The notes under the pieces: generated by a model
Databases searched by the model: none
The model's input: only the letters and a program-made list of their open reading frames with translations
What the model was told of the DNA's origin: nothing
Virus record (IMG/VR): IMGVR_UViG_3300046660_000488
Coordinates: 62,001 to 126,000 of that record
Strand: one strand, 5' to 3'
DNA: 64,000 nt
Program-made: the position numbers and the translations under genes
In this document: positions 1 through 64,000 of the stretch, in pieces
How positions within the stretch are numbered: the first letter of the stretch is position 1
How the letters are laid out: each line of letters begins with the position of its first letter

Positions 1-143
1 GCGAGAGCAAAGAGGTAGATCATCGACGCCTGATAGCGCTCACGCAGATCGAAGATGCACGCCTTGTTCAAGACCTCCGTCATGTGGATGGTCTTGTAAT
101 CCGTCAGCACACCCTCGGTGTCGATGTAGACGCGATGGTCCAT
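1..143 (-). CDS. Hypothetical protein, N-terminal part (runs off window start)
   Basis: ATG at 143-141 overlaps the TGA of the upstream gene; open to the window edge (MDHRVYIDTEG...). Confidence 0.55.
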   Translation of the reverse strand, partial: MDHRVYIDTEGVLTDYKTIHMTEVLNKACIFDLRERYQASMIYLFAL

Positions 144-376
144 CAATACTTGAACTGGTTGAGGCAGGCGAATTTCTTTTCCGTCATCCAACGGATGTTC
201 ACCGTGGCCCCGGTGTTGACGAGCACTTGATCGACCGCGTCCGGATCAATGGGCGTGACGCTGTGGACGCGCACGAGGCTGGAGTCCATGGTCAGGAACA
301 GCACCGGGTCCTTGTCGGTGATGGCCATGTAGTCGGCGAGACCAGACGTGTAGGAGACCAGATAGTGCTTGGCCAT
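143..376 (-). CDS. Hypothetical protein (77 aa)
   Basis: Tightly packed in the minus-strand operon. Confidence 0.65.
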   Translation of the reverse strand: MAKHYLVSYTSGLADYMAITDKDPVLFLTMDSSLVRVHSVTPIDPDAVDQVLVNTGATVNIRWMTEKKFACLNQFKY

Positions 377-378
377 GG

Positions 379-1740
379 TCAGTCTTTCTCGTTGAAGGCT
401 TTGCCGTTCAGGTACACCTCGAACATGAAGTGCTCACGGAAATCTCGCCCGACCAACTCGCGCCGCATGGTGTCGGTGTTGACCCGGCTGCGGGTCCGCC
501 AGACCGTATCGCTGACCTTCTTCAGGTCGGCCGGAAGCATGTGGTCGATGCCCAGATCACCGACCCACGGCTCCCCGGTCTTGCGGAACGGGCGGCCGGG
601 CGTGAAATGGACCAAGAACCCGTCGTCGGACTCACGGACCACGAAATAGAATTCCTTGGCCCGGTAGGTCTCGTGGTTGGCCTTGCGAGCCTCTTCGTCC
701 ATGACGTCGATTTCGCCCGCCAGTTCGTTCCACGGGCGCGGCTTCTTCGGACCCTTGTCGTTCTTTTCCACAACGACCGTGCCCTTGGGCACGAGGCGTT
801 CGCCCAGATCGCTGACGGCGTAGACCTCGTTCTCGACGCCAGCCTCGTTCAGGATGGCGGCGATCTTCTCAGCCTCTCGCACGGTCAGGGTGACCAGCCA
901 GCAGCCGGTGGGGCTATTGCGGCGCTTGAACGTCTTGCCGACGTCGTAATCCGCGCTCGATAGCAGAGCGACCACGGCAGGGAGCTTGGCGTCCACGACA
1001 TCGATCTTGCGGTACGTGCCGACCGCGCCGCGCGGGTCGATGATCACCATGTCGGTGTCCGGCGCGCTGTCGGGATCGAAGCCTTCAGGCTCGTCCTCAT
1101 AGACGACCGTTTCGCGGTCCACGCCTTCTTGGTTGGTTACCGCCGTCGCCGACTGGATTTCGTACGAGCCGTCCAGCTTCTTGATGATCCGGATGCCGGT
1201 CACCGCTGTCTCGATCTCGACTTCGCCGTTCATTTCGCTGCTGGGCGGCTTGGCGCCACCGAAGCTGTCGCCGCTCGTGCCGTCCATCATCTTCTTGATT
1301 CTGGAGTCGGACTCTTTCTGCTTGTCGGAGCGCGTGTCCCACGGGTCGTGTTCGGTGAGGCCGAGAATTTCGCCGATGGTGCGGTCGTCGTCCGCCTCAT
1401 CTTCCTCGCGTTCCTTGACGATCCGCATCATGGCCTTGTTGCGGCTCTTGGCGTCGGCGCGATCCTCACAGACTACGATGTCGTGCTTGGCATAGAACGC
1501 GGCGCGCTGGGCTTCGTCGGCGAAGATGATACGGTACGGAGGACGCTTGAAGCCCTTGAAGAAGGGGTCTTCCATCAACTCCGGAACCGGGATGTGCTCG
1601 GCCGCCTGCGCGCCGTAATCCTCTTCGTTGATCACGGCGAGAGCGATGTCGTTGAAGAGGGTGTCGAAGTCTGTCGGCTCATCGGCCGCCACGATCATCG
1701 AAACGAGATCGCCATCACCGCGCTCGAAGGCGTAACGCAT
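379..1740 (-). CDS. Hypothetical acidic protein (453 aa)
   Basis: Long ORF with phage-like codon bias; no family recognised. Confidence 0.8.
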   Translation of the reverse strand: MRYAFERGDGDLVSMIVAADEPTDFDTLFNDIALAVINEEDYGAQAAEHIPVPELMEDPFFKGFKRPPYRIIFADEAQRAAFYAKHDIVVCEDRADAKSRNKAMMRIVKEREEDEADDDRTIGEILGLTEHDPWDTRSDKQKESDSRIKKMMDGTSGDSFGGAKPPSSEMNGEVEIETAVTGIRIIKKLDGSYEIQSATAVTNQEGVDRETVVYEDEPEGFDPDSAPDTDMVIIDPRGAVGTYRKIDVVDAKLPAVVALLSSADYDVGKTFKRRNSPTGCWLVTLTVREAEKIAAILNEAGVENEVYAVSDLGERLVPKGTVVVEKNDKGPKKPRPWNELAGEIDVMDEEARKANHETYRAKEFYFVVRESDDGFLVHFTPGRPFRKTGEPWVGDLGIDHMLPADLKKVSDTVWRTRSRVNTDTMRRELVGRDFREHFMFEVYLNGKAFNEKD

Positions 1741-1743
1741 GCA

Positions 1744-2151
1744 CTAAGCTCCAGACAGTTCGACTCCGAACAGGTTCTCTTCGTTTACCAGATTGAGAAC
1801 GTTCAGCCAATAGGTTCCGGGTGTGACCGGAACGAAAACTGCCGTCAAGTCATCTTCGACGGTCAGGTCAGCATCATGCACACGTATCACGTCGTCCATC
1901 AACGACGACAAATGCCATGTCGCGGGCTGCTTCGCGGGTGCGTAGACGACACCGGCCCCACCCTTCGTCAAGCTGATCCAGCAACGAATGGAGAGGTCTT
2001 GAGGCATCTTGTAGGGATTGGCGATCATCTGCCGCATCCTGAATTCCTTCGTTTCACCGGAAGCAACGGTGAAGGAAAGCAACCCCAGATAGCCAGAAGG
2101 CAAAGTGTAGGATGGCTCGTCGAAGTTAAATTCGAGGTATGGATACAGCAT
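1744..2151 (-). CDS. Hypothetical protein, probably late; ends in TAG in frame with the next gene
   Basis: ATG at 2151 preferred because a hairpin at 2170-2200 covers the track start; TAAATA upstream at 2235-2240. Confidence 0.7.
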   Translation of the reverse strand: MLYPYLEFNFDEPSYTLPSGYLGLLSFTVASGETKEFRMRQMIANPYKMPQDLSIRCWISLTKGGAGVVYAPAKQPATWHLSSLMDDVIRVHDADLTVEDDLTAVFVPVTPGTYWLNVLNLVNEENLFGVELSGA

Positions 2152-2241
2152 GGTGGCCTCTAAAAATGGAGGGACAGTTGGGCTAAACAACTGTCCCTCC
2201 GGGCATATAGGAGAGTTAACTTAGGGCACAACTTTATTTAG

Positions 2242-2718
2242 TCAAACGACGTAGATAACGATGTTATCAAACTCATTTTGAGTTGGGGGCTCAAAACGCT
2301 TGATCATATCATCTACTACCGACTCAGGGATGTATTTTCCCGTCCTTTCGGCACGCTCGGTCAACCTTGCGTCGAGAACAGGCCGGGGGACTTGGAAGAC
2401 CACGGCGTTCTTGGTGTAGGCCTTGGGCACGTTCGCGAGGATGCGGCGCCGAGACTTCACGGTCATGTTGGTTCGGTCCACGATGATGTTTCGCTCGTCG
2501 GCGATTGCCGCGCGGAACTGTTCCATCATCTGCTGGGTCAACAGCTTAAGGTCGAGCTTATTGAACGCCTCGGAGTAGCTGATGCCCTCGGTTGCCGCGT
2601 ACTGGTCTATCATGTCATCCGTGCTGAGGATGACGTAATTCCGGTCACTTTCGTACGGCTTGCGGTAGGTGCTCTTACCCGCCGCCGGGGGACCAATCAG
2701 CAGAGTGATACTGGACAT
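2242..2718 (-). CDS. P-loop polynucleotide-kinase-like protein (AAA_33 type)
   Basis: Walker A GPPAAGKST, LSTDD, IIVDRTN, RxxxR lid, typical of the T4 Pnk kinase fold. Confidence 0.85.
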   Translation of the reverse strand: MSSITLLIGPPAAGKSTYRKPYESDRNYVILSTDDMIDQYAATEGISYSEAFNKLDLKLLTQQMMEQFRAAIADERNIIVDRTNMTVKSRRRILANVPKAYTKNAVVFQVPRPVLDARLTERAERTGKYIPESVVDDMIKRFEPPTQNEFDNIVIYVV

Positions 2719-3337
2719 TATTCGCCCTGTTCTTCAATGTCTTAAATATGAAATCGGTGGTCTTCGAAATGACTTCTGGGTTCAAAAGAACCTCGAAATG
2801 GTTCGTCGGGATCAGGACGTATTTCGGCCCGACCATTGCTTTCTGACTGCTCACCGTGACGACGCCATCGGTCCGCTCGCCAAGTACAACGAGGCTGGAG
2901 TCTGTGACGAACGACAGGATCGGCACTTCCGGCGGTTCATCGCGCAACGAACTCATGACCGGGCTCTGCTGGCTGATGTCGCGGAACAACTGCGTGGGCA
3001 TGAACCAGCGCATAACGCTGGCCGCCCAACTGCCGCCGAACGGTGTGCTCATCGTCACGATCTTGTTGACGCCGCAGTCTTCGTCCTGAGCGATGGCCGC
3101 CGCGATCACACCCCCAAGGCTGTGCCCGATGATGTTGATGCGGCGGGGCTCGGCCTTGGCCTTCTTCCGAAGGTAGGCAATCGTATCGGCCAACGGCTCC
3201 TTGTTGCCGTAGGAAATGTCCACGGCATCGTGTCGCGGCAAGCGTTCCTTGATCCAGTTGAAGGACAGAGGGCTGCTTGCCGCGCCATGGATGTACCAGA
3301 TCAAGGGTCTGGCAGGAGGGGGCGGCCTATACGACAT
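2675..3337 (-). CDS. Alpha/beta hydrolase (lipase/esterase-like)
   Basis: YIHG oxyanion motif, GHSLGG nucleophile elbow, TDGVV, TNH; probable start MSYRPP at 3337. Confidence 0.85.
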   Translation of the reverse strand: MSYRPPPPARPLIWYIHGAASSPLSFNWIKERLPRHDAVDISYGNKEPLADTIAYLRKKAKAEPRRINIIGHSLGGVIAAAIAQDEDCGVNKIVTMSTPFGGSWAASVMRWFMPTQLFRDISQQSPVMSSLRDEPPEVPILSFVTDSSLVVLGERTDGVVTVSSQKAMVGPKYVLIPTNHFEVLLNPEVISKTTDFIFKTLKNRANNVQYHSADWSPGGG

Positions 3338-3378
3338 CGTTAACCATACGGAGTCAGGGAAATTCTGGTCAACGAAAA

Positions 3379-3597
3379 TTAATTCGCCAGACCCCAGAGC
3401 ACCGACAGGGCCAGCCAGCCGAAGCCGAGCACGCGGCTGCGGAAGCTGCGGCCGTCTTGGAGCAACCACCAGACGAAGATGATCGGGAGCAGGAAGATGC
3501 CGAAGCCGAGCAGCGGCGTCACCGGGCGCTGCGGAATTTCCTTGAGGAAACGGTCGATCAGTTCGCCGGAGAGGTTGTTGGGAGGGAGGTCAGACAC
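3379..3597 (-). CDS. Small membrane protein (72 aa)
   Basis: Two hydrophobic segments. Confidence 0.6.
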   Translation of the reverse strand: MSDLPPNNLSGELIDRFLKEIPQRPVTPLLGFGIFLLPIIFVWWLLQDGRSFRSRVLGFGWLALSVLWGLAN

Positions 3598-3682
3598 GAA
3601 AGTATAGTTCCTGAAGATTACTACTCGACATTACTGGGTTTTGTGGTAGACTTCAATTTAATCGAATTTCCGGAGAGCACCC

Positions 3683-4876
3683 GTGGACTTGAAGAACGTC
3701 ATCACCCCCAGCCTGCAACGTCTTCACGACGTTCTGACCAAGAGGGACCACGGTCTGTGGTTCGTCGGCGGGATGGTGCGTGACCTTCTGCTTGGCATCG
3801 AGCCCAAGGACGTGGACCTGTGCACCACCGCGACGCCCGAGCAGATGATCGCCATCTTCACCGAAGAGGGCATCCGCTTCGAGCCGACCGGCCTTCAGCA
3901 CGGCACTCTGACCGTGATCATCGACGGCGAAGTCTACGAGATCACCACGCTGCGGATCGACACCGATCAGGACGGCCGCCACGCGACCGTGGTCTACACC
4001 ACAGACCTGATCCTCGATCTGGGCCGCCGCGACCTGACCATCAACGCGATGGCCATGGATTTCGACGGCAACCTGATCGACCCGTTCAACGGCGCCCAAG
4101 ACCTGACCGACAAGCGCATCCGCTTCGTCGGCAACCCAGATGACCGGATGCGGGAAGACTATCTCCGCATCCTGCGCTGGTTGCGCTTCCACGACCGGAT
4201 CGCCACCGGCACGCCGCTGGACGCCGATACCGTGGCTGCGGCGCGCCGCAACGCGGACGGTCTGCGGAAGATCAAGCGCGAGCGGGTCTGGATGGAAATG
4301 GCGAAGATCGTCTCGGGCAACAATGGCCCGCTGATGCTCCACAACATCTACGCCATGCAACTGGCCGACTGCATCGGCCTGCCTGCTCTGTATCGCCGCA
4401 CCGGGGACGTCTACCCGGACTGCCCGCCCGGCGGCATCGACCGCATGATGGACGTCGCCAAACTGTCCAGCAATCCCGTGACCCGGTTGGTCGCTGTGCT
4501 GAGGAACGAGGCGACGCACCTGCCCATCGCGTGGAAGTGGAGCGCTGAAGAGCGTGACCTGTGCATTTTCTTGGCCGAGCGGGTGGCGGCTCCCGGTTTC
4601 GGCTGGAAGCATATGCTGGCCGTCAGCGGCGTCCGTCGCGAATGGGTTCTGGAGTTGGCCTACCTGCGGGGAGGCCGCGAAGGTCTGTTCCAAGCCATCC
4701 GCGACTGGGACGTCCCGATGTTCCCGCTGAAGGGCGGCGACCTGATCGCGGAAAAGGGCTACAAGCCCGGCCCCATCGTCGGTGAGACCGTCAAGCACCT
4801 GAAGCACATCTGGGCGACGACCGAATATCTGGCGACCCGTGAAGAGCTTCTGAGGCTCGTCGTCACCAGTGCATAG
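3683..4876 (+). CDS. cca: CCA-adding tRNA nucleotidyltransferase (class II)
   Basis: VGGMVRDLLLG..PKDVDL, DLGRRDLTINAMA, EDYLRILRWLRF, ERVWMEMAK motifs. Confidence 0.93.
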   Translation: MDLKNVITPSLQRLHDVLTKRDHGLWFVGGMVRDLLLGIEPKDVDLCTTATPEQMIAIFTEEGIRFEPTGLQHGTLTVIIDGEVYEITTLRIDTDQDGRHATVVYTTDLILDLGRRDLTINAMAMDFDGNLIDPFNGAQDLTDKRIRFVGNPDDRMREDYLRILRWLRFHDRIATGTPLDADTVAAARRNADGLRKIKRERVWMEMAKIVSGNNGPLMLHNIYAMQLADCIGLPALYRRTGDVYPDCPPGGIDRMMDVAKLSSNPVTRLVAVLRNEATHLPIAWKWSAEERDLCIFLAERVAAPGFGWKHMLAVSGVRREWVLELAYLRGGREGLFQAIRDWDVPMFPLKGGDLIAEKGYKPGPIVGETVKHLKHIWATTEYLATREELLRLVVTSA

Positions 4877-5267
4877 AAGCGAGGGCCGTGTACTTTTCGT
4901 GCACGGCCCTTAGCTCGATCTCTGCGGCGGCTTTCTTTTCGGCGATCACCTGAATGATCGCTTGCTTCACCCATTCGACCTCGGGAACGTTGGTCTCGCC
5001 CGTGAAGAACCACGTGCCGTCGTCTTTCTTGATCGGCAGATGTGCCCAGCTTACGCCGGGGTTGTTCGGGGTATGCGGCGGCGCCCTGAAGCAATAGTCA
5101 AGGTGCGTCATATCCGTTCCGTCCCAGCAAACCCATTGTTCCCAGAGGTACAGGTACAGGGGCTGCTCACCCATCATCCGAACGTAGTACGACGAATACT
5201 CCGGCATTTCCTCGAACCCAAGTTCAAGCAGGATCGACCGGATCGGTTCTACGTTCGGATAGGGCAT
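4863..5267 (-). CDS. Hypothetical protein (134 aa)
   Basis: Operon packing. Confidence 0.7.
   Translation of the reverse strand: MPYPNVEPIRSILLELGFEEMPEYSSYYVRMMGEQPLYLYLWEQWVCWDGTDMTHLDYCFRAPPHTPNNPGVSWAHLPIKKDDGTWFFTGETNVPEVEWVKQAIIQVIAEKKAAAEIELRAVHEKYTALASMHW
4882..4910. terminator. Hairpin at a convergent gene junction
   Basis: AGGGCCGTG/CACGGCCCT inverted repeat. Confidence 0.5.
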
Positions 5268-5270
5268 GGG

Positions 5271-5552
5271 TCAGAAATCCGCGTCGAAATTGCCTGCGGC
5301 TGCGCGGTCGGCGACGTCGCTGGCCTTCAGTTCGTTGAACCCGCCGACGCGAACGCCATCGACGAAGATTTGCGGAACCGTACGCTTGGGTCCTTCCAGA
5401 CCCTGCTCGTCATAGAATGCGAACCGCTTGGTGTCGTCGTTGAGGACGATGAACTCGTACGAGATTTTGTGATCGTCGAGCCACACCTTCGCGGCTTCAC
5501 AGTATGGGCAGGGCGGTTCGGTTTTTCCGTAGACGACAATATCCATGATCAT
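5271..5552 (-). CDS. Glutaredoxin
   Basis: CPYC active site, TVPQIF, VGGF. Confidence 0.93.
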   Translation of the reverse strand: MIMDIVVYGKTEPPCPYCEAAKVWLDDHKISYEFIVLNDDTKRFAFYDEQGLEGPKRTVPQIFVDGVRVGGFNELKASDVADRAAAGNFDADF

Positions 5553-5875
5553 TCTCCTAGTGGGGAAGTAGTTATCTCACTAGGAGTGTACCCTAAAGCC
5601 CGCAGTTTTTCCAATTTCCAGACGACACGCTTAGCAATGTCGTCGAGATTTACTGCACCCTCTTTCACCAAAAGTGCAGTCACTGCAAGCACGTCGCCGA
5701 TCTCATCTTCAGTCAACTGGCGGTTCGTCTTGGAGCCCGGAATGTATGGGTTCCGGCTCTCCCATCCGAACCGCCTGACCTTGGAAAGGATTTGGATGAC
5801 TTCGGCCCCCTCTTCTTGGAGTAGGCCGATGAAACCAGCTTCCCGGTCGGTGACCGGGACGTCAGGGGTGATCAT
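5549..5875 (-). CDS. MazG-like NTP pyrophosphohydrolase
   Basis: LQEEGAEVIQ...EDEIGDV acidic helix pair (EExxE...ExxD). Confidence 0.75.
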   Translation of the reverse strand: MITPDVPVTDREAGFIGLLQEEGAEVIQILSKVRRFGWESRNPYIPGSKTNRQLTEDEIGDVLAVTALLVKEGAVNLDDIAKRVVWKLEKLRALGYTPSEITTSPLGE

Positions 5876-7908
5876 TGTTCCTTCGCGTTGTCCGAGGCGG
5901 CCCGAGAGCGAGCAGCCATCTTCTGACCGGCCCAATCGCGCAAGAACGCATCTTCATCGAACGTTTTTGCCACGTAAACACCGGCTGAGTCGAATGTATC
6001 ACCCTCAACCCGAACAAACGAGTCAATTTTAGCCTTCGAAAGGCGGATTTTGAGGGTTTCGATTTCCTCGAACGCCGCCTTGGCCTTGGACATTTCGGTG
6101 GCCAGCAGGCCGACCTCTTCCCAGACCGTCTTGTCGTTCATGAACGGCTTGTCGGTGTCGTGCAGGTTGACGCTCGACGGGTGGGTCTTGGCCGGGTCGT
6201 ACATGTCGATGATCCGGCGGCTGGCGCGAATGATCGGGTCTCCGCCGAGGTAGCCGGGGGCTTTGGCCTTGGCGAATTCCTCAGCGAAGATCGCGGCGCC
6301 GATCATTTCCGGCGTCGGCTCGACCTTGGGGGCCACTTCCTGCTTCATGACCTCGCGCAGGCCGTCGAGGATTTGCTGGATGCGGTCAACCGCCTCCGGG
6401 CTGGTCAAGGTGACGTCCGGCTTGGCGTCGGCCTCACGGTCGGCTTGCTCGGCGGCTTCACGCTCGACGAGGATTTTGGCCACCTCGCGCAGGGCGAGGT
6501 CCATTTCGGTATCCACGACCGGTTCGATGACGCCGGGGACGCCAGCGGTCTGCTCGGCGACCTCGTAGGGCTGGACGGGAAGCTCAGCGTCGTGGATGAC
6601 GCCGTCCGTGCCTTCACCCTTCGGGGTTTCCAGCAGCTTCTTCACCATCGGGTTCTCAGGCCGCAGGATGACCCAGATCACCTTCGGGTTGACGCTCTCG
6701 TCCACGAACGAGTAGGAGCTACCGTCGTAGAAGAATTTCTGGTTCTCGTCGCCGACCCAGTGCAGGCCTTCTTCTTCGCCGAACTTGCTGATGTAGAGAC
6801 CGAAATAGTCCGGGTCTTCGTCGTAGCCGACTTGGCAGACTTCCGCGAAGACCATCGTGTTGATGTTGCGGCCGTTCAGCCAGCCCTTGGTCAGGATCGG
6901 CTCATCGCGCTCGGCGGTTTTTTCGCGGTAGAACGCTTCCAGCGTCTTGGGCGCGGTCTCTTCCGGCGGGCTGAAATCGATCACTTCGATGAAGCTGTTG
7001 TCATCATCGTCGTCGCCGATGGTGCAGGTCTCGCAGGCGTCTTCATCGATTTCTTCAGCATCGGCGTCTTCCGTGACGAAATCGTCCCAGTCGCCTTCGT
7101 AGAAATCCTCGTCGTCCCAGACAGCCTTGGTGGCCAGCAGGTCGTCACGGTCGTCGCCCGTATACTCGGCGATGACCTCGTAGCGGCAGCAGCGGGCCTT
7201 GGCGAAGTTGTAGTCAATCGGGATCGAGACCACGTCCTTCGGGTTGACCTTGACCAGCACGATCTTGTTGCCCGACGCGACGCCGTAATGCGGCAGGTAG
7301 CTCATCGCGCAGAAATGGAAGCCCTTCGAACAGGTCTTCGTGCGATTGTCGTCAACGCCGTTGCGACGCATTTCCAGAATCTTGCCCGGCGAGTTGTCGA
7401 ACCGGCCGGTGTAGATGTCGCGGAAATTGCCGAGCACTTTCTTGTAGGCGATGATGTCGCCATCAGCATGGATGCCCATGCCGTTCTTCTCCATGAACTG
7501 GTACAGTTCATCGACCGCAGTCATGGAGGGGTTCTGCATCACCTTTTCGAGGAAGCGGATGTAGGGGTTCATGTTGAACCCTTCGCTCAGACCCCAGATG
7601 ATGCGGCCGGTGACGGCGTTGTTGACCGGCTCACCGTTGTAGAAGACGATGCCGTCTTGAATGGTGACTTGGCTGTCATTCTGCTCGCGAATGATCTTGC
7701 CGAGATCGCACAGGCCCGTGAGGGAGGCGTGCAGTTCGTCTGCCGCGTCCTTGTCGCCAGCTTCTTGAGCGGCGAACACACTTTTGATGATGGTGACGAT
7801 CTGGTCGTAATTGCGGTGATCCTTGTGGATCACATGGGCCTTACCTTCAATCGTGGTAAGAGAAATCGACATCGGCGTGACAAGCGCCGAGAACGGAACT
7901 TTTTTCAT
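5872..7908 (-). CDS. rIIB: rIIB-like protein with long acidic C-terminal extension
   Basis: IIAYKKV, DNSPG, CSKGFH, VKVNPKDVVSIP, KARCCRYEV; adjacent to rIIA. Confidence 0.88.
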   Translation of the reverse strand: MKKVPFSALVTPMSISLTTIEGKAHVIHKDHRNYDQIVTIIKSVFAAQEAGDKDAADELHASLTGLCDLGKIIREQNDSQVTIQDGIVFYNGEPVNNAVTGRIIWGLSEGFNMNPYIRFLEKVMQNPSMTAVDELYQFMEKNGMGIHADGDIIAYKKVLGNFRDIYTGRFDNSPGKILEMRRNGVDDNRTKTCSKGFHFCAMSYLPHYGVASGNKIVLVKVNPKDVVSIPIDYNFAKARCCRYEVIAEYTGDDRDDLLATKAVWDDEDFYEGDWDDFVTEDADAEEIDEDACETCTIGDDDDDNSFIEVIDFSPPEETAPKTLEAFYREKTAERDEPILTKGWLNGRNINTMVFAEVCQVGYDEDPDYFGLYISKFGEEEGLHWVGDENQKFFYDGSSYSFVDESVNPKVIWVILRPENPMVKKLLETPKGEGTDGVIHDAELPVQPYEVAEQTAGVPGVIEPVVDTEMDLALREVAKILVEREAAEQADREADAKPDVTLTSPEAVDRIQQILDGLREVMKQEVAPKVEPTPEMIGAAIFAEEFAKAKAPGYLGGDPIIRASRRIIDMYDPAKTHPSSVNLHDTDKPFMNDKTVWEEVGLLATEMSKAKAAFEEIETLKIRLSKAKIDSFVRVEGDTFDSAGVYVAKTFDEDAFLRDWAGQKMAARSRAASDNAKEQ

Positions 7909-8008
7909 AGTATAAACTTCCTCAAATAAGCAAAGTTGACCAGCACCTAAAAAGTATACTGGGAAGCTCGTTTCCGACACTTCGCTGGTATTTAGTTAAG
8001 TGCTGTGA

Positions 8009-10255
8009 TTACGCGCTCACTTGTTCCTTTCTCAGCATGTCAGTAGTTCTTACGTACTCGATGTGATCATTGATCACATTCTCATCTACACGTTGGTAGT
8101 CGTGGTTGCTCGACCGCAGCATGTATTTGAAAAGCGGGTACTTTTCGACGAGAGCCCACCACATTTTGGTGAGCGGCCGTGGGCCGAAAACCTTGTAGAC
8201 TTCGCCGTGGCGCGGCCCGAAATCGTAGAAGCTCAGCATTTTCTGCATGGTCTCGGCCGCGTCGGTGTAGGCTTCCTTCACCGCCATGAACTCTTGCCAG
8301 AACCGGCCGATCTCATGGTCGGGGCCGAACGTCTCGTACAGGCGCTTGAGCGTCTTGGGGTCTTGCCCAGCCGGGGTCGAGTTGATGACCCGCAGCATTT
8401 CGGCGATGGCGATGGCGTCGCCCCAGTTGTTTTCCTTGCAGGACTTCAGGACCAGCGGGTTCACGTGATCCCACAGGTTCCGCCATTCTCCGATGTCAGG
8501 GACGACCTGATACTCGAAGTAAAGCTCCATCTGCTCCGGCGTGATGAACATCACGTTGGCGCGCTGGTTGTTGAAGACGCCGAGGTCGCGCATGGACTCC
8601 AGCGTTTCGCCGACCTTCATCATGGTCAAGGGCTTGCCATCCGGCGACTGCGGAACCCCGGCGATGGCCGGGATGAAGAAGCCACCCTCGCGAAGGTACT
8701 GATCCGACACGTCGGCCAGTTCATTCTTGAAGGCGTTGCGCTGGCGAAGGTAGTAGGACGTCACGTTCGAGGGGTCGCTGTAGCGCCTTGGTCGCCCGGC
8801 TTTGTGGGCGCGCTGCTGGATCGTCGGCGGCGCTTTCTTGGGGCGTGGATCGGCCTTGGGCAGACTGGACGCGGGGAGACATTCGATGCCGCCGATGCGA
8901 GCCTTGAATGCCTCCAGCAAGTCCGGGCGATCTTGCGGCACGCGCAGGACATAGATCGCTTCGTTGCTCGGGGTGCGACCGCGCAGGGTTTCCATACGGC
9001 CCCGCGTGGTTCGGCCGTTCAGGTCGTCGTAGTAGAACCGGTCGGTGAACTTGGCGAAATAGTGCGGCGTCTCGGTATCGCGGTTCTGGCGCCGCATCTT
9101 CCGGCCGCCGGTCTTGGCGTAGCCGAATTCGTAGAGCGAGCAGCCTTCGAGACCGGAGTAGAAGCTGAAGATCAGCTTGTTGTCGGCGATGCGCTTGTCG
9201 CCGATGTGGAAGCCGTTCGGCAGGCAATTGAAGACGACCTTGTAATCCTTCACGTCGGCAACGAACGCGCGCATCGCGTGCTCGGTGGTCATCGACGCAG
9301 CATGGCGCTGAAGGTCTTCGGTCAGCCGGGCCATGATCACCCGCAGACGATCCTCAATCGCGGCGACGGTCCGGCGGTCGTAGGACAGTTCCTCGCGAGA
9401 CGGGGTCATGCTGATCGACCCAATCGGGAAGTCGATCTCGATCATGCTGTCCAGCAGCGAGGCCAATTTCTTGTCGAGCTTGGTGCGGTCCGGCGTCAGG
9501 GGATAGGCGACGATGCCGACAACGGCCTTGGGACGGATGGCGTCCTTGTCGAGGCCCATGCCCGAGTACAGGCGATAGCCGTCCCCGGCCAGAACCACGC
9601 GCCTGCTATCGACCTCGAAATAGGCCGCGCCCGTCACGGTCGGGCACGGGCTGAAATAGCGGAAAACTTGCTCGGCCCGGCGCTGGAATTCGGCGAAATC
9701 GGTCGAGCGGACGGCGACCTTGATTTCGATGCCCGTGGGCTCGTCGGACGGCTCCACAGCCATCAGGGTGACCGAAGGCGCGTCTTCCTCGTCGAAGAAC
9801 ACGGTGTAGGTCCGCTTGCGCTTACGGCGCCAGCAAGTGACAGTGAAGCTGTCGGAATAAGCCAGCGGAGACTTGGAGCCCAGACCGAACGCGCCGACCA
9901 CGTCGTTGTTAAGCGTCTTGGTGCTGGCGAAATATGACGAATACAGGCCGTTGATCGACGGAATCGGAGTGTCGCCGTACCCCCGGTGAGCGAGGCCTTC
10001 GCCGTAATCTCGGACGCAGAAAAACGGTTCGAGGTGGTTGGGCAGGTGGACTTCGATGGGCAGGCTACCCTTGCCCGCCTCAATGTGGGCGTCGTGGGCG
10101 TTGCAGGCGATCTCGCGAACGGTCGCGAGAATCTTTTCCTTGTAGAGATCGGACGACAGGACGCGGAACGCCTTACCCGATGGGGTGATCGTGAACTTGG
10201 TTTCCCGACGAAGGCGATAGCGTTGGATGGGGCGGTCGTCGTAAGCGATCTTCAT
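8009..10255 (-). CDS. rIIA: rIIA-like protein (GHKL ATPase N-terminus)
   Basis: VREIACNAHDAH, VRDYGEG, GAFGLGSKSP, SFTV, EPTGIEI; adjacent to rIIB. Confidence 0.9.
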   Translation of the reverse strand: MKIAYDDRPIQRYRLRRETKFTITPSGKAFRVLSSDLYKEKILATVREIACNAHDAHIEAGKGSLPIEVHLPNHLEPFFCVRDYGEGLAHRGYGDTPIPSINGLYSSYFASTKTLNNDVVGAFGLGSKSPLAYSDSFTVTCWRRKRKRTYTVFFDEEDAPSVTLMAVEPSDEPTGIEIKVAVRSTDFAEFQRRAEQVFRYFSPCPTVTGAAYFEVDSRRVVLAGDGYRLYSGMGLDKDAIRPKAVVGIVAYPLTPDRTKLDKKLASLLDSMIEIDFPIGSISMTPSREELSYDRRTVAAIEDRLRVIMARLTEDLQRHAASMTTEHAMRAFVADVKDYKVVFNCLPNGFHIGDKRIADNKLIFSFYSGLEGCSLYEFGYAKTGGRKMRRQNRDTETPHYFAKFTDRFYYDDLNGRTTRGRMETLRGRTPSNEAIYVLRVPQDRPDLLEAFKARIGGIECLPASSLPKADPRPKKAPPTIQQRAHKAGRPRRYSDPSNVTSYYLRQRNAFKNELADVSDQYLREGGFFIPAIAGVPQSPDGKPLTMMKVGETLESMRDLGVFNNQRANVMFITPEQMELYFEYQVVPDIGEWRNLWDHVNPLVLKSCKENNWGDAIAIAEMLRVINSTPAGQDPKTLKRLYETFGPDHEIGRFWQEFMAVKEAYTDAAETMQKMLSFYDFGPRHGEVYKVFGPRPLTKMWWALVEKYPLFKYMLRSSNHDYQRVDENVINDHIEYVRTTDMLRKEQVSA

Positions 10256-10284
10256 AATGGCTAACCCAAAATCACGAACAGTAT

Positions 10285-10494
10285 TCAGCGAAAATCAGTG
10301 ATGATCTGGCCGGGCTTTGTCGCCACCAAGACCATGTCGTAAATTGGGTAGGACTCAACGATGTCTTGTTTGGCGAAGCATTCGATCCAATCGAGGAAGT
10401 CTACCGTGACGCCTGCACTATCTATGACCGTAATCTGTCCTTCAGTGAAGGACTCATCCGTCTCGTAGACCCGAACAAAATCACCAACTTCCAT
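10285..10494 (-). CDS. Small SH3-like hypothetical protein
   Basis: MEVGDFVRV...GQITVID pattern. Confidence 0.55.
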   Translation of the reverse strand: MEVGDFVRVYETDESFTEGQITVIDSAGVTVDFLDWIECFAKQDIVESYPIYDMVLVATKPGQIITDFR

Positions 10495-10598
10495 ACGCCA
10501 CCGTTACAAATATCGAGGAGCGAAAAGCACCCTGCAAATTAGGTAAACGAAACCCTTCAGGGTGTCAAACCGGTTCGTAAACCAAAATGCCGCACGCC

Positions 10599-10604
10599 TA
10601 AATA
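10599..10604 (+). promoter_or_regulatory. Late promoter TAAATA
   Basis: T4-late-like -10 element 4 nt before the lipase GTG. Confidence 0.6.
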
Positions 10605-10608
10605 ATCC

Positions 10609-11418
10609 GTGCTTTTCAGTCCCCTACCACCCGTCCAAGAACAAATCTCGGTGCTCACCAGTCGGTTGAGCGGGCCGGTTTCTGGCATGATTCCTGCCGA
10701 TTTCGACCTGCTGTTCGTGGAGCTTGCGATCCTCGCATATTTTGACGAACCGCTCGCGCAAAAATGGGCCAAATCCATTGGATTTTTCGATGCTCGCAAG
10801 GTGCACGGAGCCGGTGGCGAAACGCTCGCGACCGTCTTCATGAGCGAGTACGACACGGTCATCGCCATCAAGGGCACGGCCGACGTCTCCACGGTTCTGG
10901 TGGACCTCGACCTTGACCTGACGCGCGATGGCGAACTGCCGGGCAAGGTCCACAACGGCTTCCGGAAGCTGACGACAGAGACGTGGAATAGCATCGCCCC
11001 ACTCGTGGCCAACGACCCCAGCGTCTGGATCGTCGGTCACAGCCTCGGGGGCGCCATCGCGGCCATCGTCGCCATCCGCGCCGCGCGCGGTGACGGCTGC
11101 AACGCCAAGGGCATCGTGACGTTCGGGATGCCGCGCCTCGGAACCCACGCCTACGTGTCGAACCTCGCCACGCCGCACAAGCGATGGGTCCACCATCACG
11201 ACCTCGTGCCGCGCATTCCGGCTAAATGGATTGGATACCAACACTTCGGTAAGGAAGAATACATCGCCAATGGCGAGGTACTTCCGAAGACTATCTGGAA
11301 CCGCCTCAAGCGATTTCTTTCCCGCCTTCTTGATCGTCTGCACCTTGATGGTATTGACGACCACAACATCATCAACTACCGGGCTGCAATAATCCGGGGA
11401 CAAGCACGAAAGAGCTAA
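10609..11418 (+). CDS. Class 3 lipase
   Basis: [34 protein letters not shown]-terminal DH. Confidence 0.9.
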
Positions 11419-11636
11419 TGGCTAAAGACGAAACTATCAAAATCGAGGGTCGCATCCTCGAACTGCTTCCCAACGCCTTCTTCCAAGTCAAACTCAATGA
11501 GGCACACATTATTGTCGCCCATTTGAGCGGCAAAATGCGTAAGAACAACATCCGCTGTCTCGTTGGAGACCGCGTCGATGTTGAAATGACGCCCTACGAT
11601 CTGTCCAAAGGACGGATCGTCTACCGGCACAAATAA
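11418..11636 (+). CDS. infA: Translation initiation factor IF-1
   Basis: [52 protein letters not shown]. Confidence 0.97.
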
Positions 11637-12494
11637 TCAGCCAGCGATCCGGCCGAAGTCGATGACCCGGTTCTGGATCATCGGGATGACCGCGTGAGGG
11701 TACGGGATGATCAGGGTACATTGCCCCGAGAATTCCGTGTCCAGCATCGCCATGAGCGTCGTGTACTCCGACAGCGTCCGCATGTTTTCCCGCAGGATCG
11801 CGGCGTCTTCGCCGGTCAGCATCGACGGAACCTCCGTCTTGTCTCCCAGTCGCCCCGACTGGTCCTGACGTAGGGTCGCCCACGATGCCATGATCCCAGA
11901 GATCGCGGCGTTGTAGGACTGACCGCTGTCAGGGAAATTCAGGCTGGGCGCGGTGAAATCCGAGATCACCACCACGTCGCCCTCGCGCGCGCCGCGCAGA
12001 ACGTCGCGAAGCTCATTGAGCTTGGCCATGCGGTGGTTGAGCCCAGCCATGGCGCCGTCGATGTCGCTGGCCACGTTGCGGACCATGATCGCGCGGGGAA
12101 GCTTGATGCCGCTCTCGAACAGGCTGCGGAAGGTCTCCACGGACATCTGGCCCTCGCCGCCGGGGATGAAGGTCGGCTGCGGGATGTCCTCAAGCGGCTC
12201 CGCGCACATCGCCATGATCTCTTCAAACGACATCATGGTCGGCTCGACGCCTTGGTCGTTGCGGGCGTCCTCGCACAGGTTCTCGACCAGTTCGTCGAGG
12301 CTGTAGGGTGGTGTCATCAGATCATGCAGGGTGCGGGCGATCTGGCGAAGCTCGACCATCAGGCCATGAAGCTCCACATCCGGCATCTGGGCCGCCACCG
12401 CATTTTCGTAAGCGTAGGCCGAAAGGAAAGCCGAATCGTAGACCCGACGAACCTCGGGGGTCATCGCGCGATTGTCCAGTTTCGGCACAGGCAA
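11637..12494 (-). CDS. Hypothetical protein (285 aa)
   Basis: Long ORF with good codon bias. Confidence 0.75.
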   Translation of the reverse strand: MPVPKLDNRAMTPEVRRVYDSAFLSAYAYENAVAAQMPDVELHGLMVELRQIARTLHDLMTPPYSLDELVENLCEDARNDQGVEPTMMSFEEIMAMCAEPLEDIPQPTFIPGGEGQMSVETFRSLFESGIKLPRAIMVRNVASDIDGAMAGLNHRMAKLNELRDVLRGAREGDVVVISDFTAPSLNFPDSGQSYNAAISGIMASWATLRQDQSGRLGDKTEVPSMLTGEDAAILRENMRTLSEYTTLMAMLDTEFSGQCTLIIPYPHAVIPMIQNRVIDFGRIAG

Positions 12495-12505
12495 CTCCTA
12501 CGGTC

Positions 12506-12808
12506 TCACTCGACCGTGGTGCTATCACCTTTGCCTATCCTTGTCACCTGCTTTTCGACTTCGTCGGTGTCAGGATCAGGGAAGAGATTGATTTCGATTT
12601 TCGTGACGCCGATCTGCGCGAGTGCTTGTTCGACTTGCTTGGATACAGCATCGAACGTTTCACCGTCTCGGTTCATTAGAATGCGGACCTGACCGCCGAA
12701 GACGGCGACCGTTGAATCGTCGAAGCCAGCGTCGTACAGCAACTCGTCGTACCGGTCGTTGTCCGGCGTCAATCCTTCAAGGATGCAGACTTCAAACTCG
12801 AACATCAC
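12506..12808 (-). CDS. Hypothetical protein, resembles the N-terminal domain of HicB-like/'DNA-binding' antitoxins
   Basis: FEF..ILEG...ELLYDAGFDDSTV...REGETF pattern recognised by eye. Confidence 0.5.
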   Translation of the reverse strand: MMFEFEVCILEGLTPDNDRYDELLYDAGFDDSTVAVFGGQVRILMNRDGETFDAVSKQVEQALAQIGVTKIEINLFPDPDTDEVEKQVTRIGKGDSTTVE

Positions 12809-13137
12809 AGGATCACCGTTCCGTTTCGCAGCATGGTATGGAGGTTCAAGTTGTCACCGTGCTTCATCAGCGCGTGCTGGATTTCGAACACAGCGTCTTC
12901 AGGCGTCAACGCGAACCACTCGCCGCCCTTGCGCTTGTGGGCCAGCGTGCGATGGATCACCTTTTCGAGGGCTCGCACAAGGTCGTTGTTCACAGCCTCC
13001 TTGTGATAGAGAACCAGCGGCGCGGGATGGCCGGTCTGAAGTTGACCAACGCGGCGCTCCGGCGCTTTGCTGAACCCGATCTTCACAAGCTTAGCATCTG
13101 CCCTCTCACAGATGACGTAGATGTATTGTTGACCCAT
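12805..13137 (-). CDS. GIY-YIG superfamily protein (T5orf172/MUG113-like)
   Basis: YIYVI...VKIGFS..PERRVGQLQTGHP, LEKVIH, GGEWF. Confidence 0.85.
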   Translation of the reverse strand: MGQQYIYVICERADAKLVKIGFSKAPERRVGQLQTGHPAPLVLYHKEAVNNDLVRALEKVIHRTLAHKRKGGEWFALTPEDAVFEIQHALMKHGDNLNLHTMLRNGTVIL

Positions 13138-13170
13138 TCTTCCTTTATACAGGAAGTAGAGGTCTCTTTA

Positions 13171-13548
13171 CTATATTTCCAAATTCACCCGAACCAAGCA
13201 CAGTTGCCGGATCGGCTTCTCTTGCTTGGCCAAATGGAAGTTGATGATGTCAGGTTTCTCGAACCACAGCTTGAAGTGAACAGCCTTCACGTGGTCGTCG
13301 ATGCCGATCCTGAAGGACAGCACGCGCTCAAGCTCGCCGAAGCGATCATCCATCCGGTCGCCGATCTTGTAGATGGCCCAGTAATGCTCGATCTTGTGCT
13401 TCAGGAGGAAGGTGAGGGTTTCCGGATAGCCCTGTAGGAACGTGGCCCGCCAGTCCATGGCGTAGCGCTCGGCGTCCGATTCCTCGTAGTCGTCGTCATC
13501 GTTCCTCAGCGACAGGCGGAGGATTTCGATCTCATTGCGCTGGGTCAT
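13171..13548 (-). CDS. Hypothetical protein (FKLxW-motif family)
   Basis: IDDHVKAVHFKLWF motif. Confidence 0.7.
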   Translation of the reverse strand: MTQRNEIEILRLSLRNDDDDYEESDAERYAMDWRATFLQGYPETLTFLLKHKIEHYWAIYKIGDRMDDRFGELERVLSFRIGIDDHVKAVHFKLWFEKPDIINFHLAKQEKPIRQLCLVRVNLEI

Positions 13549-14171
13549 TTTCCTTTGATGCGCGGGATTTCGCGCAGGATCAGGCCATAGTAATCCATGT
13601 AGGCTTTGTACTCCGGCATGGCCTCGATCTCGCGGAGCATGTCTTCAGGCGGCTTGGTCAGCGCAAACTGCGTGACCGCGATGGCGGTGGCCGGGTCCAC
13701 GTCGGGACGCATGGCCCACGCCAGAGCGTACTTGACCCCATCGCGCAGACGCCACGGGTCCTCGACCTCGGTGGCCAGCTTTTCGATGTAGCAGATCATG
13801 TAGTGCATCAGGGCTTGTTCATAGCCCGTTTGCTTGATGACGCGCGGCTCCGCCGTGCCGGTCAGGATGCTCTGAGCCACGTAGGCGGCCGAGCCATCTG
13901 CGGCGGCTTGATAGCGCAGCTTCTGCTCAACGTAGATCGCTTGGGCGAGGCCGGGCGTTGTCGGCTGGAGGCCCAAGTTCTCGTGCATGTCGGTGATCAT
14001 GGCGCGGAACTGCTCGGACGACGCCAGAATCTTCGCCGGGTCGAGTTCGACCGGCTTGATCTTCCGCACGTATTTCTTCGCGCCCTTGCCGACTTTCAAA
14101 CCCACGCTATGCCACCGTTTCTGGTTTACGAGAAACAGCAGCATAGCATCGTTTTGGTTGAAAGCAATCAC
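13545..14171 (-). CDS. Hypothetical protein (208 aa)
   Basis: Overlapping start/stop packing. Confidence 0.7.
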   Translation of the reverse strand: MIAFNQNDAMLLFLVNQKRWHSVGLKVGKGAKKYVRKIKPVELDPAKILASSEQFRAMITDMHENLGLQPTTPGLAQAIYVEQKLRYQAAADGSAAYVAQSILTGTAEPRVIKQTGYEQALMHYMICYIEKLATEVEDPWRLRDGVKYALAWAMRPDVDPATAIAVTQFALTKPPEDMLREIEAMPEYKAYMDYYGLILREIPRIKGK

Positions 14172-15406
14172 TCTTCGCCCAAGCTGGAGTACTTGTAGTC
14201 CCTCCAGTCGAGGCCGCCGATCAGGTCGCGGATACCGTCAACCCGAGCTTGCGTGCCAGCGGTCGGGTGAACCGCCTTGGCGATGGTCGCTCGGATCAGG
14301 TCAGCGGGGTCGGCGCCGCGCTTGATCAGGAACATGTACTGGGCCTCCGGCTGCTTCAGGTTCGCGTTGACGTACTGCGCGAATTCCTTCTGGTCGTCGA
14401 TCCGAATGCTGTCGTACAATTCCTTCACCTGAACAGCGCGCTCTTCCACCGCTGCGGCGAAGTCGGCCGCATAGGCTTCCACGGCCTTGCGGTCGTTCTC
14501 TTCCATGAACGGCTTGACGTCGTCCACGGTGTTGTGCGCGATCATCGCCAGCACGTCTTTCTCGTGCTGGAGGAAGTCCTTGGTCTTGTGAATCTGGCAG
14601 TACCAGAGGCCCTTGACCTTGTACATCCGGCCGTCGTGGAACCGGACGATGTAGCCTTCCATGCCCTGAACGTCGTGGACCTCAGCCATGAACGTCTCGA
14701 TGCTCTCCACGCCGCCGGGCAGGGCGCGCACGACTTCCATGCCCGCTTTCTCGGCGTGCCGCACCATCTTGTCGTACGGCATGTATCCGCCAAACAGGTT
14801 GTCGCGAAGCGCCAGCAAGACCAGACGGTCTTCCGGATAGTCGATGACGATCTTCTGCTTTCGCGAGCACCACTCGAACAGCGGCGTCCAGCCGTGGTTG
14901 ATCATGTTGGCCGCCCATTCCGCGTAATGCGGGTTGGCCTTGATCCACTCGTTGACCGGCTTGGCCACGTCGGTCTCGCCCATCTTCGTGCACCAGACGA
15001 GGCCGTCAGCCTGAGCCGGGCCAGCGCCCGTCCACATCGGGTTGATCATCGACCCGTCCATCTTTTCGAGGACGTGGTGCGGCTCCGACCAGTCGATCAC
15101 GTCGATCTGGCTCTCGGGCTTCTCACCGATGTTGAAGAACTTGGCGAACTTGCGCGCGAGGATGCGGCCGTCCTTGGAGAACGTCAGACCCCGGCATTCA
15201 CGCAGCACCGTGTACTCGCGGTTCAGCGCGGGATCGTCGGTGTTCGGGAACGGGAAAATGCCGTCGAAGCTGATGACGTAATTGAAGATCACGTAATCAC
15301 CACGGTCTGCTTCGATGAACGCGGACGTTCCAGTACGCGCGTTGTGGTTCGCAACAGCCTGACGCACTTCGTCAAGCGTGATGTTCATCGGGAAATGGTA
15401 TCGCAT
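14168..15406 (-). CDS. rnlA: RNA ligase, T4 Rnl1 family
   Basis: RECRG, KFFNIGE, motif I EKMDGSMI, FEW, EGYIV, MYKVK. Confidence 0.93.
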   Translation of the reverse strand: MRYHFPMNITLDEVRQAVANHNARTGTSAFIEADRGDYVIFNYVISFDGIFPFPNTDDPALNREYTVLRECRGLTFSKDGRILARKFAKFFNIGEKPESQIDVIDWSEPHHVLEKMDGSMINPMWTGAGPAQADGLVWCTKMGETDVAKPVNEWIKANPHYAEWAANMINHGWTPLFEWCSRKQKIVIDYPEDRLVLLALRDNLFGGYMPYDKMVRHAEKAGMEVVRALPGGVESIETFMAEVHDVQGMEGYIVRFHDGRMYKVKGLWYCQIHKTKDFLQHEKDVLAMIAHNTVDDVKPFMEENDRKAVEAYAADFAAAVEERAVQVKELYDSIRIDDQKEFAQYVNANLKQPEAQYMFLIKRGADPADLIRATIAKAVHPTAGTQARVDGIRDLIGGLDWRDYKYSSLGEE

Positions 15407-15486
15407 AGTAATCTCCTGTATGGTTAACAGGATGACTACTACGAATATTCAGCGCAATATTTTAGGGTATGGCGTGCTTGCCGTTT

Positions 15487-15741
15487 TCAGCCGCGAAAGT
15501 GAACCACAGCCCACCAGATGATCGGGGTGAGGATTATCGCCTCCAAGATCAGGCTGAACAATGGCAAGTAGAACAGCGCATCCTTGTTGCTCAACCAGAA
15601 CCAATGCACTCGATAGTACTTGGTCTGGAGGTGTTCCATGACCTTGTTCACCGGGACTATCAGCGGCAAGGACAGGATCAGGAGCCCGATCATGATGGGT
15701 GTGACGATTGCCCACCCCAGAGACTTGTGAACGTCGGTCAT
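15487..15741 (-). CDS. Small membrane protein
   Basis: Two hydrophobic segments. Confidence 0.6.
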   Translation of the reverse strand: MTDVHKSLGWAIVTPIMIGLLILSLPLIVPVNKVMEHLQTKYYRVHWFWLSNKDALFYLPLFSLILEAIILTPIIWWAVVHFRG

Positions 15742-15759
15742 GTCGGGCTCCTGAGCCGC

Positions 15760-16353
15760 TTAGGCGGCGATGTCGGCGCGGTTCTTGATGATGCGGTCGA
15801 TGATGCCGAACTCCAGAGCCTGCTGGGGGCTCATGAAGTTGTCGCGTTCCATCGCCTTCTCGATGACTTCCAGCGGCTGGCCGGTGTTCTCGTGGAGCAT
15901 CCGGTGCAGGCGGCGCTGGATGTCCAGCATTTCGTCCATCTGGATTTTCATGTCCAAGGCGATGCCACGGCTACCGCCGCTCGGGTCGTGGATCATGATG
16001 CGCGAGTCCGGCAGGGCGTAGCGCTTGCCCTTCTGGCCAGCGGCCAGCAGCATGGCGCCCATCGAGCAGGCTTGACCCATGCACAGGGTCGCCACGTCCG
16101 GCTTGATGAAGTTCATCGTGTCGCGGATCGCCAGACCAGCGGTGACGACGCCGCCCGGCGAGTTGATGTACATCGTGATGTCATCGTCGCCTTGGCTTTC
16201 GAGGTAAAGCAACTGGGCGACGACGGTGGTGGACATGTTGTCCTCGACCGGACCGTTCAGGAAGACGATCCGGTGACGCAGCAACAGGCTGTAGATGTCG
16301 AACGCACGTTCGCCACGGCCGTCAGCCTCGACCACCATAGGAATGAGAGACAT
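15760..16353 (-). CDS. clpP: ATP-dependent Clp protease proteolytic subunit
   Basis: [17 protein letters not shown], catalytic Ser (ACSMG), His (MIHDP) and Asp (ERDNF) intact. Confidence 0.97.
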
Positions 16354-16451
16354 GAAATACCTTTCAGAAATACACTTCCGGCCCTGAAATTCAGCGAGCC
16401 GGGTTCAAAGCCCAGTATAGGATGGCGGCCGACTATTTGTCGAAATTGACG

Positions 16452-16748
16452 TCAGCACCATTCAACCTTGACGCCGACGATCTTGGCCAGCGCGAGTAGA
16501 ACGCCTTCGCCGTAGCAATGGCCGCCGTGCGTGCTGGACTCGGCGAGGCGGTTCTTCTCTTCCCATGCGGCGTACGCTTCGTACCGGTTGTCGTCCGACA
16601 GATCACCGTCGTAGACGTCCTCGTCGAAGGGGTTGTTGGCCGAATCCTCGCGGTCGATCCACCAGCAGTCATTGTCGAGCGTGACAATGCAAGTCGGGTT
16701 AGCCCGGATGATGTCTTCCAATGGGGTCAGCTTCGGCTTCTTCGCCAT
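16452..16748 (-). CDS. Hypothetical acidic protein
   Basis: Operon packing. Confidence 0.7.
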   Translation of the reverse strand: MAKKPKLTPLEDIIRANPTCIVTLDNDCWWIDREDSANNPFDEDVYDGDLSDDNRYEAYAAWEEKNRLAESSTHGGHCYGEGVLLALAKIVGVKVEWC

Positions 16749-16917
16749 CTGAAATGCCTTCGTTCAAATCGGTTTGATCAAATCGCGCGCCGTAGCGTCG
16801 CTCGGAGACCGCTTGCAGCGGCCCCCGTGCGGGCTCAGCGACTTTCTTGGCCGGTAGGCGGACAAATAGGCCCACCAGCATCAGGACGCCAATCGAGAGA
16901 CCAGCCAGCGCCAGCAT
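16699..16917 (-). CDS. Possible small membrane-anchored protein (72 aa)
   Basis: ATG overlaps the TAA of the vWA gene (TAATG); N-terminal hydrophobic helix; overlaps the next gene by 50 nt. Confidence 0.4.
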   Translation of the reverse strand: MLALAGLSIGVLMLVGLFVRLPAKKVAEPARGPLQAVSERRYGARFDQTDLNEGISDGEEAEADPIGRHHPG

Positions 16918-18350
16918 TACGCGGCCATCGCCATGTACTGCGACGGCACGTAGCGGTTCTTGCGGTTGGCGATCTCTTCCTTCGAGTCGTAATGGGCCGT
17001 GATGCCGAAATTGGCCTTGGCCTTGGGGTTGTCGTGGACGACGAACAGGGTGTCGCAGTAGCCTTCCTCGCCCCACGAACCGACGTGACCATCGGTGAAC
17101 AGGATGAAGCGGACCGGCTCGATGCCCTTCTCGCGCATGAATTTCCAGTTCGACTCCAAGATCGTGCCACCGCCGCCGGTGATCCGGGTCATCCGGTAAT
17201 CGTCGATCTCGTGGATGTTCTCGCCCGTGAATTCTTGGAACGAACCCTCGTCCACGTGGCCGTCGAAACACCACAGGCGAACGCGGAAATCGCGGAATTC
17301 TTCCATGATCCCCTTCACTTCGGAGAGCATGTCGCGGATCATTTCCGGGCCGACCGAACCGGACACGTCGATGGCGATGCAGATGTCGATGGTATCGACG
17401 AAATTCTGCCCCGGCAGGAGCGCGCCGATGCTATAGGACTTGCGCGAAATCCGCTGGAACGTGAAGTCATCACGGATCGACGAGCGGATGTGCGCGTCGA
17501 GCATGCTCCGCCAGTCGAGCTTCGGGTTGATCAGTTCGTCAACGACCCGCAGGACGTTGCCGGGGACCTTGCCGGGCTTGGTCTGCTGGATCGTCTGGAT
17601 CAGGTCAGAGAGAATGTCCGAGCGGATTTTCTCCAAGTCCTTTTCCGTCAGGACCGGAGGACCGTTCTTGGCCGAGATCGTGATGTCGATTTCGTCGGGC
17701 AGACCGTCGCCATTTCCGTCGCCATCATCATCCCCGTCTTCACCGTCCTCGCCGTTTTCTCCGCCCTTGCCTTTCTGCTTCGGACCTTTTTCCTTGCCCT
17801 TCTCACCACCTTCTCCCTCGTCGTCCTTCTTGCCCTTCTTTTTCTTCGGCTTCGGCGCCGAGGCGTCAAGGTGCTGATCGAGGGGCATGACGATGGTAAG
17901 CTGGTTCTTTTCCTTCAGCTTACGGAGGATTTCGTATAGCTCTTCCGACGACATTTCGTCGGTGTACTTGTCGTTGTACAGGCCAAGCTGCGGCATCCGG
18001 CCGATGTCGGCCTTCTTGAGCGTGTAGTTGACGATGTAGTCGATGGCCATGTTCCACAGGTCCGGATCGCGGTGACCGCGACGGCAGATGTGGTCATAGA
18101 CGCAGTGAAGCACCTCGTGCGCGAGCACGAAGTAAAGCTCTTTCTTCTTGAGGTTCTTGACGAATTCCCGGTTGTAGAAAAGGTGACGGCCATCCGTGGC
18201 CATCGTGCTCAGCCACTCACCAGCCTCGACTTCGTGCAGACGGGAAGCCATGCCACCGAAGAACTGCATTTCGAAGAGCATGTAGACCCGCGCCGCAATA
18301 AGCTTGCGGTAGACGGGGTCGTTCATAGTCGGCTTCGTGCCTTCGGCCAT
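16917..18350 (-). CDS. DUF2201-type metallopeptidase-like + vWA domain protein
   Basis: TMATDGR, LAHEVLH (HExxH), WNMAIDYIVN, Lys/Gly/Asp linker, AIDVSGS MIDAS, GGGT, FTDG. Confidence 0.9.
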   Translation of the reverse strand: MAEGTKPTMNDPVYRKLIAARVYMLFEMQFFGGMASRLHEVEAGEWLSTMATDGRHLFYNREFVKNLKKKELYFVLAHEVLHCVYDHICRRGHRDPDLWNMAIDYIVNYTLKKADIGRMPQLGLYNDKYTDEMSSEELYEILRKLKEKNQLTIVMPLDQHLDASAPKPKKKKGKKDDEGEGGEKGKEKGPKQKGKGGENGEDGEDGDDDGDGNGDGLPDEIDITISAKNGPPVLTEKDLEKIRSDILSDLIQTIQQTKPGKVPGNVLRVVDELINPKLDWRSMLDAHIRSSIRDDFTFQRISRKSYSIGALLPGQNFVDTIDICIAIDVSGSVGPEMIRDMLSEVKGIMEEFRDFRVRLWCFDGHVDEGSFQEFTGENIHEIDDYRMTRITGGGGTILESNWKFMREKGIEPVRFILFTDGHVGSWGEEGYCDTLFVVHDNPKAKANFGITAHYDSKEEIANRKNRYVPSQYMAMAA

Positions 18351-18424
18351 CGGGAGAACCTACGCGGAAAAACTTACAAGTCGAGACCCCGGCCGCAGCC
18401 GGGGTCATAGGTAGTCAGTGACGA

Positions 18425-19879
18425 TCAATCGTCGTCATCGTCGTCTTCGTCCGTGCCCATGATCACGTCACGGTTTTCCATGGCGAACCGGTCGAAGTTT
18501 TCCATGGCCACGGTGTCGAACGGCAGCTTGTACAGCGAGATCGAGTGCTTGGCCGCGACGACGCCCGCATCCTTCGGGAAGTTCAGCAGGACGAACGCGA
18601 TGAAGTTGTCGGCCTGCTTGAACCACTCAAGCCGGTCTTCCTTCTTGTTGCCGTTGGCCTTGACCTTGTCGGCCCGGTCACGAAGCTCGAAGCACAGGCC
18701 GGTGGACAGGGCGAAGCAGACCTGCGGGGACTTGTCCCGCATCGTCTTGGTCCGGCCGCTCAGCACTTCCTCGTTCGAGGGGAGCTTGTCCAAGAAATCC
18801 TCGAATTGGAGGAATTCGGACGCCTCGCCGTCGCCGACGCAGCCCGCCGCCACGGCCTTCTTGACCACGTGCGGCAGTTTCGGGTTCGCGGCCAGCACGT
18901 CGGAGAACATGTGCCACGAGCGGGGCGTCTTGAAGCCACGGGCGGCGTTGTTCGGCTGGAAATCGAACAGCTTGCCCTTGTAGCGCTGGAGGTATTGCAT
19001 GACGCGGGGGATGATCGCCCGCGACTTGATGGCCCACGTTTCCCAGTCGTCGTAGTCGGGGACCATTTCGAAGTGGATGAAGCGGTTGGCGACCGGCGTA
19101 GGCATGCGGAAGGTGACGCCACGGTCGGTTTCGCGGTTGCCCATCGCCATGATGAAGACGTTGTCGGGAACCTCGTATTCGCCCAGCTTGCGGTCCAGCA
19201 CCAGTTGGTAGGACGCGGCCTGAACCGAAGGGGGAGCGGAGTTGAACTCTTCGAGGGCGAGGATGGCCGACACTTCGCCGGTGACGGTCCAGCCCAGACG
19301 GCCCCAGTGGAATTCCGGCGGCGTCGCATTGACCGCATCCATGTCGGTGACGACAAGGTGGTCGATGACGCGCTCAGGGTCTTCCTCGTCGTAGACGGGG
19401 ACGCGCTTGGTCGGGACCTTGTAGTCCGAGTTGACCAGAGCGGTGGTGAACCAGTCCTTGCCGCGTTCGAAGATGACGGCCTTGTAGTCCGACGTGTCGC
19501 CACGGCCACGCAGGAAGCGGACGTTGATCTCGGGCTCGGCGCCGAGCGGGTTGTCGAAGCGGATGCGAGTGATCTCGCCCTCGACTTCGAGCTTTTGGTC
19601 GTAGCTGAGGTTTCGCGGCAGAGCCAGCGGCGCCGACCAACGGACGCCGTGGACACCGTTCTCAATGACCGGGAACGGAATGCCTCGAAGGTCGGTTGGC
19701 TCCATCTGCGACAGACGCAGATCGACGAAACCGATCTTGTTCTCAACAGCGATCTGCTGAGCCGTGGCCGACTTGGAGATACCCGGAGGCCCCCAGAGGA
19801 AGACGGCTCGTTTCGTCTTCATGACAGCCCGAATGGCTGTCGCGCACTGTGAGGGTGTAAGGGTGAGTGTGGTGGCCAT
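18425..19879 (-). CDS. MoxR-like AAA+ ATPase, partner of the vWA protein, with an internal insertion
   Basis: WGPPGISKS, DLRLSQMEPTDLRG, LEEFNSAPPSVQAA, GNRETD, ANRFIH, TPRSW. Confidence 0.9.
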   Translation of the reverse strand: MATTLTLTPSQCATAIRAVMKTKRAVFLWGPPGISKSATAQQIAVENKIGFVDLRLSQMEPTDLRGIPFPVIENGVHGVRWSAPLALPRNLSYDQKLEVEGEITRIRFDNPLGAEPEINVRFLRGRGDTSDYKAVIFERGKDWFTTALVNSDYKVPTKRVPVYDEEDPERVIDHLVVTDMDAVNATPPEFHWGRLGWTVTGEVSAILALEEFNSAPPSVQAASYQLVLDRKLGEYEVPDNVFIMAMGNRETDRGVTFRMPTPVANRFIHFEMVPDYDDWETWAIKSRAIIPRVMQYLQRYKGKLFDFQPNNAARGFKTPRSWHMFSDVLAANPKLPHVVKKAVAAGCVGDGEASEFLQFEDFLDKLPSNEEVLSGRTKTMRDKSPQVCFALSTGLCFELRDRADKVKANGNKKEDRLEWFKQADNFIAFVLLNFPKDAGVVAAKHSISLYKLPFDTVAMENFDRFAMENRDVIMGTDEDDDDDD

Positions 19880-20045
19880 TACCGAACGCTCGCTGAAACT
19901 TGCCGCATGCCTGATGCGCTTTTCCCCAATCTGGCGACCGATTTATGTCTCGTCAACCAAATTCGGGTGTAAGTCAGACCTCGCCGGTCCGCCTTACGAC
20001 GCTTTGCACATTCCTACCGGAATAATACAATCGGTCAACGAGAAA

Positions 20046-20513
20046 TCATTCGTCCCAGAATGATGGCATCGTCCGCAAATCGCTTATGCTTCCGTCGTTA
20101 AGCTTAAGCATGACCCCCAAATCAGCCTCAAAAACGACCAGACGAGTTTTTGCGTTCGGGTCTGGTTTTTTGGGGTCGGCCGGTTCCTCTTTGCCGAGGA
20201 AGTAGGGGAGCTTGGCGCGGCGATCCATGAACAGCAGGTCGCGCGATTTTACGACGTAATCGTCGGGTACGCTGATCTCGTACGGCCGGAAGAGCAAGCT
20301 GAGCAGCTTCAGCCCGAGGAAGGTGAGTTTTTGGCCCTTGGCCGTGCCGTCAGCGATCTTCCCGCGATAGCTGCGGAAGATCAGATACATGATCTGCTGA
20401 TCGGTCTTGTCGTTGAAATAGCTGGCGAATTCAACGAACTGAGGCTCCGGCTCGCCATCTTCCGGGTAGACGGCTGGCCGGATGCGCTCGATTAGGCGTT
20501 GGTAGAAGTTCAC
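20046..20513 (-). CDS. Hypothetical protein
   Basis: Operon packing. Confidence 0.7.
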   Translation of the reverse strand: MNFYQRLIERIRPAVYPEDGEPEPQFVEFASYFNDKTDQQIMYLIFRSYRGKIADGTAKGQKLTFLGLKLLSLLFRPYEISVPDDYVVKSRDLLFMDRRAKLPYFLGKEEPADPKKPDPNAKTRLVVFEADLGVMLKLNDGSISDLRTMPSFWDE

Positions 20514-20803
20514 AGGTCCGTTTCGTTGACCTTCACGCCCTGAGTGAGCATGTGGACCTCGAATTTGTCGGTCTTGAAGAGTCGGTTCAGCTTCTCAGCA
20601 AGGTTGAACGCATGCCCCGGATTGCTGAAGGACACCTTCTTGTATTTCGGCCCCAAGTCCAGCAGGTTGTGCAGCGAGCGCAGATTGATCGGCTTGCCTT
20701 CATGGAAGACAGCGTAGATCGCGTCGGCTTTCAAGACCTGCTCAGACTTGTAAGTCTTAGGGTCGGTGTAATTCAGCAGAATAGTCGGCTTTGGTCGAGA
20801 CAT
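20510..20803 (-). CDS. Conserved large-phage hypothetical protein
   Basis: MSRPKP.ILL...YAVF..GKPINL...GPKYKKVSFSNPGHAFNLA pattern; TAAATA upstream. Confidence 0.75.
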   Translation of the reverse strand: MSRPKPTILLNYTDPKTYKSEQVLKADAIYAVFHEGKPINLRSLHNLLDLGPKYKKVSFSNPGHAFNLAEKLNRLFKTDKFEVHMLTQGVKVNETDL

Positions 20804-20886
20804 AGTTCACCCGGTAAATAAAACGGGCACCACGTTGCCCACGTTTTATTTATCCGAATGACACCAACTTTAATGTTGACTTTGGC

Positions 20887-21186
20887 CTACTGTGCCAGCT
20901 TGTCGGGAACGGCTTCCAAGGGAAAACCATTCTTGGTCGCGTCGTTCCGAATCTTCGCGCAGTACCACTCCGCGACCTCACGAGTGTATTCACCAATTCG
21001 GGCGTAGCCCTCGGTGTGAACTTTCATCGTGAGTTCGAAGGCTTTGTCCTCGTCGAGGCCAAAAATGCTCTGGATCAGAGCCGTCACGAATTCCACCGGG
21101 GTGAAATTGTCGTTCAAGAGCCGGACCGCATAGCGCGACGGCGCCTTGAATTGGGTGCGTTCGAGAACGCCTTCTTGCGCGCTCAT
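20887..21186 (-). CDS. clpS: ClpS N-degron adaptor
   Basis: YAVRLLNDNFTPVEFV, VHTEG.A, TREVAE, GFPL. Confidence 0.92.
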   Translation of the reverse strand: MSAQEGVLERTQFKAPSRYAVRLLNDNFTPVEFVTALIQSIFGLDEDKAFELTMKVHTEGYARIGEYTREVAEWYCAKIRNDATKNGFPLEAVPDKLAQ

Positions 21187-21431
21187 CCGTGGACGATCCG
21201 GCTGATGCAGACGATGATCGACAGCAGGCCCCAGAACGCCAGAAACCCGAAGACGAGGATCGAGGTGACTCGACCCTTCGGGGTCATGGGCTTGTTTTCC
21301 ACCGGTTCGTTGCTGGCCTGCTTGCTCAGCATATACAGGTTCGCGAGGGAAATGAGCGCGAACATCAGCGTGGAGATAATCGAATAGCCGATCATAATGG
21401 GTCTCTCAGAAATACGGTGCGAAGATCGCAC
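21183..21431 (-). CDS. Small membrane protein
   Basis: Two TM-like segments. Confidence 0.55.
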   Translation of the reverse strand: MRSSHRISERPIMIGYSIISTLMFALISLANLYMLSKQASNEPVENKPMTPKGRVTSILVFGFLAFWGLLSIIVCISRIVHG

Positions 21432-21452
21432 ATGGTTAAAATCTGGTCAACG

Positions 21453-21477
21453 AAAAAGGGCGGCCGAAGCCGCCCTT
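21453..21477 (-). terminator. Intrinsic terminator
   Basis: AAGGGCGGC/GCCGCCCTT stem followed by a U-tract on the minus strand. Confidence 0.75.
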
Positions 21478-21499
21478 CCGTAAAGGTCTGGCGGCCGTC

Positions 21500-22177
21500 T
21501 TACGAGACGATGAACGACCGGGTGAACTGCACCGACGCCGACAGGGAGATTTTCTGGGCGTTGGTCAGCGAAGCACCGGACGTACCTTCCGGGCCTGCGC
21601 TACCGGCGACGCCGAGGCTGCTCCCGTAGGAAGCCGACGCGATGGTCGCGTTCAGCGACTTGGCGTTCGACGTGCCGTGGTTGCTGAACGTGATCTGGCC
21701 GATCCGGAACGGGCTGTAGGCGCTGTCGGACACGACCTCGTTGATGATCTTCAGTTCTTCCATGGCCTTGATCAGGACGTCCTTGCGAAGTGCGCGCTCG
21801 GCTTCCTCGATCTTCTTGGCCTGAATGGTGGTGTCGGCGATCACGTTGGTGATCTTCAGGCCGGTGCGCGACACGGCTTCCGCACGCTCTTCGAGATTGT
21901 AGTTCTCGCGTTCGCTGACGCGGGCGGCGGCGTTGAGCGAAATGCGCTCGTAGCCGGAGGCGTCGCGCGTGCGGTTCAGGTTGTTGGTCTGCCACTCGGC
22001 GCTCGGGATGAACTTGGCCAGCGCGTCCTTGATGTCGGCGCGAAGCTGTTCCTCGGTGAAACCGGGCGTCAGCATGGCGGCGATGGTGGTGACGATGCGG
22101 ACAGTATCCGACACCACTGTGTTCTCGGCGCGAAGATCGAGGTAGATGTAATCGTTTACGGGTTCAATATTTGACAT
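21500..22177 (-). CDS. SIMPL/DUF541-like protein
   Basis: Composition and C-terminal ISLSASVQF resemble the SIMPL fold. Confidence 0.6.
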   Translation of the reverse strand: MSNIEPVNDYIYLDLRAENTVVSDTVRIVTTIAAMLTPGFTEEQLRADIKDALAKFIPSAEWQTNNLNRTRDASGYERISLNAAARVSERENYNLEERAEAVSRTGLKITNVIADTTIQAKKIEEAERALRKDVLIKAMEELKIINEVVSDSAYSPFRIGQITFSNHGTSNAKSLNATIASASYGSSLGVAGSAGPEGTSGASLTNAQKISLSASVQFTRSFIVS

Positions 22178-22321
22178 CAAAATGGCTCGCGTGAAAGAGT
22201 GTTGTTTAGTTAACATACACCAGAACCGCAATTGCCGCATAAATAAAAACGAAGCGTCTTCGGAGCTTCCCGATCACCTACTTGGGATCGGTTCTAACTT
22301 TGCTTTTTAAGGAAGAATGAT

Positions 22322-22759
22322 ATGAGCAACTTTGCACGCCACGTTATTGGCTACGACTGGCTCCTGAACATCCCCACGGACAATCAGGACAGCTACCCAC
22401 CCCACGACATCGACTCGCTGAGCGAGACCCACTACCGCCTGACTTTGGCCGTGGCCGGTTTCCGTCGTGAGAACATCATGATCACCACCAAGGACGGCTA
22501 TCTCAACGTCGCTGGCACTTTCCTGTCGAAGGAAGAGCGCGCCGCGAAGGAACGAGACGTCCTGAATGGAAAGACGCTGAACCCCACAGCGCCCAAGTCT
22601 CTGCACAAGGGCATCGCCTTCCGGAATTTCAACCGTCAATTCAAGATCGGCCCCGATGTGGAAATCATCAACGCCAGCTTGGAGAACGGTCTGCTCGTCA
22701 TCGACATGGAGCGCCAACTGCCGGAAGCGAAAACCCTCAAGACCATCCCCATCCGGTAA
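22322..22759 (+). CDS. Small heat-shock protein (IbpA/Hsp20)
   Basis: YPPHDI, YRLTLAVAGF, LHKGIAFRNF, ASLENGLLVID, IPI; TAAATA upstream. Confidence 0.93.
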   Translation: MSNFARHVIGYDWLLNIPTDNQDSYPPHDIDSLSETHYRLTLAVAGFRRENIMITTKDGYLNVAGTFLSKEERAAKERDVLNGKTLNPTAPKSLHKGIAFRNFNRQFKIGPDVEIINASLENGLLVIDMERQLPEAKTLKTIPIR

Positions 22760-22765
22760 CCGCAC

Positions 22766-23050
22766 ATGCCCAACACCTCACTGAGCCATGACCACCTAGA
22801 AGACCGCCTCAAGGAGGCGGCAGGATGGAAATTCACAGTCGAGGAATTCAAGGGCATCTTTCCCGAAGTTGAGTACGACGGGAGCAGGTTATATCGCGGA
22901 GACTACCCGTTTGCCGTAACAGCAAACGGGCTTCGGGTCTACTGCGTCTACAACCCAGCGGCTGGGCGGGACAAATACGACATCACGGTTGAAACGCTCA
23001 TCTGCTTCGAGAACGAGGACGGAACCCAACGAACCCACAGCAGATACTAA
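22766..23050 (+). CDS. Hypothetical protein
   Basis: Follows Hsp20. Confidence 0.65.
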   Translation: MPNTSLSHDHLEDRLKEAAGWKFTVEEFKGIFPEVEYDGSRLYRGDYPFAVTANGLRVYCVYNPAAGRDKYDITVETLICFENEDGTQRTHSRY

Positions 23051-23072
23051 CTCACCCATAGACCACGAGAAA

Positions 23073-23107
23073 GAAAGGCGGGGATCACTCCCCGCCTTTC
23101 GCTTTTT
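23073..23107. terminator. Bidirectional intrinsic terminator
   Basis: GAAAGGCGGGG/CCCCGCCTTTC stem between convergent genes. Confidence 0.8.
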
Positions 23108-23505
23108 CAGATGATCGTGTCTTCGTCGTCATCGACGGCGAAGCTGAAGCTGATGACCGGCTTCAACATCTTGTCGTTGGCCACGATGAACATCCCGGCC
23201 AGCGTCACCTTCGTCCGCGTTTCCGGCGACGGATCGAAGTGGAACGCCCCGTAGACCGCGTCCCGATGCTTGAACACGTACTCGGCGATGAACTTGGCGA
23301 ACACGTCAGCGGGAACCGTGTAATCGTAGCCCCGCAGGATATAGGCCACGAGGTCGCCGATCTCGTCAGCGTCATCGTACCAGTACGTGTCGATCAGGTT
23401 GTCGTAGACTTCCACCAGCGCGGGATAGGCAGACGACCGGAGGTGATCCCTCCAGTCATCCAGCTTTGCTTCCCGGTGGTTGGCTCGATGGTTCCCGAAC
23501 AGCAT
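23107..23505 (-). CDS. Hypothetical protein
   Basis: Operon packing. Confidence 0.7.
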   Translation of the reverse strand: MLFGNHRANHREAKLDDWRDHLRSSAYPALVEVYDNLIDTYWYDDADEIGDLVAYILRGYDYTVPADVFAKFIAEYVFKHRDAVYGAFHFDPSPETRTKVTLAGMFIVANDKMLKPVISFSFAVDDDEDTII

Positions 23506-24084
23506 TTAGAACTTCTTCCCATCATCCTTCAGACGGTTCTCGATCTTGTGGTCGGCCCGGCTGGCGTTGAATTCGAGCTTTTCGTTGATCACGGCCCAGA
23601 GGTCGAAACCACGGTCGTCGGCGAGGCCGAAAGTGGCCGACAGGGCGTCGGACAGCTTCAGGCGGAATTGTTCCGTGCGGTTCTTCCGCAGGTGTTCCAT
23701 AGCGGCCGAGACCTCGTTGACGATCCGCAGCAGCAGGACTTCGTCATCGGCGGCGCTGTCAGCCGAGTAGGCGGCGATCTGGGCCGCATAGTCGTAGTCG
23801 AGGAAGCCGCCGTGCAGCGAGGCTTCGGCGCCCAGCATGTCGAACAGTCGGATGGCGACGTCGGCCAGTTCGACTTGGAACATCGGCAGGTGAGGGAGCT
23901 TGTCGTCGTTCAGGTTGCCGATCAGGCCATGGGCGGCTTCGGACACTTCCGAAACGACCAGCATCATCAGTTCCGCGCGGTTGCGGGTGGCGAGGGTCGA
24001 TTCCTTGGTGACCAGATCGGTCCACCAGCCTGCCTTGACGTTACGCGCGTGGATATCCGCCGAAAAGGCGTTCAGGTCGGTCAT
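23506..24084 (-). CDS. MazG-like NTP pyrophosphohydrolase
   Basis: LVVSEVSEAAHG..DDKLPH..VELADVAIRLFD, second helical repeat, KLEFNASRADH. Confidence 0.75.
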   Translation of the reverse strand: MTDLNAFSADIHARNVKAGWWTDLVTKESTLATRNRAELMMLVVSEVSEAAHGLIGNLNDDKLPHLPMFQVELADVAIRLFDMLGAEASLHGGFLDYDYAAQIAAYSADSAADDEVLLLRIVNEVSAAMEHLRKNRTEQFRLKLSDALSATFGLADDRGFDLWAVINEKLEFNASRADHKIENRLKDDGKKF

Positions 24085-24153
24085 GAAATGGTTTTCCAAA
24101 AATGGCGTTAGCGAATAACCCCACATTAACCATCCCGAAAATTCGCAGCAATA

Positions 24154-24351
24154 TTAGTCGGCCTCGGGTGGGCTCTCGATGATGCAGACCTTGCCGCCCA
24201 GCTTCAGCGGGACGTGGGAATCGTCGAGATAGACCTTGCCGTCCTCGACCTTGGTCACCGTGCGCTGTTCGAGGGCGGGCGAGTTGCCGCGCAGCTTGGC
24301 GCGGATCACGGTCTGTCCGACCTTCAGTTCACGTCCAAGGAAGTCGAGCAT
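24154..24351 (-). CDS. Small SH3-like protein
   Basis: DFLGRELKVGQTV pattern. Confidence 0.65.
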   Translation of the reverse strand: MLDFLGRELKVGQTVIRAKLRGNSPALEQRTVTKVEDGKVYLDDSHVPLKLGGKVCIIESPPEAD

Positions 24352-24707
24352 CAGGCGAATTTCACGTTGGAGCCGTTGAGCGCTTGGAGCGCGGCGAGGC
24401 AGACCGCCATCGTGGTCGTCTTGGCGTTGACCATCTGATAGACCCGGCTGTCGTCACGGTAGAAGCACGAGTTGTAGGTGTCCGATTCAGGGATGTGCTG
24501 AATCCGGAATTCCCAGCCCTTGGCCGAGAAGAAATCGACGACGCGGTAAGCGTCGTCGATCACTGTTGAGAACGCGGGTAGGGGAACTCTTTCACGATTA
24601 TCCTGCCCGACCATGTAACGTTGGCCGTCCTCGTTGATCACCACGACACGCCATAGGCGGGTGGCGACCAAGGAGTCCATGGCGGGTCCTGCGTCCGGAA
24701 GCGCCAT
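24351..24707 (-). CDS. Phage ABA-sandwich-like domain protein
   Basis: FSTVIDDAYRVV...AKTTTMAVCLAAL pattern. Confidence 0.6.
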   Translation of the reverse strand: MALPDAGPAMDSLVATRLWRVVVINEDGQRYMVGQDNRERVPLPAFSTVIDDAYRVVDFFSAKGWEFRIQHIPESDTYNSCFYRDDSRVYQMVNAKTTTMAVCLAALQALNGSNVKFA

Positions 24708-24937
24708 CAGTCGCGGCGCCGCTTGGCCTTCGCAGCACGGGAAACGGCTTCCGCCTTCTGGCGGCGACGCTTGGTGCTGGGCTTTTCGTAGGCTTCGCGT
24801 GAGCGAACCTCACGGATCAGACCCTCGCGCTTGACCTTCTTGCTGAAGATGTGGATGGCGGCTTCAACGTTGTTGCCGCGAACATCGACAGACAGGCCAC
24901 GCTTGTTTTCAAAGGGTCCAACTTTATGGACGGACAT
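24707..24937 (-). CDS. rpsU: Ribosomal protein bS21
   Basis: V.VRGNNVEAA..FSKKVKREG..REV..REAYEKPS.KRRR. Confidence 0.93.
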   Translation of the reverse strand: MSVHKVGPFENKRGLSVDVRGNNVEAAIHIFSKKVKREGLIREVRSREAYEKPSTKRRRQKAEAVSRAAKAKRRRD

Positions 24938-25026
24938 TAGCTTAAACTCCGAGTGTGCTAATACTGACAGAATACATTACAAGGCTAAACCGTCGCAATA
25001 TAATCTGTCAGTATTTAGTCTGGAGT

Positions 25027-26289
<1,263 letters not shown>

Positions 26290-26345
26290 AAAATCAAATC
26301 CTACTGGATTGCACCACGCTTTTATTTAGCGGTTGCAAAATTCAG

Positions 26346-27530
26346 TTACACGTCAAGCCAGCCGTTGGACTTGTTCTTCGGGTCCTGCTTGTCGGCGTCA
26401 CGAATGGCTTGAACGATGCCCAAAAGCAGTTCAGGCTTGCGTTCGAGGATCGACAGCATGACCTCGCGCTCGTCCTGCGACAGGGACTGCACTTGGTCGG
26501 AGACCGTGTAGTCCTCAACCGGCTCATCATCCTCGACCTCGTTGACGATCTCGGGCTCTTCCTCTTCAGCCAGAACCTGCTCAACGGCTTCCACCGCCTC
26601 AGCCATGCTGGCCGGGTAGGCGTCGAAGCTGGATTGCTGAACTTGCTTCAAGGTGATGGGGTCATCAGTCGGCGGGGCCAGATTGATCGGGGCGACCGGC
26701 TCGTCGTCTTCCGGCTCATCGTCCACGGACGCGGCGGCCTTGGCCTCTTCCGGCTCGCTGTCCTCGTCGCGGCGCTTGGCGCGTTCCTCGACGGTCTCTT
26801 CGAGCATGGACGCACCGGCGATGATCGACGCGATGGCCAACGGGTCGAAGGCCAGCATGATCAGCAGGATCACGATGTTGACGGCCGACTCCGGGTTCTT
26901 CAGTCCGAGGAAATTGGCGACGTACTTGATCGGGCCGAGCTTGGTTTCGACGGCGTTGACCTGAAGCTTCAGGGGCACAAGCTCCTGAGACACCTTGTTC
27001 ATGTCGGCGTTGGTCGCGTCGATGCTCGCCTTGATCTCGGCGCGCTCAGCGGTCTGGGCCTTACGGGCGCGCAGGCCCTTGCTGGCGTCGGTTCCGATGA
27101 TGGTGTTGACGGCGTTGTCGAGTTGGGTCAGGCGCGCCTTGTTGGCGACGATCTGATCCTTGTACTGGGCGATCTGGGTGTTCTTCTGCTCGATTTGCAG
27201 TTCCACCGGCGCCAGCGGGGCGGATTGTTCGAGGTGACCCTTGGCCAGATAGCCGTAAATGCCCATCGACGTGATGATCATCAGCGACATAACCGCGCCG
27301 GTCATGTAGCCCTTCAGAAGGCCGCCCTTCTTCTTTTTCCAGTTGGCGTGGACCCACGTGGCCACGGTGACCTTGCCCACTTCAAGCGAGCTTGCCATGA
27401 CGATGACGCCAATCGGGGTGGCCGCGAACAGGGCCGCGAGACCAACGACGGAGAAATAGGCGGCGATGATCGAGATCGCCACCCCAACTAGGATCATCCA
27501 AATTGCGGAGTAGTACTTGAGATTATTCAT
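26346..27530 (-). CDS. Multi-pass membrane protein with coiled coil and acidic tail
   Basis: Three N-terminal TM segments, long coiled coil, fourth TM (AFDPLAI). Confidence 0.8.
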   Translation of the reverse strand: MNNLKYYSAIWMILVGVAISIIAAYFSVVGLAALFAATPIGVIVMASSLEVGKVTVATWVHANWKKKKGGLLKGYMTGAVMSLMIITSMGIYGYLAKGHLEQSAPLAPVELQIEQKNTQIAQYKDQIVANKARLTQLDNAVNTIIGTDASKGLRARKAQTAERAEIKASIDATNADMNKVSQELVPLKLQVNAVETKLGPIKYVANFLGLKNPESAVNIVILLIMLAFDPLAIASIIAGASMLEETVEERAKRRDEDSEPEEAKAAASVDDEPEDDEPVAPINLAPPTDDPITLKQVQQSSFDAYPASMAEAVEAVEQVLAEEEEPEIVNEVEDDEPVEDYTVSDQVQSLSQDEREVMLSILERKPELLLGIVQAIRDADKQDPKNKSNGWLDV

Positions 27531-27585
27531 GTTGTGCCAATGCCTTTGCTAATAAGTTGTGTAAAATATGGGTAGTGTTATTAGC

Positions 27586-28041
27586 TCAGGAGAGCATGCC
27601 CTTTACTGTAAGCCATAGTTTAGTGAGGCGGCCAATAAAGGTCAATTTCTCCGGAGTTTCTTCAACCAAAACAAGCGCATGCTCGCGGTCGAGGAACTTG
27701 TACTCGATCTTGGTGGGCTCGAATTTCTTCAGGCCGTCAATGACATCCTGCACGTTCAGTTCCGAGCAGGTGTACAGATCGAATTGGAAGACTGCGGGGA
27801 CACATTCGTCCCACGTGTGGAGACAGCAATGCGACGTCTCGATGATGGCGTCAGCCGTCAGGCCACGGTTGCCCACAACGGGGCAGTACCGGGCGCGCGG
27901 CGCGGCCAGTTCTTTCATGCCGATTTGCTTGATCAGCGCCGACATCCAGTCGCAGACAGCTTGGAGGTCGGCTTCGCCCGGTGGGCGGTTTACTTCAGCA
28001 CGCACAATGAGGTGCTGATGACGGTTATCGGGTGTCATCAA
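27586..28041 (-). CDS. speD: S-adenosylmethionine decarboxylase-like proenzyme
   Basis: HLIV, GLTA..IETSH..HTW, DLYTC; self-cleavage Ser motif. Confidence 0.85.
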   Translation of the reverse strand: MMTPDNRHQHLIVRAEVNRPPGEADLQAVCDWMSALIKQIGMKELAAPRARYCPVVGNRGLTADAIIETSHCCLHTWDECVPAVFQFDLYTCSELNVQDVIDGLKKFEPTKIEYKFLDREHALVLVEETPEKLTFIGRLTKLWLTVKGMLS

Positions 28042-28080
28042 TCATGGGACCAATCTACAGATGTGAGAGTTCGCCGGGCC

Positions 28081-28647
28081 TTATTGGGCCGGGCGCGTGA
28101 CCGTGATCGCCGCTTCGGCGGTCGCGACACTGTTCGTGAGGGCGCCCACATCAATTTGCATGATGCGGCTACCAACGCGGACGATTGCGTTGGCCGTGGC
28201 TCCGTCACGGAATCCCGTGCTCTTGGTCTGGTCGATCACTTCCGTGGTCCAGCCCAGACGGGTTTCCATCAGGCCTCGCGCAATGCAGCGCTTGAGAGCC
28301 GGGATGCCGGTGATCTCGACGTTGCCATTGGCCTCGTCGCGGGTGATCAGCGAATCATCACCGTGCTCAACGGTGAGCGTCATCGTAAACGACGACGGCG
28401 CGGTGTTGGCAGTGCCACCAACCGCAACAGTGTTGGCCACGTAGATCGTGCCCATTTCTTGCATCTTTTCAACGACATTACGGAAACGCAGGTTGCCGCG
28501 CTCCTTGTCGAGACCGGCTTGCAGGCCGTTCGGCTGCTGACCCTTGGCCATGTAGTAGCCAAGTTCTTTGTCGTCGATGAAGCCAGTAGTCGCATTTGCG
28601 GCCGCAAAGCTGTTCTGGATGGACACCTGATAGATAGTGTTCAGCAT
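28081..28647 (-). CDS. Probable virion/late protein
   Basis: TAAATA upstream (28686-28691); Thr/Ala/Gly/Asn-rich. Confidence 0.65.
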   Translation of the reverse strand: MLNTIYQVSIQNSFAAANATTGFIDDKELGYYMAKGQQPNGLQAGLDKERGNLRFRNVVEKMQEMGTIYVANTVAVGGTANTAPSSFTMTLTVEHGDDSLITRDEANGNVEITGIPALKRCIARGLMETRLGWTTEVIDQTKSTGFRDGATANAIVRVGSRIMQIDVGALTNSVATAEAAITVTRPAQ

Positions 28648-28815
28648 GGTCAATTCTCCCTGTGCAGGCCACAAATGTGTTAGGTTATTTATGCGAAATC
28701 ATTTGGTTGACGAGATTTGCCTGATGGGTTAACCATAGTCGGATGGCCGCACCTCACGAATTTCTGGTGCAGGCCGATTTGATAAATGCGATTATTAGAC
28801 CCGGATTTTTGAGTA

Positions 28816-30762
28816 ATGAGCATTCCCCAGCTTGACGACGATGACATCGAGAAGCTTGACGACTTCCAGCACGCACGTCTTCGCACCGAAATGTGGTTGG
28901 GATCGCGAGACCCGAACACCCTGAACGTCCTCGAATACGAGGCCGGGAAGCCGAAGGCTGTTGAGACGACTTGGGTTCCGGCGGTCTTCACGGCCTTCCG
29001 TGAAATCCTCGACAACGCTCTGGACGAAATGATCACGCGCGGATACGGCGACCGGCTCGATGTGAGCTACGATCCCGCCACCGCGACCTTCATGATCAAG
29101 GACAACGGCCGGGGCATCCCGATCAATTTCAACGAGAAACACAAGCAGTACTCCGCCACGATGGCGATGACTGAGACCAAGGCTGGCCGAAACTTCAAGG
29201 ACCGTGGCAACTCGCGCGGCCTGAACGGCGTCGGCGGCTCGGTGGTGAACTTCTGCTCGGAATACCTGACCATCGACGTCATCCGCGACAAGAAGCATTT
29301 CAACCAGCGCTTCAACGAAGGCACGGGCGAAAAGCTGATTATCGAAGACCCGATCATCATGCCGACCGGTTCCAAGGACACGGGCACGAAGGTCAAGGTG
29401 AAGCTGTCGCACAAGGTCTTCCACGACCTGACCCTGCCGGAGAGCTTCATCAAGGCCCGCGTCTTCGAAGTGGCCCTGTGCTACCCGAAGCTGAAGGTCT
29501 ACTACAACGGCAAGCTCGTTTCGGCTGGCAAGCAAGGCGTCGAGAAGACCCTGTTCGGCGACCGCAAGCCGATCACCATCACCGTAGACGCGGTGACCAA
29601 CGTCAAGACCGGCACGATCCTGCCCGACAACACGCCGGAAGTGGTCCAGCGGCCGTTCCTGAGCAAGTTCTGGCTGGTCCCGGCCTTCTTCGAGTCGAGC
29701 GGCGAGCACACCCACAGCCTCGTCAACTGCATCCCCACGTTCCACGGCGGCAAGCACGTGGACACGTTCAAGCGCGGGTTCTTCGCTGGCATGCTCTCGG
29801 CTCTGGCCTCGAAGAGCAAGGCCAAGAAACTGAACCCGAACCGGTCGGACATGGAAGACGGGATGTTGATCTACAACATCACGGAAATGGACTCGCCCGC
29901 CTTCGACAGCCAGTCCAAGACGCGCCTGATCAACGAGGAAGTGGCGTCGGTGATCCGCAAGGCTCTCGACGACCCGGACTTCTTCAAGGGCGTGATCCGC
30001 CGCAATCCGGAGTGGGTCGATATGATCTACGCCCGTTGCGCGGAGCGGACCAAGAAAACCGACGACGCCGAAGCCAACAAGCTGGCCAAGAAGAACCTGC
30101 GGACCAAGGTCGCCGACCTTGAAGACGCATCCGGCGCCGACCGTTCCAAGTGCATCCTGTTCATCGCCGAAGGCAAGTCGGCCGTGGCGGGCATGGTCGA
30201 GGCGCGCAACGCCATGATCCACGGTGGCCTCCCGCTGCGCGGCAAGGTGCTTAACGTGTTCGAGGAGTCCACCAAGACCGTCCTCGAAAACAAGGCCCTA
30301 AGCTCGATCATGAAGGCCGTAGGCCTGATCCCCGGCCAGCGCGTGAACCGCCACCAGCTTCGCTACGGCAAGATTTACATCACCACGGACGCCGACGAGG
30401 ATGGGAAGAACATCGCAGCCCTGCTGATCAACTTCTTCTTCACGATGTGGCCGGAGTTGTTCGATCCCGAGAAACCGCCGTACGTCTATCTGTTCGACAC
30501 CCCGCTGATCGTCGCAGTCAAAGGCAAGACGCGGAAATACTGGTACAACGAGGACTACGACGACTTCAACCCGGAGCAGTACAAGGACTGGAAGCTCACC
30601 CGCGCCAAGGGTCTGGCCGCCCTGAAGAAGGACGACTGGAAGTGGGTACTTGAAAATCCGAAGGCTACACCCATCACTGACGATGGCGAACTGAAAGAGG
30701 CGATGAACCTCTTGTTCAATCCGAAACTCGCTGATAAGCGAAAGGAATGGATCGGGATGTGA
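28816..30762 (+). CDS. DNA topoisomerase II large subunit (T4 gp39+60 / GyrB-like)
   Basis: EILDNALDE, DNGRGIP, GLNGVG, TOPRIM AEGKSA, PLRGK, TTDADEDG, KGLAAL. Confidence 0.96.
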   Translation: MSIPQLDDDDIEKLDDFQHARLRTEMWLGSRDPNTLNVLEYEAGKPKAVETTWVPAVFTAFREILDNALDEMITRGYGDRLDVSYDPATATFMIKDNGRGIPINFNEKHKQYSATMAMTETKAGRNFKDRGNSRGLNGVGGSVVNFCSEYLTIDVIRDKKHFNQRFNEGTGEKLIIEDPIIMPTGSKDTGTKVKVKLSHKVFHDLTLPESFIKARVFEVALCYPKLKVYYNGKLVSAGKQGVEKTLFGDRKPITITVDAVTNVKTGTILPDNTPEVVQRPFLSKFWLVPAFFESSGEHTHSLVNCIPTFHGGKHVDTFKRGFFAGMLSALASKSKAKKLNPNRSDMEDGMLIYNITEMDSPAFDSQSKTRLINEEVASVIRKALDDPDFFKGVIRRNPEWVDMIYARCAERTKKTDDAEANKLAKKNLRTKVADLEDASGADRSKCILFIAEGKSAVAGMVEARNAMIHGGLPLRGKVLNVFEESTKTVLENKALSSIMKAVGLIPGQRVNRHQLRYGKIYITTDADEDGKNIAALLINFFFTMWPELFDPEKPPYVYLFDTPLIVAVKGKTRKYWYNEDYDDFNPEQYKDWKLTRAKGLAALKKDDWKWVLENPKATPITDDGELKEAMNLLFNPKLADKRKEWIGM

Positions 30763-30974
30763 TGACTGTCGAGAAGCCGAAAGCCCCGTACACGGTTCTG
30801 GTTCGGCTTGACAGCATCGAGCACTGCAAGGAGGCGATGGCTTGGTTCGTCGCCTCCTTCCCCGACGAGACCCCAAACTTCACCATGCGCTACGCCAAGG
30901 CTGGCGAGTACGTCCTGCGCGCCCGGTTCGTCAGCAAGAAAAACGCAGCCGTCTTCAGGTTGTTCTGGTCATGA
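30762..30974 (+). CDS. Small protein (FKLxW-motif family)
   Basis: C-terminal FVSKKNAAVFRLFWS. Confidence 0.65.
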   Translation: MTVEKPKAPYTVLVRLDSIEHCKEAMAWFVASFPDETPNFTMRYAKAGEYVLRARFVSKKNAAVFRLFWS

Positions 30975-30999
30975 AAAAAGGCGGTTCCTTAGAACCGCC
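30974..30999. terminator. Intrinsic terminator at a convergent junction
   Basis: GGCGGTTC/GAACCGCC stem with flanking A-tract. Confidence 0.65.
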
Positions 31000-31273
31000 C
31001 ACTCTTTATGTCATCTTCGGCCGTGGTGATTGACGGCCGCCCGAAACAGGTGCACGGCCCGTCGTATTCCCGCTCCAGACGCCCCCTGACGGCGTAGAGC
31101 ATGCTGATCTCCACCTCCCCATTCGGATAGACCTCGTAGGGCCTGTTGCACTCGCGGCAGGCCTCAGTTGTCTTGTCTCGAACAACAACGCTCGCGAAAT
31201 GGAGACAGTAGGGGCAATAGTGCTCCACTACCGTCTCTGCTTCCACGTGATAGTTGGCGGCCGGGTTTCTCAT
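30989..31273 (-). CDS. Zn-finger-like hypothetical protein
   Basis: CPYC...CREC. Confidence 0.6.
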   Translation of the reverse strand: MRNPAANYHVEAETVVEHYCPYCLHFASVVVRDKTTEACRECNRPYEVYPNGEVEISMLYAVRGRLEREYDGPCTCFGRPSITTAEDDIKSGRF

Positions 31274-32739
31274 AGCTTCAACTTCTTCAGTTCTTCGAGT
31301 TCAGTGTTGTATATATCCTTGCGGCGCGCTGGCTTGGCGAGAATATCCTTGTACTCTTTGATGTCGAGTTTCAGCTTCTCGATGATCGCGGTGACCTCCG
31401 CCTCGTATTCCTTGGTCCACCGGTAGGTGGGCAGGCTGACGACACGGCTCATCTGCGATTCGTCGAGCACGATCTTGGCCTTGCCGATGACCGTGGTGAC
31501 TTCCTCGACGACGCCTGCCCGGTTCGGGAACTTGCCCAGCTTCGAGGTGAAGCTGGTGTCCTTGAACAGGGCCTTCAGCGCGAGGTAGTAATTGAGTTCG
31601 TAGCTGGCGTCGTCGCGCATCTTCTCGTAGCGATTGACGTACCATTGCAGGCGCCACGCCACGAATTCCTTGACCACGTCTTCGGCCGACTCGTACTGCT
31701 TGATCCGTGTGCCGCCCCAGTCGATCACGACGATCCGTTCGGTGACCTTCTGGTGCAGCTTGAAGAACTCGACGGCGTCAGCGTCGGTCCACGCCTTGCG
31801 GGCCGGGACCTTGGTCTTGACGACCTTGCCTTCGATGGTCTCCGTTTTCACCGACGCAGGCTGAGCCGCCAGCGATCCGCGCAGCATCTTGATGGTGATC
31901 TTGATGCCGTCCGCCGACTCGTCGGTGAAGCCCTTGATCTCGCCGCTGTCTTCCATGGCGATCAGACGCTCTCGGAAATCCTCAAGCTCCATGCCCGGCG
32001 GCAGTTCGCTGATGTAGATCGTCGAAGTGTCGATGATCTTGGCCTTGCCGGTGTAGACCCACTGGTTGGGACCGACGTTCTTGACCGAAATGTCGTAGCG
32101 CTCATACGTCGGGATCAACTGCTTGACCGGACGGTCGTTCAGAGCGTCCTGCGTGGCCTGCACGAGGGCCTTGAACTGCCGGGGCAGGATGTTGGTGCTC
32201 CAACCCACCGCGACGCCCTTGACGCCGTTCAGGAGGACTACAGGGATCAGCGGCAGGAAGTGCTTGGGCTGGAGGTTCGAGCCGTCGTAATTCTCTTCCA
32301 GCGGGATCAGGTCGAGGTCGTTGTAGAAGAACGCCTGAGCGGCCTTGGAGCGGACGACCTCGGTGTAGCGCGGCGCGCCGATGCCTTCGACCGGCGCGAT
32401 GCGGCTACCGAACGCTCCCTCGCCCTGAATCAGGGGGACGTTGTTCTTGTAGGGGGCGGCCAGCAGGTTGATGGCGTTGTTCGCCGACGTCTCGCCGTGG
32501 ACGTACAGACGCTCGTAACCCATCAGCCCCGACAGGGCGAAGGTCTTCAGCTTCTCGGCACGGTTCCGCAGCAGCCACAGCGCCACGCGCTGGCCAAACT
32601 TCATGCCGTCTTCCACTGCCGGGATGGCGCGGGTTGAACAGACGTAGATGGCGTATGAGCGGCTGTCGCGGAGGATAAGCTTGCTCGAAGACAGCAAAAT
32701 GGCCTTCGAAGACAACGGTTTTGGTACTGACTTGGCCAT
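31270..32739 (-). CDS. DNA topoisomerase II medium subunit (T4 gp52 / GyrA-like)
   Basis: RAIP..EDGMK.GQR, YVHGETS, GAFGSR, APRYT catalytic Tyr, LLNG..GVAVG. Confidence 0.95.
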   Translation of the reverse strand: MAKSVPKPLSSKAILLSSSKLILRDSRSYAIYVCSTRAIPAVEDGMKFGQRVALWLLRNRAEKLKTFALSGLMGYERLYVHGETSANNAINLLAAPYKNNVPLIQGEGAFGSRIAPVEGIGAPRYTEVVRSKAAQAFFYNDLDLIPLEENYDGSNLQPKHFLPLIPVVLLNGVKGVAVGWSTNILPRQFKALVQATQDALNDRPVKQLIPTYERYDISVKNVGPNQWVYTGKAKIIDTSTIYISELPPGMELEDFRERLIAMEDSGEIKGFTDESADGIKITIKMLRGSLAAQPASVKTETIEGKVVKTKVPARKAWTDADAVEFFKLHQKVTERIVVIDWGGTRIKQYESAEDVVKEFVAWRLQWYVNRYEKMRDDASYELNYYLALKALFKDTSFTSKLGKFPNRAGVVEEVTTVIGKAKIVLDESQMSRVVSLPTYRWTKEYEAEVTAIIEKLKLDIKEYKDILAKPARRKDIYNTELEELKKLKL

Positions 32740-32806
32740 AAAATCGCTTAAAACAATAAGAAATGGGGCGACTTTCGCCGCCCCATCTGGAAATCACCGG
32801 CGAAAC

Positions 32807-33136
32807 TTAGGCGACGCTCGCCCAGTGGATGCCGTGGGAGTTGTCCACGCCGACCCGGATGTTCACGTCCTTGCCGAGGACTTCCTTGGCAACCCGACGC
32901 AGACGCTGTGCCAGTTCGTACGACTGGTCTTGGGTCAGGCGGGCCTGCTTCAGCATCTGGCCCAGATCGACAGACACGATGGCCGAGGGGTGCTGGTGGC
33001 CGTTGACGTGAACTGCCTCGCGCGTGAGGCCAATGTTCTGGGTGGCCAGCCAGTTCTTCAGGTCGTTGAGTTCAACGGTGCTCTTTGCACGCGCCGGACG
33101 CTTGCCTTCAGTCTTCTTGGTCATTGGAAATAACAC
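32807..33136 (-). CDS. Hypothetical protein
   Basis: Good codon bias. Confidence 0.65.
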   Translation of the reverse strand: MLFPMTKKTEGKRPARAKSTVELNDLKNWLATQNIGLTREAVHVNGHQHPSAIVSVDLGQMLKQARLTQDQSYELAQRLRRVAKEVLGKDVNIRVGVDNSHGIHWASVA

Positions 33137-33448
33137 TCAAAGTATAGGGAGACCCGCGAAATCTTTGAGCGGCGGGCCGTATCGCTCTATCCCCAAAGTA
33201 CCCAATAGGCCCTTGACATCGCAATATATTTCGTTCGCCAGACGGAAATTCGTCTCCGGAAATTCGCTCGAAAATTCGTGCACCAACTTAAAGCGGCTTT
33301 TAGTTAACGACTTTTTGTGATAAATATCAATGGCCTGCACATTTTTGGAGCAAGTCCCAGCCTATCGTTGGGGCATATTGAGGTTGACAGGCCGCCTCCG
33401 GAACCCGTTTAATCCGGCTTCCTGTTAAACACTTTTTAAGGAGAACTG

Positions 33449-33985
33449 ATGCGATCCCGCAAGACCGCTGCTGCATTTCTATTCGTGCTAACTCTACTAA
33501 CGACAAGCATTTTCTCGGGCACGACAGCTAAAGCTTCCACTCCCCAACCCACCATCGCAGCACTCGAAAAAATCGTCCCCTCGTCGCTTGACGACATCGA
33601 CGGGGAAAACCGCAACCAGATCGTTTGTCTCGCTCTGAACATGTATCACGAAGCTCGGGGTAGCACCCAAGCCGACATCATGGCAGTCGGGCACACGACC
33701 AAGAACCGAACCAAATATCGAAAGAAGACCTACTGCAACGTCATCTGGGAAAAGGGCCAATACGACTGGGTCCGACGTCCGATTTCGCAGCAAATGCCCA
33801 AGGACTTAAAGACGTGGCGCCAAATGGTGGATTCCGCCCGTCAGATCGTCATGGACGATCTACCCGATCCGACTAAAGGGGCAGACAGTTTCTATTCTCG
33901 TCGTCGGGGACCAACAGCACAAGCCACACGGTCCTCTGTTCGCGTACCCATTGGCGGTAATGTTTATTACCGAATGGGTGGTTAA
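33449..33985 (+). CDS. SleB-like cell wall hydrolase (Hydrolase_2) with signal peptide
   Basis: CLALNMYHEARG, AVG..KNR, CNVI..GQYDW, DPTKGA; RBS AAGGAG. Confidence 0.88.
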   Translation: MRSRKTAAAFLFVLTLLTTSIFSGTTAKASTPQPTIAALEKIVPSSLDDIDGENRNQIVCLALNMYHEARGSTQADIMAVGHTTKNRTKYRKKTYCNVIWEKGQYDWVRRPISQQMPKDLKTWRQMVDSARQIVMDDLPDPTKGADSFYSRRRGPTAQATRSSVRVPIGGNVYYRMGG

Positions 33986-33996
33986 ATAGGGCAATC

Positions 33997-34362
33997 ATGA
34001 GCCCCGAAGACCTAGAACTCTGGAAGAAGGTGACCGAAGGTCTGGTTCCCTTGCTTCCCAAAACCAGCGCTCCGGCAATCCGGCCGGATGCGCTCGTTAT
34101 TCAGCGTCCCCGTGCGCGCCAGTCGGAAATCGACTTGCACGGCCTCACCATCCAACAAGCTTGCGTCGAGACCCGGCAGTTCATCACGGACGCCAAGGCC
34201 GCAGGCCTGCGTCACGTGACCATCATCACGGGACTGTCCGGCTACATCCGCCGGGAATTCCCCTTCTGGGTTGATCAGCTACCCGAAGTCCGCAAGATCG
34301 AGCCGTTCAGCGGCGGCGGAGCCTTCAAAGTCTATCTCAAACGCGATAAGCGCCGAGCGTAA
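33997..34362 (+). CDS. Stand-alone Smr-domain nuclease (SmrB-like)
   Basis: N-terminal EDLELWKKV helix, IDLHGLT..QA, IITG, GGGA. Confidence 0.9.
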   Translation: MSPEDLELWKKVTEGLVPLLPKTSAPAIRPDALVIQRPRARQSEIDLHGLTIQQACVETRQFITDAKAAGLRHVTIITGLSGYIRREFPFWVDQLPEVRKIEPFSGGGAFKVYLKRDKRRA

Positions 34363-34858
34363 TCGGCGCCAGCGAGTCCACCAGAATCACGCCATGCTCG
34401 TCGCAGCCCGGCTTCACCAGATGCAGAAGATCGTCCACCAAGACGGTGCAGCCCAACTCGGCCGCCTTCTTGCCCTTGAACCGGATGAACTCGCGAGCAT
34501 GGTCGATCTTCAGCGCTTCCCAATCGCCGGTCGCCTCAGCCTCGTACAGCGCCATGCGGGCATTGATCTCGTTGTCCACGACGCCGCAATGGACGTTAAA
34601 GCAATCCGACACGATGGTCGGACAGCGGTGGATGCCAGCGATCAGCCGGTGAGCTTCGTGCAAGCCGTGGGCGTGCAGTTCAGGGATGATGATGTCGGCC
34701 CACTCGTCCGTCTCACGGAAGGTGATGACGTGGTGGGTCTTGTGGGGCGTCATGGCGATGTAAGCGCGCCAGAAAGCCGAATTGTCACCCTTGATCAGGG
34801 TCTTGTCCATGTCCCACGCGATGGTGTCGTGCAGGTCGAGTACTGGATGAAGGTTCAT
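34337..34858 (-). CDS. HAD-superfamily phosphatase-like protein
   Basis: AWDMDKTL motif I, ITFR, LVDD motif IV. Confidence 0.7.
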   Translation of the reverse strand: MNLHPVLDLHDTIAWDMDKTLIKGDNSAFWRAYIAMTPHKTHHVITFRETDEWADIIIPELHAHGLHEAHRLIAGIHRCPTIVSDCFNVHCGVVDNEINARMALYEAEATGDWEALKIDHAREFIRFKGKKAAELGCTVLVDDLLHLVKPGCDEHGVILVDSLAPITLGAYRV

Positions 34859-34914
34859 AATGTCCGCAGAGAATGGTTACGCGAATATTTAGGATTTTGA
34901 CACAACCTATGATT

Positions 34915-35635
34915 CGATTCTATCGTCCGACTCTTGGACTGTTTGTCCACCATAGCTCAGGGCGTACAGCGGTTGCCCACCGCACGACGGAAGCCGGGAC
35001 TCTATCCAGACCGGCAACCATGAGGCAGAGCAGCCGACAAGACATATGACGAGCTACAAGCCGGTGCAAGTCCGGATGGCAAGCAACCTCATGTGGCCAC
35101 TTGGTGGAACACTCGTTCCATAAGAGCGCGCCTTAAAAAGAAGAGAGTTGCGTCTTGTTTCATTTGACGCCTCTCTGCGTGCGACCGATCCCTCGACTGT
35201 CGGCGTACGTGCTTGAACTACACCCTCATAACCGTTTTGCTATACCCGTTCACCCGAGACGCACCGCGCCGGGGATGAAAGCGCTCGCTTGAGCACATCC
35301 TTCCGGACCGCGCAACGTCTCCATCTTCAGGTGGAACGCGCAAGGATTGGGCCGTCACATGCTGGTACAGGGAAACCGCCAGCCTCAGCAAACAAACTGA
35401 TCGCGGCTTGTCGAGAGACCAACAACTCATGGTCAAATCATCCTCCCTCTTGGACTGGAATCCTTTACCCGGATTTCTGTTCAAGGGGGAGGAAAGAGAC
35501 ACTAAATCTATGGTTCAAGGAATAAACGGTCTCCTTCCTCTATCATCAAGGTACAACTTGGCGTGACGGGATGAGCGTAGCGACAGCGAAGCGATTCCCA
35601 AGCGCCATCAGGAGGCGTAGCCGCCTGATCGAATA
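34915..35635 (+). ncRNA. Putative large structured non-coding RNA/element
   Basis: ~830-nt gap without a credible ORF; many nested complementary stems, a T-loop-like hairpin and a GAAA tetraloop (see findings). Confidence 0.6.
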
Positions 35636-35695
35636 GATTTGCATTTCGTTTACCATTATGCGTATGATCATGAAATTGTTTTTTAAGCCATTTTC

Positions 35696-36220
35696 ATGCT
35701 CATCACCCCGCCCAAAATTCTTGTGGCAGACATCGAGACCAACGCCATCCACAACCCGACCCGTTTCTGGGTCCTTGGCATTCTCGATTACCACACCGAC
35801 GAGTTCACCGGACATGTGGGCGACGACGACATCGCCGAGGGGCTGATGCGTCTGGAAGAAGCTGACCTGATCATCGGCCACAATTTCTTGGGCTACGACA
35901 ACAAGAATATCACCCGCCTGACCGATGGCGTCTTCGTCCTCGACAAGGAGAAGATCATCGACACCGTCAAGCTGAGCAGGTCACTCGTCAAAGAGTTCGA
36001 CACCTCTCGCGGCGGTCCGGGCCACGGCCTGAAGGCATGGGGTGATCTTTTCGGTTACCCGAAGGGTAACTGGGACAAATTCGACCGTTTCTATCCCGAA
36101 ATGGTCCCATACTGCGAGCAGGACTGCCGAATCACCAAGAAGGTGTTCGATTTCGTCAACGAGATCGAGACCGGCATCCATGGTCGCATCAACCTGCTGG
36201 AACGAGCGAATGTCCGATGA
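35696..36220 (+). CDS. Stand-alone DnaQ-like 3'-5' exonuclease (PolA-exo type)
   Basis: ExoI ADIETN, ExoII GHNFLGYD, ExoIII YCEQDC. Confidence 0.88.
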   Translation: MLITPPKILVADIETNAIHNPTRFWVLGILDYHTDEFTGHVGDDDIAEGLMRLEEADLIIGHNFLGYDNKNITRLTDGVFVLDKEKIIDTVKLSRSLVKEFDTSRGGPGHGLKAWGDLFGYPKGNWDKFDRFYPEMVPYCEQDCRITKKVFDFVNEIETGIHGRINLLERANVR

Positions 36221-37001
36221 CATTTTCACCCAAATTGGCCTCGACGATGAGGACCGGTTCAACGCGGAGAACGACATCGAGTTGATGCCGACCGATCCTC
36301 GCGATCTTAACGGCATACCAGCAGATGAACTCGACTCTGAGATCGAGTTGGCACAACTGGATGGCTTTACCTATGCGGAGGCCAAAGCCATGGTCCTTCG
36401 CCGCGCCAACGTCGATACCGCGTTGACCAAGCACGGGATGATGGCGCCCGACAGCGTCATCGCCAAGGTCCGCGACACGCGCAAGCTCGACGATTCTGCC
36501 TTCATCTTGGCTCCCAAGGACGTGAAGGCGACCTCGGTTTCGATCATGAACCGCATTCGCGGGATCGTCACCTACGCCAAAACCTACCCGACCGGAACCT
36601 ACGTCCTGCTCGGCGACCACAAGAACTGGTTCGTCTGCCGCATCGGCCTTGTCGAGGACGACACGTTCCAACACGTGGTCCACGTCATGAAGGACAAGGA
36701 TGGTGTTCACTGGATGGACGCCGCCAAGGTCAGGCATTCGTTCTCCAACCGCTGGGAGAGCATCATTCATGCTTTCGCGGATGACGAAGACGCTGTCGTT
36801 TTCATCAAGCAGTTCGAGAGCAAGATTTACCGCCTGCAAGCAATCATCGAAGAGTCCGACCGCATCATGCTTGAAAGCATGCAGAGCGGTGACTACCAGC
36901 GTGCACGAAATATTTCAACCGCGATGAACTCAACATACGACGAGTGCATCGACCATTTCAGAACGCTCGGCGTCTACAACAAGATGTTCGACGACAACTA
37001 A
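36210..37001 (+). CDS. Hypothetical protein
   Basis: Probable start MSDDIF at 36210. Confidence 0.75.
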   Translation: MSDDIFTQIGLDDEDRFNAENDIELMPTDPRDLNGIPADELDSEIELAQLDGFTYAEAKAMVLRRANVDTALTKHGMMAPDSVIAKVRDTRKLDDSAFILAPKDVKATSVSIMNRIRGIVTYAKTYPTGTYVLLGDHKNWFVCRIGLVEDDTFQHVVHVMKDKDGVHWMDAAKVRHSFSNRWESIIHAFADDEDAVVFIKQFESKIYRLQAIIEESDRIMLESMQSGDYQRARNISTAMNSTYDECIDHFRTLGVYNKMFDDN

Positions 37002-37011
37002 GGAATTTGAC

Positions 37012-37212
37012 GTGAAGATTTCCACCGCTCGCAATCTCATCTTTGGTCTGTATGGCTTTTTCTTCTCGTTGTGCGCGGTGTTTGCCGTCGCGTGGGGCAC
37101 GCATGTCGTGGTTTGCATCAAGAACCATGAATACCTGTTTATGCTCGTCGGCGCCATCGCCTTCCCGGTCGCCGTCGTTCATGGGATTGGCATCTGGTTC
37201 GGAGTTTGGTAA
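37012..37212 (+). CDS. Small membrane protein
   Basis: Two TM segments; RBS AAGGA. Confidence 0.7.
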   Translation: MKISTARNLIFGLYGFFFSLCAVFAVAWGTHVVVCIKNHEYLFMLVGAIAFPVAVVHGIGIWFGVW

Positions 37213-37222
37213 ACCAAATCCT

Positions 37223-37633
37223 ATGACCAAGATCGAGCGCCAAGGCCTTCCGCAGTTCGCGACCACGACAGCCACTAAAATCTGGCTGGACATCATGAAG
37301 CGCAGCCGGGAAAAACTGATCAGGGAATCTGGTTGGGACCATGCCGCCGCCCTTCCAGTCGGGACATTTGTCCTCTGCGGCACGCGGCTCAATTGGTCTA
37401 TCGCTCGGGTCGGGTTCGACGTGGGTCCGGGGTTCGCACCGTCCGCCAAGCTGACGTCGCTGCGCGATCTGACATGGACGCTTTTCGACCGCGAATACCG
37501 GGAGAAATACGCCCCGGTGGAACCGTGGGACAGTGTGTTCTACGATTTCAAGAGTGACGCTGACTTGGCCGATTTCATCAAGGCGGCCTACAAAGTCGAA
37601 GGCCGCTTCCGAGACTGGTCGAACATCTGGTGA
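37223..37633 (+). CDS. Hypothetical protein
   Basis: Operon packing; FKSDADLADF motif variant. Confidence 0.65.
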   Translation: MTKIERQGLPQFATTTATKIWLDIMKRSREKLIRESGWDHAAALPVGTFVLCGTRLNWSIARVGFDVGPGFAPSAKLTSLRDLTWTLFDREYREKYAPVEPWDSVFYDFKSDADLADFIKAAYKVEGRFRDWSNIW

Positions 37634-37857
37634 CCGACTATCCACACAAGGTGGTCATCACCCTCGACGATCATCCCGACGTCTGGGATCGGAAGGCGAT
37701 GGCGAATTACGAGTTCGTCGTCCTGACCCCGGATACTGAGGCGTGGATGCTCCGCAATCTGCACGGCAAATTCCAAGCCTTCCCGTCCGACGTGGACATC
37801 GTCTTCGAGTTTGCCAGCGACCGTGACGCAACCCTTTTCAAGCTGTTTTTCGCATGA
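37630..37857 (+). CDS. Small protein (FKLxW-motif family)
   Basis: FASDRDATLFKLFF. Confidence 0.7.
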   Translation: MTDYPHKVVITLDDHPDVWDRKAMANYEFVVLTPDTEAWMLRNLHGKFQAFPSDVDIVFEFASDRDATLFKLFFA

Positions 37858-38186
37858 CCGATCTGCGATCCGATGAAGTCGAAATCCTGACCCGCGAGCC
37901 CCGCCGCATTTCGATGCGGCCGGAAGCCATCGCCGAGCGCCAGCGGGCCTATAAGAACAATTGCATCAAGATCGACCGGCGGAAATACCCCAAGCTGTTT
38001 GGTTGCCCGCGCTTTGCAAAAGGCATGGAGTTCGATCAACCCAGCCCAACTCTATTGGCGTGGAAACGCAGCCCCGCTCGTTTCGGCGTCATCAAGATCG
38101 AGCCCCACGTCATGGGCCTCGTCATTCGCTTTGAATCGCTGGCCGATATGGTCCAGTTCGAGAGGGACTTTATTGATGTCGCGTGA
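37854..38186 (+). CDS. Hypothetical protein
   Basis: ATGA overlap; FESLADMVQF motif variant. Confidence 0.65.
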   Translation: MTDLRSDEVEILTREPRRISMRPEAIAERQRAYKNNCIKIDRRKYPKLFGCPRFAKGMEFDQPSPTLLAWKRSPARFGVIKIEPHVMGLVIRFESLADMVQFERDFIDVA

Positions 38187-38634
38187 ACCTTGGGTGATCC
38201 GCTGGCGCCAGCGAACGGCTGACGGTCTGCGCTGGCGGTATCGCTGTCGCAATCTCGGCCCATCACCGGTGCTGGACTTCGTTTCCACCCATGCGGTCGA
38301 TGGTGGTGACGATTTTCCGTGGGTGTACTGGTCGTTCAAGTCGGAAGACATCGAAGCACAGTTTGAAGAACTGTTCCCGAGCGACCACTATCCGGACGAT
38401 GACGACACCCTCGACACTCCGCCTCCAGTTCCGGTGGTCGTCAGCCCCGAGCAAGAGGCGATGGAGACGGAGATCATGACGATCCTTCAGGATGAAATTC
38501 AGAAAGAAATCGTTCGTGAAATCCGGGCCGAAGATCGACTTCGGCAGATCAAGGAAGAGGCGGCGATGAAATCGAAACTTCGAGCGACGCAGCACCTGAT
38601 CGACGGCGTCATCGACCGGATGATGAAGCGCTAA
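38176..38634 (+). CDS. Hypothetical protein
   Basis: Probable start MSREPW. Confidence 0.65.
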   Translation: MSREPWVIRWRQRTADGLRWRYRCRNLGPSPVLDFVSTHAVDGGDDFPWVYWSFKSEDIEAQFEELFPSDHYPDDDDTLDTPPPVPVVVSPEQEAMETEIMTILQDEIQKEIVREIRAEDRLRQIKEEAAMKSKLRATQHLIDGVIDRMMKR

Positions 38635-38723
38635 GCAGAGGCCACCTTCGGGTGGCCTTTGTGCTATTGACTTCCCGCCAAAACAGTATAGATTGGAATC
38701 TCAACTTCACGGGAGAGCCGATC

Positions 38724-39026
38724 TTGAGCCAAGTCGCCCAGACGATCATTGCCCAACTTGGTGGCCATCGCTTCATCGCGATGACTGGCGCCAAGCTGGT
38801 TCGTATGGAAGACGGCCTGATGATCAACCTGCCTCCCAAGATGAAGACCAAGGACCGGATCAACAAGGTCATCATCCGCCTCGACGTCGGCAAGGATGTG
38901 TACACGGTCACCTTCGGCCGGTTCTGGAAGCTCGACTTCAATCCCATCGTCGAGCTTGACCGGATCGAGGCTGAAGGCCTTCGCGATGCGTTCGAGCGCC
39001 ACACCGGCCTGCGGACCTCGCTGTGA
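38724..39026 (+). CDS. Conserved phage hypothetical protein
   Basis: VAQTIIAQLGG.RFIAMTGAK pattern; TTGACT promoter and GGAG RBS upstream of TTG. Confidence 0.75.
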   Translation: MSQVAQTIIAQLGGHRFIAMTGAKLVRMEDGLMINLPPKMKTKDRINKVIIRLDVGKDVYTVTFGRFWKLDFNPIVELDRIEAEGLRDAFERHTGLRTSL

Positions 39027-39517
39027 ACGTCACCACCATCGACCTCGAATTGATCCGGCCCAACGTCAACGGGGTGACCTATGGCGGCATGGGGCGCGTG
39101 TTCGCTCGCACGCCGACCCTCCTGCTGGTCTGGTTTAAGGGCGCGAACGTCAAGGGCGGCGGCTACGATTACATCTGGTCACCCGCGACCATGCGCGTTC
39201 TCGACCGCAAGGACCACGGGTCGCGCGGCCTGTCGCGCCGCATCTGCCAAGGCGAACGCCTGCACCAGCGCATCTTCACGCGGTTTGCCGACCAGATCGA
39301 CGAGCACCTTGGGGAAGGCTTCCACAAGCTGCTGGAGATCGACAAGACCGTCGTCGTGGGCGACAACGAGCCGTTCAGCAAGTACGGCCACGAAATGCCC
39401 ATCACCGGCCATGAATTCGGCTACGAGCACATGAAGGAACAGGAGAGCAAGCGCGCGGCTCTGATCGCGGCTGGCTACTCCGGCCTTGAGCTTGAAATGC
39501 TGGTGCAGCGCCTGTGA
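39023..39517 (+). CDS. Hypothetical protein
   Basis: GTGA overlap. Confidence 0.7.
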   Translation: MNVTTIDLELIRPNVNGVTYGGMGRVFARTPTLLLVWFKGANVKGGGYDYIWSPATMRVLDRKDHGSRGLSRRICQGERLHQRIFTRFADQIDEHLGEGFHKLLEIDKTVVVGDNEPFSKYGHEMPITGHEFGYEHMKEQESKRAALIAAGYSGLELEMLVQRL

Positions 39518-39771
39518 GTACGCTGGCCGACACCGCCGTCCGGATGATCAAGGCCAGCGGCCTCATGACCGTGGTCTGGGGTGATGGCATCCTCGTGGAC
39601 ATCTGCTTCAACGCCGGTGTCCCGTACGAGCATCCCCTGCACGCCATGCAGAAGACCCTCGCCGCGCTGGCCAAGGACGAACGCTTCGAGGCGTTCCATA
39701 TCCGTGGCAACGATTCCCGTGGCCGTCAGCGCCGAGTGCGCGCGTTCAAGCTGAAGGAAGCCTTCCGATGA
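39514..39771 (+). CDS. Hypothetical protein
   Basis: GTGA overlap. Confidence 0.7.
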   Translation: MSTLADTAVRMIKASGLMTVVWGDGILVDICFNAGVPYEHPLHAMQKTLAALAKDERFEAFHIRGNDSRGRQRRVRAFKLKEAFR

Positions 39772-39908
39772 CCGAAGCCCACAAGCAAGGCGAAGCCGCC
39801 TATAAGGCCGGGAAGTCCAGCACACAGAACCCCTACGCATCGGGGACGACGGAACACGACGATTGGCAAGAGGGCTGGTGGGAGACCAAGGATCGCTACA
39901 TGGGCTAA
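39768..39908 (+). CDS. Ribosome modulation factor (RMF/CrpP)-like protein, 46 aa, not in ORF track
   Basis: MTEAHKQGEAAYKAGKSSTQNPYASGTTEHDDWQEGWWETKDRYMG matches the A..xG..A..xG.....xPY......W..GW pattern; ATGA overlap with upstream gene. Confidence 0.75.
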   Translation: MTEAHKQGEAAYKAGKSSTQNPYASGTTEHDDWQEGWWETKDRYMG

Positions 39909-39991
39909 GCACAGTTTCTCAACTGTGCTGTCTTGACTTGCCTGTGGAATAGTGCATACTGTGTTTCTCGATCACAGATGGAGGTAACCGC

Positions 39992-40156
39992 GTGCCCAAC
40001 CCGAACGACTACAATTCCTCGGACGAGTACAAGGACGCGGTGGCCGTCTACATCGCGCAGACCAACGACCTCAGCGTCGCTCGGGCGCGACAAGGTCTGG
40101 AAACCCTGATCGCGCGCGGTCTGGTGGTCTTCCCCGAATTCAAGCGGGCGGCCTGA
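39992..40156 (+). CDS. Small hypothetical protein (54 aa), not in ORF track
   Basis: GGAGG RBS, GTG start, TTGACT..CATACT promoter upstream. Confidence 0.65.
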   Translation: MPNPNDYNSSDEYKDAVAVYIAQTNDLSVARARQGLETLIARGLVVFPEFKRAA

Positions 40157-40159
40157 ACC

Positions 40160-40576
40160 ATGAGGATGCCAGAAAAAGGCCCCAACCCGCGCTATCATGC
40201 GATCACGTCGGACCATGCGGCCCAGATCGTTCGCGACAGCGATCCCACCACGCCGCACATCATCTTCGGCGACCAAGTGGCCGTCCGCTCTGCTCTGGAG
40301 GCCACGGGCCTGCAAATCACGCAGATCAGCGGCGCTGAATTCGCGAGCGTCCGCACGACGCCGTTCAGCCCGACTGAACTGCGTGGCATCGTCCTGATCG
40401 ACGATGTCGCCAGCCTATCGGAAGACGACCTCTACTCGGCTTTCTACCACCTGAAGACCATTCGCGGCCTGCTGACGGCGCCGGTGGCTCTGTCGGTTCC
40501 GGTCGATTACACCTTGTGGGGAACGTCGGCCGCCAAGATCACCAACTTCCTGAATTTCCTGATCGTCGAGGATTGA
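40160..40576 (+). CDS. Hypothetical protein
   Basis: Operon packing. Confidence 0.65.
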   Translation: MRMPEKGPNPRYHAITSDHAAQIVRDSDPTTPHIIFGDQVAVRSALEATGLQITQISGAEFASVRTTPFSPTELRGIVLIDDVASLSEDDLYSAFYHLKTIRGLLTAPVALSVPVDYTLWGTSAAKITNFLNFLIVED

Positions 40577-40629
40577 TCCTCGTCAGCATTTGGTTTACCA
40601 AATTGGCCATCTTTTAACGAGGGTGGCCA

Positions 40630-41304
40630 ATGCGCTCCGACCAATTTGCTTTCTGGCTTCAGGGCTGGTTCGAGCTTAACGAAGAGGCCGGACAAACCGT
40701 CTTCGATTACGACAACGTCTACCAATGCCTCTACCCGTGCATTCGGTCGCACCTGAAGCTCGTGTTCGAGCTTGAGCCGAATCCCTCGAAGCTCTGTGTC
40801 TGGTTGGACGGCTATCTCGAAGCCGTCTACAACCCGTTCGATTTCACCAGCACCCATCTTCTGGCGATCAAGGCTCGGCTGGACAACGAGTTTATCCACG
40901 TCATCGACAAGAGCTACCCGCCGGAGAAGACGGCCGCTCTGAACGCGATCCACACGAAGAACCCTGCTCCACACGCCGCAGCGCCCGGCCTTGGTCCGTT
41001 CGTGGCCACCACGGTCGGCGCGCAGCCGGTCCATCCCGCAAAGGATGGCGGACCGGTCTCATTCCAGCCCAACATGGCTCAGATGTCGTTCTACGAGCAG
41101 ATGGTCAAGACCAACGGCGGCGGCGCGACCTTGAACGCCCTGATCGGCATGCTCCGCACCGAATTCGAGCGTGACCCCGGCCCGCACCCACATTCGTTCC
41201 AGTACGTGAAGGGCGAGAAAATGGGCTACGACGGCGTGACCAAGGACACGGGCCACCACATGAGCACGAACAACGAAGCCTATCATCCGGGCGCTCGCTG
41301 CTGA
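40630..41304 (+). CDS. Hypothetical protein
   Basis: FAFWLQGWFEL / WLDGYLE internal repeat; RBS GAGGG. Confidence 0.7.
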   Translation: MRSDQFAFWLQGWFELNEEAGQTVFDYDNVYQCLYPCIRSHLKLVFELEPNPSKLCVWLDGYLEAVYNPFDFTSTHLLAIKARLDNEFIHVIDKSYPPEKTAALNAIHTKNPAPHAAAPGLGPFVATTVGAQPVHPAKDGGPVSFQPNMAQMSFYEQMVKTNGGGATLNALIGMLRTEFERDPGPHPHSFQYVKGEKMGYDGVTKDTGHHMSTNNEAYHPGARC

Positions 41305-41349
41305 CCGCACAACGCGCTTGATCTGCCCCCCGGCGTCGGGCATAGGATC

Positions 41350-41428
41350 GGGCAGTACCTTACATAGGTGACGTGCTGAACATTCCCTTGGGAGCACGTG
41401 GCTGGTGCGATTCCGCCGGGTACACCCA
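41350..41428 (+). ncRNA. tRNA-like cloverleaf ending in CCA (non-canonical)
   Basis: GGG.GTACC/GGTAC.CCC acceptor-like stem, ACC/GGT arm, ACGTGCT/AGCACGT arm, GGTGCGATTCC T-loop-like arm. Confidence 0.45.
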
Positions 41429-41465
41429 TTTTCTTGTTGACGAGATTTCTCGCTCGACTATATGG

Positions 41466-41543
41466 TGACGATACAGCTTCGGCTGCTCGGGCTTCGGCCC
41501 CCACGTTCGCTTGGTGGCGCCCTAGCAGGCGAACGTGGCCCAA
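41466..41543 (+). ncRNA. Small structured RNA with two cUUCGg tetraloop hairpins
   Basis: CAGC-TTCG-GCTG, GGGC-TTCG-GCCC, CCACGTTCGC/GCGAACGTGG; TTGACG promoter immediately upstream. Confidence 0.5.
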
Positions 41544-41565
41544 AGTCGTTGACGAAAATAATTGT

Positions 41566-41594
41566 TGACGAGAAATAGGCGCTGTGACTAAATA
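41566..41594 (+). promoter_or_regulatory. Composite TTGACG / TAAATA promoter of the tRNA operon
   Basis: TTGACG-N17-TAAATA. Confidence 0.65.
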
Positions 41595-41691
41595 GAATTA
41601 TCAGCGGTGAGTGCGCGGGACTTTCAGTTACCCCGGATCACCGAAACTCAATCGCCCCAAGGGGCACAGACGACAGAAAGGGAATAGTGTT

Positions 41692-41784
41692 ATGACCACG
41701 ATCATCAGTTCACACTCGTATTGCTATTCCTCCAGCTATCATTCGGGTAGCGGGTTGCTGTCGTGCGAGGATTTCACGGGCTAA
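41692..41784 (+). CDS. Attenuator leader peptide (30 aa) MTTIISSHSYCYSSSYHSGSGLLSCEDFTG
   Basis: RBS GAAAGGGA; codons 6-18 are only Ser/His/Tyr/Cys, matching the downstream tRNA set; not in ORF track. Confidence 0.85.
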   Translation: MTTIISSHSYCYSSSYHSGSGLLSCEDFTG

Positions 41785-41811
41785 GGTCCAAGTCGAAATC
41801 ACCAAGTGAAC

Positions 41812-41884
41812 GCAACCCCGAGCACCCACACAGGTCCGGGGTTTTTCTTTGCCCCGTCGCCTGAAAAGGTTCCGGGGTTTTTTA
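41812..41884 (+). terminator. Tandem intrinsic terminators (attenuator) upstream of the tRNA cluster
   Basis: AACCCCG/CGGGGTT+TTTCTTT (41814-41850) and GCCCCG/CGGGGT+TTTTT (41851-41884); GCAACCC(41812-41818) can alternatively pair with GGGTTGC (41752-41758). Confidence 0.85.
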
Positions 41885-41932
41885 TTGTCTGAAAGGGTTA
41901 ACGAATGAAGTAAACAAGTCGATGTACTTTGC

Positions 41933-42024
41933 GGAGCCGTGGTAGAGAGGCTTATTGCACCCGTTTCGAAAGCGGGAGTGGTCGTAAAAACCCACCGAGG
42001 GTTCGAATCCCTCCGGCTCCGCCA
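41933..42024 (+). tRNA. tRNA-Ser(CGA)
   Basis: CCCGT-TTCGAAA-GCGGG, long variable arm, GGTTCGAATCC, G73-CCA. Confidence 0.95.
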
Positions 42025-42053
42025 AGTACATCGAATATCTGAAGCTCCTTCGC

Positions 42054-42143
42054 GGAGGGCGGGCAGGCCGGTAATGCAGCGCACTGCTAATGCGTACAGC
42101 CCTTCAAACGGCTGAGAGGGTTCGATTCCCTCGCCTTCCGCAA
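42054..42143 (+). tRNA. tRNA-Ser(GCT)
   Basis: GCGCA-CTGCTAA-TGCGT, long variable arm; 3' end GCAA (CCA not encoded). Confidence 0.92.
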
Positions 42144-42155
42144 AGGAGCTTCAAT

Positions 42156-42247
42156 GGAGCCGTGGCCGAGTGGCTTAAGGCGCTCGCTTGGAAAGCGAGT
42201 GTGGTCGTAAAAACCCACCGTGAGTTCGAATCTCACCGGCTCCGCCA
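42156..42247 (+). tRNA. tRNA-Ser(GGA)
   Basis: CTCGC-TTGGAAA-GCGAG; acceptor stem and variable arm identical to Ser(CGA). Confidence 0.95.
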
Positions 42248-42251
42248 ACAT

Positions 42252-42338
42252 GTTGTGATGACCGAGTGGTCGAAGGTGCGGGATTGCAACCCCCGTAGCG
42301 TAAAGCTCACGTGGGTTCGAATCCCACTCACAACTCCA
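42252..42338 (+). tRNA. tRNA-Cys(GCA) with atypical long variable arm
   Basis: CGGGA-TTGCAAC-CCCCG, U73-CCA, variable hairpin AGC-GTAAA-GCT. Confidence 0.88.
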
Positions 42339-42362
42339 AATACGCTCCGTGGTCTGTCTTGT

Positions 42363-42446
42363 GGGCAGGTGGGTGAGTGGCTGAAACCGGAGGACTGTAA
42401 CCCCTCTCTGAAAGGCGCGCTGGTTCGAATCCAGCTCTGCCTACCA
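42363..42446 (+). tRNA. tRNA-Tyr(GTA)
   Basis: GAGGA-CTGTAAC-CCCTC, variable arm, A73-CCA. Confidence 0.92.
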
Positions 42447-42478
42447 GTCAGACCACGGAGCAAAATGTTCTTTCTCAT

Positions 42479-42563
42479 GCACAGGTGGTGTGAGTGGTTT
42501 AAGCCGGGAGACTGTAAATCTCCTCCGAAAGGGACGCTGGTTCGAATCCAGCCCTGTGCACCA
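42479..42563 (+). tRNA. tRNA-Tyr(GTA), second copy
   Basis: GGAGA-CTGTAAA-TCTCC, A73-CCA. Confidence 0.94.
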
Positions 42564-42610
42564 GAAAGAACATTTGAGCCAGTCTAGCGAAAGCAAAGCT
42601 GGTTCATTTT

Positions 42611-42686
42611 GCTAGTGTAGCTCAGTTGGTAGAGCGTCGGCTTGTGGAGTCGATTGTCGCGGGTTCGAGCCCCGCCGCTAGTTCCA
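42611..42686 (+). tRNA. tRNA-His(GTG) lacking G-1 (G1.U72, U73)
   Basis: TCGGC-TTGTGGA-GTCGA; base -1 is T. Confidence 0.9.
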
Positions 42687-42739
42687 TTTCAACCCGAGCA
42701 TCCGGCAATTGTGCCGGTGCTCACAACAGGAGAAATATC

Positions 42740-42970
42740 GTGCAAGTCCAGACCCACACGCAATGCGTTCTGCGTCGCGCTACGGGGTCCACTCAAGTCT
42801 CGTGGATTCCGACCAAATTCGCTCAGGAAGGTCGTGTTCTCGAACTTGATGAAGATGGCCGTGCAAACGGCTGGACTGTCGCGGAAGTCTGGGGCTTCAA
42901 CATGCCCTCCAAGATCGTCTTCGAGCGTGAACGCGATTTCAAGAACCACCGCAAGGCGACCGACGTATGA
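42740..42970 (+). CDS. Hypothetical protein
   Basis: AGGAG RBS, GTG start. Confidence 0.65.
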   Translation: MQVQTHTQCVLRRATGSTQVSWIPTKFAQEGRVLELDEDGRANGWTVAEVWGFNMPSKIVFERERDFKNHRKATDV

Positions 42971-43134
42971 GCAAGCCCGACAAGAAAAAGGCCAAGCTCC
43001 AATCGGCGATCACCGCGCTAGAGGCCAAGCTGCAACAGTCCCTCGGGAAGAAGGACTCGCGCACCGTTGAAATCGACGTCCCCGGCACTCTGCGTCAGAT
43101 TGCCGTCCTGAAGAAGCAATTGGAGGCCGTGTAA
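42967..43134 (+). CDS. Small basic coiled-coil protein (55 aa), not in ORF track
   Basis: ATGA and TAATG overlaps with both neighbours. Confidence 0.7.
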   Translation: MSKPDKKKAKLQSAITALEAKLQQSLGKKDSRTVEIDVPGTLRQIAVLKKQLEAV

Positions 43135-43412
43135 TGGCTGGCCGGATCGAAACGTATACGCACAGCGACAAGTCGGTTCCCAACAAGGGAGGCGCCATTG
43201 TCGCAGTCCGCTCGCAGACCGATTTCGCGGCCCGCACGGACGAGTTCATAGCCTTCGCCCAGAAGGTCGCCAAGATGTCGTTCGCGGCTCAGGCAACCAA
43301 CTGGGAGGACGTCACGGCCGCCTTCCCCGATTTGGAAGATGAGCGTGTCGCCCTGACGAAGGCGATCAAGGAAAAGGTCGAGATCGACCAGATCGTCATC
43401 CTGACGATCTAA
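43134..43412 (+). CDS. tsf: Minimal elongation factor Ts core subdomain (92 aa)
   Basis: GRIETYTH...GGAIVAVRSQTDFAARTDEFIAFAQKVA matches EF-Ts G.I.SYIH...GVLVEVNCETDFVARNEEF..LA; KEKVEI matches GENIKV. Confidence 0.8.
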   Translation: MAGRIETYTHSDKSVPNKGGAIVAVRSQTDFAARTDEFIAFAQKVAKMSFAAQATNWEDVTAAFPDLEDERVALTKAIKEKVEIDQIVILTI

Positions 43413-43416
43413 GAGG

Positions 43417-43524
43417 TCTGGGTTGACTGAGTGGTCATAAGGTTGATCGGATACTAGAGAGCGGAGGTGGGTGTACCGGCCCAACACCAAGGCTCACGTG
43501 GGTTCGAATCCCACACCCGGAACA
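43417..43524 (+). tRNA. Aberrant tRNA-like gene with intact acceptor/D/T arms and an expanded, unpaired anticodon region
   Basis: TCTGGGT/ACCCGGA acceptor; T arm GTGGGTTCGAATCCCAC identical to the Cys tRNA at 42252; no canonical anticodon stem. Confidence 0.6.
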
Positions 43525-43541
43525 TTTACGAGGACAAGGAC

Positions 43542-44160
43542 ATGTTGAGAGGCACGAGAATTCTGGAAGGCGACGAAGCCGTCGCCTACGCTAAGGTGAT
43601 CGACACGCTGCGGGTGTGTCTTCATTGAAGCTGGCTTCGAGGAAGTGATCCTTCCGGCGATCTGGGAACAGCAGACCTTCATTGATAAGGCTGGCCCCGA
43701 GATCGTCAACCAGATGTGGGCATTCAAGGACAAGGGCGACCGCCCTGTCTGCCTCATCCCCGAAGTCACCGGTCTCGTGCAAGAGACTTGGCGGGATACA
43801 TGGTCGAAGACGTGCAAGTCCAAGCGCATCTTCTACGTCTCCCGCTGCTACCGCTACGAACGCCCCCAAGCTGGGCGCTACCGTGAATTCACACAGTTCG
43901 GGGTAGAGTTGCTTGGGGACGTTCCCGGCGGGACCGAAGAGGTCAAAGGTCTGCTGATCGCCGTGCTCGACAAGCTCGGCCTCAGTTACCGGTTCAGCGA
44001 CGCGGTCAAGCGAGGCTTGACCTACTATGTCGAGGACGGCTTCGAGGTCGAATGTGAGAGCTTGGGCGCCCAGAAGCAGATCGCCGGTGGCGGTCGATAC
44101 GCGGAAGGGATCGGGTGGGCCATTGGTGTGGACCGCCTGCTGCTCGCGCTCTCGAAGTAG
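43542..44160 (+). CDS. hisS: Catalytic-domain-only histidyl-tRNA synthetase, made via +1 frameshift at 43620-43625 (205 aa)
   Basis: Frame-0 MLRGTR...TLRVCL joins frame+1 IEAGFEEVILP, gapless against HisRS motif 1; motif 2 RYERPQAGRYREFTQ; motif 3 GGGRY..GWAIGVDRL; no anticodon-binding domain. Confidence 0.88.
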
Positions 44161-44167
44161 TTTCTAT

Positions 44168-44243
44168 GGTGGTGGTAGTTCAGCGGTAGAACGCCAGACT
44201 GTGACTCTGGATGTCGCGGGTTCGATCCCCGTCCATCACCCCA
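44168..44243 (+). tRNA. tRNA-His(GTG) with canonical G-1:C73
   Basis: G-GTGGTGG/CCATCAC-C-CCA; CCAGA-CTGTGAC-TCTGG. Confidence 0.95.
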
Positions 44244-44337
44244 AATTCTGGTTGACCAAATACCCCGGCGGGTGTTAGGTTGGCCAATCGATCAACTCCT
44301 CACGCTTGTATTTCATTGCAGCAAGAGGAGAAGAAAG

Positions 44338-44589
44338 ATGCAAGTTTTCGTACTGACCGAGTCGCATCACATCGCGTACGAGGGAACGTGGACCGTAGTC
44401 CAAGGCGTCTATCTGACGCGGGATGAAGCCTTCGCGAAAGTGAAGGAACGCCTGCCAAAGGAAGCCGACCATGGGCAAGAAAAGTTCATGATCGTTCGGA
44501 GCCGTAGTGCAGACGAGCAGTGGTTCAGGCTACGTGAAATGACCGTGGGCGAGTACCAAGGTCGTGACGTTCTGTTCTATGAAGACTAA
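44338..44589 (+). CDS. Hypothetical protein
   Basis: GAGGAG RBS; start MQVFVL. Confidence 0.7.
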   Translation: MQVFVLTESHHIAYEGTWTVVQGVYLTRDEAFAKVKERLPKEADHGQEKFMIVRSRSADEQWFRLREMTVGEYQGRDVLFYED

Positions 44590-44641
44590 CGAGTGGGCGG
44601 GCTTCGGTCCGCCCATTCCACCCGCCGGACCGACGTGATAC

Positions 44642-44732
44642 GGAGGGTTGGCCGAGCGGTAAGGCTCTGGTCTTGAAAACCAGTGACAGGGTGACGAGCC
44701 CTGCGGGGGTTCGATCCCCTCACCCTCCGCCA
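44642..44732 (+). tRNA. tRNA-Ser(TGA)
   Basis: CTGGT-CTTGAAA-ACCAG, long variable arm, G73-CCA. Confidence 0.95.
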
Positions 44733-44926
44733 CGACGTTCTTCGCGCTTACGGCGCTTCCTACCCAGCATCGCCTTCATTTTATCCATGCCGGTCTCGAA
44801 CGCGGCCATGGCCTTGTTGGCGTCGTCCTCGCTCTCACCGCAAGACAGCGTCTCCCAAGCAAATGCGTCACCGGCGACGGACAGTACGGCCGATAGCTCG
44901 GCTTCGGTAAGTCGAATGCGTTCCAT
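44720..44926 (-). CDS. Small hypothetical protein
   Basis: Probable start MERIRL with GGAG RBS. Confidence 0.55.
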   Translation of the reverse strand: MERIRLTEAELSAVLSVAGDAFAWETLSCGESEDDANKAMAAFETGMDKMKAMLGRKRRKREERRGGG

Positions 44927-44994
44927 GAGGTGATCTCCTTCACCTTTACTAGGCCACGATTTCACCCTGATGTGCGCGGCACACCAAAATAAAT

Positions 44995-45699
44995 TCAGAT
45001 TTCGTCGCTATCCGGATCGAAGGTCTGGTTGAAGACCGACTTGATCTGCTGCGGATAGAACGCGATCCACCAGTCAGTCGGCTTGTACCCACGCGATCCG
45101 CCATCGGCCATGGTGTCGATCAGATGGATGCCGTCATAGCCCTCGCTGATCAGTTGCTGCTGGAACGCGGCGACGTCTTCGGTCTTGGATTTCACTCCGT
45201 CCGGCAGATGGTTCATGACGCGCGTCCAAGCATCGTTGGACAGCATTTCCTTCTGCTTGGCGTCGTAGGCCTTCCGGATGCGGTAGTAGTCGTTGTGGGG
45301 ATCGTTCTGGTCGAGGGTCTTGAGCTTTTGGGCCAGATCGCGAAGCTCTTCGAGGTCTTCGTCCCAGAGCCAATCGCCGCTCATCGCCAGCGGGCGCTTG
45401 ATCGACAGGAAGCACGGCTTGACGTTGGCGCCGGTCGCAGGCCCGGTCTCCGGGTGATAGCCCGCGAAATAGTTCGCCGTGTCCGGGCTGACGTCGAACC
45501 AGAACCCGAGGCGGTTGAAACCAGACCCGGCCGAGCCGAAGGCATGGTGCTTGAAGGTGGCGAAGTCTCGGAACGTGCCGTGGTAGCAGACCAGCGGCTG
45601 ACCTTGCTTGTCCACGACCTTAGAGCCCTTGAACCACGCTTGGAACGCAGGGTTCTCGGCGACGTTGGCTCGTTCCATGAGATTGATGTATTCGCGCAT
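44995..45699 (-). CDS. ADP-ribosyltransferase-like protein (ART-PolyVal type), late
   Basis: AFQAWFKGSKVVD..G.PLVCYHGT, GFWF, VKPCFLSIKRP, GYDGI, IAFYPQQIKS; TAAATA 5 nt upstream of ATG. Confidence 0.75.
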   Translation of the reverse strand: MREYINLMERANVAENPAFQAWFKGSKVVDKQGQPLVCYHGTFRDFATFKHHAFGSAGSGFNRLGFWFDVSPDTANYFAGYHPETGPATGANVKPCFLSIKRPLAMSGDWLWDEDLEELRDLAQKLKTLDQNDPHNDYYRIRKAYDAKQKEMLSNDAWTRVMNHLPDGVKSKTEDVAAFQQQLISEGYDGIHLIDTMADGGSRGYKPTDWWIAFYPQQIKSVFNQTFDPDSDEI

Positions 45700-45896
45700 G
45701 GTCGTATTTATGACCAAGCAAAAGGCTCCAGAACCGGTGGGGACCGTTCTGGAGCCTTCCGGGGATTATCCGGGGACCAGCGCCGTGTGTTGTTCAACGC
45801 TGGCCTGACGAGGCTCCCACGGGCCTCTGTGTCGGTCAAACGAAAACACCCGGCCCATTGCTGGACCGGGTGCAAGATTTCGTGACTGGCAGAGGC

Positions 45897-46454
45897 TTAG
45901 CCGCCGTCTCCACCGCCACCACCACCACCACCGTCTCCGCCGCCGCCGCCGCCCGAGTCACCACCCGAGCTACCGCCATCCGAAGACGAGGACGACGAGT
46001 CTGAACCGGCCGAAGAGTCCGACGACGCTTCACCGGCCGATTCCGGGCCGCCTTCCGCGTTGCTGGCCTCGACCTCAGCGGCCGTGGCCGGTTCGCCTTC
46101 GCCGACGACCTCGATCTCGACGCTCACGGATTCAGCTTCGGCGATTTCCGAAGCGGATGGCTCCGTGCCCGGCTCAGCCTCGGCGATGTTCACCGTGCCT
46201 TGCGCGCCGTTCGAGGCGGTAACCTCGGACCCCACGGTCGGAGCGGACGATCCGGTGTAGTAGCTGCGGCTCTGATCCGTCATGATGACGTAGTAGAAGA
46301 ACCAGTCGTTGCTGCTGCTGTCCTGATAGGCCCAGCGGCCATCCTTCAGGTGCTTGACGGCGACGACTTGCTTGTGCGTCCGGTGGGACGGCTCGCAGGC
46401 CGCCAGAGATAGGCCGATGGCTGCGACAGCCAGCGCCGTGATGATGCGCTTCAT
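45897..46454 (-). CDS. Lipoprotein with Ser/Gly-rich acidic tail
   Basis: Signal peptide with LAAC lipobox; C-terminal poly-Gly. Confidence 0.8.
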   Translation of the reverse strand: MKRIITALAVAAIGLSLAACEPSHRTHKQVVAVKHLKDGRWAYQDSSSNDWFFYYVIMTDQSRSYYTGSSAPTVGSEVTASNGAQGTVNIAEAEPGTEPSASEIAEAESVSVEIEVVGEGEPATAAEVEASNAEGGPESAGEASSDSSAGSDSSSSSSDGGSSGGDSGGGGGGDGGGGGGGGDGG

Positions 46455-46463
46455 GTAGTCCCC

Positions 46464-47138
46464 TTAGTCGTGCTTGTGGAAATCGGCGCCACTGGTGGTG
46501 GCGTTGGTGTCGGTCGCCGCCGGATGGTGGGCGTGAAGCATGTTGGCGACCCATGCGATGAAGACGGTCGTGCCGATGAACATGGCGTGGATCGCCATTT
46601 CCATACCGAGCGTGTTCCACGTCACCTCGTGATGCGCGGCCGGGTTGCCGACCTCCATGAAGGTCTTCAGCAGGTGGATGGCGGTGACCGCGACGAGCGA
46701 CATGCTCATCTTGATTTTCAGGGTCGAGCTATCCAGCCCGTTCATCCAGCGCGGCTTGCCGCCCAATTCGCTGAATTTGTATTCCTTGACGAAGGTGTTG
46801 AAGCCGCCGACCGTGACCATGACCATCAATTCCCCGATCATGACCGCGTCGATCAGGCTCAGCACGAACAGAAGCCGCTCAGGACCGTCGTGTTGGAAGA
46901 TGGCGAAGATGTTGAAGTGGTGGTCGTGCGTGAAGGCGTAGAACACGATGTCCTGCACCAGTTGGACGCCGTAGAGCGCGATGACCAACAGGAACATCAG
47001 GTACATGGGGACGAGCCCCAAGCGGCTGTTGTAGATCAGCTTGCCCGCAAAATCGACAAAGACGGTCGATCCGCTGGGTTGGACGAGAGGCGCCTGCTTC
47101 GTCTTTGTCGGGCGAGGATCGCCGTGGCCGATAGTCAT
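46464..47138 (-). CDS. YqhA/UPF0114 family membrane protein
   Basis: IYNSR...LSLID...GGFNTFV...LKIKMSMSLVAVTAIHLLK.FM. Confidence 0.82.
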   Translation of the reverse strand: MTIGHGDPRPTKTKQAPLVQPSGSTVFVDFAGKLIYNSRLGLVPMYLMFLLVIALYGVQLVQDIVFYAFTHDHHFNIFAIFQHDGPERLLFVLSLIDAVMIGELMVMVTVGGFNTFVKEYKFSELGGKPRWMNGLDSSTLKIKMSMSLVAVTAIHLLKTFMEVGNPAAHHEVTWNTLGMEMAIHAMFIGTTVFIAWVANMLHAHHPAATDTNATTSGADFHKHD

Positions 47139-47183
47139 GAAAGGGTTTCCCGATGGTAAAATGTCGGGAAACCAATTTCATGC

Positions 47184-47681
47184 CTATTGGTTTTCGTCAA
47201 CCAATTTCAGGAGGTGTTCGGCGACCTCGCCGCGACCCAGAACCGGGTCAACGTACCAGACGCCCTTGCCTCCAGCAGCACGCCAGCGCTTGATGTTGAC
47301 GAAGAAATCGTCCACCAGCACGTCGCCCGGCGCCTTCATGTGGAGGGCCTTGTCCTTGCTTCGGCAGGTGATCACCGGAATCTCGTAGCCGTATTTCGAC
47401 CCGAAGTGCTTGGCGTACCATTCGACCTTGTGGGCGGCGGCGCGGTCATAGCCGGTTGCCGGACAGCCGGTCAGGATCGTCGGCTTGAAGGGCAGGACCA
47501 GATCGAAGAGATCGTAGGCCTCGTCCTTGACCGGCATGTCGAGCCAGAAATTGGGGTAATCCTCGACGCGAGCCCAAAGCTCCGCGTCGCCAAGTTCGCG
47601 GCAGGTCTTGCCCCACTGCGCGTATACGTGTTCGTCGAAGGCGGCCAGAACGCCGTCACTATCCAAGAAAATATGTGTCAT
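47184..47681 (-). CDS. HAD-family 5'(3')-deoxyribonucleotidase-like protein
   Basis: FLDSDGVLA, FWLDMP, LTG, K.EW, LVDD, W..AGG.G. Confidence 0.85.
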   Translation of the reverse strand: MTHIFLDSDGVLAAFDEHVYAQWGKTCRELGDAELWARVEDYPNFWLDMPVKDEAYDLFDLVLPFKPTILTGCPATGYDRAAAHKVEWYAKHFGSKYGYEIPVITCRSKDKALHMKAPGDVLVDDFFVNIKRWRAAGGKGVWYVDPVLGRGEVAEHLLKLVDENQ

Positions 47682-47733
47682 GTGCCATTATATAGCCAAG
47701 CTGAAATGCCCGGCCATATATGGTTTACGAGAT

Positions 47734-47979
47734 TTAAGTCCCGTAGGTGAAGATCACCTTGCCGCTATGGTCGAGGACGGCGAACTGCGGCCGGACGACG
47801 CCGTGGTAGACGGCATTGATGCTGAGCACCTTGTCGGCGATCTCTTCGGCGTGAAGCTCTTTGACGCGCTCTTTCGCGCCATGCAGGGTCATGGTCGTCT
47901 CGACCAGCGGCCCGATCTCCACTTCATATTCATCCCGGCCGGTTTGACGTACAGTGCGGCGGTGGATGCAGAAGGACAT
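47734..47979 (-). CDS. Hypothetical protein
   Basis: Operon packing. Confidence 0.6.
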   Translation of the reverse strand: MSFCIHRRTVRQTGRDEYEVEIGPLVETTMTLHGAKERVKELHAEEIADKVLSINAVYHGVVRPQFAVLDHSGKVIFTYGT

Positions 47980-47998
47980 GGGTGACCCTGAAGATGTT

Positions 47999-48073
47999 TG
48001 GCGCCTTCAGCCGGGCTCGAACCGGCGACCTACAGATTTAGAGTCTGCTGCTCTACCGCTGAGCTATGAAGGC
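47999..48073 (-). tRNA. Amber suppressor tRNA (CTA), G73
   Basis: GCCTTCA/TGAAGGC, GCAGA-CTCTAAA-TCTGT, GGTTCGAGCC, CCA encoded. Confidence 0.92.
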
Positions 48074-48079
48074 GTCCTT

Positions 48080-48155
48080 TGGTGATCACAGTCGGGCTCG
48101 AACCGACGACCCGCAGATTTAGAGTCCGCTGCTCTACCAACTGAGCTATGCAATC
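48080..48155 (-). tRNA. Amber suppressor tRNA (CTA), A73
   Basis: GATTGCA/TGTGATC, GCGGA-CTCTAAA-TCTGC, CCA encoded; TTGACC promoter upstream. Confidence 0.92.
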
Positions 48156-48208
48156 AGACCAAAGACGATCAAACATCTATCAGGCCATTCCAATCTGGTC
48201 AACCAAAA

Positions 48209-48547
48209 TCAGTCCAGATCGTTCAGGCGGCTGGTCACGTCGTGCTCGCCGTTGATGCGGCGATAGCGACCGGTCAGCTTTTTGGCCCAGCGCTTGCCAT
48301 AGCCCCAGACTTCGTCGTGGGAGCAATAGCCGCGAGGGGTCTTGCGGTGCGGCGCGCAGACAGGCATTTGGGCGCCATAGCTGTCGCGACCGTGGAACCA
48401 GTGTTCCTTGTTGAAGTCGTTGGCGTCGCTGAGGTGACGAGCACGACGAGGGGCAGTCACGCCGGGGGCGTGCTTGGCCTTGGCGTTCTCGTAGTGGCGT
48501 TCACCGGGGTGATAGCCGGGGAGGCGACGACGGGTGGTTCGAGACAT
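48209..48547 (-). CDS. Basic Arg/His-rich hypothetical protein
   Basis: Start MSRTTRR with AGGAG RBS. Confidence 0.65.
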   Translation of the reverse strand: MSRTTRRRLPGYHPGERHYENAKAKHAPGVTAPRRARHLSDANDFNKEHWFHGRDSYGAQMPVCAPHRKTPRGYCSHDEVWGYGKRWAKKLTGRYRRINGEHDVTSRLNDLD

Positions 48548-48661
48548 CGGTTTTCTCCTGTGCGGAAATGCACAATCGAAAACCGGAGACGGCGAGTACG
48601 GCCATGCTGGTCGATCCTCAAAAAGTTGAGCCGCCACTATATAGCGACGGCTCGTCTTTCG

Positions 48662-49153
48662 TCAACCAGATTGTGGCCGATGTTTCGCAAGTAGAGTGGC
48701 GAGCAGAGCCCGTTCTGCCTCGTCTTGCTTCACTTGTCGCGCCGCAGCAGCTTCCGCCGATTTCCTCGCGGCTTCCTGAGCAGCCGCTTCGACGGCCGCC
48801 AGATGCTTGATCCACGTCTCCGACGACGTCAGTTTGTTTTCGTCGAAGTAGGTGGTCGCGATGGTGATGCTGATGCCGTCGAAGCCGACCGAATCGTGGT
48901 CGTCCCATTGGCCCTTGCCCGGCATTTCGTTCCGGACCTTGTAGGCGGCCATGCGCTCGTACAGTTCGTCGAGGCTGTTGGCCGTCAGGACTTCGGTCTC
49001 CGAGCCCGTCTCGCGCAGGTAGTTGTCGCGGTTGTTGCGATACTGGGTCGTCGTCGCGTTGACGTTGAACTGGACGGCCGGGGCGCCGTCGTAATCGTCT
49101 TCGTGATAGTCGAGCCCAACGATGTCGAGCTTTTCCACGGTGATGGTGTCCAT
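48662..49153 (-). CDS. Hypothetical protein
   Basis: Start MDTITV with AGGAG RBS. Confidence 0.7.
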   Translation of the reverse strand: MDTITVEKLDIVGLDYHEDDYDGAPAVQFNVNATTTQYRNNRDNYLRETGSETEVLTANSLDELYERMAAYKVRNEMPGKGQWDDHDSVGFDGISITIATTYFDENKLTSSETWIKHLAAVEAAAQEAARKSAEAAAARQVKQDEAERALLATLLAKHRPQSG

Positions 49154-49211
49154 CGCCGATCTCCTGTGATTTGGGGAAAGGACCGGCGCGGGTCTCCCCG
49201 CGCCGGTATCG

Positions 49212-49775
49212 TTAGGCCGCCTCTTGCACGGCCCGCACGGCGGCGGGCGTGATGAAGGCGTGGCCGCCCGCTTCGATCCGCAGATCGGCTCGACGGATAC
49301 GCAGAAGTCCTCGGGTCGAGCCCTCGTCCTTCTCCATGGTCTCAAAACCCTGCGTGCTCTCGAAATGAGAGACGTAATAGGTCTTGCCGCCGGTCTTCAA
49401 CGTCCACTTGGGCAAGAAGGGAAACTCGATGGAGCCCTTGTTGAAGTGGAAGTCGATGAACCGGCAGTTCGTCGCCGTCAGCGGGAACAGGGCTTCCTGT
49501 TCCGCCAGCGCCTTGTGCATGCCAAGGATACGATCCCGGCGCGCCTCGGCGTCTTTGATCATCGCGAGCATCTTTCGCGCCATGGCCTGCTGAGAGGCCA
49601 GTTCACGGTGGAGACTCGGGGCAGAGTCGTGCTTCAGCCGAGCGGCGTTCTTGGCCTTGCGCTTGGCGACGGTGATTTCCGCCGACAGTCGCTTGTAGAC
49701 CACACGCCATTGGGCTCGCCACGCAAGGTAGCTTTCCCGGTCGGTGAAGGTGGGGAACATCGCATAAGCGCTCAT
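49212..49775 (-). CDS. Hypothetical protein, N-terminus paralogous to 49790-50068
   Basis: FTDRESYLAWRAQWR. Confidence 0.75.
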   Translation of the reverse strand: MSAYAMFPTFTDRESYLAWRAQWRVVYKRLSAEITVAKRKAKNAARLKHDSAPSLHRELASQQAMARKMLAMIKDAEARRDRILGMHKALAEQEALFPLTATNCRFIDFHFNKGSIEFPFLPKWTLKTGGKTYYVSHFESTQGFETMEKDEGSTRGLLRIRRADLRIEAGGHAFITPAAVRAVQEAA

Positions 49776-49789
49776 GATGTCAGCCTCCC

Positions 49790-50068
49790 TTAAGCGGCTT
49801 GAGTTTCGCGGGCGGCCAGTTGAGCGTTCTTCTGCTCAGTGGCTTCCTTACGAAGCTCCATCATTTCGCGCGCCTCGGATTTCAAGGTGCGGATGTTGTT
49901 CTGAAGGCGAGCCGCAGCGTCGAGCTTGTTGGCGCGGAACGCCTCTTTGCACGACATCTTGCTTCGACGGAGGTTGGCCGACAGTTCGGCGTACTCCTCA
50001 CGCCATTCGGCGCGCCAAGCAAGGAAGGATTCGCGGTTGGTGAAGGAAAGGGTTTGCAGGTTGGTCAT
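49790..50068 (-). CDS. Helical hypothetical protein
   Basis: FTNRESFLAWRAEWR; GGAG RBS. Confidence 0.75.
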   Translation of the reverse strand: MTNLQTLSFTNRESFLAWRAEWREEYAELSANLRRSKMSCKEAFRANKLDAAARLQNNIRTLKSEAREMMELRKEATEQKNAQLAARETQAA

Positions 50069-50125
50069 GTGAATTCTCCGTATCAGGGGGATTGGATCGT
50101 TATGGGAAGAAGAAGCTGGTGGCAG

Positions 50126-50362
50126 TCAGACCTTCAGGTCGTCGTACCAGCGAAGTTTGAAGTGGACTGCGTCCCGCACGTCGCGGAAGTAGTACACCTC
50201 ATAGCCGGGGCTGAAGAAGAACTGGTCGCGAAGGAATTCCTCGCACCATTCAGTTACTTCAGAGACGGGCGGAGCCGTCTTTGGCGGCAAGTATCGCCGG
50301 GGTCCTAGTCGGACCCGTTCCAACTTCCCCCACAGCGTCTTCATGCGTCGCATGAAATCCAC
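50126..50362 (-). CDS. Small protein (FKLxW-motif family)
   Basis: YFRDVRDAVHFKLRWY. Confidence 0.72.
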   Translation of the reverse strand: MDFMRRMKTLWGKLERVRLGPRRYLPPKTAPPVSEVTEWCEEFLRDQFFFSPGYEVYYFRDVRDAVHFKLRWYDDLKV

Positions 50363-50406
50363 GTGCCGGGAGAACTCAGGAGGTTGGGAAATCTACTTCA
50401 TGGTCG

Positions 50407-50784
50407 TTATCTCCATCGCAGTTTGAACATGATTGCATCTACCTCACTCGCGAAAGTAACCGCGACCTTGGTGGAGCAGTCGGATGCGAAACCAACTCGT
50501 TTGAAGTGGTCTCGACAATTGGAGGATAGCCACTTTTCCATTCGTGTCAAGTCCCTCCAATCAAAATCGGTGCACTTTACGATGCACCAGCCCTTTGGCA
50601 TCTTCGCGAGGATGGCCTGATAGCCGGGTTCGTCTTCCCAGCGATCCTCTCCAAGCATACCGTACCCATACTCTCCTTCTGCCCAAGGATCGTCTTCCGG
50701 AAGCTCGTAGTCTTCGTCGGTCAGGTTGCTTTCATCGAACTCGGCATCGAAGCCGTCTTGCTTGTTTTTGTTATTGATTTCCAT
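50407..50784 (-). CDS. Acidic protein (FKLxW-motif family)
   Basis: TFASEVDAIMFKLRWR; probable start MEINN. Confidence 0.72.
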   Translation of the reverse strand: MEINNKNKQDGFDAEFDESNLTDEDYELPEDDPWAEGEYGYGMLGEDRWEDEPGYQAILAKMPKGWCIVKCTDFDWRDLTRMEKWLSSNCRDHFKRVGFASDCSTKVAVTFASEVDAIMFKLRWR

Positions 50785-50983
50785 TTGAATACGCACGAAA
50801 AAAGGCCCACTCACGCGGATCGCGAGCAGGCGGAGTTGAAAAATAGGCATGAAAAAGCCCGCAACGAAAGCGCGCAAAAGAGCACGCTCCGGCGGGCGGG
50901 GCGACAGTCAGATCAGAAGAAGGGTGGACCTAACGGTAGGGCATGAACCTATTTAGACCGACGATAAATCGTCTGTCAATTTC

Positions 50984-51349
50984 CTACTTGTTTCGCCAGT
51001 GAGGTTTCTCGCCGCGATCCTCGGCGTCCATCGCGGCCTGCATGCGGCGATTGTATTTCATCTGGTGGGGATCGTCCTCACCCTTCGGGCTCTCGGCGTC
51101 GTAATAGCGTCCGTTGAACTGGACGATGGAATGGCCGGGGAACATGCCCTCGATCTTGGTAGTCGAGAGAATTTCGGCGCCCGGCCCCAGAGCCTTTGCC
51201 AGCTTGTGGGCGAAACCCCAGCACCAGCCGTTGTTGATCGCCCAAGGCGACATCTGGAAGCCCGCGCGGATGCGGAGGATGGCTTCCTCGACCGGGTCGG
51301 TGACCATTTTCTCTTCAAGAATGTCGTAGAGGTGCATCAACTCGCGCAT
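50984..51349 (-). CDS. Late protein, possible papain-like/transglutaminase fold
   Basis: NNGWC, GHSI, YYDA resemble a Cys-His-Asp triad; TAAATA 5 nt upstream. Confidence 0.6.
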   Translation of the reverse strand: MRELMHLYDILEEKMVTDPVEEAILRIRAGFQMSPWAINNGWCWGFAHKLAKALGPGAEILSTTKIEGMFPGHSIVQFNGRYYDAESPKGEDDPHQMKYNRRMQAAMDAEDRGEKPHWRNK

Positions 51350-51411
51350 GCACATATTTAGGGCGATGGCTTACACGTAAGCCATACTCGCTATTATGAC
51401 TTACGTGTAAG

Positions 51412-51864
51412 TCACTCGGCAGCGTCGTACTCGAAAAGGTCCGCCATCCGGATGATCGCCATGTCCTTCAGGAACTGGTCGCGGTCGCCGAACCACTCAG
51501 ACGAAGCGCTACGGAAGAATCCCAAGCGGGCTCCGAGCACACGTTGATTGAACGTGTGCTGATCACCGGTGACGGCCACGCTGGTGGGCAAGGTCGAGAG
51601 GGAGAAATTATGGAAGACGATGCCCCAAGCATTGTCGATCCGGCGGATGATGGTGTGCTCGCGCTCACCGGCGCCAATGATCTTGGGCTTGATCGTGTGT
51701 AGGACCAGTTTCTGGCCGAACATGTCGTACTGGGTGTTGGTCCCGCGCCAGCGCCCGCCGTGCCGCACGTGGCGGAGCAGGTTCCACTGATACTCGCGCG
51801 TCATGCTCTCCGGAAGTGGCTTGGCGTCTTTCGACAGCTTCCGGAATTGCTCGTGCGTCATCAT
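51412..51864 (-). CDS. Hypothetical protein
   Basis: Operon packing. Confidence 0.7.
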   Translation of the reverse strand: MMTHEQFRKLSKDAKPLPESMTREYQWNLLRHVRHGGRWRGTNTQYDMFGQKLVLHTIKPKIIGAGEREHTIIRRIDNAWGIVFHNFSLSTLPTSVAVTGDQHTFNQRVLGARLGFFRSASSEWFGDRDQFLKDMAIIRMADLFEYDAAE

Positions 51865-51868
51865 GGGA

Positions 51869-52339
51869 TCAGCCCACGATCATGTAGAACGATCCACCAT
51901 CCCTGACGTGGTGTCGGGCGATCATGGCGCGCAGTGGGACCGGGATGTCGCGGCCGTCCGGGTTATGGACGATCAGCAACCGGTTCATGACGCGGTTGCG
52001 TTCGAGGAACCGTACGGTCTGGGCGATGGGTTGGTCGATCAGCGTGTCGGCCATCATGACGTCGGAGCCGATGCCGTGGTCAGCCAGATTGCTGCGAAGC
52101 TCGGCCATGTTGATCGGCCGAATCTGGACGACAAACAGCCCATCGCGACCACCCGCCCGGTATTTTCCGGCCAGTTGGCTGGCGACCTCTGCGGCGTGAT
52201 CGGCTTCGTACAAAGCAGCCTCGTTGAACTGTGAGCCTTTCCTTTGTCGGAAAGCCGCCATTTCGTCAACGAGAATATTGCGAACATTATTAACGGTGGG
52301 GTAATAAATAAGAGTGGCTACGGAATTAGCCGTAGTCAC
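51869..52339 (-). CDS. Hypothetical protein
   Basis: Start uncertain. Confidence 0.55.
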   Translation of the reverse strand: MTTANSVATLIYYPTVNNVRNILVDEMAAFRQRKGSQFNEAALYEADHAAEVASQLAGKYRAGGRDGLFVVQIRPINMAELRSNLADHGIGSDVMMADTLIDQPIAQTVRFLERNRVMNRLLIVHNPDGRDIPVPLRAMIARHHVRDGGSFYMIVG

Positions 52340-52398
52340 ATCGTAGGCAGAAGTCCCCGCAAGTTGGCGAGGCAGAAGTCCTACAAGGAGAATAGAAT

Positions 52399-53061
52399 AT
52401 GGCTCGCAGAAAGCCTGCGCGCGGACCTGTGTCCGTGCAGCAAACGGAGTATACGCCTACTGTCGTGGAATTTATCCTCGACGAGACCGGCTCCATGACG
52501 AAGCATAAGACCGCAACGGTCAACGGCTTCAACGATTTCCTAAATGAACAGAAAGCACAGCAAGGCACTTGCCTGCTGACCCTGACCAAGTTCCACACCG
52601 GAATTGGCCAGACGTCGCCGTACGTCGATCTCGACATCGGCATGGTCCCAAGCATGAAGTACGACTGGTTTGTTCCGGGCGACTCAACTAATCTTCGGGA
52701 CACTGTCGGCCAGCGATTGGCTGCTCTTCGTGAGCGGCTTTCGACGTGGTCGGTCAAACCGAAGGTTCTCTTCGTGATCATGACCGATGGTGGCGACAAT
52801 GCCAGCAGACAATACAGCGTCAAAGACCTGAACCTCGCGATCACGCAAGCGATCCAAGAAGATGGTCACAACTTTATGTTCCTCGGAGCAGACCAAGACG
52901 CTACGGCGGTCGGCCTGTCCTTTGGTATCCCCGCCGGGAACATCAAGTCCTTCAGCAGTTCAGAGTTCCGCGAGACCATGCAAACGGTCTCCGCAGCAAC
53001 GTCTGCTTTCCGTGCTTCGTCGTCTTACACCGACGCCGATCTGTTCAAGACCGCAATCTAA
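52399..53061 (+). CDS. vWA domain protein
   Basis: FILDETGSM, STNLRD, VIMTDGGDNAS, FLGA; AGGAG RBS. Confidence 0.85.
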   Translation: MARRKPARGPVSVQQTEYTPTVVEFILDETGSMTKHKTATVNGFNDFLNEQKAQQGTCLLTLTKFHTGIGQTSPYVDLDIGMVPSMKYDWFVPGDSTNLRDTVGQRLAALRERLSTWSVKPKVLFVIMTDGGDNASRQYSVKDLNLAITQAIQEDGHNFMFLGADQDATAVGLSFGIPAGNIKSFSSSEFRETMQTVSAATSAFRASSSYTDADLFKTAI

Positions 53062-53073
53062 GGCTATACTCAA

Positions 53074-54015
53074 ATGTTGCAGAACCAATACGAAATCCGG
53101 GTGCTGGTCAAAGGCCGCCCCATCGCTGAATACTACCACAACGGCCAGACCTTCATTGAAGGCCGTGACGGCTCCAACTTCGAAATCCAGTTCCGGAACC
53201 TGACCAACCAGCGTGTGGAAGCACTGGTCGCGGTCGATGGTCGTTCGGTAGTGGATGGCGACGAAGCCAGCCCCGAAAGCCGTGGCTTCGTGGTCGCCGC
53301 GCACGAGACCATCGTGATCCCCGGCTGGAAGCTTGACGCTGAACAAGCCGCCGCCTTCCTGTTCGCGGGGAAGCAGCAAAGCTACTCGGCCGCGATGTCA
53401 GGCGGCAAGTCGCACAACACCGGCGTCCTCGGCGTCATGGTGTTCAAGGAGAAGGTCGCACGGACGGCGTTCACCGGCGGTGGCATCATGCGCTCGCGGT
53501 TCGCCTCTCCGGGCGTGTCTCCGCAGATCACCGACTATTCCTACTACGGTGACCCGATCCGTCCTACCTACGGCGCGGCAGGCCATCTGGGTGGCGTCGG
53601 CATGAGCCGTTCGGCGTCTTCGTCGCGCACGAAGGGCATTCCGACGACGCTGGAGAACACCTTCGCTGGCGCGAAGCTGTCGGCTGACACGGCCTACACG
53701 TCGTCCACCATGGACTGGATGGACATGGAGCAAACCCGTAGCATGGCTTCGGTCCAGCCGCAGAACGCCGTCGAGCAGACTCTGGGCACTGGCTTTGGCC
53801 AAGCTCAGGATTTCAAGACGCAGGAGATCGAGTTCAATCGTGGCGATCTCGCGTCGCAGATGGTCCTCTACTACGACGACGCCCGTGGCCTGCGCGCCCG
53901 TGGCATCGAACTGAGCCGTAAGAAGGCGGTTCGCGTGCAGACCACCCAACCGGACGCTTTCCCCGGTTTCAAGAAGCAGACGGGATGCAAGCCGCCTCCC
54001 GGCTGGCAGGGCTAA
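53074..54015 (+). CDS. Conserved hypothetical protein co-transcribed with vWA gene
   Basis: FEIQFRN..RVEA.VAVDG.SV.DG, IPGW, NTGVLGV, TLGTGFG. Confidence 0.8.
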   Translation: MLQNQYEIRVLVKGRPIAEYYHNGQTFIEGRDGSNFEIQFRNLTNQRVEALVAVDGRSVVDGDEASPESRGFVVAAHETIVIPGWKLDAEQAAAFLFAGKQQSYSAAMSGGKSHNTGVLGVMVFKEKVARTAFTGGGIMRSRFASPGVSPQITDYSYYGDPIRPTYGAAGHLGGVGMSRSASSSRTKGIPTTLENTFAGAKLSADTAYTSSTMDWMDMEQTRSMASVQPQNAVEQTLGTGFGQAQDFKTQEIEFNRGDLASQMVLYYDDARGLRARGIELSRKKAVRVQTTQPDAFPGFKKQTGCKPPPGWQG

Positions 54016-54080
54016 TTACGCCGGACCGGCTCGGAGCAATCCGGGTCGGTCCACCCTTCCATTTCCAGCGGATTCCGCCC

Positions 54081-54890
54081 GTGTCCCTCAATTCGCATTT
54101 CCTCGACCTCGACTATCTGAAATCCACCGGTGCTACCCCCGCCTATTTCGGCCTTGGGTTCATCCAACTGAAGATCGACGAACACCGCCGCATCCATTTC
54201 TGGATCGACAAGGGCATCGTCGGCTCCGAAGAGACCCACGACCATCGCTATCCGTTCTACTCGGAAGTCCTGAAGGGCTACATCGAGAATTACGACTTCA
54301 CGTTCATCCCCAACGTGAACGGCGAGTTCGAAATGGTCTCCGTCTCTTGCGACCCTGAAAACCCAGCGCCGCAGCACGGCCGCAAGGCTGGCCACATGGA
54401 GCAGACCGGCTACCAAGCGCTGTCGGCCGGTTCCGGCTACAACATCCAAGCGGGCCGTTTCCACCAGAGCTACGCCGATCCCGGCACGGTCACCCTGCTG
54501 ACACGTGGCGAAACGCGGTTCAAGTACGCCAATGTCATCCGTGGTCGGAATGACAAGGCCATCTGTGCGTTCTCGAAGACGCTCAGCGTCGAGGAATGCT
54601 GGGAGAAGATCGCCGAAATTCTCAACCCCGCGCCCAAGGGCAAGCCCGGCTACCATCTGGCCGAAATTCCCAAGGGGGAAGTGGGCGAGGTCTCGAAGAT
54701 CGTCGAGGAAGCCCTTGAGCTTCAGGATTTCGATCAGCAGCGGACTGCGGTCGGCGGCCTCGTGGAACTGTCCGATCTCGTCGGCGCCATCGAAGCCTAT
54801 CTGGCCAAGCACCATCCGTCGATTGGCCTGAGCGACCTGAAGACCTTCGCCGACATCACCAAGCGGGTATTCGAAAATGGACACCGTTGA
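54081..54890 (+). CDS. Cupin-like domain fused to a MazG-like helical domain
   Basis: HDHRYPFYSEVLKG...GRFHQ (cupin); GEVSKIVEEALEL...ELSDLVGA (MazG-like). Confidence 0.65.
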   Translation: MSLNSHFLDLDYLKSTGATPAYFGLGFIQLKIDEHRRIHFWIDKGIVGSEETHDHRYPFYSEVLKGYIENYDFTFIPNVNGEFEMVSVSCDPENPAPQHGRKAGHMEQTGYQALSAGSGYNIQAGRFHQSYADPGTVTLLTRGETRFKYANVIRGRNDKAICAFSKTLSVEECWEKIAEILNPAPKGKPGYHLAEIPKGEVGEVSKIVEEALELQDFDQQRTAVGGLVELSDLVGAIEAYLAKHHPSIGLSDLKTFADITKRVFENGHR

Positions 54891-55473
54891 AAGCTGGGAG
54901 CGCCTGACAAAGACGCTTCGCCATTTCTCCAACACCGGGTTCGCTTACAAAGACGCGCCGTGGATGGTCCCTTACGAGTTCAACATGGCGACCTGTCCGG
55001 ATGAATTGTTTCTCGTCGAATCGCAGGTCGGCTACCACGTTGGCTCGGCAGAGCAAAGCTTCATCTGCCTTGACCACAATGGGTGGCTTGAGAAGGGTAA
55101 ATATTGCGCGCTTACGCCATGTTTCCGCAATGAATTTGTTCTGGATGAGCTTCATCAGCAAGGTTTCATGAAGGTGGAGCTATATCAGACGGATGATGTC
55201 ACCGACGAAGCACTGCTGTATTTGGCCCGCGCCTGCCGATGGCATTATGTCGCATTGGCAGAGGCTGCGCTTGGTGGCACAAATACGACCCAAGAGTGCA
55301 TTAACCTTTTGGAAACCTCTGAAGGCTTCGATATAGAGTGGAATGGGATCGAGCTTGGCTCGTACGGTCGTCGCTCATGGCGCGGACTGACGTGGCTATA
55401 CGGTACTGCACTTGCAGAACCGAGGTTTTCCAAGGCTTTACGACGGAATCTTGAAACGGTTAAAAACGTATAA
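54877..55473 (+). CDS. Truncated class II aminoacyl-tRNA-synthetase-like enzyme
   Basis: GSAEQSF, motif 2-like TPCFRNE..LHQ.GFMKVEL, DIE.NGIELGSYG, motif 3-like GTALAEPRF. Confidence 0.65.
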   Translation: MDTVESWERLTKTLRHFSNTGFAYKDAPWMVPYEFNMATCPDELFLVESQVGYHVGSAEQSFICLDHNGWLEKGKYCALTPCFRNEFVLDELHQQGFMKVELYQTDDVTDEALLYLARACRWHYVALAEAALGGTNTTQECINLLETSEGFDIEWNGIELGSYGRRSWRGLTWLYGTALAEPRFSKALRRNLETVKNV

Positions 55474-55627
55474 TATCCGCCCAAATCGAGCTTGACGGGT
55501 TGTCGCACCCATGGCTAAGGTTGCGACATATTGTCGGTGGGAAACCAATCTCGAAAGAGAGTGGTTGACAATTTTGCACAGGAATAGCACCTTCGCCTAA
55601 CGAGCCTACAGGCTCGGGAGGTTACTC

Positions 55628-56080
55628 TTGTTTATGGAAAATTCGTCGTTCACCCTCAGCGAGGTTGAAGCACCGTGCGTCAACGACATGGCGATCATGT
55701 CGTTCAACGCTTCGATGACGGCAGACAAGTTCTCGCTTACATCGTTGAAGGCGACAGAGATTTTGTCTCTGCACTCACGCCGCAAGAGCGACAAGTCTGA
55801 AGACCTATCGGACCTCCTGCACTCGAAGATCGACGGATTGCTCGGCTTCATGCTGACGACATTCAGGCCCACCGCGTCGTTCGATTCAGTCACGGACGCG
55901 ATGGACAAGCCGATAACTGCGAACGGTCTGAACCCGTTCGATCTGGCGGCCATCGACGAGGGCGCCATTCCGGTGGCCATCGTCCGGACCTTGGCGAAAT
56001 GCCGGGTTGATTTCGACCATCACAAGCTTCGCAACTGGTCACCATTCGCGACCAGATACGCCGCTCAGCTACTCGCTTAG
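55628..56080 (+). CDS. Hypothetical protein
   Basis: GGAGG upstream. Confidence 0.6.
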   Translation: MFMENSSFTLSEVEAPCVNDMAIMSFNASMTADKFSLTSLKATEILSLHSRRKSDKSEDLSDLLHSKIDGLLGFMLTTFRPTASFDSVTDAMDKPITANGLNPFDLAAIDEGAIPVAIVRTLAKCRVDFDHHKLRNWSPFATRYAAQLLA

Positions 56081-56491
56081 CTGAGACATCCGCCAGTCGA
56101 TGTACTCGCCTCGATCCGCCCAGCGGGCTGGATCGGTCTTGTACGTATCGCGTAGGGCGGGCTCCAACGCATCAAGCTGCTCCAGACTGAAACGCTCGAC
56201 GACCGGTTGGTTCGGGTCGCGCATGATCCTGACGATCATGTGCGCGGCTGCGCGATACGCTTCCTGCGTATGCGGGCGTTGCTCGTTGTACTCGCCCTCG
56301 TCCTTGCCGGTGTTCTTGGCCGGAAGCTCGTCGAAATAGTAGGCCCCCATCTGGAAGCCGAACAGGTACTCGTAGATGTCGCCCGCGATATAGTCCTCTT
56401 GGACGTCAGGCGGCGAGGCGCGAAAATGCTCCTTCCAGAACACCCCGCGCAGCTTGGCGGCGTCGAATGCGCTATCAAGTTCATCTGACAT
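56069..56491 (-). CDS. Hypothetical protein
   Basis: Good codon bias. Confidence 0.65.
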   Translation of the reverse strand: MSDELDSAFDAAKLRGVFWKEHFRASPPDVQEDYIAGDIYEYLFGFQMGAYYFDELPAKNTGKDEGEYNEQRPHTQEAYRAAAHMIVRIMRDPNQPVVERFSLEQLDALEPALRDTYKTDPARWADRGEYIDWRMSQLSE

Positions 56492-56625
56492 TTTCGTACA
56501 CCACCTGTTGACAGGCCAAACTCAGGCGCGTATCAGCCGCGTCCTGTCTCAACGATCTCAGGGAGGTCACACATGATGAGCGCTCCCGTATCGTGGATTT
56601 GCTCGGCCGCAGCGATATCGCTCGG

Positions 56626-56835
56626 CTAATCAGCCCTTAGCAGGGGCTTTTCATCATCGGCTTTGACTAGCGGCTTGGCGCCAGCGTTTTGACGCGCGCG
56701 CTCCATGACGCTCTCAATCGACTCGCCCCTCAAGGCGAGGATGATGCGCGCCACCGCGACACTCAGACCGGCTACCAGCATCTGGAAGCCGATGAAGTGC
56801 CAAAAATCCCCAAGAACGAATTTGATAATTTCCAT
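56626..56835 (-). CDS. Small membrane protein
   Basis: MEIIKFVLGDFWHFIG hydrophobic N-terminus. Confidence 0.6.
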   Translation of the reverse strand: MEIIKFVLGDFWHFIGFQMLVAGLSVAVARIILALRGESIESVMERARQNAGAKPLVKADDEKPLLRAD

Positions 56836-56924
56836 GACCTGATGATGCGGGACATGGAAATTGCGGTCAATTTTTGTATGTGGGATATTTCGTTTACCAG
56901 ATAATTTAAGAGGGGGACCACCCC

Positions 56925-58013
56925 ATGGAACTGATCACGAAACTGTCGGACGCCAAGCTGATCTCGCCGCCCAAGTGGCTTGCGGCTGGGACGGTCTACG
57001 CCACGATCACGGGCTCGATGGCCTATGGCGTCAACTTGGACGACTCGGATCAGGACGTCTATGGCGTTGCGATCCCGCCCAAGCAAGTCATCTTCCCGCA
57101 CACCAACGGCGTCATCGCCGGGTTCGGGGACCAAGGTGAAGTGTTCGAGCAATGGACCGAACACCACATCAAGGACCCTAGCGGCCGGATGGAGTACGAC
57201 TTCACGATCAGCAGCATCGTGAAGTATTTCCAACTGTGCATGCAGAACAACCCGAACATGATCGACACCCTGTTCACGCCTGACAACTGCGTGATCCATC
57301 GCACCCCGATCAGCGACCTCATCCGGACCAACCGGCGGATGTTCCTGCACAAGGGCGCGTGGCACAAGTTCAAGGGCTACGCCTTCTCGCAGATGGCGCG
57401 CTACACGTCGGCCAACGAAAACCAGAAAGTCGGCCGGGTCGTGAAGTACATGCTGGATCACGAGATCGCCAACGAGGATTTCTATCTGCGTCTCATGGCA
57501 GAATCCACTCGCCGGACCATCCTGAGTGACGGGGGTGAATATACCAGCGAGGGCAATACTGGCATGCGGCATCTGTCCGACAAAGAGTTGGTCGATTTCG
57601 CTGGGATGGTCAAAGGCCTGACTGAGCGCCAGATCAAGACGGTCGAGGCGGGCATGGACACCAAGTCCATGTACCACATCGTCCGCCTGATGAACGAGGT
57701 CGAGCAAATCTTGACGACCGGTGATCTGGACCTCCAGCAGAACCGGGAGCAGATGAAATCGGTCCGTCGTGGCGAATGGACTGTCGAGCGCATGAAGGAA
57801 TGGTTCGAGACCAAGGAAATCTCGCTGGAACAGGTCTATCTGGACAGCAAGCTTCCTCACAGTCCTGACGAAGACGCGATCCGTCGCTTGCTTCTTCAGT
57901 GCTTGGAACAGGCCTACGGCAACCTCGACAACCTGATCAATCGGGAAGTCGATCACGGGAAGCTGGCCTTGATGCGAGACATCCGCGCCTTGCTGGAAAC
58001 GCACGGCGGGTAG
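56925..58013 (+). CDS. Pol-beta-type nucleotidyltransferase (RlaP/NrdC.11-like)
   Basis: TGSMAYG...SDQDVYGV, NNPN.IDTLF, KGYA, K..YH.VRL. Confidence 0.85.
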   Translation: MELITKLSDAKLISPPKWLAAGTVYATITGSMAYGVNLDDSDQDVYGVAIPPKQVIFPHTNGVIAGFGDQGEVFEQWTEHHIKDPSGRMEYDFTISSIVKYFQLCMQNNPNMIDTLFTPDNCVIHRTPISDLIRTNRRMFLHKGAWHKFKGYAFSQMARYTSANENQKVGRVVKYMLDHEIANEDFYLRLMAESTRRTILSDGGEYTSEGNTGMRHLSDKELVDFAGMVKGLTERQIKTVEAGMDTKSMYHIVRLMNEVEQILTTGDLDLQQNREQMKSVRRGEWTVERMKEWFETKEISLEQVYLDSKLPHSPDEDAIRRLLLQCLEQAYGNLDNLINREVDHGKLALMRDIRALLETHGG

Positions 58014-58092
58014 TATTCGTAGTATAGGCACTTGACTGTGCTTCAAAAAAGTGTAGAGTCCTCCTTGTCATCACGACAAGGAGGACTTTCGC

Positions 58093-58329
58093 ATGAGCAC
58101 TAAAGCTGAGCGCGCCGCCAAGGCTTTCGCCGCTTTCCAGCGTAAGGTCGCCCGGATGGATCGTCCGACGCTCGAAGCGTTCGTGAAAGACGTCAACATT
58201 CGTGAATGGGAAGCTCGCGAGCGGTTCAATAAGAGCCGCAGCGTCCGCGACAGCGAGGGCTACGCCAAGCGTCGTCAGGAAGCGAGCCACGCCAAATCGG
58301 TCCTGAACGGCCTTCCGAAGGCCGACTGA
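58093..58329 (+). CDS. Small basic protein
   Basis: TTGACT-N17-TAGAGT promoter, AAGGAGG RBS. Confidence 0.75.
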   Translation: MSTKAERAAKAFAAFQRKVARMDRPTLEAFVKDVNIREWEARERFNKSRSVRDSEGYAKRRQEASHAKSVLNGLPKAD

Positions 58330-58331
58330 TC

Positions 58332-58574
58332 ATGGTCACGAAGATCAACAAGCGCAACGACCACGGCGTCAAGGACTCGATGTACATGTACCGCACCGTC
58401 AAGGGCGTGCACTACATCCAGTGGGCGATCTACGCCACGCCGGAGCGCGTGAAGGCGTACCGTGAAGCGGGCGTCAGCGTCCGCAAATTCGTCGGCGAAT
58501 TCTTCATCCCCGAAACTGACAAGGACAAGGCCGCCGCTGTCGATCTGCGTCTCGGCGAAGACAAGTGGTGGTGA
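58332..58574 (+). CDS. Hypothetical protein
   Basis: Operon packing. Confidence 0.7.
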   Translation: MVTKINKRNDHGVKDSMYMYRTVKGVHYIQWAIYATPERVKAYREAGVSVRKFVGEFFIPETDKDKAAAVDLRLGEDKWW

Positions 58575-58882
58575 TGCAGACCCTGTCGGGCATCTACGAC
58601 GGGCACGAGGCCGTCGTCCTCTATGAGGGCGACGACAAGCCCGTGCACGTCTTCGTCTGGCTGATCGCCCAAGAAATGGTGCTGATCGACGAGACCGTGC
58701 CCCGCGTGAAGGTCGCCAGCGCTTGGCTTGCATCGAAGCTTGGAACCTACCAGACCATGCACCTGCTGTGGGACCACGGTATTCCGGAGACCAGCCTGCT
58801 CTGGGATTTGAACCACACCGGCAAGCCATCGGACGAGTATCTGAGGGCTGAGTTTGGCGAGCCGAAGTCTCTGTCGAAATAA
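58574..58882 (+). CDS. Hypothetical protein
   Basis: TGATG overlap. Confidence 0.65.
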   Translation: MQTLSGIYDGHEAVVLYEGDDKPVHVFVWLIAQEMVLIDETVPRVKVASAWLASKLGTYQTMHLLWDHGIPETSLLWDLNHTGKPSDEYLRAEFGEPKSLSK

Positions 58883-58965
58883 TCAAGCAAAGATGCGAAA
58901 CTCTGCTTGACGCGGATCGAAAAGTCTATATAAATAGCTCCAACGACCACTTGGAGACCAAACGC

Positions 58966-60291
58966 ATGCGCGCTCGCGAAATCAACCTGCCGGAAAGCCT
59001 CGCCGACGTCCCCACCGTGATCCAAGGGATGCTGCTGAAGCTGCGGAAGGATCAAGGCGCGAGCCTGAACGCCAAGCTGCTGGCCGGTATCTTCACCCTG
59101 CCGGATTTCCACGGCTGGACGATGACCAACGAAAAGATGATGCGTCCGTCGAACGGCGGCTGGGTCCTGTCCACCACGCCTTGGGGCATGTGGTACAAGG
59201 ACGCCGCCAGTTCGAGCATGTCGTCGCTGGGCAAGAACGGCCACATCAGCACGGCGGCCTATTACCACGTCAAGGACAAGCCGGAAGATGCGTGGGACAT
59301 CCGTCGCCGCGAATCGGTCGAGAAGGGCCTCGCCAACCTCGATTTCTTCAAGGCGAACCTGTCCAAGAAAGGTCGCTGGGAAATGCAGAATTTCCGCGCG
59401 ACCGAATTCTCGAACGAGCGCCAGACCGGCATCAAGTTTGAATTCGATTTCTACACCATGAACTCGGTGTACAACATCACCTCGCCGCAGGGCGAGACCT
59501 ACATGGTCGGCGGCGACTACAAGAACGGCGCCGCTGTGCAGACGACCTTCCCCATGTTCTTCGAATGGGCCAAGGAAAACACCAACTTCATGGACTGCGT
59601 GCTCTCCGCCCTGAAGATGGAGCCCCACGCGAAGAAGGAAGACCCGAAGTCGCGCTACGTCCCGCCGCACACGGCCTCGGCTGAAGAGAAGAAGGTCTAT
59701 GCCCTTCTGACCAGCATGACGGACGACATCGCCGCCGAGCAGCGCAAGAAATACTACGACTGGAACGTCGCCAGCATCGAGCGTTTCACTGAGTTGCGCG
59801 CGGCTGGCGACAAGGAAGCGATCAAGCGCTTCGCCCAGAACCACTCGGGCCTGCTGGGCGCCGTCTGGGACCGCGAAGCCAAGAAACTGAGCGCCGACTG
59901 GAAGGCCAAGCTCGAAAAGTATGTCGCCGACATCATCGCAGGCATGCAGAACATGTTCGTCCGCAAGAACACCCGCAAGCTGGCTTCGATCCTGTCGGCC
60001 AAGGGCAACATGAAGGAAGAGAAGGTTCTGTCGATCCGCGCCACCAATCAAGGCACCATCGACGCCCGGATGCTCTTCACCTTCGAAGACGGTTCGTCGT
60101 TCCAGACCAGCCAGTCCACCGAATGGTCGCACGCCAGCGACTACTGGGGCCGGGTGACCGAATTCCTGCGCTTCCCGACCCGCTTCCACGACGTGGTCCT
60201 GCCGAACGGCGAGAAGATGAAGGGTCCTTCGGAAGAGCAAATGAACACCGTGTTCGTCGGCGCCCCGTCCGGCGCGACGATGGATTACTGA
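58966..60291 (+). CDS. Probable virion-packaged protein (MRARE N-terminus)
   Basis: TAAATA at 58931-58936, GGAG RBS. Confidence 0.75.
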   Translation: MRAREINLPESLADVPTVIQGMLLKLRKDQGASLNAKLLAGIFTLPDFHGWTMTNEKMMRPSNGGWVLSTTPWGMWYKDAASSSMSSLGKNGHISTAAYYHVKDKPEDAWDIRRRESVEKGLANLDFFKANLSKKGRWEMQNFRATEFSNERQTGIKFEFDFYTMNSVYNITSPQGETYMVGGDYKNGAAVQTTFPMFFEWAKENTNFMDCVLSALKMEPHAKKEDPKSRYVPPHTASAEEKKVYALLTSMTDDIAAEQRKKYYDWNVASIERFTELRAAGDKEAIKRFAQNHSGLLGAVWDREAKKLSADWKAKLEKYVADIIAGMQNMFVRKNTRKLASILSAKGNMKEEKVLSIRATNQGTIDARMLFTFEDGSSFQTSQSTEWSHASDYWGRVTEFLRFPTRFHDVVLPNGEKMKGPSEEQMNTVFVGAPSGATMDY

Positions 60292-60310
60292 TTGCATCTG
60301 ATTGCATCTG

Positions 60311-60348
60311 AGCCCCGTCTGGTTTACGAAAAGCCAAACGGGGCTTTT
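60311..60348 (+). terminator. Intrinsic terminator
   Basis: AGCCCCGT/ACGGGGCT plus TTT. Confidence 0.7.
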
Positions 60349-60350
60349 GC

Positions 60351-60884
60351 ATGTCTGGGCAGTACGACAAGACGCGGGGTCGAGCGATCCGCGACATCGC
60401 CCTGAAAGCGGCGTACCACGGCACGTATCACACGGCCGCACGGCTCGTGGAAGAGTACCAGCTTGCGTTCATGGATCGGAAGCTGATCGTCTCCTACATG
60501 CTGGTCCGGCGCTCATCCACGCGCCAGCACGATTACTCACACGCGGCGATCACCGTCACCAACGGCTCGCGGTGGACGGCCCGGCTGACCATCAAGGTCG
60601 CCGACGACGATCCGATGTGGCATTGTGAGAAGACCGATTTCCAAGGCAACACCACCGTTTTCTCGCAAGGCCACGACCTAGAGTTCGCGCCGGGTGTCGA
60701 GCAGATCAAGAGCGAGCTTAAGCGCCGCATGATCAACGCATCGACCGTGACCGCCATCGGCATCTGGCTCTGCAAATACGGCAAAGAGACGGAATTCTGG
60801 TTTAGCGGCTTGGGCGATCAGGAAGCTGCTGGTAGACACTTCGACACCGATTACACCCTGTTCAAACTCTCGGATTTTGACTGA
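60351..60884 (+). CDS. Hypothetical protein
   Basis: C-terminal DYTLFKLSDF motif variant. Confidence 0.65.
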   Translation: MSGQYDKTRGRAIRDIALKAAYHGTYHTAARLVEEYQLAFMDRKLIVSYMLVRRSSTRQHDYSHAAITVTNGSRWTARLTIKVADDDPMWHCEKTDFQGNTTVFSQGHDLEFAPGVEQIKSELKRRMINASTVTAIGIWLCKYGKETEFWFSGLGDQEAAGRHFDTDYTLFKLSDFD

Positions 60885-61270
60885 TGGCTCGCACGACACC
60901 AACCGCTCCGCAATTTCGTTCAACGCAGACGAAGTTGTTCCATGCGACGAAAGCCGCGCTCGACGAAGTCAACGCCAAGATGACCGTCGCGTACGAGGGC
61001 ATGATCGAGAACACCATGTCGCGACGCCACGTGTCGCTGCTGTTCCAGAAGCCGGACCGTGAGCAGGCCGAGAAAATGATCCAGCGGACCACGCCCGGAT
61101 ACTGGGATTACTGGCGGCTCGAAAATGACCAAGCGAAGCTGCACAATTTCTTCCTGTCCCTCGACAACAACATCATCGAGGAAGAGGTCGCGGTTGGTGA
61201 GGATATCCTGCGGATCATCCGCATCCATTCTGATATCCGGTTCCTCGGAATTGTCGAAGAAAGCACTTGA
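60884..61270 (+). CDS. Hypothetical protein
   Basis: TGATG overlap. Confidence 0.65.
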   Translation: MARTTPTAPQFRSTQTKLFHATKAALDEVNAKMTVAYEGMIENTMSRRHVSLLFQKPDREQAEKMIQRTTPGYWDYWRLENDQAKLHNFFLSLDNNIIEEEVAVGEDILRIIRIHSDIRFLGIVEEST

Positions 61271-61322
61271 CGGATATAATCTGGTGCACTAAATGTAGGT
61301 CATCGATTGAGAGATCGGTTGT

Positions 61323-61400
61323 GACGCGGTGTCCCGAGTCGGCTAGGTACGTGGTCCGCAAGATCATGGCACGGTGGTTCAAGTCCATCCCGCGTCACCA
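61323..61400 (+). tRNA. Atypical tRNA with GCA anticodon (C33, A73)
   Basis: GACGCGG/CCGCGTC, GTGGT-CCGCAAG-ATCAT, GGTTCAAGTCC, CCA. Confidence 0.65.
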
Positions 61401-61420
61401 ATCTCTCTCAGCGATTTTAT

Positions 61421-61497
61421 GACGGCATGGCAGAGTGACTATGCACCAGATTGCAAATCTGGATTAGGGGTCGGTTAAAATCCCCCTGTCGTCTCCA
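61421..61497 (+). tRNA. tRNA-Cys(GCA) with degenerate T arm
   Basis: GACGGCA/TGTCGTC, CCAGA-TTGCAAA-TCTGG, U73-CCA; T loop lacks TTCG. Confidence 0.7.
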
Positions 61498-61504
61498 AGG
61501 TTTC

Positions 61505-61580
61505 GGGGCCTTAGCTCAGTTGGTAGAGCGCCTGCTTTGCAAGCAGGATGTCATCGGTTCGAGTCCGATAGGCTCCACCA
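61505..61580 (+). tRNA. tRNA-Ala(TGC)
   Basis: CCTGC-TTTGCAA-GCAGG, G3.U70, CCA. Confidence 0.96.
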
Positions 61581-61600
61581 TTCCCCAGTCAGAGACGCGC

Positions 61601-61963
61601 ATGACCGCTCGCGAAATCCCTCCGGTTCCAACGTCCCCGGAGACGCTTGAAGCATGGATCGCGTTCCTGCGTACGGCCACGCCGCTGGAGCGGCAGTGCG
61701 CGAAGATCAAACTCAATAGCGTCTGGCCGAATAGCCCTCCGATAACGGCGAGCCTGAAGGTCATGCACGACAATCCTCGGCTCATGGAGAGCCTGACACA
61801 AACCGGTCAGGAATCTCTGCGGCTGCTGTTCGCGGGTGAAAGCTTGAGCGAATTCTACCGCGACAACCCCCTTGAACCTCTTCCTGATACGGACTCCGTG
61901 ATGGGAACGCTCCCGCCGCTGGAAGGCCTGCCCACCCTTACGGAGCCCAAAGATGCCGGTTGA
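61601..61963 (+). CDS. Hypothetical protein
   Basis: Start MTAREIPP after tRNA-Ala. Confidence 0.6.
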   Translation: MTAREIPPVPTSPETLEAWIAFLRTATPLERQCAKIKLNSVWPNSPPITASLKVMHDNPRLMESLTQTGQESLRLLFAGESLSEFYRDNPLEPLPDTDSVMGTLPPLEGLPTLTEPKDAG

Positions 61964-62507
61964 GAATGAGCGCAAGTACGTCCTCGCGGTCGATGAGCCC
62001 TATGCGTTCCGTGACGAATTGCTGGCGCGCACCGGCGCCCGCAGCCAGCGCATCCAGCAAGGCTACGTCGGTGAGCACATTCGCTTCCGGCTGTCCCAGA
62101 CGGCGTCGTATCTGCGGACGTTCAACGCCTTCATGACCTTCAAGATGAAGGTCGGGGACGAACTGATCGAGATCGAGACCGACATGGCGCTCGCTGATTT
62201 CCGCAAGCTCTGGGAGTCCGACAAGGTCGAGCGCAAGCTTATCAAGGAACGCATCTGCGTTCCGCACTACAACAACACGTGGGAAGTCGATTTCTTCATC
62301 GAACCGGCCGACGTCGGCAATGGATTCGAGAAAATCTACATGGTCATGGCAGAGGTCGAACTGCCGCCCGGCAGGCTCCTGCCGTCAAGCGTGCCGAAAT
62401 TCATCAACGACAACCTGATCTATTTGGTTGAGCCCAACGACCTGCGGTTCGTCAACGCCCGCCTCGGCACGCCGGACGAGGTCCGCGCACTGGTCGCCAG
62501 CCTCTAG
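61953..62507 (+). CDS. CYTH-domain triphosphatase-like protein
   Basis: ENERKY (ExExK), IQQGY, EIE, KERI, WEVDFF, MAEVEL. Confidence 0.88.
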   Translation: MPVENERKYVLAVDEPYAFRDELLARTGARSQRIQQGYVGEHIRFRLSQTASYLRTFNAFMTFKMKVGDELIEIETDMALADFRKLWESDKVERKLIKERICVPHYNNTWEVDFFIEPADVGNGFEKIYMVMAEVELPPGRLLPSSVPKFINDNLIYLVEPNDLRFVNARLGTPDEVRALVASL

Positions 62508-63802
62508 CGTTTCTTGATCGGCGCGAAGCGCATGCGGCTGGTGGGGATCACCACGCTGGCGTTGAACTCGCCGATGAAATTGGCGGGCATGTCGCTGGCC
62601 TGCCACGGGTCGCGGTCCCAGCCTTGGGATCGCGGCGATCCCTTCATTTCGTAATTGCCGACGTTGTCGCGGCGAATGTCGCCGTTGTAATACTCGCTGT
62701 CGTGGTTGTCGTTCTCAGTTTCCAACTCGGCGGCGCGCGCATTGGCTTCGTCAGCCGTGTTGAACGTTTCCTTGTGCGTGACGTCGTCGGCGTACTCTTC
62801 GCCGTTCCACTTCGCTCGATAGTAAGTCACCGTGTATTTCATCGGTGTGCGGAAGTAGATCACGCACGGAAACTTGTCTCCACCGGCCTTCAGCACGCGG
62901 GCCGCGCGGTGGCGACCTTCGTGGCCCTTGACCTTCCCGGTCTCTTGAACCACCCGCAGGAACGGGATGTTGTAAGAGGACTTGTTGAAGTCTGGGTCCG
63001 TCCCCTTCTTGAAATCGTCGAGCGACACCTTGGCGTCGTCCAGCACGTCCTGATACTCGCGCTCGTTCGTCGTCGTCAGACGGATGAAGTCGGCCGGGTT
63101 CATGACGCAGATCATCGCGCCATACATGCTGCGCGCATGCTTCACGCCGCCCTTGTTCAGCGGTAGGCGGACGGTCTCTTCGTTCACCGCGTTGGCGGCC
63201 CGCTCCAGATCGTCCCGCGTGCCGCGCGCCATGACCTCGACCCGGTCGGCCGGGATCGCGTCCGTGATGGCCACCACGCCCATGCCCAAGGTGTGCTTGG
63301 CGCGCCAGCCGTCCTGATCGGTGTAGGCGATCTTGACCAGCACGTTGTTCGCGCCCGGCTCGGCGTAGTTCAGGTCAGGCTCTGCTGAGGCGTGGACGAT
63401 AGGACGGCCGCGAAAGACGCCGCTGGACGATCCGTTCGTGTACTCGGCGTCGGACATCACGCGATAGAGGTGCTTGGGCGGCTCGCCGTCCTGTGTGCGC
63501 GGCAGGACGCGGCCATCCTTGAAGGGACCTTCGATCAGGCCCTCGACCACCGGAGCCTTCTTGTTGGCGGGTTTGCCGTCATCGCCGTAGAAGGTCTGCT
63601 TGCCGGTCTTGTCCTTGTTCGGGGTGTCCTTGGCGCCGGTGGTGTGACCAAAGCCTGTCCACGTCGGCGGCAGGCCGTTGTCATCGACGGTGTTGCCGAA
63701 TTTGGAAGCCTGACGCTTCGTCTCGCCCGGCCCCACGTCGCAGGTGGAGTTGATGCCGGGGACCACGAGGCCAAGTTCAGAAAGGATTTCACGAGCGCGC
63801 AT
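62504..63802 (-). CDS. Late multidomain protein (possible ART-like and ParB/Srx-like domains)
   Basis: MRARE N-terminus; LYRVMS..EY...VHAS; GHEGRHRA; TAAATA 5 nt upstream. Confidence 0.7.
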   Translation of the reverse strand: MRAREILSELGLVVPGINSTCDVGPGETKRQASKFGNTVDDNGLPPTWTGFGHTTGAKDTPNKDKTGKQTFYGDDGKPANKKAPVVEGLIEGPFKDGRVLPRTQDGEPPKHLYRVMSDAEYTNGSSSGVFRGRPIVHASAEPDLNYAEPGANNVLVKIAYTDQDGWRAKHTLGMGVVAITDAIPADRVEVMARGTRDDLERAANAVNEETVRLPLNKGGVKHARSMYGAMICVMNPADFIRLTTTNEREYQDVLDDAKVSLDDFKKGTDPDFNKSSYNIPFLRVVQETGKVKGHEGRHRAARVLKAGGDKFPCVIYFRTPMKYTVTYYRAKWNGEEYADDVTHKETFNTADEANARAAELETENDNHDSEYYNGDIRRDNVGNYEMKGSPRSQGWDRDPWQASDMPANFIGEFNASVVIPTSRMRFAPIKKR

Positions 63803-63848
63803 TGCTGTATTTATCGACCACAGTTTTCACAGATGCTACTGTTTCTTA

Positions 63849-64000
63849 ATGAAGATCGCAGTCATCACAGCATACTACAACGAGACGTTCGAACAACTGA
63901 TGAAGTGTCACGACAGCGTCGTGAAGCAAAGCGGAGACGTCACGCACTTCATGGTCTCGGACGGCAAGCCCCATCCCGATATTGATTACTGGAACGGCGT
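63849..64000 (+). CDS. Glycosyltransferase family 2-like protein, N-terminal part (truncated by window end)
   Basis: KIAVITAYYNE...SVVKQ...HFMVSDG. Confidence 0.7.
   Translation, partial: MKIAVITAYYNETFEQLMKCHDSVVKQSGDVTHFMVSDGKPHPDIDYWNG

What the first reader, a model, noticed from the sequence alone, without database searches (positions are those of the whole stretch)
41566..44732. Whole locus as an integrated translation-rescue (anti-tRNA-depletion) system
Seen: one co-oriented unit holds the attenuator leader, 4 Ser, 1 Cys, 2 Tyr and 2 His tRNAs, an aberrant tRNA, a mini EF-Ts, the frameshift-gated HisRS and three small unknown ORFs (42740, 42967, 44338). Elsewhere in the window are tRNA healing/sealing enzymes: Pnk-like kinase, Rnl1, CCA enzyme, RlaP-like NTase, CYTH and HAD phosphatases. 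Established: several anti-phage systems destroy or block tRNAs (PrrC, PARIS, retron PtuAB, toxSAS), and phage tRNAs and Pnk/Rnl1 can counter them. Inference: two independent ribosome-based sensors switch on a repair and replacement kit, and the small ORFs may be unrecognised components.
Basis: inference. Interest (0 to 1): 0.85.

Follow-up and report, generated by a model that had tools for sequence, protein, structure and literature searches.

The report
Self-regulating phage tRNA and HisRS module
A giant soil phage carries a tRNA gene cluster behind a short "test" peptide made of exactly the amino acids those tRNAs serve, plus a histidine-free mini histidyl-tRNA synthetase that is made only if the ribosome slips at a histidine codon. 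Both look like supply-on-demand switches, but the wider "anti-defence kit" idea is not supported.

Summary
The described parts are real. They include 4 Ser, 1 Cys, 2 Tyr and 2 His tRNAs, a tRNA-like remnant, a 92-aa EF-Ts fragment, a split mini-HisRS and three small ORFs, all on the + strand.

Two sensors are supported by comparison.

(1) A 30-codon leader (41692-41784) has 13 consecutive Ser/His/Tyr/Cys codons. It follows a conserved promoter and precedes intrinsic terminators. Four related giant phages have the same set-up. The one whose leader lacks Tyr also lacks tRNA-Tyr.

(2) The mini-HisRS needs a +1 shift at CTT-CAT-TGA (43620-43628).
- All 74 frame-shifted junctions among 89 distinct ones carry [C/G]TT-CA[T/C].
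- Most have a GGAGG-like element 3 nt upstream, the prfB geometry.
- 93 of 101 such enzymes contain no histidine at all.
- The same unannotated shift occurs in Pseudomonas and Burkholderia chromosomes, where the gene is labelled HisZ.

The HisRS-adjacent tRNA-His is the canonical G-1:C73 type. The cluster copy is the alpha-proteobacterial type, which suggests an orthogonal pair.

Not supported:
- One integrated anti-defence kit. The EF-Ts fragment and orf44338 are lineage-specific.
- Linkage to the RNA-repair genes, which lie 12-39 kb away.
- The CYTH and HAD domains, which were not found.

No expression data exist.

The parts
41565..41594 (+). sigma-70-like promoter: TTGACG, 18 nt, TAAATA
   Evidence: Read. 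The same TTGAC-N17-19-TAAATA element stands upstream of the leader in L004-L007.
41692..41784 (+). Leader ORF of 30 codons (MTTIISSHSYCYSSSYHSGSGLLSCEDFTG). The regulatory run is codons 6-18 (41707-41745).
   Evidence: Its Ser codons cover all four isoacceptor classes. It uses rare codons: TCA, AGT and TAT x3.
41745..41759 (+). Candidate antiterminator strand (GGGU.AGCGGGUUGC). It pairs with 41812-41828, the 5' arm of the terminator.
   Evidence: Constrained folding: terminator probability falls from 0.8-0.9 to about 0 when a ribosome is stalled at codons 12-14, and is partly reduced at codon 11. The complementarity alone is not significant against shuffles.
41814..41886 (+). Composite or tandem intrinsic terminator with U-tracts at 41842-41846 and 41878-41883
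   Evidence: -31 kcal/mol. Terminators follow the leader in all five phages.
41933..42686 (+). Seven tRNA genes: Ser(CGA), Ser(GCU), Ser(GGA), Cys(GCA, 87 nt with a long variable arm), Tyr(GUA) x2 and His(GUG). The His copy lacks G-1 and has G1.U72 and U73.
42740..42970 (+). orf42740, 76 aa, with an invariant C-terminal HRKATDV; function unknown
   Evidence: AF2 pLDDT 80, with no PDB fold match. Present next to the HisRS in L005 and L006 only.
42967..43134 (+). orf42967, 55 aa, helical and Lys-rich; function unknown. It overlaps its neighbours by ATGA and TAATG.
   Evidence: present in L005 and L006
43134..43412 (+). Mini EF-Ts: only subdomain N of the core, with the TDF motif that enters the EF-Tu nucleotide pocket
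   Evidence: Not present in L004-L007. Relatives elsewhere sit just after two tRNA-Arg genes or away from tRNAs.
43417..43522 (+). tRNA-like remnant, a paralogue of the long-arm tRNA-Cys with a disrupted anticodon arm, ending about 20 nt before the HisRS start
   Evidence: L005 has a similar element. In other relatives a normal tRNA occupies this place.
43545..43628 (+). HisRS zero-frame ORF (27 codons plus stop). The shift cassette is CTT 43620-43622 (P site), CAT 43623-43625 (A site, His) and TGA 43626-43628.
43624..44160 (+). HisRS +1 frame: catalytic core with motifs 2 and 3 and the His-binding motifs. It has no insertion domain, no anticodon-binding domain and no histidine residue.
44168..44243 (+). 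tRNA-His(GUG) of the canonical bacterial type (encoded G-1, C73), 8 nt after the HisRS stop
44338..44589 (+). orf44338, 83 aa, with weak DUF7336 / phrog_3002 matches; lineage-specific
   Evidence: Near relatives in three other soil metagenomes show zero depth here.
44642..44732 (+). tRNA-Ser(UGA), the fourth Ser isoacceptor

Best explanation
The locus is a demand-regulated supply module for a subset of the translation apparatus. It is built from two independent feedback switches. It is not one integrated anti-defence operon.

Switch 1, the leader attenuator:
- A host-type promoter drives a leader whose 13-codon run samples Ser (all four isoacceptor classes), His, Tyr and Cys.
- If any of these aminoacyl-tRNAs is short, the ribosome stalls in the run. 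A downstream G-rich stretch then pairs with the 5' arm of the terminator, and RNA polymerase reads on.
- Read-through reaches the matching tRNA genes and, with no terminator seen in between, probably also the small ORFs, the EF-Ts fragment and the HisRS.
- If supply is good, the ribosome runs to the stop codon and transcription ends.

Switch 2, the frameshift:
- The mini-HisRS is made only when the peptidyl-tRNA slips from CUU (or GUU) to UUC while the A site waits on an empty CAY His codon.
- In most relatives the slip is helped by an internal Shine-Dalgarno-like GGAGG placed 3 nt upstream.
- If His-tRNA(His) is plentiful, the His codon is read and translation stops at once.
- The enzyme contains no histidine, so it can be made when His-tRNA is absent.
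- It lacks the anticodon-binding domain. It therefore most likely charges the adjacent canonical G-1:C73 tRNA-His through the acceptor end, giving the phage a His channel independent of an alpha-proteobacterial host's divergent HisRS/tRNA-His pair.

Shown:
- the sequence features and their conservation;
- the change of reading frame at the shift site;
- the histidine-free composition of the enzyme;
- the tracking of the tRNA set by the leader's codon set.

Inferred:
- actual regulation;
- the antiterminator pairing;
- the substrate of the enzyme;
- the identity of the host.
For: Leader:
- It is conserved with promoter and terminators in five phages, L003-L007.
- Its composition is unique among about 24,000 small ORFs.
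- All tRNAs behind it are Ser, Cys, Tyr or His once the missed ones are added.
- L007 has no Tyr codon in its leader and no tRNA-Tyr.
- Every leader uses AGY, UCA, UCG and UCY, although TCA makes up only 3% of Ser codons.
- Stall-dependent loss of the terminator is modelled in L003, L004 and L006.
- In L004 the HisRS directly follows the leader's terminators.

Frameshift:
- 74 of 89 distinct junctions are +1, and all 74 have NTT-CAY (CTT 53, GTT 21; CAT 58, CAC 16). 67 have an SD-like element.
- Third-position variability jumps by +1 exactly at the site, and the wobble G of the CGG codon inside GGAGG is conserved.
- The shifted state spans the whole tree.
- No start codon is conserved in the +1 frame.
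- 93 of 101 shifted enzymes have zero His and 8 have one, against about 5 expected. In-frame relatives have up to 6.
- The motif-2 residues that contact C74 and A76 and clamp the acceptor stem in the T. thermophilus complex are kept (PMC4357726).

Two tRNA-His types: read against PMC3064791.
Against: - There are no transcript, ribosome or protein data. No RNA run holds this DNA.
- Equilibrium folding shows little or no switch in L005 and L007.
- The antiterminator complementarity is no better than shuffles in L003 and L005.
- The window's own shift site has only a weak SD-like element (GGGTG).
- The leader occurs in only one narrow clade.
- More tRNA helps only if tRNA, not the amino acid, is limiting. 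The leader cannot tell the two apart.
- The mini-HisRS also lacks the insertion domain that clamps the acceptor stem, so tRNA charging is unproven.
- Chromosomal copies in Pseudomonas have no tRNA beside them.
- The window's cluster tRNA-His has U73, not the A73 of the alpha-proteobacterial type.
Confidence: 0.62

Rival explanations
1. All co-oriented genes, plus the distant Pnk-like kinase, Rnl1, CCA enzyme and RlaP, form one inducible kit. The kit is switched on by the two sensors to survive host tRNA-cleaving defences such as PrrC, PARIS and PtuAB.
For: - Both sensors exist.
- Rnl1, an AAA_33 kinase, a CCA-type enzyme and RlaP are in the window.
- A second, host-independent tRNA-His/HisRS pair would survive loss of the host's His channel.
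- From general knowledge: phage tRNAs and Pnk/Rnl1 are known to counter tRNA nucleases.
Against: - The parts are not co-conserved: the EF-Ts fragment and orf44338 are in 1 of 5 phages, orf42740 and orf42967 in 3 of 5.
- The repair genes are 12-39 kb away, the kinase and Rnl1 on the opposite strand.
- No CYTH or HAD domain was found.
- The frameshift switch is also present in non-phage chromosomal surroundings.
- No defence target is known that matches Ser+Cys+Tyr+His.
Confidence: 0.15
2. This is an ordinary, constitutively expressed tRNA island. The leader ORF is a small peptide or is untranslated. The frameshift works at a fixed rate and merely sets a low HisRS level.
For: - Giant phages commonly carry large tRNA arrays, and the more distant relatives have 30-45 tRNAs per 12 kb with no leader.
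- The antiterminator is statistically weak.
Against: - A fixed-rate shift does not explain why the A-site codon is always His (74 of 74), using both synonyms. In-frame relatives tolerate Arg, Lys or Gln at that residue.
- It also does not explain why the enzymes are histidine-free.
- A plain small peptide does not explain the match to the tRNA set, the rare-codon choice or the terminators.
Confidence: 0.12
3. The mini-HisRS is not a tRNA synthetase. It is a histidine-activating or histidine-sensing paralogue (HisZ-like, or a ligase for another acceptor). The frameshift uses His-tRNA only as a read-out of histidine supply.
For: - It lacks both the insertion domain and the anticodon-binding domain.
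- Databases name it 'ATP phosphoribosyltransferase regulatory subunit'.
- The Pseudomonas copies sit away from tRNAs.
- From general knowledge: truncated aaRS paralogues with other acceptors are known, such as EpmA/PoxA and aa:carrier-protein ligases.
Against: - It is much closer to HisRS (E 2e-21) than to HisZ (E 2e-7).
- The motif-2 residues that bind the tRNA CCA end are invariant.
- In phages it is tightly linked to a canonical tRNA-His, 8-51 nt away in L003-L006, L022 and L028.
- Canonical HisRS charges minihelices that lack the anticodon arm (PMC3064791).
Confidence: 0.15

Closest known systems
Leader-peptide transcription attenuators of amino-acid operons and pheST (trp, his, leu, thr, ilvGMEDA)
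   Same: - Short translated ORF with a Shine-Dalgarno sequence.
- Run of regulatory codons.
- Intrinsic terminator before the regulated genes.
- Multivalent design, like thr and ilv.
- Use of rare codons in the run.
   Different: - The regulated genes are tRNA genes themselves. Full-text searches found no such case.
- The codon run samples every isoacceptor class of Ser.
- It is carried by a phage.
- The antiterminator is not firmly defined.
prfB (release factor 2) autoregulatory +1 programmed frameshift: AGGGGG-UAU-CUU-UGA-C
   Same: - CUU in the P site slips onto UUN.
- An SD-like stimulator ends 3 nt before the P-site codon.
- The A-site codon is decoded with the help of the gene's own product.
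- The zero-frame product is a short dead-end peptide.
   Different: - The slow A-site codon is a sense codon (His), read by the product's product, His-tRNA(His).
- A stop follows one to six codons later in all but one junction.
- GUU is also used in the P site.
- The protein lacks the sensed amino acid altogether.
- It is not listed in the 2016 recoding review.
Yeast Ty1 and 'hungry codon' +1 frameshifting (CUU-AGG-C)
   Same: Peptidyl-tRNA-Leu slips from CUU by +1 because the next sense codon is read slowly by a scarce tRNA.
   Different: - In Ty1 the scarce tRNA is fixed by gene dosage and the shift sets a product ratio.
- Here the scarce species is the output of the encoded enzyme, which gives negative feedback.
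Orthogonal HisRS/tRNA-His pairs of alpha-proteobacteria versus other bacteria (Yuan et al. 2011, PMC3064791)
   Same: Two tRNA-His identity types occur: G-1:C73, and no G-1 with U72 and A73. The phages carry both.
   Different: - Here the canonical-type tRNA is paired with a 200-aa core-only enzyme.
- Orthogonality in the unknown host is inferred, not tested.
T4 Pnkp/Rnl1 repair of PrrC-cut tRNA-Lys, and phage tRNAs that bypass PARIS or retron-Eco7/PtuAB
   Same: The phage encodes Rnl1, a P-loop kinase, a CCA-type enzyme and spare tRNAs.
   Different: - There is no linkage to the locus.
- No Pnkp phosphatase domain was found.
- No evidence exists that the tRNAs are nuclease-resistant variants.

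Membership tests
Leader-peptide transcription attenuator | Short ORF with a ribosome-binding site and start codon, downstream of a promoter | tested here: met
   SD-like sequence and ATG in all five leaders. Conserved TTGAC-N17-19-TAAATA promoter.
Leader-peptide transcription attenuator | Cluster of codons cognate to what the operon supplies | tested here: met
   13 of 13 consecutive S/H/Y/C codons, and the downstream tRNAs are Ser, Cys, Tyr and His. The leader that lacks Tyr goes with a cluster that lacks tRNA-Tyr.
Leader-peptide transcription attenuator | Intrinsic terminator between the leader and the regulated genes | tested here: met
   GC-rich hairpins plus U-tracts in all five.
Leader-peptide transcription attenuator | Mutually exclusive antiterminator that depends on ribosome position | tested here: inconclusive
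   Modelled switch in L003, L004 and L006, but not in L005 or L007. Duplex energies against shuffles give p from 0.01 to 0.63.
Leader-peptide transcription attenuator | Read-through rises when the cognate aminoacyl-tRNA is limiting | not testable with these tools
   No RNA data hold this DNA.
prfB-type autoregulatory +1 frameshift | Coding frame changes by +1 at one conserved place, with no start codon for the downstream frame | tested here: met
   Third-position entropy moves from zero-frame position 3 to position 1 at the site. GTG, GTA and GTT alternate at the only candidate start.
prfB-type autoregulatory +1 frameshift | Slippery P-site codon that can re-pair in +1 (CUU to UUN) | tested here: met
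   CTT or GTT followed by C in 74 of 74 junctions.
prfB-type autoregulatory +1 frameshift | A-site codon whose decoding depends on the gene product | tested here: met
   CAT or CAC (His) in 74 of 74 junctions of a HisRS gene. The dependence itself is inferred.
prfB-type autoregulatory +1 frameshift | Internal SD-like stimulator about 3 nt upstream of the P-site codon | tested here: met
   GGAGG-like element at -8 to -4 in 67 of 74 junctions, with a conserved wobble G. It is weak in the window itself (GGGTG).
prfB-type autoregulatory +1 frameshift | Measured frameshifting that responds to product level | not testable with these tools
   Needs reporters or mass spectrometry.
Histidyl-tRNA synthetase (class IIa) | Catalytic core with motifs 1-3 and the His-binding motifs | tested here: met
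   Pfam PF13393 at 5e-16. Aligns to T. thermophilus HisRS residues 34-156 and 243-316. RYERPQxGRYR and GGGRY are invariant.
Histidyl-tRNA synthetase (class IIa) | C-terminal anticodon-binding domain and insertion domain | tested here: not met
   The protein ends after motif 3, and residues 157-242 of the T. thermophilus enzyme have no counterpart. It is therefore a core-only paralogue, not a standard HisRS.
Elongation factor Ts | N-terminal UBA-like domain, full core and coiled-coil | tested here: not met
   Only profile positions 1-75 of 204, equal to E. coli residues 66-136. The TDF motif is present.
T4-type tRNA repair (Pnkp + Rnl1) | Rnl1 ligase | tested here: met
   RNA_lig_T4_1 at 3e-31 plus T4_Rnl1_C at 14168-15406(-).
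T4-type tRNA repair (Pnkp + Rnl1) | Bifunctional kinase-phosphatase next to the ligase | tested here: not met
   The ORF beside Rnl1 has no Pfam hit. An AAA_33 kinase lies 11 kb away. No HAD phosphatase was found.
Phage tRNA as decoy or bypass of a tRNA-cleaving defence | The phage tRNA resists the nuclease that cuts the host tRNA | not testable with these tools
   Host and defence are unknown.

The most novel reading that the evidence does not exclude
Two previously undescribed feedback circuits act on the translation apparatus itself.

(a) A leader-peptide attenuator reads out the charged level of each individual isoacceptor and answers by transcribing those very tRNA genes.

(b) A histidine-free, core-only HisRS is made only through a His-codon-gated +1 frameshift.
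- This switch is widespread in giant phages and in Pseudomonas, Burkholderia, Paraburkholderia and Chromobacterium chromosomes, where it is annotated as a ~190-aa HisZ-like protein.
- In phages of alpha-proteobacteria the enzyme would form an orthogonal pair with a canonical tRNA-His. That pair would keep His decoding alive if the host's own HisRS or tRNA-His is lost.
Probability: 0.5. Interest if true: 0.9.

Novelty: new variant of a known kind. Interest (0 to 1): 0.8.

Why it matters
If the readings hold, several things follow.
- tRNA genes can be placed under translational-stall control. This would be a direct tRNA homeostat, which has not been described for leader-peptide attenuation.
- An aminoacyl-tRNA synthetase can sense its own product through a hungry sense codon. 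This would be a sense-codon counterpart of the RF2 circuit.
- The switch is testable at once, because it also sits in cultured Pseudomonas syringae, Burkholderia gladioli and Chromobacterium, and in the isolated Sinorhizobium phage Phosso.
- Hundreds of 'ATP phosphoribosyltransferase regulatory subunit' annotations would need correcting.
- It explains why these giant phages carry HisRS in particular. They may run a second, host-independent histidine decoding channel, which bears on how phages cope with host shut-off or tRNA-directed immunity.
- The histidine-free composition is a clean example of a rescue enzyme built to be made under the shortage it cures.

Tried and rejected
- Pfam and PHROGs on the three small ORFs gave nothing usable.
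- The protein atlas search for orf42740 returned only unnamed phage clusters, best score 0.85.
- The AF2 model of orf42740 (pLDDT 80) has no PDB fold match with E below 0.7.
- A general scan for other codon-matched leaders upstream of other tRNA clusters found none. It covered the Cys-Cys-Ala cluster at 61323, the two CUA tRNAs at 48155(-) and the Gln/Leu/Pro arrays in relatives. The device is specific to the Ser/Cys/Tyr/His cluster of one clade.
- An exact-word search for the leader core in viral contigs gave only the known phages and one chance hit, L104.
- A promoter inside the tRNA-like element at 43417 was rejected because it has no acceptable -10 (and reading of the sequence).
- RNA evidence is absent: no RNA run holds the DNA. 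DNA contigs confirm the assembly at 172x in the source sample and show near relatives in three other soils.
- A RiPP-precursor reading of the Ser/Cys-rich peptide was rejected:
  - the run starts at residue 6;
  - no maturation enzymes are nearby;
  - terminators follow it;
  - its composition tracks the tRNAs.
- Sequencing error as the cause of the frameshift was rejected, because 74 independent junctions share it.
- Re-initiation at GTG 43645 was rejected. That codon is GTA or GTT in relatives, and the +1 frame is under protein-level constraint from the codon right after the site.
- The GeneTack survey lists a large '+1 tRNA synthetase' cluster classed as phase variation (PMC3711429). It could not be tied to this family.

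Full report
**What the window is**

The window is part of a 578-kb viral contig from a rhizosphere metagenome. It is identical to IMG/VR locus L003, and the source run covers it at 172x without differences. The nearest isolate is the 469-kb Sinorhizobium phage Phosso.

**Check of the observation**

tRNAs:
- ARAGORN and Rfam agree on nine tRNA genes on the + strand between 41933 and 44732. These are Ser(CGA), Ser(GCU), Ser(GGA), Cys(GCA), Tyr x2, His, then His and Ser(UGA).
- A tenth, tRNA-like element at 43417-43522 scores 27.9 bits, just under the Rfam threshold. ARAGORN folds it only with an 18-nt insertion in the anticodon arm.

Protein-coding parts:
- 43134-43412 is a 92-aa fragment of EF-Ts, equal to E. 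coli residues 66-136, with the TDF motif.
- The HisRS is split between frame 0 (43545-43628) and frame +1 (to 44160).
- The ORFs at 42740, 42967 and 44338 exist. The first two and the EF-Ts fragment overlap by ATGA and TAATG, which suggests coupled translation.

Elsewhere in the window:
- I confirmed a PolyA_pol/CCA-type enzyme, Rnl1, RlaP and an AAA_33 P-loop kinase.
- I found no CYTH or HAD domain in about 70 ORFs scanned.

**The leader**

- ATG 41692 opens a 30-codon ORF. Codons 6-18 are all Ser, His, Tyr or Cys.
- It follows TTGACG-18 nt-TAAATA and is followed by a composite hairpin (-31 kcal/mol) with two U-tracts.
- Four other giant phages have the same order of promoter, small 5' hairpin, SD, S/H/Y/C-rich leader and one or two intrinsic terminators. 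These are L004, L005, L006 and L007 (L007 and L008 are the same phage). Their HisRS is 80-83% identical to the window's.
- In about 24,000 small ORFs from 100 related loci, a score of 11 or more S/H/Y/C residues in 12 is reached only by these leaders.

What follows the leader, once tRNAs missed by ARAGORN are added, is always the matching tRNA set:
- Four Ser isoacceptors, Cys, Tyr and His in L003, L004 and L005.
- In L006, the same set except that the only tRNA-His found is the canonical one beside the HisRS.
- In L007, Ser x4, His x2 and Cys. L007's leader contains no Tyr codon and its cluster has no tRNA-Tyr.

Codon choice points to sensing of tRNA species rather than of an amino acid alone:
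- Each leader uses Ser codons of all four decoding classes, although TCA is only 3% of Ser codons in this phage. By codon usage alone that is expected in 15-23% of leaders.
- 9 of 11 leader Tyr codons are the minor TAT.

Evidence on the switch itself is mixed:
- Folding with a ribosome footprint held unpaired removes the terminator for stalls at codons 12-14 in the window, with a partial effect at codon 11.
- It does the same for codons 2-14 in L004, and partly in L006.
- It has little or no effect in L005 and L007.
- The candidate antiterminator pairing (41745-41759 with 41812-41828) is not better than shuffles.
- Equilibrium folding is a poor guide to a kinetic switch, but this step remains the weakest.

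Placement and specificity:
- In L004 the HisRS start lies directly behind the leader's terminators. In that phage the HisRS is plainly in the leader's regulon.
- No other tRNA cluster examined has such a leader.

**The frameshift**

Where the frames meet:
- In the window, frame 0 reads ..CGG GTG TGT CTT CAT TGA. The HisRS continues in +1 as ATT GAA GCT...
- Phosso has the same break, with frame 0 conserved at protein level upstream and +1 downstream.

How widely it is conserved:
- Scans of viral, metagenomic and genomic collections gave well over 100 relatives.
- Of 89 distinct junctions, 74 are +1. All 74 have NTT-CAY in frame 0 (CTT 53, GTT 21; CAT 58, CAC 16).
- 67 have a GGAG/GAGG/GGGG-type element in the nine bases before it.
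- The frame-0 stop follows at once in 28 junctions, and within six codons in all but one of the rest.

Evidence that the frame really changes at this site:
- Column variability peaks at frame-0 position 3 upstream and at frame-0 position 1 downstream.
- The wobble G of the CGG codon inside CGGAGG is conserved in 67 of 73 sequences.
- GGAGG ends 3 nt before the P-site codon, as in prfB.
- The only start-like codon downstream (GTG 43645) is GTA or GTT in relatives.

Evidence that the His codon itself is under constraint:
- In-frame relatives carry Arg, Lys or Gln at the residue that would follow the shift, in about a third of cases.
- The shifted genes never have A or G at the second base of the new codon. 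The constraint therefore lies on the frame-0 His codon.

History and composition:
- On a tree the shifted state is spread throughout, and in-frame genes are nested in a few clades. The shift is therefore old and retained.
- 93 of 101 distinct shifted enzymes (about 205 aa) contain no histidine and 8 contain one. In-frame relatives have up to six.
- An enzyme that restores His-tRNA and can be made without any His-tRNA, behind a gate that opens when the His codon cannot be read, is a coherent negative-feedback design.

Prior reports:
- Full-text searches and the 2016 recoding review give no report of it.
- A large '+1 tRNA synthetase' cluster in the GeneTack survey could not be tied to it.

**What the enzyme is**

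- It aligns to T. thermophilus HisRS residues 34-156 and 243-316. It therefore has the catalytic core but neither the insertion domain nor the anticodon-binding domain.
- The motif-2 residues that hold C74 and A76 and clamp the acceptor stem in the solved complex are invariant.

The phages carry two kinds of tRNA-His:
- The copy next to the HisRS has an encoded G-1 and C73.
- The copy in the cluster lacks G-1 and has G1.U72 and A73 (U73 in the window). This is the type of the alpha-proteobacterial subgroup, whose own HisRS relies on the anticodon, A73 and U72 and is orthogonal to the canonical pair (PMC3064791).

A core-only enzyme cannot read the anticodon. I therefore infer that it serves the canonical tRNA-His, and that together they form a host-independent pair in an alpha-proteobacterial host. 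That host is suggested by the Sinorhizobium relative and the rhizosphere origin.

**Beyond phages**

- The same gene, with the same cassette (CGG AGC TAT CTT CAT CGA), is in chromosomes of the Pseudomonas syringae and fluorescens groups, Paraburkholderia, Burkholderia, Chromobacterium and Collimonas.
- There it is annotated as a ~190-aa 'ATP phosphoribosyltransferase regulatory subunit' that starts inside the +1 frame.
- In P. syringae pv. tomato it lies among ordinary chromosomal genes, without tRNAs and without phage genes.

**Is the locus one system?**

What is constant and what is not:
- Across the five leader-bearing phages, the constant parts are the promoter-leader-terminator, the Ser/Cys/(Tyr)/His tRNAs, the frameshifted HisRS and a canonical tRNA-His.
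- orf42740 and orf42967 are present in three of five.
- The tRNA-like remnant is in two.
- The EF-Ts fragment and orf44338 are only in the window.
- Near relatives in three other soils cover the EF-Ts fragment but give no depth over orf44338.

Relatives of the variable parts elsewhere:
- Relatives of the EF-Ts fragment sit just after two tRNA-Arg genes in one other phage lineage and away from tRNAs in Caulobacter phage CcrPW.
- Relatives of orf42740 elsewhere have no tRNAs nearby. Its model has no known fold.

Wider picture:
- More distant relatives place the HisRS inside arrays of 30-45 tRNAs, usually right after a tRNA. This suggests that the tRNA-like remnant in the window is kept as a processing site.
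- The repair enzymes are far away and are not tied to the locus by any evidence here.

**Verdict**

- The two sensors are well supported by comparison. Together they amount to a self-regulating supply module for Ser, Cys, Tyr and His decoding.
- The 'integrated anti-defence kit' is an over-reach. The trigger could equally be host shut-off, late-gene codon demand or amino-acid shortage.
- Nothing has been measured. The decisive experiments are simple and can be done in cultured bacteria.

Noticed in passing
window 47999-48155 (-): Two tandem tRNAs with anticodon CUA (amber-suppressor type, called 'Pyl' by ARAGORN) lie behind their own TTGACC promoter-like site. 12 of 86 predicted genes end in TAG, including the HisRS, and several stay open for 24-48 codons beyond it. 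Whether TAG is partly read through in this phage was not resolved.
   Followed up: partly
window 42252-42338 (+); L006 5393-5478: tRNA-Cys(GCA) of 87 nt with a long, class-II-like variable arm and a U73 discriminator. This is unusual for tRNA-Cys. L005 and L007 instead have about 74-nt tRNA-Cys genes that ARAGORN misses.
   Followed up: partly
L116-L152; P0001-P0120; L196-L198: Hundreds of bacterial genes annotated 'ATP phosphoribosyltransferase regulatory subunit' (~190 aa) are this core-only HisRS. They occur in Pseudomonas, Burkholderia, Paraburkholderia, Chromobacterium and Collimonas. They have an unannotated 27-30-codon upstream frame and the CTT-CAT shift site.
   Followed up: partly
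window 44995-45717 (-): An ADP-ribosyltransferase of the 'polyvalent protein' type (PF18760, 1e-20) lies immediately downstream of the locus on the opposite strand.
   Followed up: no
window 33997-34362 (+); 20887-21186 (-); 15760-16353 (-); 25027-26289 (-); 22322-22759 (+): The phage encodes an Smr-domain protein, a full ClpS/ClpP/ClpX set and an HSP20. From general knowledge, the Smr family includes nucleases that cut mRNA at collided ribosomes. Together these make up a protein- and translation-quality-control gene set.
   Followed up: no
window 3372(-), 19956(-), 21450(-), 28707(+), 41437(+), 41565(+), 44252(+), 48202(-), 48665(-): There is a recurrent extended promoter-like motif (T)GGTTGAC[CG]AGA..., followed 16-19 nt later by a -10-like hexamer. 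It probably marks the phage's host-RNA-polymerase promoters.
   Followed up: partly
L109-L111 about 4817-5282; L002 3980-4276: The 92-aa EF-Ts fragment is a family of its own. In one unrelated phage lineage it sits directly after tRNA-Arg(ACG) and tRNA-Arg(UCU). In Caulobacter phage CcrPW (gp256) it has no tRNA nearby.
   Followed up: partly
L005 11880-11989 (-) and 12039-12145 (-): Two Rfam tRNA matches of 107-110 nt (46-53 bits) are not called by ARAGORN. They may be intron-containing or otherwise expanded tRNAs.
   Followed up: no
window 43412-43497: In one soil metagenome (run X4), a near relative's contig replaces the first 84 nt of the tRNA-like element with 71 other letters. This element is therefore variable even among close relatives.
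   Followed up: no
window 42740-42970 and L005, L006, L113-L115: The orf42740 family ends in an invariant HRKATDV at the very C-terminus. The predicted fold is three strands plus a long C-terminal helix and matches nothing solved.
   Followed up: partly

What the first reader, a model, noticed from the sequence alone, without database searches (positions are those of the whole stretch)
42611..44243. Two tRNA-His genes with opposite identity rules flank the mini-HisRS: a candidate orthogonal His-charging pair
Seen: tRNA-His at 44168-44243, 7 nt after the hisS stop, has canonical G-1:C73. tRNA-His at 42611-42686 has no G-1 (T at -1), a G1.U72 pair and U73. The HisRS ends right after motif 3, so it has no anticodon-binding domain. 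Established: G-1:C73 is the major identity element read by the HisRS catalytic domain. Caulobacterales/Rhizobiales/Rhodobacterales tRNA-His lack G-1 (U72, A73), and their HisRS depends on the anticodon. Inference: one tRNA suits the host-type enzyme and the other suits the phage mini-enzyme, which ignores the anticodon. That would let charging survive anticodon-loop damage or inhibition of the host HisRS.
Basis: partly seen in the sequence, partly recalled or inferred. Interest (0 to 1): 0.85.

Follow-up and report, generated by a model that had tools for sequence, protein, structure and literature searches.

The report
Frameshift-gated mini histidyl-tRNA synthetase module
A giant soil phage carries a stripped-down, histidine-free histidyl-tRNA synthetase whose gene can be read in full only if the ribosome slips one base forward at a histidine codon; it sits between a standard tRNA-His and one like its probable host's, so it looks like a self-regulating, host-independent histidine-charging kit.

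Summary
There are two tRNA-His(GUG) genes. One is canonical (G-1:C73) and lies 7 nt after the hisS stop. The other has U-1, G1·U72 and U73. The HisRS lacks the anticodon-binding domain.

- The enzyme also lacks the insertion domain, so it is only about 205 aa.
- The gene is split. Codons 1-27 are in frame 0 and the rest in frame +1.
- The protein contains no histidine.

The split is not an error. All 58 distinct split homologues (jumbo phages including Sinorhizobium phage Phosso, and Pseudomonas/Paraburkholderia replicons) have (C/G)UU-CAY in frame 0 at the junction. Most also have a Shine-Dalgarno-like motif 3 nt upstream, the layout of the prfB frameshift site with a His codon in place of UGA. 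Unsplit homologues are colinear with the shifted product.

Best reading: a programmed +1 frameshift that rises when His-tRNAHis is scarce, giving feedback-controlled synthesis of an emergency HisRS.

The orthogonal-pair idea gains comparative support. Five related phage genomes, including Phosso on S. meliloti, carry both tRNA-His types, and the enzyme keeps the motif-2 loop of G-1:C73-reading HisRS. No charging has been measured. The claim about surviving anticodon damage is speculation.

The parts
42611..42686 (+). tRNA-His(GUG) without G-1: U-1, G1.U72, U73, G37, encoded CCA (host-like, RRCH-type apart from U73, U3:A70 and an 8-nt D loop)
   Evidence: type definition from PMC3064791
43417..43522 (+). 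tRNA-like element (acceptor, D and T arms; 45-nt insert in place of the anticodon arm) 20 nt before the hisS start; possible processing signal or decayed class II tRNA
   Evidence: Rfam tRNA 27.9 bits, below the 29-bit gathering score; ARAGORN only with relaxed settings; a similar unrecognised element precedes hisS in L020
43542..43628 (+). mini-hisS, frame-0 part: 27 sense codons up to the slippery CUU, then the His sensor codon CAU and UGA
   Evidence: the N-terminal peptide is conserved at amino-acid level in all homologues
43612..43616 (+). weak Shine-Dalgarno-like GGGUG, 3 nt (UGU) before the slippery codon
   Evidence: -3.8 kcal/mol here; median -7.1 in split relatives against +0.4 in unsplit ones
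43620..43628 (+). frameshift site CUU CAU UGA: P-site CUU re-pairs with UUC (43621-43623) while the His codon 43623-43625 waits in the A site
   Evidence: (C/G)TT CA(T/C) in 58 of 58 distinct split homologues; in L025 the two frames overlap by only these two codons
43624..44160 (+). mini-hisS, +1-frame part (178 codons + TAG): motif 1 Pro, motif 2, HisA (KRGLxYY), GGGRY and motif 3; no His codon
44168..44243 (+). canonical tRNA-His(GUG): encoded G-1 paired with C73, G1:C72, A37, CCA; 7 nt after the hisS stop
   Evidence: same arrangement in L021 and L022, and about 45 nt downstream in L020

Best explanation
The locus encodes a minimal histidyl-tRNA synthetase of about 205 aa. It has the class II catalytic core only, with no insertion domain and no anticodon-binding domain. 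Its mRNA must be decoded with a programmed +1 ribosomal frameshift. The ribosome translates 27 codons in frame 0 and arrives with peptidyl-tRNA-Leu on CUU (43620-43622) and the His codon CAU in the A site. If His-tRNAHis arrives quickly, CAU is read and translation stops at the next codon (UGA), giving a useless 28-aa peptide. If His-tRNAHis is scarce, the P-site tRNA slips to UUC and the ribosome continues in the +1 frame to make the enzyme. Neither coding part contains histidine, so the enzyme can be made with no His-tRNAHis at all. Its product, His-tRNAHis, then shuts off its own synthesis. This is the logic of RF2 (prfB) autoregulation with a sense codon as the sensor. The enzyme most likely charges the canonical G-1:C73 tRNA-His encoded right behind it, reading the acceptor end only. 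In a host of the G-1-less alphaproteobacterial type, that enzyme-tRNA pair would be independent of the host HisRS. The second, host-like tRNA-His would be charged by the host enzyme. Shown: the anatomy, the conservation and the fold. Inferred: the frameshift event, its response to His-tRNAHis, and who charges what. My estimates: +1 ribosomal frameshift at this site 0.85; responds to His-tRNAHis supply 0.65; enzyme charges the G-1:C73 tRNA 0.65; pair is orthogonal to this phage's host 0.45.
For: Frameshift:
- The same split occurs at the same place in Phosso and in IMG/VR, metagenome and bacterial loci.
- 64 split loci give 57 distinct contexts plus L020. All need +1 and all have (C/G)TT CA(T/C).
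- The 0-frame stop follows at once or 1-12 codons later, so the conserved feature is the His codon, not the stop.
- CAT/CAC variation is silent in frame 0 but changes Ile to Thr in frame +1.
- In L025 a +1-frame TAG lies directly before TTC and a 0-frame TGA directly after CAC. This confines the shift to GUU-CAC.
- An SD-like motif with prfB spacing is enriched in split genes (prfB features from PMC10798248; hungry-codon effect from PMC2377451).
- Unsplit homologues of 205-215 aa are colinear with the shifted product, and the slippery Leu aligns with a conserved Leu.
- In an AF2 model of an unsplit homologue the junction lies inside helix 10-29 (pLDDT about 97). The +1 ORF alone would therefore lack an integral helix.
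- There is no indel at the site in four independent assemblies.

His-free design:
- 55 of 60 distinct split proteins have zero His (0.05%). Full-size HisRS have 1.26%.
- The N-terminal part is His-free in 63 of 64.

Real enzyme:
- Motif-2, HisA, GGGRY and motif-3 residues are invariant.
- The AF2 model has pLDDT 93.5, and the top Foldseek hits are HisRS catalytic domains with TM 0.83-0.88.
- The hisS profile scores above hisZ.

tRNA link and orthogonality; PMC3064791; PMC3875453.
Against: - No expression, proteomic or charging data exist.
- The window's own SD-like motif is weak (-3.8 kcal/mol).
- Conservation of CAY partly reflects shared descent. The tree needs only 2-7 changes of state.
- The sensor would read total His-tRNAHis, including host tRNA charged by the host enzyme.
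- The enzyme lacks the insertion domain that clamps the acceptor stem in the T. thermophilus complex.
- By my count of the alignment, it has Gln where TtHisRS has Glu64, which is reported as essential for aminoacylation (PMC4357726).
- The host of this phage is unknown.
- tRNA #1 is not a perfect host-type tRNA-His (U73, U3:A70, no U20a).
- Chromosomal and plasmid copies in Pseudomonas, Paraburkholderia and Burkholderia have no tRNA nearby. The enzyme's role is therefore not tied to a private tRNA.
Confidence: 0.6

Rival explanations
1. The split is real and is decoded by +1 frameshifting, but it only sets a fixed low expression level. The His codon is just a moderately slow codon kept by descent, and there is no feedback from His-tRNAHis.
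For: P-site slippage is held to dominate +1 frameshifting, with the A-site effect about 2-fold in one model (PMC2377451). The split state may have arisen only a few times.
Against: All 58 distinct contexts keep CAY although flanking codons, the stop position and the third base of the His codon itself vary. The protein is almost free of His, which is hard to explain without a link to His-tRNAHis shortage. The sensor codon is cognate to the enzyme's own product.
Confidence: 0.2
2. The protein is not a tRNA-charging enzyme. It is a HisRS-derived regulator or histidine-activating protein (HisZ-like, or a His-AMP donor for another acceptor). RefSeq labels the bacterial copies 'ATP phosphoribosyltransferase regulatory subunit'.
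For: It lacks two of the three HisRS domains. The Glu64 equivalent is Gln. Bacterial copies sit among unrelated genes such as GNAT, metallophosphoesterase and hydrolases, without tRNAs. The HisZ annotation is seen.
Against: The hisS profile scores far above hisZ (130.8 against 72.8 bits). The catalytic arginines and the residues that hold C74 and A76 in the T. thermophilus complex (Glu114, Arg115, Arg120, Arg122 equivalents) are invariant. No hisG is adjacent. In phages the gene lies inside tRNA arrays, with tRNA-His next to it. Engineered HisRS core fragments activate histidine (PMC3060492).
Confidence: 0.15
3. The two tRNA-His types reflect a host range or history spanning hosts of both kinds, each tRNA being charged by whichever host HisRS fits. 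The mini-HisRS merely adds capacity and there is no orthogonality.
For: Mini-HisRS also occurs in phages that have only canonical tRNA-His and in bacteria with canonical systems.
Against: Phosso, isolated on S. meliloti (a G-1-less clade), keeps a G-1:C73 tRNA-His 225 nt before the mini-hisS start and a host-type one elsewhere. In such a host the canonical tRNA should be a very poor substrate of the host enzyme (PMC3064791, PMC3875453), so it would be useless without the phage enzyme.
Confidence: 0.2
4. The gene is a pseudogene, or the split is an assembly or sequencing error.
For: A single-base frame change is the commonest artefact, and annotators treated the +1 ORF as the whole gene.
Against: The same split is present in more than 50 independent assemblies, including a cultured phage and finished bacterial replicons. 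Four independent metagenomes of near-identical phages show it without indels. Both parts are under strong amino-acid conservation.
Confidence: 0.02

Closest known systems
prfB (release factor 2) autoregulatory +1 programmed frameshift
   Same: A short frame-0 ORF; a slippery CUU in the P site re-pairing one base downstream; an internal Shine-Dalgarno 3 nt upstream; the A-site codon is decoded by the product of the gene's own activity, which gives negative feedback (PMC10798248).
   Different: The A-site codon is a sense codon (His, CAY) instead of UGA. GUU also serves as the slippery codon. The re-pairing codon is UUC, not UUU. The gene product acts indirectly, by making the aminoacyl-tRNA that reads the sensor. 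It has not been shown experimentally.
E. coli HisRS/tRNAHis used as an engineered orthogonal pair in Caulobacter crescentus (Yuan 2011, PMC3064791; Ko 2013, PMC3875453)
   Same: A G-1:C73 tRNA-His plus a G-1-reading HisRS working beside a host system that uses a G-1-less, U72/A73, anticodon-dependent tRNA-His.
   Different: Here the pair is natural and phage-borne, and the enzyme is half the size with no anticodon-binding or insertion domain. Orthogonality is inferred, not measured.
HisRS catalytic-core fragments ('urzymes', 119-145 aa; PMC3060492)
   Same: The HisRS active site is reduced to motifs 1-3 without the insertion and anticodon-binding domains.
   Different: Those are laboratory constructs assayed for histidine activation. 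This is a natural, widespread, strongly conserved family of about 205 aa.
HisZ (HisRS paralogue, regulatory subunit of ATP phosphoribosyltransferase)
   Same: A HisRS-derived protein without an anticodon-binding domain. The bacterial copies carry this automatic label.
   Different: HisZ is 300-390 aa, has no adenylation activity (PMC9437257) and works with HisG. The mini-HisRS keeps the catalytic residues, scores higher on the hisS profile and has no hisG neighbour.
His-codon sensing in the his operon leader, and T-box control of hisS (my own knowledge, not checked here)
   Same: Expression of histidine-supply genes is coupled to the charging level of tRNA-His.
   Different: Those act on transcription termination through RNA structures. 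Here the output would be a change of reading frame at a single His codon.
Aminoacyl-tRNA synthetases of huge phages (Al-Shayeb 2020, PMC7162821)
   Same: Jumbo phages of 400-640 kb with large tRNA sets and aaRS genes. Two genomes of that size class match (LR745206, LR756502).
   Different: That paper does not mention histidyl enzymes, a frameshift or tRNA identity.

Membership tests
Histidyl-tRNA synthetase (class IIa; TIGR00442/PF13393) | Class II catalytic core with motifs 1, 2 and 3 and the HisRS-specific HisA (RGLxYY) and GGGRY motifs | tested here: met
   AF2 model pLDDT 93.5 with top structural hits to HisRS catalytic domains
Histidyl-tRNA synthetase (class IIa; TIGR00442/PF13393) | Insertion domain between motifs 2 and 3 | tested here: not met
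   T. thermophilus residues about 157-242 have no counterpart; the insertion domain is 172-228 (PMC4357726)
Histidyl-tRNA synthetase (class IIa; TIGR00442/PF13393) | C-terminal anticodon-binding domain | tested here: not met
   the protein ends about 10 residues after motif 3; the hisS profile score of 130.8 is below the 286.75 cut-off
Histidyl-tRNA synthetase (class IIa; TIGR00442/PF13393) | Histidylation of tRNA-His | not testable with these tools
   needs an aminoacylation assay
HisZ | Loss of the adenylation function and partnership with hisG | tested here: not met
   motif-2 and motif-3 arginines are invariant; the hisZ profile scores lower than hisS; no hisG next to the phage or bacterial copies examined
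prfB-type +1 programmed frameshift cassette | Two overlapping ORFs, with the second in the +1 frame and encoding most of the protein | tested here: met
prfB-type +1 programmed frameshift cassette | Slippery P-site codon that can re-pair one base downstream (CUU-U in prfB) | tested here: met
   CUU-C or GUU-C in 58 of 58 distinct contexts
prfB-type +1 programmed frameshift cassette | Shine-Dalgarno-like motif 3 nt upstream of the slippery codon | tested here: inconclusive
   strong in most relatives (median -7.1 kcal/mol) but weak in the window (-3.8) and absent in L036 and L037
prfB-type +1 programmed frameshift cassette | In-frame UGA as the slowly decoded A-site codon | tested here: not met
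   the A-site codon is CAY (His); UGA/UAA follows directly in only about half of the cases
prfB-type +1 programmed frameshift cassette | Frameshifting observed and responsive to the gene product | not testable with these tools
   needs reporter assays or proteomics
G-1-less tRNA-His of the RRCH alphaproteobacteria | No encoded G-1; G1.U72 | tested here: met
   tRNA #1: T at -1, G1.U72; definition from PMC3064791
G-1-less tRNA-His of the RRCH alphaproteobacteria | A73, C3:G70, 9-nt D loop with U20a | tested here: not met
   the window has U73, U3:A70 and an 8-nt D loop; relatives L020, L021, L023, L031 and Phosso have A73; A73C costs C. crescentus HisRS only 3-fold (PMC3064791)
Canonical bacterial tRNA-His | Encoded G-1 opposite C73, G1:C72, GUG anticodon | tested here: met
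   tRNA #2

The most novel reading that the evidence does not exclude
This would be the first natural case of an aminoacyl-tRNA synthetase whose synthesis is gated by a programmed +1 frameshift at its own cognate 'hungry' codon. The enzyme is a histidine-free, core-only emergency HisRS found in dozens of jumbo phages and in Pseudomonas/Paraburkholderia replicons. In phages of G-1-less alphaproteobacteria it forms, with a co-encoded G-1:C73 tRNA-His, a natural orthogonal charging pair.
Probability: 0.5. Interest if true: 0.92.

Novelty: new variant of a known kind. Interest (0 to 1): 0.86.

Why it matters
If the frameshift reads His-tRNAHis supply, this adds a new principle of aaRS regulation: a sense-codon analogue of RF2 autoregulation. 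It would also be a natural example of hungry-codon frameshifting put to regulatory use, which the 2016 recoding review leaves as an open question (PMC5009743).

A natural 205-aa HisRS would be the smallest working class II synthetase core known to me. It bears on the 'urzyme' models of synthetase origins.

A phage-borne HisRS/tRNA-His pair that bypasses the host's divergent identity rules would show phages carrying private decoding channels. It would also provide compact parts for genetic-code engineering.

The system is testable now. Phosso grows on S. meliloti, and the bacterial copies are in culturable Pseudomonas and Paraburkholderia. Databases currently mis-annotate the gene as a truncated ORF, as 'HisZ', or with a wrong start.

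Tried and rejected
- Sequencing error or pseudogene: rejected.
- Internal initiation of the +1 ORF: rejected. The window has no start codon in the +1 frame before GTG 43645, which lies after the conserved FIEAGFEE segment. The codon overlapping the stop is ATT, ACT or ATC in different relatives. The Phosso ATG used by its annotators is not conserved.
- Transcriptional slippage on the G run: rejected. The window and many relatives have no run. In L025 a +1-frame TAG lies between the G run and the junction.
- Quadruplet decoding by a special tRNA-His: rejected. Both tRNA-His have 7-nt anticodon loops, the fourth base varies, and the bacterial copies have no tRNA nearby.
- TAG recoding by the two tRNA(CUA): no sign of it. 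TAG ends 20 of 73 crude gene calls, and code 11 already gives 88% coverage.
- Finding the host through tRNA #1: the search of the phage collection gave only generic tRNA matches.
- Promoter and terminator scan of 41500-45200: nothing on the + strand. This is weakly consistent with one transcription unit.
- Read evidence: read laying gave assembler contigs only, so there is no RNA evidence and no read-level heterogeneity.
I rebuilt the alignment without that row.
- Literature: searches for a frameshift in hisS or for Phosso found nothing relevant. The library is incomplete, so prior description cannot be excluded.
Full report
**1. The observation**

ARAGORN finds 14 tRNA genes in the window. 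Among them are tRNA-His(GTG) at 42611-42686 and 44169-44243, and Rfam's tRNA model scores both well (64.5 and 66.5 bits).

Reading the sequence gives the following.
- The first tRNA has T at -1, an acceptor stem GCTAGTG/CGCTAGT (G1·U72), U73 and an encoded CCA.
- The second has G at -1 (44168) opposite C73, G1:C72 and CCA. It begins 7 nt after the TAG stop of the HisRS-like gene.
- That gene matches Pfam tRNA-synt_His (5e-16) and ends about ten residues after motif 3.

**2.

*The enzyme is smaller than described.* It aligns to T. thermophilus HisRS residues 33-156 and 243-316 of 421. It therefore lacks both the anticodon-binding domain (331-421) and the insertion domain (172-228; PMC4357726).

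*The gene is in two frames.*
- The HisRS-type N-terminus (MLRGTR...) starts at ATG 43542 and runs in frame 0 to TGA 43626-43628.
- The rest of the protein (…IEAGFEEVILP…, motifs 1-3) is in the +1 frame. That frame is closed by a TGA at 43597 and has no start codon before GTG 43645.
- A +1 shift on CTT (43620-43622) gives a 205-aa product.

**3. The split is conserved**

Sinorhizobium phage Phosso (469 kb, host S. meliloti) is the only cultured phage with this gene. It has the same split at the same place, although its annotators started the CDS at an internal ATG in the +1 frame.

I collected mini-HisRS loci from several sources:
- jumbo-phage contigs, mostly 400-600 kb;
- metagenomes;
- bacterial assemblies, including Pseudomonas fragi and P. 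cerasi, Paraburkholderia species, Thalassospira, Azospirillum and myxobacterial MAGs.

Of the loci that could be classified, 64 are split and about 40 are single ORFs.

Features of the split loci:
- All need a +1 shift.
- All 57 distinct contexts, plus L020, have (C/G)TT CA(T/C) in frame 0 at the junction.
- The frame-0 stop follows the His codon directly in about half. In the rest it comes 1-12 codons later.
- The codon before the slippery one varies freely.
- CAT and CAC alternate. This change is silent in frame 0 but switches Ile and Thr in frame +1.
- In L025 the +1 frame is closed by TAG immediately before TTC, and frame 0 by TGA immediately after CAC. The shift there can only happen with GUU in the P site and CAC in the A site.

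Single-ORF homologues (205-215 aa) are colinear with the shifted product, and the slippery Leu aligns with a conserved Leu.

An AF2 model of such a homologue (pLDDT 91.6) puts the junction inside helix 10-29, which has pLDDT about 97. The +1 ORF alone would therefore lack an integral helix.

Near-identical phages in four metagenome assemblies from at least three studies show substitutions but no indel at 43611-43628.

On a tree of 63 distinct proteins the split state is clustered. It needs between 2 and 7 changes and spans pairs only about 48% identical.

**4. The site looks like the prfB frameshift cassette**

In prfB, peptidyl-tRNA-Leu slips from CUU to UUU while UGA waits in the A site, helped by a Shine-Dalgarno sequence 3 nt upstream. 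RF2 itself competes with the slip (PMC10798248).

Here most split genes carry (C/A)GG(A/G)GG, then 3 nt, then NUU. The predicted pairing to the anti-SD has a median of -7.1 kcal/mol, against +0.4 at the aligned place of unsplit genes (Mann-Whitney p about 1e-7, not corrected for relatedness). The window's own motif is weak (GGGUG, -3.8).

A slippery P site, an upstream SD and a 'hungry' A-site codon are the accepted stimulators of +1 frameshifting (PMC2377451). The new element is that the A-site codon is a sense codon cognate to the enzyme being made.

**5. The protein is almost free of histidine**

| Set | His content | Source |
|---|---|---|
| Distinct split proteins, +1-frame part | 55 of 60 have none (0.05% overall) | |
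| Split genes, frame-0 part between the RGT motif and the junction | 63 of 64 have none | |
| Unsplit relatives | 0.35% | |
| 35 full-size HisRS fetched in the same scan | 1.26% | |
| Crude long ORFs of the window | 2.8% | |

In the productive path the ribosome never needs His-tRNAHis. The only His codon it meets is the one whose decoding aborts synthesis.

This fits a design for expression when His-tRNAHis is lacking, with feedback once it is restored. It is my main reason for preferring a sensor over a fixed-ratio frameshift.

**6. Is it an enzyme?**
- The motif-2 arginine and the loop ERPQxGRYRxF, HisA (KRGLxYY), GGGRY and motif 3 are invariant in 63 sequences.
- These include the equivalents of T. 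thermophilus Glu114, Arg115, Arg120 and Arg122, which hold the acceptor end, C74 and A76 (PMC4357726; alignment).
- The window's +1 part folds with pLDDT 93.5. Its best structural matches are HisRS catalytic domains (5e3i, 2el9, 1kmm, 1adj and the tRNA complex 4rdx; TM 0.83-0.88).
- The hisS profile scores 130.8 bits against 72.8 for hisZ.

Points against:
- The clamp formed by the insertion domain is missing.
- By my count of the alignment, the Glu64 equivalent is Gln. Glu64 is reported as essential in TtHisRS.
- RefSeq labels the Burkholderia and Paraburkholderia copies 'ATP phosphoribosyltransferase regulatory subunit', but no hisG is nearby.

**7. The two tRNA-His**

A G-1:C73 tRNA-His lies within 3 kb of the mini-hisS in many phage loci. 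In the window, L021 and L022 it lies directly behind the gene.

The window, L020, L021 and L023 also carry, within 3 kb, a tRNA-His with U-1, G1·U72 and G37. It has A73 in the relatives and U73 in the window. Phosso has the G-1:C73 type 225 nt before the hisS start, and a U-1/G1·U72/C3:G70/A73/G37 type at 429192-429265.

The second form is the derived tRNA-His of the Rhizobiales-Rhodobacterales-Caulobacterales clade (PMC3064791, PMC3937112), to which Phosso's host belongs. Relevant published results:
- C. crescentus HisRS depends on the anticodon and U72.
- It loses only 3-fold with A73C.
- It charges E. coli tRNAHis more than 250-fold worse (PMC3064791).
- The E. coli HisRS/tRNAHis pair works and is orthogonal in Caulobacter (PMC3875453).
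- HisRS of that clade replaced a motif-2-loop Gln that contacts G-1:C73 by Gly (PMC3937112, Fig. S1 legend). The mini-HisRS has an invariant Gln in ERPQ. The residue mapping is my inference.

Caveats:
- The window comes from a rhizosphere sample and its host is unknown.
- tRNA #1 lacks A73, C3:G70 and the 9-nt D loop.
- Many carriers of the enzyme have only canonical tRNA-His.
- The Pseudomonas and Paraburkholderia copies sit in ordinary chromosomal or megaplasmid contexts without tRNAs.

The enzyme is therefore a general stand-by HisRS. Orthogonality would be a consequence in G-1-less hosts, not its reason for existing.

**8. Known or new?**

Synthetases in huge phages are known (PMC7162821), but that paper does not mention histidyl enzymes. 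The large 2016 review of recoding has no case involving a tRNA synthetase or a His codon in the part held, and it treats natural use of hungry-codon frameshifting as an open question. Searches for a hisS frameshift or for Phosso gave nothing.

I rate this as a new variant of a known kind: RF2-type autoregulatory +1 frameshifting transferred to an aaRS. It comes together with a new minimal HisRS subfamily and a probable natural orthogonal pair.

**9. Verdict**
- The main finding is the conserved His-codon frameshift in a His-free mini-HisRS.

Everything about mechanism remains inference until the junction peptide, reporter responses and charging assays are done. All are ordinary experiments in available strains.

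Noticed in passing
window 42252-42338 (+): A tRNA with anticodon GCA (Cys) but a class II body: 84-87 nt with a long variable arm, sitting in a run of tRNA-Ser and tRNA-Tyr genes (Rfam 52 bits, with a mismatch in the anticodon stem). It could be a Ser- or Tyr-type tRNA with a changed anticodon, which raises the question of which amino acid it carries.
   Followed up: no
window 43417-43522 (+): A tRNA-like element 20 nt before the hisS start. It has good acceptor, D and T arms but a 45-nt insert where the anticodon arm should be (27.9 bits, just under Rfam's threshold). L020 has a comparable unrecognised element in the same place.
   Followed up: partly
window 47999-48155 (-): Two tandem tRNAs with anticodon CUA (amber suppressors, called 'Pyl' by ARAGORN; 72 and 63 bits). 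Phosso also has one (record 446731-446806). TAG is still used as a stop in about a quarter of crude gene calls, so the genome is not wholly recoded.
   Followed up: partly
L076-L083, L087 (Pseudomonas, Paraburkholderia); L233 (Burkholderia sp. PAMC 26561 plasmid): Chromosomal or megaplasmid copies of the split mini-hisS nest inside the phage clade on a long branch. Their neighbours are unrelated to phages (TauD, GNAT, metallophosphoesterase, T6SS IcmF; hydrolases, an IS4 element). RefSeq annotates the copy as HisZ starting in the +1 frame.
   Followed up: partly
L082 (Pararhizobium sp. BT-229, 1.6-Mb contig): An unsplit mini-HisRS lies among 11 tRNA genes. Two of these are tRNA-His without G-1: one has G1.U72 with G73, the other G1:C72 with A73. 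It looks like a phage-derived tRNA island in a rhizobial replicon.
   Followed up: no
L016 = L045 (IMGVR_UViG_3300036766_000988): This homologue has an intact N-terminal junction but a different frame break about 40 codons into the conserved core. It may be a genuine pseudogene or an assembly error.
   Followed up: no
window 42967-43134 (+): A small ORF (55 aa, ...KKDSRTVEIDVPGTLRQIAVLKKQLEAV) upstream of hisS has a recognisable counterpart directly upstream of hisS in L022. Its function is unknown.
   Followed up: no
window 25027-26289 (-), 28816-30762 (+), 31270-32739 (-): A ClpX-like ATPase and the two subunits of a type II topoisomerase (GyrB/ParE-like and GyrA/ParC-like). This fits a jumbo phage; the source contig is 578 kb.
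   Followed up: partly

What the first reader, a model, noticed from the sequence alone, without database searches (positions are those of the whole stretch)
43531..44160. Histidine-starvation-sensing +1 frameshift in a His-free, catalytic-domain-only HisRS
Seen: the RBS and ATG at 43542 open MLRGTRILEGDEAVAYAKVIDTLRVCL-H-stop, with sequence CGG GTG TGT CTT CAT TGA. The rest of HisRS is in the +1 frame (TTC ATT GAA GCT...), which is closed upstream by TGA at 43597-43599, so it has no own N-terminus. Shifting at CTT gives TLRVCLIEAGFEEVILP, which aligns without gaps to the HisRS motif-1 region (E. coli TLKNVLGSYGYSEIRLP, recalled from memory). The A-site codon at the shift is CAU = His, and the 205-aa shifted product contains no histidine at all. 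Established: prfB autoregulates by a +1 shift at CUU-UGA with an SD-like element 3 nt upstream (AGG GGG TAT CTT TGA), and hungry codons promote +1 shifts. Here GGGTG plus a 3-nt spacer precedes the CUU. Inference: the enzyme is made only when His-tRNA is scarce, an autoregulatory switch analogous to RF2. Caveat: a single-base sequencing error in the GTGTGT run would look similar but would not explain the His codon at the shift site or the His-free product.
Basis: partly seen in the sequence, partly recalled or inferred. Interest (0 to 1): 0.95.

Follow-up and report, generated by a model that had tools for sequence, protein, structure and literature searches.

The report
Histidine-codon frameshift switch in mini-HisRS
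A small phage-encoded histidyl-tRNA synthetase can be made only if the ribosome slips one base forward exactly where a histidine codon waits to be read; the signal recurs in about 80 related genes and looks like a built-in sensor of charged histidine tRNA.

Summary
ATG 43542 opens 27 codons, then CTT CAT TGA. The rest of a 205-aa HisRS catalytic core lies in the +1 frame (43624-44160), which is closed upstream by TGA 43597-43599.

It is neither a sequencing error nor a pseudogene. Of 118 homologous loci, 78 carry a +1 break, as do 5 copies in Paraburkholderia, Pseudomonas and a Burkholderiales MAG. These include the cultured Sinorhizobium phage Phosso.
- The break is always at [C/G]TT-CAY.
- It sits at four different columns of the protein, and shifted genes are interspersed with in-frame relatives in the tree.
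- Codon periodicity flips exactly at the site.
- An SD-like GGAGG(T) lies 3 nt upstream, the prfB geometry. Mean anti-SD duplex energy is -8.9 kcal/mol, against -0.5 at the same column in in-frame homologues.
- GTT sites always have a strong SD-like element; CTT sites tolerate a weak one.
- Shifted proteins hold 2 His in 13,601 residues.

The protein keeps motifs 1-3 and HisA/HisB, lacks the insertion and anticodon-binding domains, and often abuts tRNA-His genes.

Best reading: a prfB-like programmed +1 frameshift whose slow A-site codon is the cognate His codon, giving feedback control by His-tRNA(His). The frameshift is well supported. The His response is inferred and untested. I found no prior report, and current annotations miss the frameshift.

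The parts
43530..43534 (+). Initiation Shine-Dalgarno (GAGGA), 7 nt before the ATG
   Evidence: Read directly. Phosso has AGGAGG at the equivalent place.
43542..43622 (+). 0-frame N-terminal piece: 27 codons (M L R G T R ... L R V C L), ending with the P-site codon CTT
   Evidence: It is homologous to residues 1-27 of in-frame homologues. Among 56 unique sequences, third-position variability is highest in this frame (entropy 1.09/0.79/1.58 for positions 1/2/3).
43597..43599 (+). TGA that closes the +1 frame upstream, so the body has no N-terminus of its own
43612..43617 (+). Internal SD-like element GGGTG(T), 3 nt (TGT) before the P-site codon
   Evidence: Anti-SD duplex energy is -6.3 kcal/mol. 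The family consensus is CGG AGG T at -9..-3. Shifted genes average -8.9, against -0.5 kcal/mol at the same column of in-frame homologues (p=3e-11).
43620..43625 (+). Shift site CTT CAT: CUU in the P site, CAU (His) in the 0-frame A site; C 43623 is the base skipped
   Evidence: TT-CA is invariant, with C/G before it and T/C after it, in 67 unique contexts at four protein columns. L008/L040 limit the shift window to GTT CAC.
43626..43628 (+). 0-frame stop TGA; the non-shifted product is a 28-aa peptide
   Evidence: The stop position varies in relatives, 1-13 codons after CAY.
43624..44160 (+). +1-frame body: 178 codons plus TAG. It holds HisRS motifs 1, 2 and 3 and HisA/HisB, and no His codon
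   Evidence: Pfam PF13393. NCBIfam hisS 9e-38 against hisZ 4e-20. PDB HisRS residues 34-158 and 243-318 align. An in-frame homologue folds with pLDDT 94.9 and best matches E. coli HisRS (TMq 0.89). Codon periodicity in the +1 frame is 0.80/0.57/1.57.
44169..44243 (+). tRNA-His(GTG), canonical bacterial type (encoded G-1, C73, CCA), 9 nt after the stop
   Evidence: ARAGORN; Rfam 66.5 bits; acceptor-end parse. A same-strand tRNA-His lies within 1.5 kb in 34 of 76 shifted loci.
42611..42686 (+). Second tRNA-His(GTG), without G-1, with G1:U72 and U73 (close to the alphaproteobacterial type)
   Evidence: For the identity rules see PMC3064791.

Best explanation
The gene encodes a 205-residue histidyl-tRNA synthetase reduced to its class II catalytic core. 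It can be made only through a programmed +1 ribosomal frameshift.

Proposed sequence of events:
1. Ribosomes start at ATG 43542 and read 27 codons.
2. With peptidyl-tRNA(Leu) on CUU (in relatives, tRNA(Val) on GUU) in the P site, an SD-like element 3 nt upstream pairs with the 16S rRNA tail, as in prfB. The A site then holds the His codon CAU.
3. If His-tRNA(His) is plentiful, CAU is read and translation ends at a nearby 0-frame stop, giving a 28-aa peptide.
4. If His-tRNA(His) is scarce, the ribosome waits. The P-site tRNA re-pairs on UUC, base C 43623 is skipped, and AUU is read. Translation continues in the +1 frame through a body that contains no His codon and so is not itself stalled.
5. 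The enzyme would then recharge tRNA-His, probably the G-1:C73 tRNA-His encoded next to it, and shut its own synthesis down.

Shown here: the two-frame architecture, the exact site, its conservation and repeated origin, the SD-like element, the His avoidance, and the HisRS core fold and motifs.

Inferred: the dependence of shifting on His-tRNA(His), the enzymatic activity, and the feedback.
For: Frame break and signal:
- The same break is in Phosso, in 78 of 118 viral and metagenomic loci and in 5 bacterial copies.
- It is always [C/G]TT-CAY, at four alignment columns (42/45, 57, 69 and 201 nt after the G of the GTR motif).
- The tree intersperses shifted and in-frame states. One clade with 98/88 support holds site A, site C and in-frame genes.
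- Windows as narrow as 8 nt pin the site.
- Periodicity flips at the site.
- Synonymous positions are frozen: T at +2 and C at +3 are invariant, and G dominates at -7 and -4.

SD-like element and P-site slippage:
- The SD-like element is specific to shifted genes.
- GTT sites, which re-pair less well, always have a strong SD-like element (0 of 19 weak). Among CTT sites 15 of 48 are weak (p=2e-5).
- No downstream RNA structure is conserved, as in prfB.

Link to histidine:
- The A-site codon is CAY in 67 of 67 unique contexts and never CAR. The codon after the skipped base starts with AY in 56 of 56 shifted site-A genes, against 12 of 27 in-frame genes at that column (p=1e-9).
- Shifted proteins hold 2 His in 13,601 aa. 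In-frame homologues hold 0.57% and window ORFs 3.06%. The Fisher test for genes with at least one His gives 8e-8.
- tRNA-His genes are adjacent.

Protein: HisRS motifs and fold.
Against: - There is no expression, proteomic or reporter evidence. Efficiency and its response to histidine are unknown.
- The invariant C at +3 also gives the slipped tRNA a G34:C pair, and Ile or Thr after the site is common even in in-frame homologues (12 of 27). Part of the CAY conservation therefore has other explanations.
- Twelve of 26 in-frame homologues are also His-free, so His avoidance is a family trait and not exclusive to shifted genes.
- Seven shifted genes have almost no SD-like element (L016, L018, L108 and others), and the window's own element is modest (-6.3 kcal/mol).
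- A core without the insertion and anticodon-binding domains may charge tRNA poorly or do something else.
- The bacterial copies have no tRNA nearby.
Confidence: 0.7

Rival explanations
1. A programmed but constitutive +1 frameshift. The cassette sets a fixed, low yield of the enzyme, or it translationally 'corrects' an old indel. The His codon is there only because C at +3 stabilises the slipped tRNA and Ile/Thr codons follow.
For: C at +3 gives G34:C re-pairing for both tRNA-Leu(GAG) and tRNA-Val(GAC) (reasoning). Codons starting with AY are already common at that column in in-frame homologues (12 of 27). His-free in-frame homologues exist.
Against: It does not explain why position +5 is never a purine in 67 contexts at four independent columns. 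It does not explain why the host gene is a HisRS next to tRNA-His genes. It does not explain why His is avoided far more strictly in shifted genes than in in-frame ones (2 of 65 against 14 of 26 genes with any His).
Confidence: 0.2
2. Two separate polypeptides. The 28-aa ORF is a leader, and the body starts by itself in the +1 frame. Current annotations assume this: the Phosso CDS starts at an internal ATG, and RefSeq WP_051374196.1 starts at a TTG.
For: In some loci the +1 frame is open far enough upstream to hold a start codon.
Against: Those start codons are not conserved. In the window the first one (GTG 43645) lies inside motif 1. In L008/L040 the +1 frame opens at the TTC itself, and in eight further loci (L009-L011, L014, L039, L048, L049, L051) the overlap window is only 17 nt, so no start fits. 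The 27 N-terminal residues are homologous to the N-terminus of in-frame homologues and are under purifying selection in frame 0.
Confidence: 0.03
3. A sequencing or assembly error, or a decaying pseudogene.
For: On a single sequence, one extra base would look the same.
Against: The identical architecture is present in 78 viral and metagenomic loci from different samples, in an isolate phage and in five bacterial loci (three isolate genomes, a complete megaplasmid and a MAG). The break sits at four positions. Both pieces are under purifying selection, and the nucleotide signal is conserved at synonymous sites. A genuine degraded copy (L038) looks quite different.
Confidence: 0.01
4. Quadruplet decoding by a dedicated tRNA with an expanded anticodon loop, reading for example CAUU, CACU or CUUC, instead of P-site slippage.
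For: These phages carry large tRNA arrays. ARAGORN reports a few odd tRNAs (L003, L010, L026) and Rfam finds a sub-threshold tRNA-like element at 43417-43522.
Against: Both tRNA-His genes of the window have normal 7-nt anticodon loops. The odd tRNAs are not consistently linked to the gene. The same cassette works in Paraburkholderia and Pseudomonas chromosomes or plasmids with no tRNA nearby. The SD-like element and the link between GTT sites and strong SD-like elements point to slippage. Reading a His at the junction would clash with the strict His avoidance.
Confidence: 0.03
5. The frame is restored at the RNA level, by transcriptional slippage or editing.
For: None specific.
Against: There is no homopolymer run at the site (CTTCAT). 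The conserved features (SD-like element at fixed spacing, P-site NUU, A-site codon) are ribosomal signals.
Confidence: 0.01

Closest known systems
prfB (release factor 2) autoregulatory +1 frameshift (AGG GGG UAU CUU UGA)
   Same: Both have a short 0-frame ORF, a CUU P-site codon that slips to UUN, and an internal SD-like element exactly 3 nt upstream (consensus GGAGG-U-nn here; L004 even reads AGGGGG TCT CTT). Neither needs a downstream structure. In both, the A-site codon is decoded more slowly when the gene's own product is lacking, which gives negative feedback.
   Different: The A-site codon here is a sense codon (CAY, His), not a stop, so the sensed species would be an aminoacyl-tRNA and not a release factor. 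GUU also serves as the P-site codon. The gene is a HisRS core. The site has arisen at several positions within one family.
Hungry-codon +1 frameshifting (Gallant) and yeast Ty1 CUU-AGG-C
   Same: The shift is a +1 slip of peptidyl-tRNA(Leu) on CUU, triggered by a slowly decoded sense codon in the A site (PMC5009743).
   Different: In Ty1 the slow codon is slow because its tRNA is constitutively rare, and the shift yields a fusion protein at a set ratio. Bacterial hungry-codon shifts were induced experimentally or are errors. Here the slow codon is cognate to the enzyme being made, and a bacterial SD-like stimulator is added.
Canonical bacterial histidyl-tRNA synthetase (HisS, class IIa)
   Same: Motifs 1, 2 and 3 and the HisA and HisB histidine-binding motifs are present. 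The best sequence and structure matches are E. coli and T. thermophilus HisRS.
   Different: It has about 205 residues against about 420. The insertion domain (T. thermophilus residues ~159-242) and the whole anticodon-binding domain are missing. It scores below the NCBIfam equivalog cut-off. It is essentially free of histidine.
HisZ (ATP phosphoribosyltransferase regulatory subunit)
   Same: It is a HisRS paralogue without an anticodon-binding domain, and RefSeq gives this name to the bacterial copies.
   Different: HisZ profiles score far lower than hisS (4e-20 against 9e-38) and the HisZ structure ranks only 25th. The catalytic motif-2 and motif-3 arginines and the HisA/HisB motifs are kept. 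The insertion domain is absent. No hisG is nearby; the neighbours are tRNAs.
Classical sensing of His-tRNA by His codons (his operon leader attenuation) and aaRS control by T-box or translational operators
   Same: Ribosome speed at cognate codons, or the charging state of the cognate tRNA, sets the expression of a gene in that amino acid's pathway.
   Different: Those systems act on transcription termination or initiation through RNA structure. Here the decision would be taken inside the coding sequence, by a change of reading frame.

Membership tests
prfB-type programmed +1 frameshift cassette | Full-length product needs a +1 shift between two overlapping ORFs, conserved among homologues | tested here: met
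prfB-type programmed +1 frameshift cassette | Slippery P-site codon CUU whose tRNA can re-pair in the +1 frame | tested here: met
   The P-site codon is CTT in 48 and GTT in 19 of 67 unique contexts, always followed by C. The window has CTT at 43620-22.
prfB-type programmed +1 frameshift cassette | Internal SD-like sequence 3 nt upstream of the P-site codon | tested here: met
   The consensus is CGGAGG(T). 76% of shifted genes reach -6 kcal/mol or stronger, against 4% of in-frame homologues at the same column. The window's element is GGGTG, at -6.3.
prfB-type programmed +1 frameshift cassette | A-site codon is the stop codon recognised by the gene's product (UGA/RF2) | tested here: not met
   The A-site codon is CAY (His). 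A stop follows directly in only 30 of 67 contexts. It works like prfB but is not a prfB member.
prfB-type programmed +1 frameshift cassette | Shift efficiency falls as the product's activity rises (autoregulation) | not testable with these tools
   This needs reporter assays under His limitation.
Histidyl-tRNA synthetase (class IIa HisS) | Class II motifs 1, 2 and 3 plus the HisA (RGLxYY) and HisB (GGGRY) motifs | tested here: met
   Alignment to T. thermophilus HisRS; invariant columns in A1 and A3.
Histidyl-tRNA synthetase (class IIa HisS) | Catalytic-domain fold of HisRS | tested here: met
   The model of in-frame homologue L017 has pLDDT 94.9. The best PDB hits are E. coli HisRS, with TMq 0.87-0.89.
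Histidyl-tRNA synthetase (class IIa HisS) | Insertion domain and C-terminal anticodon-binding domain | tested here: not met
   Only PDB residues 34-158 and 243-318 align. The protein ends after motif 3. TMt is about 0.5.
Histidyl-tRNA synthetase (class IIa HisS) | Score above the NCBIfam hisS equivalog cut-off | tested here: not met
   It scores 130 bits against a cut-off of 286.75. It is a core-only paralogue.
Histidyl-tRNA synthetase (class IIa HisS) | Forms His-AMP and charges tRNA-His | not testable with these tools
   This needs an enzyme assay.
HisZ | Best match to HisZ profiles or structure, and partnership with a short-form hisG | tested here: not met
   The hisZ profile scores 72 bits against a cut-off of 271.65 and below hisS. 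Structure 3od1 ranks 25th. The neighbours are tRNAs, an EF-Ts fragment and an ART domain, with no hisG.

The most novel reading that the evidence does not exclude
This would be a natural aminoacyl-tRNA sensor written into a coding sequence: a prfB-style +1 frameshift cassette whose 'hungry' A-site codon is cognate to the synthetase being made. A His-free mini-HisRS would then be produced only when His-tRNA(His) runs short, whether from starvation, host shut-off or tRNA-targeting defence.

The device has been invented or moved at least four times within one family of huge-phage and proteobacterial genes. In alphaproteobacterial hosts it may serve an orthogonal pair of mini-HisRS and G-1:C73 tRNA-His.
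Probability: 0.6. Interest if true: 0.92.

Novelty: new variant of a known kind. Interest (0 to 1): 0.88.

Why it matters
As far as I know, prfB is the only well-established regulatory +1 frameshift in bacteria, and hungry-codon shifting has been regarded there mainly as an error or a laboratory effect. The 2016 recoding review I searched lists no frameshifted aaRS.

If shifting here responds to His-tRNA(His), it would be:
- the first natural case, to my knowledge, of an aminoacyl-tRNA synthetase that autoregulates by recoding at its own cognate codon;
- evidence that the prfB cassette is a general, portable sensor of A-site decoding speed;
- evidence that huge phages monitor the charging state of the translation apparatus they bring along.

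It also has practical consequences. Gene callers mis-annotate these genes: the Phosso CDS starts at an internal ATG, and RefSeq calls the bacterial copies HisZ from a TTG start. The roughly 20-nt cassette would be a compact, tunable amino-acid-responsive switch. The 205-residue HisRS core is among the smallest HisRS-like proteins with all catalytic motifs. Cultured systems exist for testing: phage Phosso on S. meliloti, Paraburkholderia aspalathi, P. sprentiae and P. caffeinilytica.

Tried and rejected
- Other genes with the same cassette. Scans of the window and of all loci for an SD-like element, NTT and a frame transition recovered only the mini-HisRS sites plus a few ordinary gene junctions.
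- Downstream stimulatory RNA structure. RNAalifold on 39 site-A sequences gave 0 pairs.
- Promoters and terminators around the gene. No sigma-70-like promoter was found on either strand, and there is no terminator-like site on the + strand. The gene seems embedded in a tRNA polycistron.
- Special frameshifter tRNA. Both tRNA-His genes have 7-nt anticodon loops. The odd ARAGORN calls are not linked to the gene.
- Independent start of the body. Rejected; see the rival explanations.
- Prophage context for the bacterial copies. The neighbours are an F420-oxidoreductase-like protein, a pirin, a DUF4349 protein and a recombinase, which is not clearly phage.
- Literature. Searches found no report of a frameshifted HisRS, and the 2016 recoding review lists none.
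- Technical failures. The first tRNA-end parser had a wrong distance filter and was fixed.
- Read-through protein. The pieces were searched apart, and an in-frame homologue was folded instead.

Full report
**1. The observation**

The sequence is as described.
- ATG 43542 is preceded by GAGGA at 43530-34. It opens 27 sense codons ending in CTT (43620-22), followed by CAT (43623-25) and TGA (43626-28).
- The +1 frame is closed by TGA 43597-99 and then runs open from 43600 to TAG 44158-60.
- The +1 part matches Pfam tRNA-synt_His (E=5e-16), NCBIfam hisS (9e-38, well ahead of hisZ at 4e-20) and T. thermophilus HisRS in the PDB (1e-21).
- The first possible start in the +1 frame is GTG 43645, inside motif 1.
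- The 27 + 178 residue product has no histidine.
- The window is 100% identical to IMG/VR contig UViG_3300046660_000488, a 578-kb phage.
- The gene lies in a tRNA array. Two of the tRNAs are tRNA-His genes, one of them 9 nt after the stop.

**2. It is not an error or a pseudogene**

The cultured Sinorhizobium phage Phosso (469 kb) has a homologue that is 73% identical at the nucleotide level and carries the same break (GGT TGT CTT CAT CGA AGC TGA). Its annotators started the CDS at a non-conserved ATG in the +1 frame.

Scans of viral contigs and metagenomes gave 117 further loci. Of the 118 loci:
- 78 need a +1 shift;
- 33 are in frame;
- the remaining 7 are truncated or degraded.

Five copies from bacterial assemblies have the same break: Paraburkholderia aspalathi, P. 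caffeinilytica, P. sprentiae, Pseudomonas sp. Au-Pse12 and a Burkholderiales MAG. RefSeq annotates one of them as 'HisZ' from a TTG in the +1 frame.

In every shifted locus, the overlap between the opening of the +1 frame and the 0-frame stop holds exactly one frame-specific [C/G]TT-CAY. About 2.1 of 67 unique windows would be expected to hold one by chance; all 67 do. In L008/L040 the overlap is 8 nt (GTT CAC TGA), which fixes the site.

Among 56 unique site-A sequences, nucleotide variability peaks at 0-frame third positions before the site (entropy 1.09/0.79/1.58 for positions 1/2/3). It peaks at +1-frame third positions after it (0.80/0.57/1.57). Both pieces are therefore under purifying selection, each in its own frame.

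**3. Repeated origin**

The site occupies four different alignment columns, measured in nt after the G of the N-terminal GTR motif:
- 69 nt: the majority, including the window;
- 42/45 nt: seven loci;
- 57 nt: one locus;
- 201 nt: L025, L112 and L115, inside the conserved C-L-I-P-E motif, reading GTG TGT CTT CAT CCC TGA.

In a maximum-likelihood tree of the region common to all genes, shifted and in-frame genes are interspersed. At least 3 forced changes are needed for site A and 6 for the in-frame state on well-supported branches. One clade with 98/88 support contains site-A, site-C and in-frame genes. The cassette has been gained, lost or moved several times.

**4. Anatomy of the signal**

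The consensus over 67 unique contexts is C-G-G-A-G-G-T-n-n-[C/G]-T-T-C-A-[T/C].
- The third base of the P-site codon (T) and the skipped base (C) are invariant.
- Synonymous third positions of the two upstream codons are mostly G.

The upstream element pairs with the 16S rRNA 3' tail.

| Sequence set | Mean anti-SD duplex energy (kcal/mol) |
|---|---|
| Shifted genes | -8.9 |
| In-frame homologues, same column | -0.5 |
| Other positions in the same genes | -2.5 |
| Window (GGGUG) | -6.3 |
| prfB cassette, same measure | -10.7 |

The difference between site-A shifted genes (mean -9.2) and in-frame homologues gives p=3e-11. The 3-nt spacing is that of prfB.

GUU sites re-pair less well on UUC than CUU sites do, because of a C36·U mismatch. 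They always have a strong SD-like element (0 of 19 weak, mean -11.8). CUU sites tolerate a weak one (15 of 48 weak, mean -7.8; p=2e-5). That compensation is what P-site slippage assisted by an SD-like element predicts.

No downstream RNA structure is conserved. The 0-frame stop follows CAY directly in 30 of 67 contexts and otherwise lies 2-13 codons on (beyond the 14 codons examined in one), so it is not part of the signal.

**5. The link to histidine**

- The 0-frame A-site codon is CAT or CAC in all 67 contexts and never CAA or CAG. The codon read after the shift starts with A-pyrimidine in 56 of 56 site-A genes. In in-frame homologues that column is variable, with 12 of 27 starting that way (p=1e-9).
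- Shifted proteins contain 2 His in 13,601 residues, and 63 of 65 have none. In-frame homologues have 0.57% His and window ORFs 3.06%. Genes with any His number 2 of 65 against 14 of 26 (p=8e-8). All five bacterial copies are His-free.
- A same-strand tRNA-His lies within 1.5 kb in 34 of 76 shifted loci, often 6-30 nt away.

A caveat applies. The C at +3 also improves re-pairing of the slipped tRNA, and His avoidance is a family-wide tendency. The case for His sensing is therefore strong but circumstantial.

**6. The protein**

Alignment to solved HisRS covers residues 34-158 and 243-318 of the T. thermophilus enzyme. It retains the P-E-x-T segment, motif 2 (R-Y-E-R-P-Q-x-G-R-Y-R-E-F-x-Q), HisA (R-G-L-x-Y-Y), HisB (G-G-G-R-Y) and motif 3.

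The in-frame homologue L017 (215 aa, 63% identical to the window body in alignment A3) folds with pLDDT 94.9. It best matches E. coli HisRS (TMq 0.87-0.89), while HisZ ranks 25th. The insertion and anticodon-binding domains are absent. In cellular genomes, everything else that matched is full-length HisRS at 43% identity or less.

Canonical HisRS recognises mainly G-1 and C73 of the acceptor stem (PMC3064791). A core-only enzyme charging the adjacent G-1:C73 tRNA-His is therefore plausible, but this is inferred.

**7. Mechanism proposed**

See the best explanation above. It is a prfB-like +1 frameshift in which the slow A-site event is decoding of the cognate His codon, giving negative feedback through His-tRNA(His). 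I put the programmed frameshift at about 0.9 and the His-responsive feedback at about 0.65-0.7. Rivals are a constitutive shift, separate initiation, a sequencing error, quadruplet decoding and RNA-level correction. Each is weighed in the rival explanations.

**8. Comparison and novelty**

It works like prfB and like hungry-codon or Ty1 shifting, but it is not a member of either. It fails the defining stop-codon/RF2 feature. No paper in the searchable library reports a frameshifted HisRS, or any aaRS controlled by recoding, and the comprehensive 2016 review lists none. I rate it a new variant of a known kind, of high interest, with cultured systems available for a direct test.

Noticed in passing
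window 42611-42686 and 44169-44243; L003 2284-2357, L004 3701-3773, L006 2261-2336, L043 2118-2191: Two kinds of tRNA-His(GTG) accompany the gene. One is the canonical type with encoded G-1 and C73. The other has no G-1, a G1:U72 wobble and A73 (U73 in the window). The second matches the alphaproteobacterial identity set (PMC3064791). This suggests one tRNA for the host HisRS and one for the phage mini-HisRS, possibly an orthogonal pair. Eight further tRNA-His genes have G-1 with A73.
   Followed up: partly
window 43417-43522 (+): A tRNA-like element (Rfam tRNA 27.9 bits, just under the cut-off of 29) has good acceptor and T arms but 45 nt where the 18 nt of the model's anticodon-arm segment should be. 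It ends 20 nt before the mini-HisRS start codon. ARAGORN does not call it.
   Followed up: partly
window 43134-43412 (+): A 92-aa ORF matches only the first 75 positions of the EF-Ts family (PF00889, E=8e-11). This 'mini EF-Ts' sits just upstream, so the neighbourhood looks like a module of cut-down translation factors.
   Followed up: partly
window 47999-48073 and 48080-48155 (-): Two tandem tRNAs have a CTA anticodon (ARAGORN labels them Pyl). They are amber-suppressor-type tRNAs, which hints at TAG reassignment or read-through in this phage. The mini-HisRS body ends in TAG.
   Followed up: no
window 44995-45717 (-): A 240-aa ORF carries an ART-PolyVal ADP-ribosyltransferase domain (PF18760, E=1e-20).
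   Followed up: no
L199 3085-3696 (P. sprentiae WSM5005 plasmid NZ_CP017563.2); L001 3855-4445 (Phosso): Public annotations avoid the frameshift by starting the CDS at a TTG or ATG in the +1 frame. They name the product 'ATP phosphoribosyltransferase regulatory subunit' or 'histidyl-tRNA synthetase'. The conserved 27-codon N-terminus in frame 0 is left unannotated. The P. sprentiae copy sits next to a recombinase gene.
   Followed up: yes
L038 2856-3369: An AT-rich phage copy has an internal deletion of about 40 residues (the segment between motif 1 and motif 2) and a frame break with no CAY cassette. It is a genuinely degraded copy and a useful contrast with the programmed sites.
   Followed up: partly
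L003 2194-2276, L010 1179-1251, L026 5385-5452: ARAGORN reports tRNAs of undetermined identity with two-base 'anticodons' (unusual anticodon loops) inside the tRNA arrays of related huge phages.
   Followed up: no
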